The notes beneath the pieces are model-generated. The model was not told the origin of the DNA and did no database searches. It worked only from the letters and a program-made list of their open reading frames with translations. From the NCBI GenBank assembly GCA_000388065.2, contig KB932202.1: a stretch of 15,612 nt of DNA; one strand, 5' to 3'. This DNA is from Fonticula alba ATCC 38817 (Eukaryota > Protista > Nucleariida). Of this stretch, positions 1 through 15,612 are shown in pieces. How positions within the stretch are numbered: position 1 is the stretch's first letter; the number at the start of each line of letters is the position of its first letter. Made by a program: the position numbers and the translations under genes.

Positions 1-4
1 TGTA

Positions 5-36
<32 letters not shown>

Positions 37-80
37 CATGCCTGCGCATGCCTGCATATGCCTGCGCATGCCTGCGCATG
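1..80. repeat. (TG)n microsatellite followed by 4 copies of a 10-bp unit CCTGC(GC/AT)ATG (41-80), inside an intron of the sorting nexin gene
   Basis: Read directly: cctgcgcatg cctgcatatg cctgcgcatg cctgcgcatg. Confidence 0.9.
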
Positions 81-110
81 TGTCGGAAGATGGGCGCCCA
101 AGCGACGTAC

Positions 111-1461
111 CTCGGGAAATGATGCCGCCGAGGGGCTGCTTCTCCGGCAGAGTGGGAACCACCCGGTAGGGGTAGCGCGCGACCAGCTGCGACTCGAGCC
201 ACACAAAGTCCGAGAAACGGCGGACCACGGGCTGACCCTTGGCCGTGTGCTTGCGCGAGGCCAAGTAGTAGAAAGTGGTCCGGAAGAAGGTGCCCGGCAC
301 CTGGGGGTCGTCGGCCGGCGCAATGGCCAGGGTGATGTTGTTGGCGTTGCTGCGGGCAGGGGAGAGGTCAGTGCGGGCGAGGGGAGCAAATGCCACCAGG
401 GGCGAGGGCCGGGCAGGACACACCTGGCACCGCGCGCGGCGCCCACCGGGGGCAGGCTGTTGCCGAGAGTGCCGAGGGAGGCCAACCCCGGGACCGCGAC
501 CGGCTGTGGCAGCATCGCCTGGAGGAGGGCCGGCGATGAGGGGACCGACAGGGCATCCGAGAACTTGGGCACTGGGTCGACAGGACCAGGAGAAGAGAGT
601 GAGAAAGGCCCAGCCGGGAGGGGGCACGCAAAAGGGTCAGTCCATGGTCAAAGGGAGCCGCCCGGCCCCTCGGCCCGGAGGGGAGGGCGGAAGGGAGGCA
701 CGCGCCCGAAGGCTACCCCCCGCCCCCCCCCCCCCCCCCACACACACACAGGCAAGGACACACGCACCGCCGCCATAGAGCCCGGCGTTGAGGGGGGTCA
801 GCGGGCGCTTGGCGCCGGACTCATCGAGGGCCCGGGGGTCATCATCGCGCAGGAATTGCGCAAGCGAGATGAGCTTCAGGGCGAGAGTCAGCTCCTCGCG
901 CGACAGGGACCCGCGCTTGGAGATGTCGGCCATGTCCCAGATCTTCAGAGGCGGGGGTCAGTAATGCGGAGCCAGGAGTCGGGCGGGGGCGAGAAACAAA
1001 GCCAGGCCCCGGCGTACCGAGCGGAGGAGGTCATTGTCGAGACCGGAGCGCTCGAAGAGCGGCCGCAGCCCGGACGCCGGGAAGGTCCCGCACTTGGGCG
1101 TCGGCGGGGCATCCTTCTGGGCGATGGTCTCCAGGAGGGCCTCAAGCTCCCGGAGCTCGGCCTCGCGGGCCTGCCCGGCCGGGCCGGCCACATCCGCGAA
1201 GGGCTGGTCCACATCGGCCACCGGGGCCGCGGCCGCGGCCCGGCGGAACATCGAGCTGGACATCGACGAGGAGGGGGTGCTCGCCGGGGTGGAGGCCGCT
1301 GCCGAGCCCGGGGTCGCCGCCGGGGTGGAGCTGGCCTGGTTCGAGGCGTACACAGCGTCCAAGCCGCGACGCTGGGCGCGATGAGCGCTGGTCGACGGCA
1401 CGGCCGGCGCCGAGGCGATGGGCACGTCGTCGAACGGATCGCCGAAGGGGTTGTCGTCCAT
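111..1461 (-). CDS. SNX8: Sorting nexin, SNX8/Mvp1-like (N-terminal NPF/DPF motifs, EH domain, PX domain); 3'-partial. Exons 1461-1018, 942-768, 571-424, 349-111; the gene continues past the left edge
   Basis: Splicing at GT..AG sites with CTGAC branch points keeps one frame: MDDNPFGDPF...LRPLFERSGLDNDLLRS|IWDMADISKRGSLSREELTLALKLISLAQ (EH domain)...LYGG|VPKF...GA|SNANNITLAIAP...FFRTTFYYLASRKHTAKGQPVVRRFSDFVWLESQLVARYPYRVVPTLPEK (PX signature RRFSDF..L...YP...P.LP.K, closest in my recollection to the SNX8/Mvp1 type). Intron phases (0,1,2) are consistent. The expected BAR domain would lie outside the window. Confidence 0.85.
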
Positions 1462-1498
1462 GATGTGAGGGCCTGGGGCTGCGGAGGGAGGGGGGGGG

Positions 1499-1578
1499 NN
1501 NNNNNNNNNNNNNNNNNNNNNNNNNNNNNNNNNNNNNNNNNNNNNNNNNNNNNNNNNNNNNNNNNNNNNNNNNNNNNN
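1499..1578. other. Assembly gap (80 N) flanked by G-runs
   Basis: N run with poly-G on both sides. Confidence 1.
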
Positions 1579-1650
1579 GGGGAGGGGGGATGGCGGGGGG
1601 GGCGGCCCGGCCCCGCCCCACCGTGGTGGGGCCCCCGTTTTGTCCCCCGG

Positions 1651-1674
1651 CAGCAGCAGCAGCAGCAGCAGCAG
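1651..1674. repeat. (CAG)8 microsatellite, non-coding, upstream of the sorting nexin start
   Basis: Read directly. Confidence 0.95.
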
Positions 1675-2301
1675 CAACCGCAGGGGCTTTGTTGTGGCTC
1701 GCGCGGGGGCGTATCTCCCAGCGTCCGCCTGTGAGCGTGCGGCCCTCCACCGCCGCCACCCCCTTCCTGGGGGAGTGCGCGGCCGCGGCCACAGGTTTTC
1801 GCCGCGGATGCGGTGAGCGTGGGGAGGAAACAACACCGAGGGGGGGGGGGGGGGTCCAAAAGAAAAACACAGAAAATGCTCCGGGGCCCGGTCCGTATGC
1901 CGGCCAGTCGGCCCCTCCGCCTCTGGCCCGGTGTCTCCGCGCCAGGCGAGGGGGAGCCCTGGATGTGGGGATGGGGGCATTTGTCGACGCACTCTCCTCG
2001 GCGTCCTCTCTCTTCGGTGGGAGAGGGGGGGGGAACATGTACCAGCTCGAACCCCCCCCCCGCCCGGAGCGGGGGCGGATAAAAATAATACCGCCCAGGG
2101 AGCGCGTGTGCGCGTGATCAGCTCCGTGACCACACGGGATGCTCGGTGGAGATCAGGCCCCCTGGCGCGATCTAGCGCCCCAGCCGGACGCTCGCGCAAA
2201 GGCTGGCCTCGGACGATCGGCCAGCCGCACCGTCGGCCCGATCCGCATGGAGCACCGCGGCTCAAGTGGCGGACGGGCGGAATGGTGGGAGAGTTCGCCA
2301 C

Positions 2302-2338
2302 CTGCCTCCTCGCTGCCTCCTCGCTGCCTCCTCGCTGC
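2302..2338. repeat. 11-bp unit CTGCCTCCTCG x3.4 upstream of REV1
   Basis: ctgcctcctcg ctgcctcctcg ctgcctcctcg ctgc. Confidence 0.9.
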
Positions 2339-2462
2339 TTCCTGTCGCCTACCCCCCCCCCCGGCCCTTCCTCCAGCCCCCACCCCCTCTACGTCCCCCA
2401 CCCCCTCCACGCCGGTATCCCCTCCACGCCTCCACGCCCCCCACGCTCCCGGCTTTGACGCC

Positions 2463-5400
2463 ATGGACGACGAGCGCCGGCGGTCGCTGACGAGGCGGCC
2501 GCCCAGCCCACCGGACTACATGCGCGAGCGCCGGCGCAAGACGCACCACCAGCATGAGGAGGCGCGGGACCGGATCCGGCAGAGGTCCCTCAAGGCGGAT
2601 GGTGGTGGCGAGAGTGGCGGCCAGTCGGACGCGCTTGCCCGGTGTCGGGTGCATGTGGCCGGGCACACTCGGCCCTCGGGCCCGGAGCTGGAGCGCCTGG
2701 TCTTGCTGCACGGCGGCCACCTTGCGCCCTTCCTCGGGGGTGGCTGGGGCGCGGCCGGCGGCCAGGCGCCCGGTCCGGCCCGGGTGACGCACATCGTCTT
2801 GGACCCGGGGGCCGACCCGGCGGCGGTGGCCCGGCACCTGCTGCAGGGCCCGGACGCGGCGCATCTTGTCACGCCCGAGTGGGTGACCGCCTCGGCGGCC
2901 GCCGGCCGGGCGCTGCCGGAGTGGCGCTTTGCTCCGCCCTCGCGAGCTGGCGCCTCGATTGGCGCCCACTTTGCCCCGGGGGACCCTTCGTCGGGCGACC
3001 GCGCCGCGGCTCACGCCCGGGACCCGGCTGCCGAGGGCCCGAAAGCCGGAGCCACATCCGGCGCCGGGCCATGTCCAGGCACGCGCGCCGCGGACCGGGC
3101 ACAGCCGCTCGCCCCGGCACGGGGGGCAGCTGCGGCCCCGGTCGAGGCATGCACCGAAGACCGCCGGGTGGAGCCTCCCAGCCACCGAGACCAGTCCCAT
3201 GCCCGGGACCGGCAGCCCGACTCGAAGGCATGGCCCGGGGAGGCCCGGCCGGCAGCCCGGCCCGAGCCACCCCTCGCCGCGGGCGCGTCTCCGGACGGGC
3301 GGCCGCATGCCCCGAGCGTCGATGGGGCCCGGCGGCCCGGGGCGTCGCCGGCCATGCCGCCACCGCCGGAGCGCCTGATGGCGGAATGGCTGGCGCGCTT
3401 GCGCCGGCGAGGCCTGCTCCCCTGGTCGACGTCCGCGGGCGAGGGCCTCGGCACGGGGCCGCACGAGCGCTGGTGGGCATTCATCCGGGTGCGAGACTTC
3501 CTGGCCGCGGCCCACGCGCAGTTTTTCCTGGGTCCGGCGGCCGCGCGGCCGCCGGACCTGCCGGTGGTCGTGGTGCATGGCCTGCCGCCGGGGCAGCCGG
3601 CCGCCGACCTGGCGCCAGACCCCCCCCACACGGAGCTGTTGGCGGCGGTGGTGGTGGTGGTGGTGGCCATGAACCGGCCGGCCCAGGAGCGGCTGGGCGT
3701 GCGGCTGGGCGAGCGACTGGCCGACGTGCAGCGGCGTCTGGCCGGCGGCCGGGTGGCTGTGCATCCGGCTGGCGGGGACCACGCCCCGGCCGAGTCGGCC
3801 GAGCCGGTCGCGCTCCATGTCCTGCCCTTCCGGCCGGCGGTGTGTTCGCGAATGTCGGCCGAGGTGGCGGCCGTGCTGCGGGCCGCCGCGCGGGACTTTA
3901 CCGCCGCCGCCGGGGCGCGCATTCGCCTGGCGTGCATCTCCCAGCGCGACATGCTGCTGGAGGTGGTCACGGCCCGTGGTGGTGGTGGTGGTGGTGGTGG
4001 TGGTGGTGGTGGTGGTGGTGGCCCGGGCGGGGGCGATGGCCATGCGCGCCTGCTGGCGCACATCGCCACGGCGGCCGACCGTGGCCCCGGGCCTGGCCGC
4101 CATGCTCTGCTGGTGGGATGCGGTGGGACGGCCACCCTGGCCTTTCTGGCGGCCCTGCGACCGGGCCCCGGCGACACGCCGGAGGACATTCTCCGGCGCG
4201 CGTCGCCGGCGGACCTCGGCCTGCCGGGGTTTCTGTGCTCGGCCATTGAGCAGCGCGTGCTGCTGCTGGCCGGGGCCGTCGAGCCCGGGGCCTCTGCGGC
4301 GCCCCGGCCCCGGGCCCGGGCCCCAGGCCCCCGAGCCCTGAACACGGTCTACCAGGATGCCGAGGCTGCCGGGTCGGGCCGGGCGGCGGGCCCGCCGCCC
4401 GGCCCGACGACACCCAGCACGCCCCCCCTCTCGCTGCTGGAGGTGGCCCGGCACCTGTCGGGACGGGCGCTGGAGGATCTCCTCCGGCAGCACCGGCAGC
4501 GCCTCCTGTCGGCGGACTCCTGCGCCGAGGCCACGGCCAGTCGGCTGTTGGACGCCATGCGCGGCCTGGACACCCCGATGGGCCTGGGCGGGCGGGGGGG
4601 CTCCGGCCCGGCCGGGGGGGCTGACGGGCCGCCGCTGGCCCCGGGCCCGGCCTGTGGTCTGCTCTTTCGCCGGGACCCGGGCGCCCTGCTGGCCGCTCTG
4701 GGCCCCATTGGCCCGGCCCTCACACGGGCCGAGGCCGACATGCTGACCCTGCCGCCGGCGGCCGTGGCGGCTACCACGACCACAGCAGCTCCCCGGGGCC
4801 AGTCCAGCGGCAGCGCCTGGGAGCAGGCCCTCGACTGGTGGTGGTGGCTGCCGGTCGAGAGGTGCCTCTTCCGCCGGCACCGGGCGCGCCTCCTGCGGGA
4901 CCAGCGCCAGCGCCGGCAGTCCAGCCGGGCGGCCGCCCTGGAGCCGGACTACGATGAGGAGGATCTCCTCCGCGAGATGGAGTCGGCCCTGGGCCATGGG
5001 GCTGCCGGCTCGCGGCCGGCCGGCTCGGGCTCCGACACCGGCCCCCGGGCCTCGGCTGCTGCTCCCATTGGGCACGCCCGGCCCCCGGTGATTGTCCCGG
5101 CGCCCCCCGGCCGACCAGCCGGCGGCCCGGTGGCCGCCGAGCCAGGCCCCATGCACAGGGGCTCCCCCCCCTTGCCGCAGGGGGCCGACGGCTCTCCGCG
5201 GGGCCCGAGCGCCGAGGCCGTCGACGCCAGCCCCTCCGGCTGGGGTGCGGCCACCGGTGGCGCGCTGGCCACAGTCCCCCCCCTCAGGCTGGGCTTGCAT
5301 CCAAAAGCCGCGGCCAGTGCTGATTCGGCTCCCGGGCGGCCGCCGTCCGCCGCGGGCAGTGAGCCTGCTTGCTCTCGAGTCCAGGGGCAAGCGGCCCAAG

Positions 5401-6848
5401 CGCCGGGGGGGCCGCCCCGGCCCGGGGCTGCCCTCTTGTCGCCGGGGAAGCACCAAGCCGAAGCACCGATCCCCCGCCGGCCGGCAGATCTTCTGGGGGG
5501 CCTGCCCTGGGCCGACGCGGCTCCGCCGGCGGTCCCGGCAGAAGCGCACACCCTCCAGCGGCAGGCCCCCTGCCAGTCGGAGGCGACACATGCTGGCGGC
5601 CGGGGAGGGGGGCCGGTCCCCGGCGTGCCCGCCGCTCTGGCGGAGGGGCTCCCTCCCTCGACCGGGGCGGGTCTTTGGCCGGGGTCGCCCTCGTCCGGGC
5701 TGGCCCCGGCGCGAGAGACTGCCCCGCGGGAAGCCGGCTGGCTGCCGCCCGGAGGCGAGGCCCCCGGGCGGCTGTCGGCCGTGACCCCGCCGGGCCGGGG
5801 GGCGGACCCACCACCGGCCTGCCTCTCGCCCAGCAGCAGCCGGAGCCCCCCGGCCTCGCCCGGAGGGGCGACATGCGCCCCTCCGGGCGAGGCCACCACG
5901 GGCCACCATGATGTGTCGGCTGCCGCGGCTGGCCACGCCCGGGGGCCGGCGCCCGTGGAGGAGATCCCCGCCGCCACTGCGCCGGAGGGGCTGCCGTGTG
6001 TCTCCCGGGCCGAGGTCGGCCCCGGCCCGGATGCCCCGGGGTCCGGGCTGCCATCGGGGTCCTGCTCACCGGTGGCGGTGTCCAACACCCCGGGGGGGCT
6101 GCTGGCACCGCCACTTCGGGACCTGGACCCGGACACCTTCCTCGAACTGCCGACCGACATCCAAGTGCAGGTAGTTGCCTTTCACCTGGCCGAGGTCCGA
6201 GGGCGACTGGGCTCCCGGGCCGAAGGGCCGGCCGGCATGTGGGCCGGGCTCCGGCCGGCCGATGACCAGCACCTGCCTGTGGTGGCCATGCGGCAGCTCC
6301 TGCGCGATCAGGCCGCCACATTGGAGCTGCTCCGGCGGGTTCTGCCTTGTGTCGGGCGGCCAGCCGCCGAGCCGGCGCCGGGGCCGGCCCCGGCGCCGAG
6401 GGAGGCCACCGCCACCGGCCCGGACGGGAGCCCCCCGGCGCCGGTGAACGCCCAGCCCGGGCCCAACCCGGCATTCGGCCAGGCGGCCGATCGTCTGCTC
6501 GAGCAGCTGTCCCAGGGCCGGCTCCCGCTGCATGCAGGGCTGGCCCTGCTGCGGGCCTGGCGCCGGGCCCTCGACCACGACCACGACCACGACGGCCGGG
6601 AGGGCCCCTGCGAGGCGGACCCGTGCGCCTGCCGCGGCGCCGTCCTGCCGGAGTGCACCCCGCGTGCCGTGGACGATGGCAGTCCCGCCGAGGGCGTCGG
6701 CGAGCCGCCCCGGGGCCCCGCGGCCTGCGTGGCCGCCGCCGGCGCATGCTGCCCCTGGCACTGCCGGGCCCCGGCGTGGCGTTTCGCCCTGGCCCTCGAG
6801 GAAGCCGGGCGACGTCGGTGGGGAAGTCGGCTGAAGCCATCGCACTGA
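2463..6848 (+). CDS. REV1: REV1-like translesion synthesis protein, 1461 aa, apparently intronless; probably catalytically inactive
   Basis: Domain order and motifs match REV1: DYM near the N-terminus; BRCT (VHVAGHTRPSGPELERLVLLHGG...VTHIV...VTPEWVTASAAAGRAL, ~2630-2940); palm/fingers remnants (PDLPVVVV, AMNRPAQERLGVRLG, VLPF, VGCGGTATLAFLA, LPGF); thumb end (RLLDAMRGLD); UBM (DLDPDTFLELPTDIQVQV, ~6120-6185); C-terminal WGSRLK, like REV1 YGSTLK. ATG 2463 was chosen because it puts YM at aa 19-20, as in REV1. The upstream in-frame extension from 2139 looks non-coding. Confidence 0.85.
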   Translation: MDDERRRSLTRRPPSPPDYMRERRRKTHHQHEEARDRIRQRSLKADGGGESGGQSDALARCRVHVAGHTRPSGPELERLVLLHGGHLAPFLGGGWGAAGGQAPGPARVTHIVLDPGADPAAVARHLLQGPDAAHLVTPEWVTASAAAGRALPEWRFAPPSRAGASIGAHFAPGDPSSGDRAAAHARDPAAEGPKAGATSGAGPCPGTRAADRAQPLAPARGAAAAPVEACTEDRRVEPPSHRDQSHARDRQPDSKAWPGEARPAARPEPPLAAGASPDGRPHAPSVDGARRPGASPAMPPPPERLMAEWLARLRRRGLLPWSTSAGEGLGTGPHERWWAFIRVRDFLAAAHAQFFLGPAAARPPDLPVVVVHGLPPGQPAADLAPDPPHTELLAAVVVVVVAMNRPAQERLGVRLGERLADVQRRLAGGRVAVHPAGGDHAPAESAEPVALHVLPFRPAVCSRMSAEVAAVLRAAARDFTAAAGARIRLACISQRDMLLEVVTARGGGGGGGGGGGGGGGPGGGDGHARLLAHIATAADRGPGPGRHALLVGCGGTATLAFLAALRPGPGDTPEDILRRASPADLGLPGFLCSAIEQRVLLLAGAVEPGASAAPRPRARAPGPRALNTVYQDAEAAGSGRAAGPPPGPTTPSTPPLSLLEVARHLSGRALEDLLRQHRQRLLSADSCAEATASRLLDAMRGLDTPMGLGGRGGSGPAGGADGPPLAPGPACGLLFRRDPGALLAALGPIGPALTRAEADMLTLPPAAVAATTTTAAPRGQSSGSAWEQALDWWWWLPVERCLFRRHRARLLRDQRQRRQSSRAAALEPDYDEEDLLREMESALGHGAAGSRPAGSGSDTGPRASAAAPIGHARPPVIVPAPPGRPAGGPVAAEPGPMHRGSPPLPQGADGSPRGPSAEAVDASPSGWGAATGGALATVPPLRLGLHPKAAASADSAPGRPPSAAGSEPACSRVQGQAAQAPGGPPRPGAALLSPGKHQAEAPIPRRPADLLGGLPWADAAPPAVPAEAHTLQRQAPCQSEATHAGGRGGGPVPGVPAALAEGLPPSTGAGLWPGSPSSGLAPARETAPREAGWLPPGGEAPGRLSAVTPPGRGADPPPACLSPSSSRSPPASPGGATCAPPGEATTGHHDVSAAAAGHARGPAPVEEIPAATAPEGLPCVSRAEVGPGPDAPGSGLPSGSCSPVAVSNTPGGLLAPPLRDLDPDTFLELPTDIQVQVVAFHLAEVRGRLGSRAEGPAGMWAGLRPADDQHLPVVAMRQLLRDQAATLELLRRVLPCVGRPAAEPAPGPAPAPREATATGPDGSPPAPVNAQPGPNPAFGQAADRLLEQLSQGRLPLHAGLALLRAWRRALDHDHDHDGREGPCEADPCACRGAVLPECTPRAVDDGSPAEGVGEPPRGPAACVAAAGACCPWHCRAPAWRFALALEEAGRRRWGSRLKPSH
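3978..4019 (+). repeat. (GGT)14 coding repeat (poly-Gly) inside the REV1 palm
   Basis: Pure GGT run in frame, just after the motif III equivalent. Confidence 0.97.
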
Positions 6849-7504
6849 TCATGTGGCCCATTTCAAACATTGATTGCACCATTCGCCCCCGGCGTCGATT
6901 GTGGGGGCGGGAGGCCGCCCGGGTCGGGGTTCTATGCCCGTCCCGCGGGTCGCTGGTGGTCTTGTCCGGCGCGGTGGCAGTTCCGCCCGAGCCCGGGGGG
7001 GGGGGGGGACGGTGCTCCACGGGCCGGGGGGGGCTGTGAGGACCGGCGCGGATTTCAGGAGCCCGTTTCGGGCCCCTGAAAGCGCGCCGATCGCGCCGCC
7101 GCGCGCGCGCGCTTGTGTGTGCGGGAGGACGCCGGCGAAGGAGAAAGCGAGAGAACCCTGCCGGAACAGCGTTGTCCGCGACCCGGCCCCGCCGCGACCG
7201 GCTCTGGCCCGTTCGGTACACGCACACATGGGGAGGAGTAGGGGGACTGTCACTGTTGGGCAGGGGCGCAAGACGGGGGGGGGGGCAACCGTGCGCCGGG
7301 TCGGCTCGGGTGCCGCTCGCGACACCGGCCCCGGGCAGTGTGGCCGCGCCGTCGGTTTCGGCCCCGGGCCCAAGGGGAGCGCCGGGAGATCTGGGTGGAA
7401 AAAAAAAATACATTTCCATCTTTTACCCGGGGATTCTCGGGAAATGGCTCTGGGGATGTGTCCGCCCCGGCCCGAAGCAGAGCCCCCTGTTACACGCGCG
7501 GTGA

Positions 7505-7506
<2 letters not shown>

Positions 7507-7549
<43 letters not shown>

Positions 7550-7558
7550 TGTGTGTGT
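7507..7558. repeat. (GT)n microsatellite, intergenic
   Basis: Read directly; one interruption. Confidence 0.95.
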
Positions 7559-7910
7559 GAGAGGTTGAGCGAGGGACAGTATTGTATCTGCAAGTGCGCT
7601 TGCCCGTGAAGATGCATGCGTGTGCGATGGTGGGGAGATTGCGGGCCGGCAGGGCGTCACACCTGTGGCGCTCTATGCCGGCCCGTCGCCACTGTGGGCG
7701 GGGAGTAGGGGCGCGCTCGGCCGGCCATGAGGTCCATGCTCCCGTGGCAGGCGGCGCCTGGGCGGCGCGCCCCCTGGCCCGCGCGCCTTGCCTCCCCGGC
7801 TTCTTGGGTGTGTTCCTGCGCCCCCTTCCGGTGGACCTCGCGAGGGGTCAGGACAGGGCGGACGGTCTGTTGGAGCAGAGGGGTGTGTGTGGGGGGGGGG
7901 GGGGGGGGGG

Positions 7911-8003
7911 NNNNNNNNNNNNNNNNNNNNNNNNNNNNNNNNNNNNNNNNNNNNNNNNNNNNNNNNNNNNNNNNNNNNNNNNNNNNNNNNNNNNNNNNNN
8001 NNN
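7911..8003. other. Assembly gap (93 N) flanked by G-runs, just upstream of the TATA box
   Basis: N run with poly-G on both sides and a poly-C run after it. Confidence 1.
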
Positions 8004-8040
8004 GGGGGGCCCCCCCCCCCCCCCCCTGCGCGGGCCACCG

Positions 8041-8050
8041 TATAAAAAGG
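8041..8050 (+). promoter_or_regulatory. TATA box of the 8650-9705 gene
   Basis: TATAAAAAGG matches the canonical consensus. It is an isolated AT island in very GC-rich DNA, ~60 nt upstream of the putative 5'UTR donor at 8109. Confidence 0.65.
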
Positions 8051-8108
8051 CCCCCCCCACTGGCCACTGAACACAGATTCCTGCAGAAAGAAATCGCAGT
8101 TTCCAAAT

Positions 8109-8587
8109 GTACACCCCCCCCCACACCACGCGCCCCCCGCCTGCCCTCCTCCTTTCCCCTCTCCTCCTGTTCCCTCGCCGGAAAAAGCCCCTCTTAAAAA
8201 TTGAAGCCCCCTCCCCTCGCGTCACCGCCGCCATACCTCTCCTCCTCCCTCCCTCTCCCGCACACACGCACACACATGCACACACACGAGCCCTCCTCGG
8301 CCAAGGGTGGGGACCTCTTGCGTATCTGGTGGAAAGGAGCCCTCCCGCCACCGGCGTGTGACAGGCGCCCCGCCTCTATGCAGAGACCATGCCCGCCGAC
8401 CATACTCCCCACCGACCATCTTCCCCACCGACCATCTTCCCCACCGACCATACTCCCCACCGACCATACTCCCCACCGACCATACTCCCCACCGACCATA
8501 CTCCCCGCCGACCATCTTCCCCGCTTCATACTGACCCTTCTTCCGTGCCCCCCCTCCCCCCGCCCCCCCGCCCCCGCCCTCGCTTAG
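8109..8587 (+). other. Probable 5'UTR intron of the 8650 gene
   Basis: The 3' end is well supported: TACTGAC branch point (8529-8535), a pyrimidine tract, and the first AG at cttag 8587. The donor GTACAC at 8109 is the best guess and is less certain. Confidence 0.55.
8395..8522. repeat. 16-bp minisatellite, 8 tandem copies of (A/G)CCGACCAT(AC/CT)TCCCC
   Basis: Units start at 8395, 8411, 8427, 8443, 8459, 8475, 8491 and 8507. Two variants occur (catact / catctt) and there are no spacers. Confidence 0.97.
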
Positions 8588-8649
8588 ATCACAAGTTTTG
8601 TCGCCACATCCTCCCCCCGAGAGTTACTACAGAGTTTACAACCAACAGA

Positions 8650-9705
8650 ATGAAGTCCGAGAAGAAGTCCAGCCAGACCTCCACCTTCCAGGGTAAGGGT
8701 CGCACTTCTACCTACCATGACGAGAGCTCCGAGAGCCATTCCACCGGCCCGGCCATCGTCATCCCGCCCTTCGACGTGGCCAACGCCCCCCGGTCGCCGC
8801 GGACCCTGAGCAAGAAGGTGCTCAACTCCCCGACCGAGCGCATCATCATCCACCGCGAGGGTGCCGTGGCCCAGGACATGGACTTCGGTGAGGTCAAGGT
8901 CCGCAAGATCGAGGTCAACCGCAGCGAGGAGAGCGCCCTCAATGCCAAGCGCATCGCCGAGGCCCGGGCCAAGATCCTGGAGGCGCAGCGCGTTCGCCGC
9001 GACGAGAGCATCCTGGCGGCCGAGGCCCGCAAGATGGCCGAGACCTCCCTGGAGAACGCCGAGCAGGCCTGCAAGGTGGTCGAGGTCCAGGAGAAGCTCA
9101 AGATGAGCCTCATCGAGAAGGAGCGCGAGTTCGAGCGCCAGCGTGTGGAGGCCCACGAGGCGGCCGTCGAGGCGGAGAACTGCCGCGCCAACGCCCGCGC
9201 CGAGGAGGTCCTCTTCATCGAGCAGCGCAAGGAGGCCCTGTCGCTGGCCGCCAAGCATGAGCTGGCCGCCGAGCATGCCCTCAAGATCGAGAAGGCCTAC
9301 GGCATTGTCCTGGCCGAGGCCGAGCGCCGCCAGGCCATCCTCGTCAGCGATGTCCAGTATGAGGTCATCGGTGAGCTCAACCAGGAGGTCGGCGAGTCGG
9401 CGCGCATTCGCGTCGAGATCGAGCCCCTCGGCATCCAGGAGTCCCGCATGCAGTCCTCGGCCAAGGTCCGCGCCACGGCCAAGCTGGCCGAGGTCACCGA
9501 GCACCTGCCCCAGCACCCGCCGATTGTCGTCCACCCGGAGGCCGTCGAGGCTCGCCGTGTCCACACCGAGACCCACGTCATCACCACCACCAAGTCCGAG
9601 CTGCTTGCCAGCCTGAACAACGAGACCATCGAGGCGGTGGCCCGGCCCATTGCTCACGGCGAGGCGTTTGCCCAACAGCACACCAACCTGCACAAGCACC
9701 TTTGA
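8650..9705 (+). CDS. Uncharacterised 351-aa charged helical/coiled-coil protein (Ser/Thr-rich N-terminus, ~140-aa E/A/K/R-rich helix), probably highly expressed
   Basis: The ORF has a near-exclusive set of preferred codons (GAG, AAG, GCC, ATC, CGC, GTC, ACC). The ATG sits in the A-rich context caacagaATG, downstream of a splice acceptor at 8587. Unlike the neighbouring genes there are no homopolymer tracts. The track ORF start at 8389 lies in the intronic minisatellite. No family recognised. Confidence 0.9.
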   Translation: MKSEKKSSQTSTFQGKGRTSTYHDESSESHSTGPAIVIPPFDVANAPRSPRTLSKKVLNSPTERIIIHREGAVAQDMDFGEVKVRKIEVNRSEESALNAKRIAEARAKILEAQRVRRDESILAAEARKMAETSLENAEQACKVVEVQEKLKMSLIEKEREFERQRVEAHEAAVEAENCRANARAEEVLFIEQRKEALSLAAKHELAAEHALKIEKAYGIVLAEAERRQAILVSDVQYEVIGELNQEVGESARIRVEIEPLGIQESRMQSSAKVRATAKLAEVTEHLPQHPPIVVHPEAVEARRVHTETHVITTTKSELLASLNNETIEAVARPIAHGEAFAQQHTNLHKHL

Positions 9706-9719
9706 AAGTGCCCCGCTTT

Positions 9720-9764
9720 CGCCGCCGTCGCCGCCCCCGCCGCCCTCGCCGCCCCCGCCGCCAC
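9720..9764. repeat. 9-bp unit CGCCGCCNN x5 just 3' of the 9705 stop codon
   Basis: cgccgccgt cgccgcccc cgccgccct cgccgcccc cgccgccac. Confidence 0.85.
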
Positions 9765-10467
9765 CCTCCCCCCCTCCCCACCCCCCCGGTGGTGTGCACA
9801 TATGAATATGCAGGCCCCGGCCTTCGTGCCGCGCGAGTGTCCATGGACCCCACGCGCGTGCCATCCTCTGCTCCTCTGTATGCATGACGGCGCGTGCTCT
9901 CCCATATAAACCATTGTCCTGCCCCAACACACGCCTTGTGGTGCTTTTGTCCTGTGCTTGTGCGATGTAATGGGACCCGGGGGGGGGGGTGACATGTCGC
10001 GCGGGGATGCCATGGCGCGTGTCTTCTCTCCTGGGGGTCCGGGGGAGGCAGGGGGAGGACAGAGAGAGGACAGGGGGGGATGGGCGGCGTGCCCGGCGAG
10101 CGCGCATGGGTGGCGAGGGGCCGAGGAAAAGAGGCCTGCCCTGAGAGCCGCCGCCGGGCGGGCGCGGGGAATGCCGCAGGAGGAGCCAGGGGCGCAAGCT
10201 CCTGACATGGCGCGCGGCGTCATGCGTGTCGCCCAGGAACAAACAGAACTGTGAGGGGGTGTCCATAACCGCTGCCCGGGGGTGCGCTGCTGCACCCCTT
10301 ACGCCAGAGTAAGCTCTGGCTACGTGCACCACCACCATCCCCTTGACCGCAGCACACGCCCATCTTCCGGTGTCTCTGGGCCCCTGTGGCATTGTCGGGT
10401 CCCTGCGCACGCACATCCCCCAGCGTTTGTCGCCTCCCGCCCCTTCTGCGTGTGTGTGCCTGTGTGT

Positions 10468-10472
<5 letters not shown>

Positions 10473-10539
<67 letters not shown>
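10473..10539. repeat. Long (GT)n microsatellite between the two convergent genes
   Basis: About 33 uninterrupted dinucleotides, with degenerate GT repeats on the left. Confidence 0.97.
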
Positions 10540-10541
<2 letters not shown>

Positions 10542-11349
10542 ATGCGGTGTGCTTGTGGGGCTACTACCACCTCGGGGGTGAGTAGTTTGTGTGTGTGTGT
10601 GTGACATACACGCAATGTGCAGGTGGTGGAATCTTGTTTCTCAAAACATGCACCGGCTGCGCCCGTCTCCCTTGCTGCCACTAATATGACGAACACCGAG
10701 GAGGGCCCAGACTCTCTTCGAGGGGGGAAGTAAAAATGCATGCGCATTGTGTGCGAGAGAAGGGGCAGGGGGAGCGGGGCCAGTCGCTGTTCGGCCATGG
10801 GGCGCATCGTGCGTCAAAGCGCTCCTCACAGTGCCTTTTGTGCTCCGTCCTGGCCTTAGAAAGGCCCTGTCGCGCATGGGCCCGTCCGCTGGTCTCCGCC
10901 GCTCTCGGCATCGAAGATGAATAATGCCTCTTTCGAGCGTGTGGGGGACGGTGTATGCGCGCGCGAGACAGGAGAAGGAGGGAAAGAGGGGCGAGGGGGC
11001 AGGAAATGGCGGCGAGGGGAGGAGTCTCCATGTAGCCAGAGGAGAGAGGGGGAGGGCAAAGGAGCAAGTGGCCATGCATCACCAGACCCATCTCAGAGGA
11101 AAGCACGAGAAGGGCATCTACGTGCCGAGTGGCTGCCCCGCGCGAGAGCTCACACACGTTGGGCCCACACAAATAAGAACCAGTGCCACTCCCGGGCCTC
11201 AAGGTGAGATATTGCGCAAAGAGGGGCCCCAGGCGTGCGCCCGGGAATGGGCCGAGGCAAAGGACAGGAGAGGGCGGTGAGGGGGCAGATGTGCAGTCGT
11301 ATTGCCAAAGAAAGGACAGTAGAGACACAGTGGGAGTGGGGGGGGAGTG

Positions 11350-11352
<3 letters not shown>

Positions 11353-11386
<34 letters not shown>

Positions 11387-11392
11387 ACACAC
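11353..11392. repeat. Compound (GA)n(CA)n microsatellite, 3' of the WD40 gene
   Basis: Read directly. Confidence 0.95.
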
Positions 11393-11522
11393 ACGCAGGG
11401 GGGGAGGGGGAATATGATACAAGAATGGTTGGGAAACTGGCAGGGTAGCCAATGTGCGCCAGGCACATGGCACCGGTGTGTGTATGTGCGTGTGTGTGTG
11501 TGTGTGTCTGTGTGCACGCCGC

Positions 11523-14500
11523 CTACGATCGGCCCGCGGCGGAGTGGGCGCGCAGTGGCGGCGATACCACCGTGCGCTGGTGCTGTTGCCGCTGCTGCTG
11601 GTGGTGGTGCTGCTGCTGCCGCTGGTGCTGCCGCTGCTGCTGCCGCTGCTGCTGGAGCAGGGCCCGGTAGTCCTGGCAGTCGCGGCTCCGGACGGAGTAT
11701 TCGTCGCGCCAGAGGCACACCGCCGCATCCAGCCCACACGACAGGAGAGCCACATCACCGAAGGGCAGCAGGGCGGTGACCGACTTGTTGTGCGCTGCCA
11801 GGGTCGACAGCAGGGCCGGCACGGGAGCCATGTCGTGCAGGGACACGGCGATGCGCACGTCCGTGCTGTGCGTCTCCAGCGGCGAGCCAATGTCAGGCAG
11901 CTCGCTGGAGGAGCTGGTCGGCGACAGGGTGAGCCCCTGCAGGCGCGTGGCCGCGGCCGTGGCCGTGACCGCCGTCAGGGAGAACCCCCCCGGCGGTGGT
12001 GGCGTCGCCGGACCGGCGGCGACCGACAGGGTGGCAACATGATGGTGCGCCGGCTGCGGCATGGACCCCGGCGAGAGGGCCGCCCCGGTGAAGGGTGTGG
12101 CCAGGAGACCTCCGCCGCCGCCGCCGCCGCCGCCGCCGCTGTTGCTGTTGCTGTTGCTGCCAACACCGCCGCCACCGGTGCTCGGGCGCCTGGACCCCGA
12201 TGAGCTGCCCCTCCCTGGAGCATCCTCCGGGAAGGAGGACGACGAGGACGAAGAGGACAGCGAAGAGAGGGACGACGTGCGGGAGGAGGCAGAGGCACCC
12301 CGGGCACCGGGCAGCGCCGGCTCCACCGCGCAGTAAGCCGTTGACAGGTGCGGCGGCGGCGACGCGAAGACCGATGTCTGCAGGGCGTCCAGGGCATGGC
12401 TGGCTGCCGCGAAGACCGGGCTTCCCAGCAGTGCCACCATTGCCGGGTGGTGGATGGACAAACTCACCGAGGAAGGGCCGCCACCACCGAACCCCAGGGA
12501 GGCAGACCCGCTGAGGCTGGCCCCGGACACGCTCCTCGCAGGGCCGGTGCCGGCGCCGGTGCCGGTGCCAGTGCCGGTGCCGGTGCCGGTGCCGATGGGG
12601 CTGCCACTGTCCCCGCCGCCCCCGGCGCTGGCACCGAAACTGGAGGCAGCCGCCGCCACGACTGCCGGGTCTGCCGACGCATGGTGCTGTAGCACCGACG
12701 AGAGAATCACAAAGTCGCTCGACGGACTGGGCTCCGATGTGTCGGCCCCCCCGGGGAAGAGGGAAACCGGCGAGGACACGCGTGAAGACCGGGCCGAGGC
12801 CGAGGCACTTGCCGGGGGTGGGACATTGCTGGCGCCCACATGGACCGAGCTCGATCGTTGGCGGAGTCCGGCGGCGTCGGCACCGCCGGGGCCGTTCGTC
12901 GGGGCCGCGGACAACGGCGACGAGGCGGAGGACGACGAGGAGGAAGTGAAGACCCAGCCGCCGAAGGGGCCGGCCACTGCCGGCCCTGACGCCGCCGCCG
13001 CCGCCGCCGCCGCCGCCGAAGCACCAGCCGGGTGGGGCTGGCCCGGCAGGCCGGCCTCCGTCACATGGGCCGGAGCAGGCGGCATGCGATGGTGCCCGGT
13101 AAGTGAGGCGCTGCGCACGCGCGAGGAAAAGAGGGAATCCGACAGGCACTCGGTGGATGCATGGGTGTCGATTGGGAAGGCCGGCGGCGACCGGGGAATG
13201 AAGGCATCCGGCCCGAGGACCGCGTCGATACGCTGACGCGGCGTCAGGAAGGCCTCGATGCCGACCTTGGAGCGGGCGTCCGAGAAGGGGTTCCGGGGGC
13301 CGGGGGCCGGGCGCGAAGCGAGGGGGAGAGAGAGGAGGGGAAAATTGCGTGAGAGGAGAGTGAAGAACGAAGAGAGGTACACAAGCGGGGGGGGGGGGGG
13401 GGGGGGAAAAAAAAAACGGGGGGGGACGGGGGGGCGGGGGGGGGGGGGGGGGGGAGGGGGGGGGGGGGGGGGGGGGGAGCAAAAGCAGCCGGCAGCGACA
13501 GCGGACAGGGGAAGGACGACATACCGGCGGCGCGGATAGCAGCTGACACGTGTCATAGGAGAGTAGCAGAGATAGCAGGCGTTTGTTGCTTGGGCGCGAG
13601 AGGGTCTCGGCCACATCGACCCCGGCCGGTACCATGGGCGGCGGCGGCGGCGGCGGCGGCGGCGGGAAGGACGAGGCCCCGGTGCTGGCCGGCGAGCTGG
13701 GCCGCGAAACCGGCCCGGCCGCCGGGCCGCCCATGGCCCCGGCCGACGGGTGCCGCGACAGGGCTCGCCCCGAGAGGGAGCCGGTGCGGGAAAAGGGCCG
13801 GCCACCGGGGTTGGGCGAGGGGGGCGGCCGCGGGCCGCCCAACAGGTCCCCGGAAGACACCGAGCCACCGAGCCCGGAGGCCGCCATCCCCCCGTCAGGT
13901 GGCAGGAAGGAAGTCCCGGAGCCCGGGCGCGAGGGGCCCCCCACATCGAGGGGGTTCACATGGCCCACGGGCTCAGGCTCGCTGGGGGTCGACCCGGCAG
14001 GGCCGCCGCGCGAGGGCGCCGGCGAGTTGGACCCCGACGAGAAGGGGGTCTGCAGCAGGGAGTCCGGGTCGTCGGTGTGCGAGAACGACCGCAGGGACAT
14101 GGCCCGGCGCTTGTCGTACCCCGGCCCGGGGATGGTGGCCGAAGAGTGGCCGCCGGCCGGGCCGGGCCCATGGCCGGGGACCAGGGGCGGGCGACCGGAC
14201 CCGGGCCGGCCGGTGGCCAGCGCCATGCTGGACCCGGATCGCGGGAGGGGCAGCCCGGATCCGCCGGCGTCGGCGAAGGCCGACAGGGTGTCCCCGAAGC
14301 CCGGGGCGGCGTTGCCGACGCCGCTCACCGGCGCCCCGAATGCACCCATGCCCAGGATGGCCTCGGCCGCCGATGCGACCATGAAGTGTGTATGAGCCAG
14401 GCCCGGGGAGGGGGACCATATCCGGATGCTGGAATCATCGCCGATGGTGAGGATCCGCGCGCCGCCATACAGCAGGGCGATCTGCCGCACGCAGGTTTCA

Positions 14501-14600
14501 TGGGCATCTGGCAGAGAAAAGAGGCACTGCCCGGTGCTTGTGTCGCAGAGGGCGATCCCACGGTCGACAGCCACCAGGAAGAAGCGCTTCGTGCATGTGT

Positions 14601-14631
<31 letters not shown>

Positions 14632-15307
14632 CGCGAGCAAGTGCACGACAGAGAAGGCGGTCAGCAGGGCAGGATGAGAGCAGTGCCAGCGCCAGGCTAG
14701 GGAAAGAGGAGGCGAGACGACGGGGCGGGGCCCGGGGGCAAGCATGCACGAATGGCCGGCAGACGCACGTCGTCCACGGGGCGGATGTCGCCGATGGTCG
14801 GCGGCCGCCACGGGCTGCCGGGCAACGACCCGGCCGGGTCAAACAGGCAGTACACCGCCTGCAGAGACTCCGCGCACCAGACCAGCACGAGCCCATCATC
14901 GGACGCCGAGGCAAAGAGGCTGGCAGTGGTGGCGCTCCGGGAGTAGGGGACCGCCGGAGTGCCGGGCGCCACGCCGCGCAACTCCACCAGGTGGTGGATG
15001 CTCTCCCGGTGACTGCCGAGGCTGGACCGGAGCTGGGAGATTGGCACATCCACGGCGGCCAGAGTCAGGGATTGAAGGTGGCCGCGCGGGGTCGTGCGAA
15101 GACAGTCCAACAGCGGTCCGAAGTGGAAGACAGCTGGAGGGGGCGCGGGGCGCGGGGCGCGGGGAGAGTTAGGCGAGGCGGGAGGGGAGCGGAGAAAAAA
15201 CATTCGGAAGACAGGAGGAACGCCTACCGATTTTGGAGTCAGATGCGATGACCACATCATGGCCACTGCCGATGGACACCATGGCGCTGGTGCCTGGGGG
15301 AGGAGGG

Positions 15308-15346
<39 letters not shown>

Positions 15347-15525
15347 CGCCCGTAGCAGAGAAGATGGGGAGGCGTTGGGGGGAGATCCGTGGCACAAGAC
15401 GCACTGGACCAGTCGGGGGGGAAGTTCAATCGGAACAGGCACCGGCCGAGGGAGAGACTCCAGAGAAGCACGAAAGAGTCCGTGCCGCCGGTGATGAAGT
15501 AATCGGGCGTCAACCGGATGAGGCT
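11523..15525 (-). CDS. WDR41: WD40-repeat protein, WDR41-like; 5'-partial. Exons 15525-15405, 15293-15228, 15133-14769, 14586-13525, 13265-11523 (1118 aa visible)
   Basis: Frame-consistent splicing (donors GTGCGT, GTAGGC, GTGCGT, GTATGT) joins WD repeats: YFITGGTDSFVLLW; SAMVSI...; SHRESIHHLV...FASASDDGLVLVW; FLVAVDRGIALCD...DAHETCVRQIALL...ILTIGDDSSIRIW; AHNKSVTALLPFGDVALLSCGLDAAVCLWRD. Their order and residues (AVxRG, AH, final WD followed by a short helix) match my recollection of human WDR41. WD40 identity is secure; the WDR41 orthology is less certain. Confidence 0.7.
11576..11660 (-). repeat. CAG-rich coding repeat (Q/H/R tail of the WD40 protein)
   Basis: Encodes QQQRQQQRQHQRQQQHHHQQQRQQHQ after the last WD repeat. 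Confidence 0.9.
12544..12597 (-). repeat. Hexamer (GGCACC-like) coding repeat giving a Gly-Thr dipeptide tract
   Basis: GTGTGTGTGTGTGAGTG in the last exon of the WD40 gene. Confidence 0.85.
15310..15342. repeat. (GA)n microsatellite: (CT)n on the sense strand, forming the pyrimidine tract of intron 15404-15294
   Basis: Lies between the GCTGAC branch point and the CAG acceptor on the minus strand. Confidence 0.93.
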
Positions 15526-15612
15526 CTGGGGTGAGATGCGCGTGAGAGGGCGGGGGTCAGCATGCGCGCGCGGGTGGGGCAAGGCAAGGGGAGAGCGAGG
15601 AGGGGGGGGGGG

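What the first reader, a model, noticed from the sequence alone, without database searches (positions are those of the whole stretch)
3471..3965. REV1 with its catalytic carboxylates replaced: a candidate naturally dead Y-family pseudo-polymerase (eukaryotic analogue of ImuB)
Seen in the sequence: the motif I equivalent reads F-I-R-V-R-D-F-L (Arg342 at 3486-3488) where REV1 has H-V-D-M-D-C-F-F. The motif III equivalent reads I-S-Q-R-D-M-L-L-E-V (Arg495 at 3945-3947) where REV1 has V-S-C-D-E-A-L-V-D-I. Established: these positions are the metal-binding triad (human D423/D570/E571, yeast D362/D467/E468). Two of the three acidic ligands are charge-reversed to Arg, while BRCT, UBM and the C-terminal polymerase-binding domain remain and the 1461-codon frame is intact. 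I could not recognise the little-finger domain after RGLD (~4570). Inference: selection has kept only the scaffold function of REV1 (recruiting Pol zeta and other TLS polymerases), as the inactive Y-family protein ImuB does in bacteria. I do not know of a described natural example in eukaryotes, but I cannot search the literature.
Basis: partly seen in the sequence, partly recalled or inferred. Interest (0 to 1): 0.82.

Follow-up and report, generated by a model that had tools for sequence, protein, structure and literature searches.

The report
REV1 homologue with dead polymerase site
An intact gene of the amoeba Fonticula alba encodes a very diverged relative of the DNA-damage-tolerance protein REV1 that keeps its docking modules but has arginines where the polymerase needs metal-binding acids, so it probably acts only as a scaffold.

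Summary

No standard search recognises a polymerase here: Pfam, phmmer against PDB, and phmmer against 1.84 billion proteins all fail. A Y-family profile I built does find the fingers subdomain (residues 399-479, E 7.6e-7; no shuffle of 4000 reaches it). hhalign (E 1.6e-5, 79%) extends the match over motif I and puts Arg342 and Arg344 on the two aspartates. Three MAFFT alignments and my own dynamic-programming alignment put Arg495-Asp496 on the D-E of motif III, but that placement is not significant by itself.

The BRCT domain (E 3e-7) and one UBM (E 0.002) match a canonical REV1. That REV1 comes from an equally GC-rich gene and keeps every catalytic motif. The C-terminal domain, thumb and little finger could not be confirmed.

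Verdict: a real REV1 homologue whose active site is almost certainly dead. Retention as a scaffold is inferred, not shown. There are no orthologues, RNA support covers only the 3' end, and I could not search the genome for a second REV1 or for Pol zeta. I found no published natural example.

The parts
2463..6848 (+). Whole coding sequence: 1461 codons plus stop, single exon. It equals the public gene model on KB932202.1 of GCA_000388065.2.
   Evidence: The ESM Atlas and the NCBI gene call hold exactly this protein. P(no stop) = 1.4e-6 given position-specific base composition; the other two + frames have 12 and 8 stops.
2514..2555 (+). Possible M1-like helix upstream of the BRCT (residues 18-31, Y-M-R-E-R-R-R-K-T-H-H-Q-H).
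   Evidence: Aligns to Y-I-Q-A-K-I-R-K-L-E-E-Q-H of REV1 P0123, but p = 0.08 against shuffles. The motif is described in bioRxiv 10.64898/2026.01.21.700666. Tentative.
2634..2930 (+). REV1-type single BRCT domain (about residues 58-156).
   Evidence: BLASTP against REV1 P0123: E 3e-7, 34% identity. The only BRCT among the 60 PDB hits listed is REV1 2ebw, E 0.0037. Pfam BRCT_2 E 0.014, below its cut-off.
3366..3401 (+). Possible N-digit remnant (residues 302-313, P-E-R-L-M-A-E-W-L-A-R-L), with R304-L305 opposite the R-L of REV1's S-R-L-H.
   Evidence: MAFFT alignment A3. Not significant, p = 0.17. Tentative.
3468..3518 (+). Motif I equivalent (residues 336-352, R-W-W-A-F-I-R-V-R-D-F-L-A-A-A-H-A). 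R342 and R344 replace the two Asp; L347 sits at the second aromatic position.
   Evidence: hhalign; MAFFT; matrix scan with Asp columns masked gives the top hit of the protein, p = 0.016. The MSA-guided AF2 model has a strand followed by a helix here, pLDDT 64-73.
3657..3899 (+). Fingers subdomain (residues 399-479), containing ..A-Q-E-R-L-G-V-R-L-G-E.. and ..L-P-F-R-P-A-V-C-S-R-M-S... This is the only part with significant Y-family similarity.
   Evidence: hmmsearch --max: 14.4 bits, E 7.6e-7, and 0 of 4000 shuffles reach it. A bacterial-only HMM already gave E 2.9e-4. GC2 is lowest here, 0.53. pLDDT 75-81.
3927..3971 (+). Motif III equivalent (residues 489-503, L-A-C-I-S-Q-R-D-M-L-L-E-V-V-T). 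R495-D496 lie opposite the catalytic D-E.
   Evidence: Same placement in three MAFFT runs and my DP. AF2 gives a beta-hairpin with pLDDT about 80. Not significant on its own.
3976..4020 (+). (GGT)n microsatellite read as a poly-Gly run, directly after motif III. A second (GGT)6, read as Val6, lies at 3647-3664 inside the fingers strand.
   Evidence: read laying skipped both stretches as repeats.
4041..4271 (+). Tentative rest of palm plus thumb (residues 527-603): L-L-V-G-C-G-G-T-A-T-L-A-F-L-A-A-L-R-P-G-P-G-D opposite S-V-G-I-G-P-N-K-L-L-A-R-L-A-T-R-A-A-K-P-R-G-Q, and L-P-G-F-L opposite L-P-G-V-G. The conserved Lys residues are absent.
   Evidence: MAFFT add alignment only. The sub-HMM gives 0.5 bits, not significant. 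pLDDT below 50.
4560..4571 (+). R-G-L-D (residues 700-703) opposite G-L-D-D-R-P of REV1 and G-I-D-E-R of DinB, at the end of the thumb.
   Evidence: My DP alignment and comparison by eye. Not tested statistically.
4776..4862 (+). Rival candidate for the K-P-x-G-Q and L-P segment (residues 772-800, T-T-T-A-A-P-R-G-Q...W-W-W-W-L-P-V-E-R).
   Evidence: Best hit of the motif IV/thumb sub-HMM: 4.2 bits, about 6 of 2000 shuffles reach it. BLASTP lists T-T-T-A-A-P-R-G-Q against T-R-A-A-K-P-R-G-Q. Unresolved.
6108..6176 (+). Ubiquitin-binding motif, UBM (residues 1216-1238, P-P-L-R-D-L-D-P-D-T-F-L-E-L-P-T-D-I-Q-V-Q-V-V).
   Evidence: BLASTP against P0123: E 0.002. Local score z = 9, 0 of 2000 shuffles. 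Atlas features for residues 1200-1461 point to UBM clusters.
6465..6845 (+). Candidate C-terminal domain (about residues 1335-1461). Unverified.
   Evidence: No PDB or Pfam hit. Against P0123 p = 0.27. An Atlas cluster with REV1_C and UBM appears at rank 4 with score 0.60 only. Exact RNA-library contigs lie on 6148-6439 and 6726-6881.

Best explanation
The gene is the Fonticula alba homologue of REV1. It keeps the modules that tether REV1 to the replication clamp and to ubiquitin: an N-terminal BRCT and a UBM, and possibly the M1 helix and the C-terminal domain. Its Y-family polymerase core has degenerated.

The first half of the core (strand 1 to strand 6, palm plus fingers) is still a recognisable and probably folded Y-family domain. 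The motif I aspartates are Arg342 and Arg344. Motif III reads Arg495-Asp496 instead of Asp-Glu. The fingers positions corresponding to DinB Y46 and R49 are Arg405 and Gln408. The second half (rest of palm, thumb, little finger) is beyond recognition.

With at most one of three metal ligands left, two-metal nucleotidyl transfer should be impossible. The protein would therefore act as a non-catalytic adaptor in translesion synthesis, which is what engineered catalytic-dead Rev1 does in yeast.

Shown: identity of the modules, homology of the core, absence of the carboxylates, an intact frame. Inferred: loss of activity, the scaffold role, and that the frame is kept by selection.
For: Architecture: BRCT E 3e-7 and UBM E 0.002 against the canonical REV1 P0123. 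The one BRCT among the 60 PDB hits listed is REV1's. Atlas feature searches return only REV1 clusters for the whole protein, only IMS clusters for residues 300-760, and UBM clusters for residues 1200-1461 (leads only).

Core homology: own HMM E 7.6e-7 with 0 of 4000 shuffles. hhalign E 1.6e-5 covers motif I.

Catalytic positions: R342/R344 and R495/D496. Fingers Y to R405 and R to Q408.

Foldedness: GC2 falls to 0.53 over residues 361-480, as it does at the BRCT. MSA-guided AF2 gives pLDDT 64-81 with the Y-family order of strands and helices for residues 332-510.

Frame: P(no stop) = 1.4e-6.

Control: P0123 comes from a gene of 74.9% GC with the same Ala/Gly/Pro/Arg-rich composition, yet scores 142.6 bits on Pfam IMS with every motif intact. 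Composition alone therefore does not erase the site.

Inverted conservation: between P0123 and human REV1 the core scores 213.9 bits and the BRCT 89.5 bits. In this protein the BRCT is found (18.1 bits against 2ebw, 42 bits against P0123) and the core is not found at all.

Precedent: catalytic-dead yeast Rev1 still regulates Pol zeta (bioRxiv 10.64898/2026.01.21.700666).
Against: Pfam IMS, IMS_C, UBM and REV1_C all fail, even at E up to 10. The motif III placement is not significant alone. The CTD, the key scaffold module, is undemonstrated. The little finger, which carries a PCNA-binding site in yeast Rev1, is not recognisable. There are no orthologues, so there is no test of selection. RNA-library contigs cover only the 3' third, and the library is not proven free of DNA. 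Presence of REV3/REV7 in this genome is unknown. Scan notes list many 'catalytic residue replaced' calls in this genome, so general rapid divergence could be inflating such readings.
Confidence: 0.6

Rival explanations
1. Decaying relic: a former REV1 gene no longer under selection, whose frame is still open because stop codons are rare in 78% GC DNA. It is annotated as a gene but has no function.
For: The core is degraded far beyond the catalytic residues; thumb and little finger are unrecognisable. Two (GGT)n microsatellites sit inside the core. Long spurious ORFs occur in other frames of this DNA, for example 1195 aa on the minus strand with no Pfam hit. There is no RNA evidence over the core.
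Against: Given the position-specific composition, 13.5 stops are expected in 1461 codons and none is seen (P = 1.4e-6); the other + frames have 12 and 8. BRCT and UBM are still significantly REV1-like. GC2 dips mark domain-like segments. Exact RNA-library contigs lie on the 3' part and run across the stop codon.
Confidence: 0.15
2. Subfunctionalised paralogue: F. alba also has a canonical, active REV1 elsewhere, and this copy is a duplicate that kept only adaptor functions.
For: The rest of the genome could not be searched. Other notes of this scan for the genome mention no REV1 or Y-family gene, but coverage is partial.
Against: phmmer with residues 40-800 against 1.84 billion representatives, a library drawn from the collection that holds this genome's gene calls, found no relative at all, so there is no paralogue sharing this BRCT. 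A published screen of the F. alba proteome shows no F. alba entry in its REV1 tree; the other basal opisthokonts are missing from that tree too, so this is weak.
Confidence: 0.1
3. Still an enzyme: the alignment is misleading, other acidic residues (D345, D496, E500 or residues in the unaligned half) build a working metal site, and the protein retains some nucleotidyl transferase activity.
For: D345 and E500 lie next to the replaced positions. The motif III alignment is not statistically secured, and a second placement of motif I exists.
Against: Every alignment tried leaves the motif I Asp column without an acid: R342, or A350 in the alternative. Motif III keeps at most one acid. The fingers Tyr and Arg, and the tentatively aligned motif IV Lys residues, are also gone. 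From established knowledge, mutating these carboxylates abolishes activity in every Y-family polymerase studied.
Confidence: 0.05
4. Not REV1: an unrelated BRCT- and UBM-containing disordered protein whose polymerase-like stretch is a chance match in Ala/Leu/Arg-rich sequence.
For: Pfam and single-sequence searches see no polymerase. Several weak, mutually exclusive matches in the C-terminal half show how easily such sequence imitates motifs.
Against: The fingers match has E 7.6e-7 and beats all 4000 shuffles, including shuffles that keep local composition. It lies exactly between the independently located motif I and motif III candidates and downstream of a REV1-type BRCT. The three Atlas part-searches agree.
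Confidence: 0.05

Closest known systems
Eukaryotic REV1 (deoxycytidyl transferase and TLS scaffold; e.g. human REV1 PDB 3gqc, yeast Rev1 2aq4 and 8tlq, metagenomic REV1 P0123)
   Same: Same order of modules: possible M1 helix, single BRCT, Y-family core, UBM, C-terminal tail. BRCT and UBM are significantly similar. The fingers and motif I region are homologous.
   Different: Motif I reads R-V-R instead of D-x-D and motif III reads R-D instead of D-E. The fingers Tyr and Arg are replaced. Thumb, little finger and CTD are not recognisable. Only one UBM was found, against two in P0123. Pfam IMS fails, whereas P0123 scores 142.6 bits.
Engineered catalytic-dead Rev1 (yeast rev1-cd, D467A/E468A type)
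   Same: The polymerase site is disabled while the interaction modules are present. The engineered protein still stimulates and restrains Pol zeta (bioRxiv 10.64898/2026.01.21.700666).
   Different: The laboratory mutants change two residues in an otherwise intact core. Here the change is natural, charge-reversing, and accompanied by erosion of the whole C-terminal half of the core.
Bacterial ImuB (inactive Y-family protein of the ImuA'-ImuB-DnaE2 mutasome; reviewed in PMC3901139)
   Same: A Y-family homologue without the catalytic carboxylates that is thought to work as an adaptor between the clamp and another polymerase.
   Different: ImuB is bacterial, sits in an operon, uses a beta-clamp motif, and has no BRCT, UBM or REV1-type tail. 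The relationship is independent loss of activity, not shared descent. None of ImuB's defining context applies here.
Other non-catalytic polymerase roles (Pol kappa and Pol eta scaffold functions: bioRxiv 10.1101/2023.11.06.565773, PMC3597682)
   Same: Y-family proteins acting through recruitment rather than synthesis.
   Different: Those enzymes keep intact active sites. The non-catalytic role is an added function, not the only one left.

Membership tests
REV1 | Single N-terminal BRCT domain of the REV1 type | tested here: met
   BLASTP against REV1 P0123: E 3e-7 over residues 63-156. The one BRCT among the 60 PDB hits listed is REV1 2ebw, E 0.0037. Pfam BRCT_2 is sub-threshold, E 0.014.
REV1 | Y-family (IMS) palm and fingers domain | tested here: met
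   Own 19-sequence HMM: 14.4 bits, E 7.6e-7, 0 of 4000 shuffles. hhalign: 78.9%, E 1.6e-5. Pfam IMS itself gives no hit at E up to 10, so homology is shown but the curated family threshold is not reached.
REV1 | Catalytic carboxylate triad (yeast D362, D467, E468) | tested here: not met
   R342, R495 and D496 occupy these columns. The alternative motif I placement gives A350.
REV1 | N-digit with the Arg-Leu pair that pairs with dCTP and evicts template G | tested here: inconclusive
   MAFFT puts E-R-L (R304, L305) opposite S-R-L of P0123, but the local score has p = 0.17.
REV1 | Thumb (HhH) and little finger (PAD) | tested here: inconclusive
   Two mutually exclusive weak candidates for motif IV/thumb, 0.5 and 4.2 bits. 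No PAD match. AF2 pLDDT is below 50 after residue 510.
REV1 | Ubiquitin-binding motif(s), UBM | tested here: met
   Residues 1216-1238 against the UBM2 of P0123: E 0.002, z = 9. Pfam UBM gives no hit. Only one copy was found.
REV1 | C-terminal four-helix domain that binds REV7 and RIR motifs | tested here: inconclusive
   No PDB or Pfam hit. p = 0.27 against P0123. P0123's own CTD is equally undetectable, so the test has no power.
ImuB-type inactive Y-family protein | Y-family fold lacking the catalytic carboxylates | tested here: met
   As above. This is a resemblance in working principle only.
ImuB-type inactive Y-family protein | Bacterial imuA'-imuB-dnaE2 gene context and a beta-clamp-binding motif | tested here: not met
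   This is a eukaryotic nuclear gene. It is flanked by an EH/PX/BAR gene and by a WD40 gene whose WD40 matches are split across two reading frames, as expected if it has introns. The protein carries BRCT and UBM instead.

The most novel reading that the evidence does not exclude
This is the first natural eukaryotic Y-family pseudo-polymerase: a free-living opisthokont has given up REV1's dCMP transferase chemistry altogether and kept the protein purely as a TLS adaptor. If so, the catalytic activity conserved from yeast to humans is dispensable in nature. Together with the dead-helicase RECQL4 noted elsewhere in this genome, it would suggest that Fonticula has converted several DNA-damage enzymes into scaffolds.
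Probability: 0.45. Interest if true: 0.65.

Novelty: new variant of a known kind. Interest (0 to 1): 0.55.

Why it matters
REV1's scaffold role explains most of its biology. Even so, its unusual dCMP transferase site is conserved across the eukaryotes studied, and why is still debated. A lineage that has naturally replaced the metal ligands while keeping BRCT and UBM would be a natural separation-of-function allele. It would show which parts of the core are needed for scaffolding; here the N-terminal palm and fingers survive while the thumb and little finger do not. It would also allow a direct test of whether abasic-site or G-quadruplex bypass, which use the catalytic activity elsewhere, are handled differently in this organism. 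There is a practical lesson too: standard domain searches miss this gene completely, so surveys that report REV1 as absent from a lineage may be missing degenerate copies.

Tried and rejected
1. Pfam on the whole protein, on six sub-pieces and on other-frame and antisense ORFs gave no IMS, UBM or REV1_C hit and no alternative gene.
2. phmmer against PDB with the core in two pieces and with the C-terminus returned only noise.
3. A word-indexed search (residues 1-620) and full phmmer against 1.84 billion representatives (residues 40-800) found nothing except one poly-Gly artefact, a Cdc6-like ATPase.
4. Single-sequence AF2 gave pLDDT 35.6 and was unusable.
5. Searching with E. coli DinB to collect Y-family diversity returned only 87-99% identical enterobacterial DinBs and was wasted. 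I replaced it with 12 plasmid Y-family genes.
6. A profile search whose first row was the 1461-aa protein yielded the REV1 P0123 and four other eukaryotic Y-family proteins.
7. hmmalign aligns only the fingers. Command-line hhalign failed on input format, so I used the protein comparison instead.
8. Foldseek of the MSA-guided model hits yeast Rev1 first, E 2.3e-4. I discount this as circular, because the MSA was made of Y-family proteins.
9. Shuffle tests of the M1 helix, N-digit and CTD against P0123 were not significant.
10. Read laying gave no coverage of 3471-3965, so the Arg codons could not be checked in reads. Most laid pieces were 21-28-base low-complexity matches.
11. P0123 and P0127 are not from Fonticula.
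12. The REV1 and REV3 trees in the supplement of PMC11061109 contain no F. alba entry, but no other basal opisthokont either, so they are uninformative.
13. I rejected an alternative motif III at residues 654-660 (P-L-S-L-L-E-V). It needs a 170-residue insertion, and it also lacks the Asp.
Full report
**What is there.** The window is 64-80% GC. The record is KB932202.1 of assembly GCA_000388065.2. I recall that assembly as Fonticula alba; a paper cites GCF_000388065.1 under that name, and earlier follow-up notes of this scan name the same organism. An open frame runs from 2139 to 6848.

The protein is 18% Ala, 14% Pro, 13% Gly and 10% Arg, with almost no Lys, Asn or Tyr. Residues 340-347 read F-I-R-V-R-D-F-L and residues 492-501 read I-S-Q-R-D-M-L-L-E-V, at exactly the stated coordinates. 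The codons are CGG (R342), CGA (R344) and CGC (R495), each 2-3 changes from an Asp codon. Given the position-specific base composition, 13.5 stops are expected in this frame and none occurs (P = 1.4e-6). The other two + frames have 12 and 8 stops. Antisense and off-frame ORFs have no Pfam match.

**Standard recognition fails.** Pfam finds no IMS, IMS_C, UBM or REV1_C, even at E up to 10, and only a sub-threshold BRCT_2. phmmer against PDB finds poly-Gly linkers and one real hit, the REV1 BRCT 2ebw at E 0.0037. The core and the C-terminus find nothing. A word-indexed search and a full phmmer scan of 1.84 billion representatives find no relative. Single-sequence AF2 is useless, with pLDDT 35.6. 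ESM Atlas feature searches pointed to REV1 clusters for the whole protein, to IMS clusters for residues 300-760, and to UBM clusters for residues 1200-1461, all with scores of 0.81-0.85. These are leads only.

**Building a test.** I took E. coli DinB and 12 diverse plasmid Y-family genes. I then ran a profile search whose first row was the 1461-residue protein, so that only long proteins were candidates. This returned a canonical REV1, P0123: 1273 aa, from a JGI metagenome, with BRCT, IMS at 142.6 bits, IMS_HHH_1 and IMS_C. It also returned four other eukaryotic Y-family proteins. P0123 aligns to human REV1 3gqc at 213.9 bits. Its coordinates against yeast 8tlq fit D362/D467/E468.

**REV1 identity.** BLASTP of the window protein against P0123 gives the BRCT at E 3e-7 (34% identity, residues 63-156) and a UBM at E 0.002 (residues 1216-1238, D-P-D-T-F-x-E-L-P). 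The UBM local score is 9 standard deviations above shuffles. To my knowledge, a BRCT, then a Y-family core, then a UBM is an architecture found only in REV1. A possible M1 helix (p = 0.08), N-digit (p = 0.17) and CTD (p = 0.27) are not significant. P0123's own CTD also finds no PDB REV1 CTD, so that test has no power.

**The core is homologous.**
- A bacterial-only HMM already scores residues 399-425 and 450-479 at E 2.9e-4 with Z=1. No full shuffle of 2000 and only 1 of 2000 block shuffles reach it.
- With the eukaryotic sequences added, residues 399-479 score 14.4 bits, E 7.6e-7. No shuffle of 4000 reaches that; the highest is 10.0.
- hhalign against alignment A2 gives 78.9% probability and E 1.6e-5 over residues 332-478. 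It puts R342 and R344 on the two Asp columns and F346 on the invariant Phe.
- Three MAFFT alignments agree.
- A motif I matrix with the Asp columns masked has its best hit in the entire protein at residues 336-352 (p = 0.016).
- In the HMM alignment, the fingers Tyr and Arg (DinB Y46, R49) face R405 and Q408.
- GC2 falls to 0.53 over residues 361-480, as at the BRCT and UBM. This is typical of folded rather than disordered segments.
- AF2 run with alignment A3 gives pLDDT 64-81 for residues 332-370 and 399-510, with the Y-family order of strands and helices. This is partly circular, as is the Foldseek top hit to yeast Rev1.

**Motif III and beyond.** R495-D496 fall on the D-E columns in all three MAFFT runs and in my own semi-global DP. 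The hairpin is modelled at pLDDT of about 80. The flanking context is not significant by itself, ranking fourth. The same DP prefers a second placement of motif I, with F354-F355 as the aromatic pair. That puts Ala350 on the Asp column, so the conclusion that there is no acid holds under both placements.

After the poly-Gly run the alignment is ambiguous. MAFFT's candidate for motif IV and the thumb (residues 527-603) is not significant. A rival, A-A-P-R-G-Q...L-P-V-E at residues 772-800, reaches p of about 0.003. No little finger is detectable.

**Controls.** P0123's gene is 74.9% GC and its protein has nearly the same skewed composition, yet it keeps every motif. GC pressure alone therefore does not explain the loss. 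Between canonical REV1s the core is conserved better than the BRCT, at 213.9 against 89.5 bits. Here the BRCT is detectable and the core is not. That pattern is what relaxed constraint on catalysis, with continued constraint on docking, would produce.

**Expression.** Two small 2012 libraries labelled "RNA?" hold exact contigs on 5915-6068, 6148-6439 and 6726-6881, the last crossing the stop codon. Nothing covers 3471-3965. The other pieces are short low-complexity matches. This is weak support for transcription and no check of the Arg codons.

**Literature.** Four searches found no natural catalytically dead REV1. Catalytic-dead yeast Rev1 still regulates Pol zeta, and an M1 helix lies 10-20 residues upstream of the BRCT. 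A survey that screened the F. alba proteome shows no F. alba entry in its REV1 or REV3 trees. The other basal opisthokonts are absent from those trees too, so this says little.

**Verdict.** This is a true REV1 homologue with a dead polymerase site. I put that at about 0.8. That the protein is maintained as a scaffold is plausible but untested, so overall confidence is 0.6. The resemblance to ImuB is one of working principle only.

Noticed in passing
window 3647-3664, 3976-4020, 4836-4847: The same GGT/GTG/TGG trinucleotide repeat occurs three times within the gene and is read in three different frames: Val6 inside a fingers strand, a Gly run of about 15 right after motif III, and Trp4 in A-L-D-W-W-W-W-L-P. 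P0123 also has a Gly run at the post-motif III position.
   Followed up: partly
window 2349-5936 (- strand) and 4-1734 (+ strand): Very long open frames (1195 aa antisense to the REV1-like gene; 576 aa antisense to the upstream gene) have no Pfam match. They look like by-products of codon structure in 78% GC DNA. This is a warning that ORF length alone is weak evidence in this genome.
   Followed up: partly
window 11523-15282 (- strand): A WD40-repeat gene (1074-aa public model) has WD40 matches split across two reading frames, as expected if the gene has introns.
   Followed up: no
window 8650-9705 (+ strand): A 351-aa public gene model lies inside a 438-aa ORF and has no Pfam family and no recognisable relatives.
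   Followed up: no
window 6573-6593 (residues 1371-1377): A D-H-D-H-D-H-D repeat sits inside the putative C-terminal domain. It could bind metal, or it could be another microsatellite product.
   Followed up: no
P0122 (Micractinium tetrahymenae, 1475 aa): This gene model contains two complete Y-family cores (about residues 48-485 and 761-1165). Either two neighbouring polymerase genes were fused by annotation, or it is a real tandem.
   Followed up: no
same genome, other pieces (scan notes): The scan holds 81 notes of the 'catalytic residues replaced' kind for this genome, including a followed-up dead-helicase RECQL4. Either Fonticula is unusually rich in pseudoenzymes, or its extreme divergence makes readers over-call them. 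A genome-wide control would settle it.
   Followed up: no
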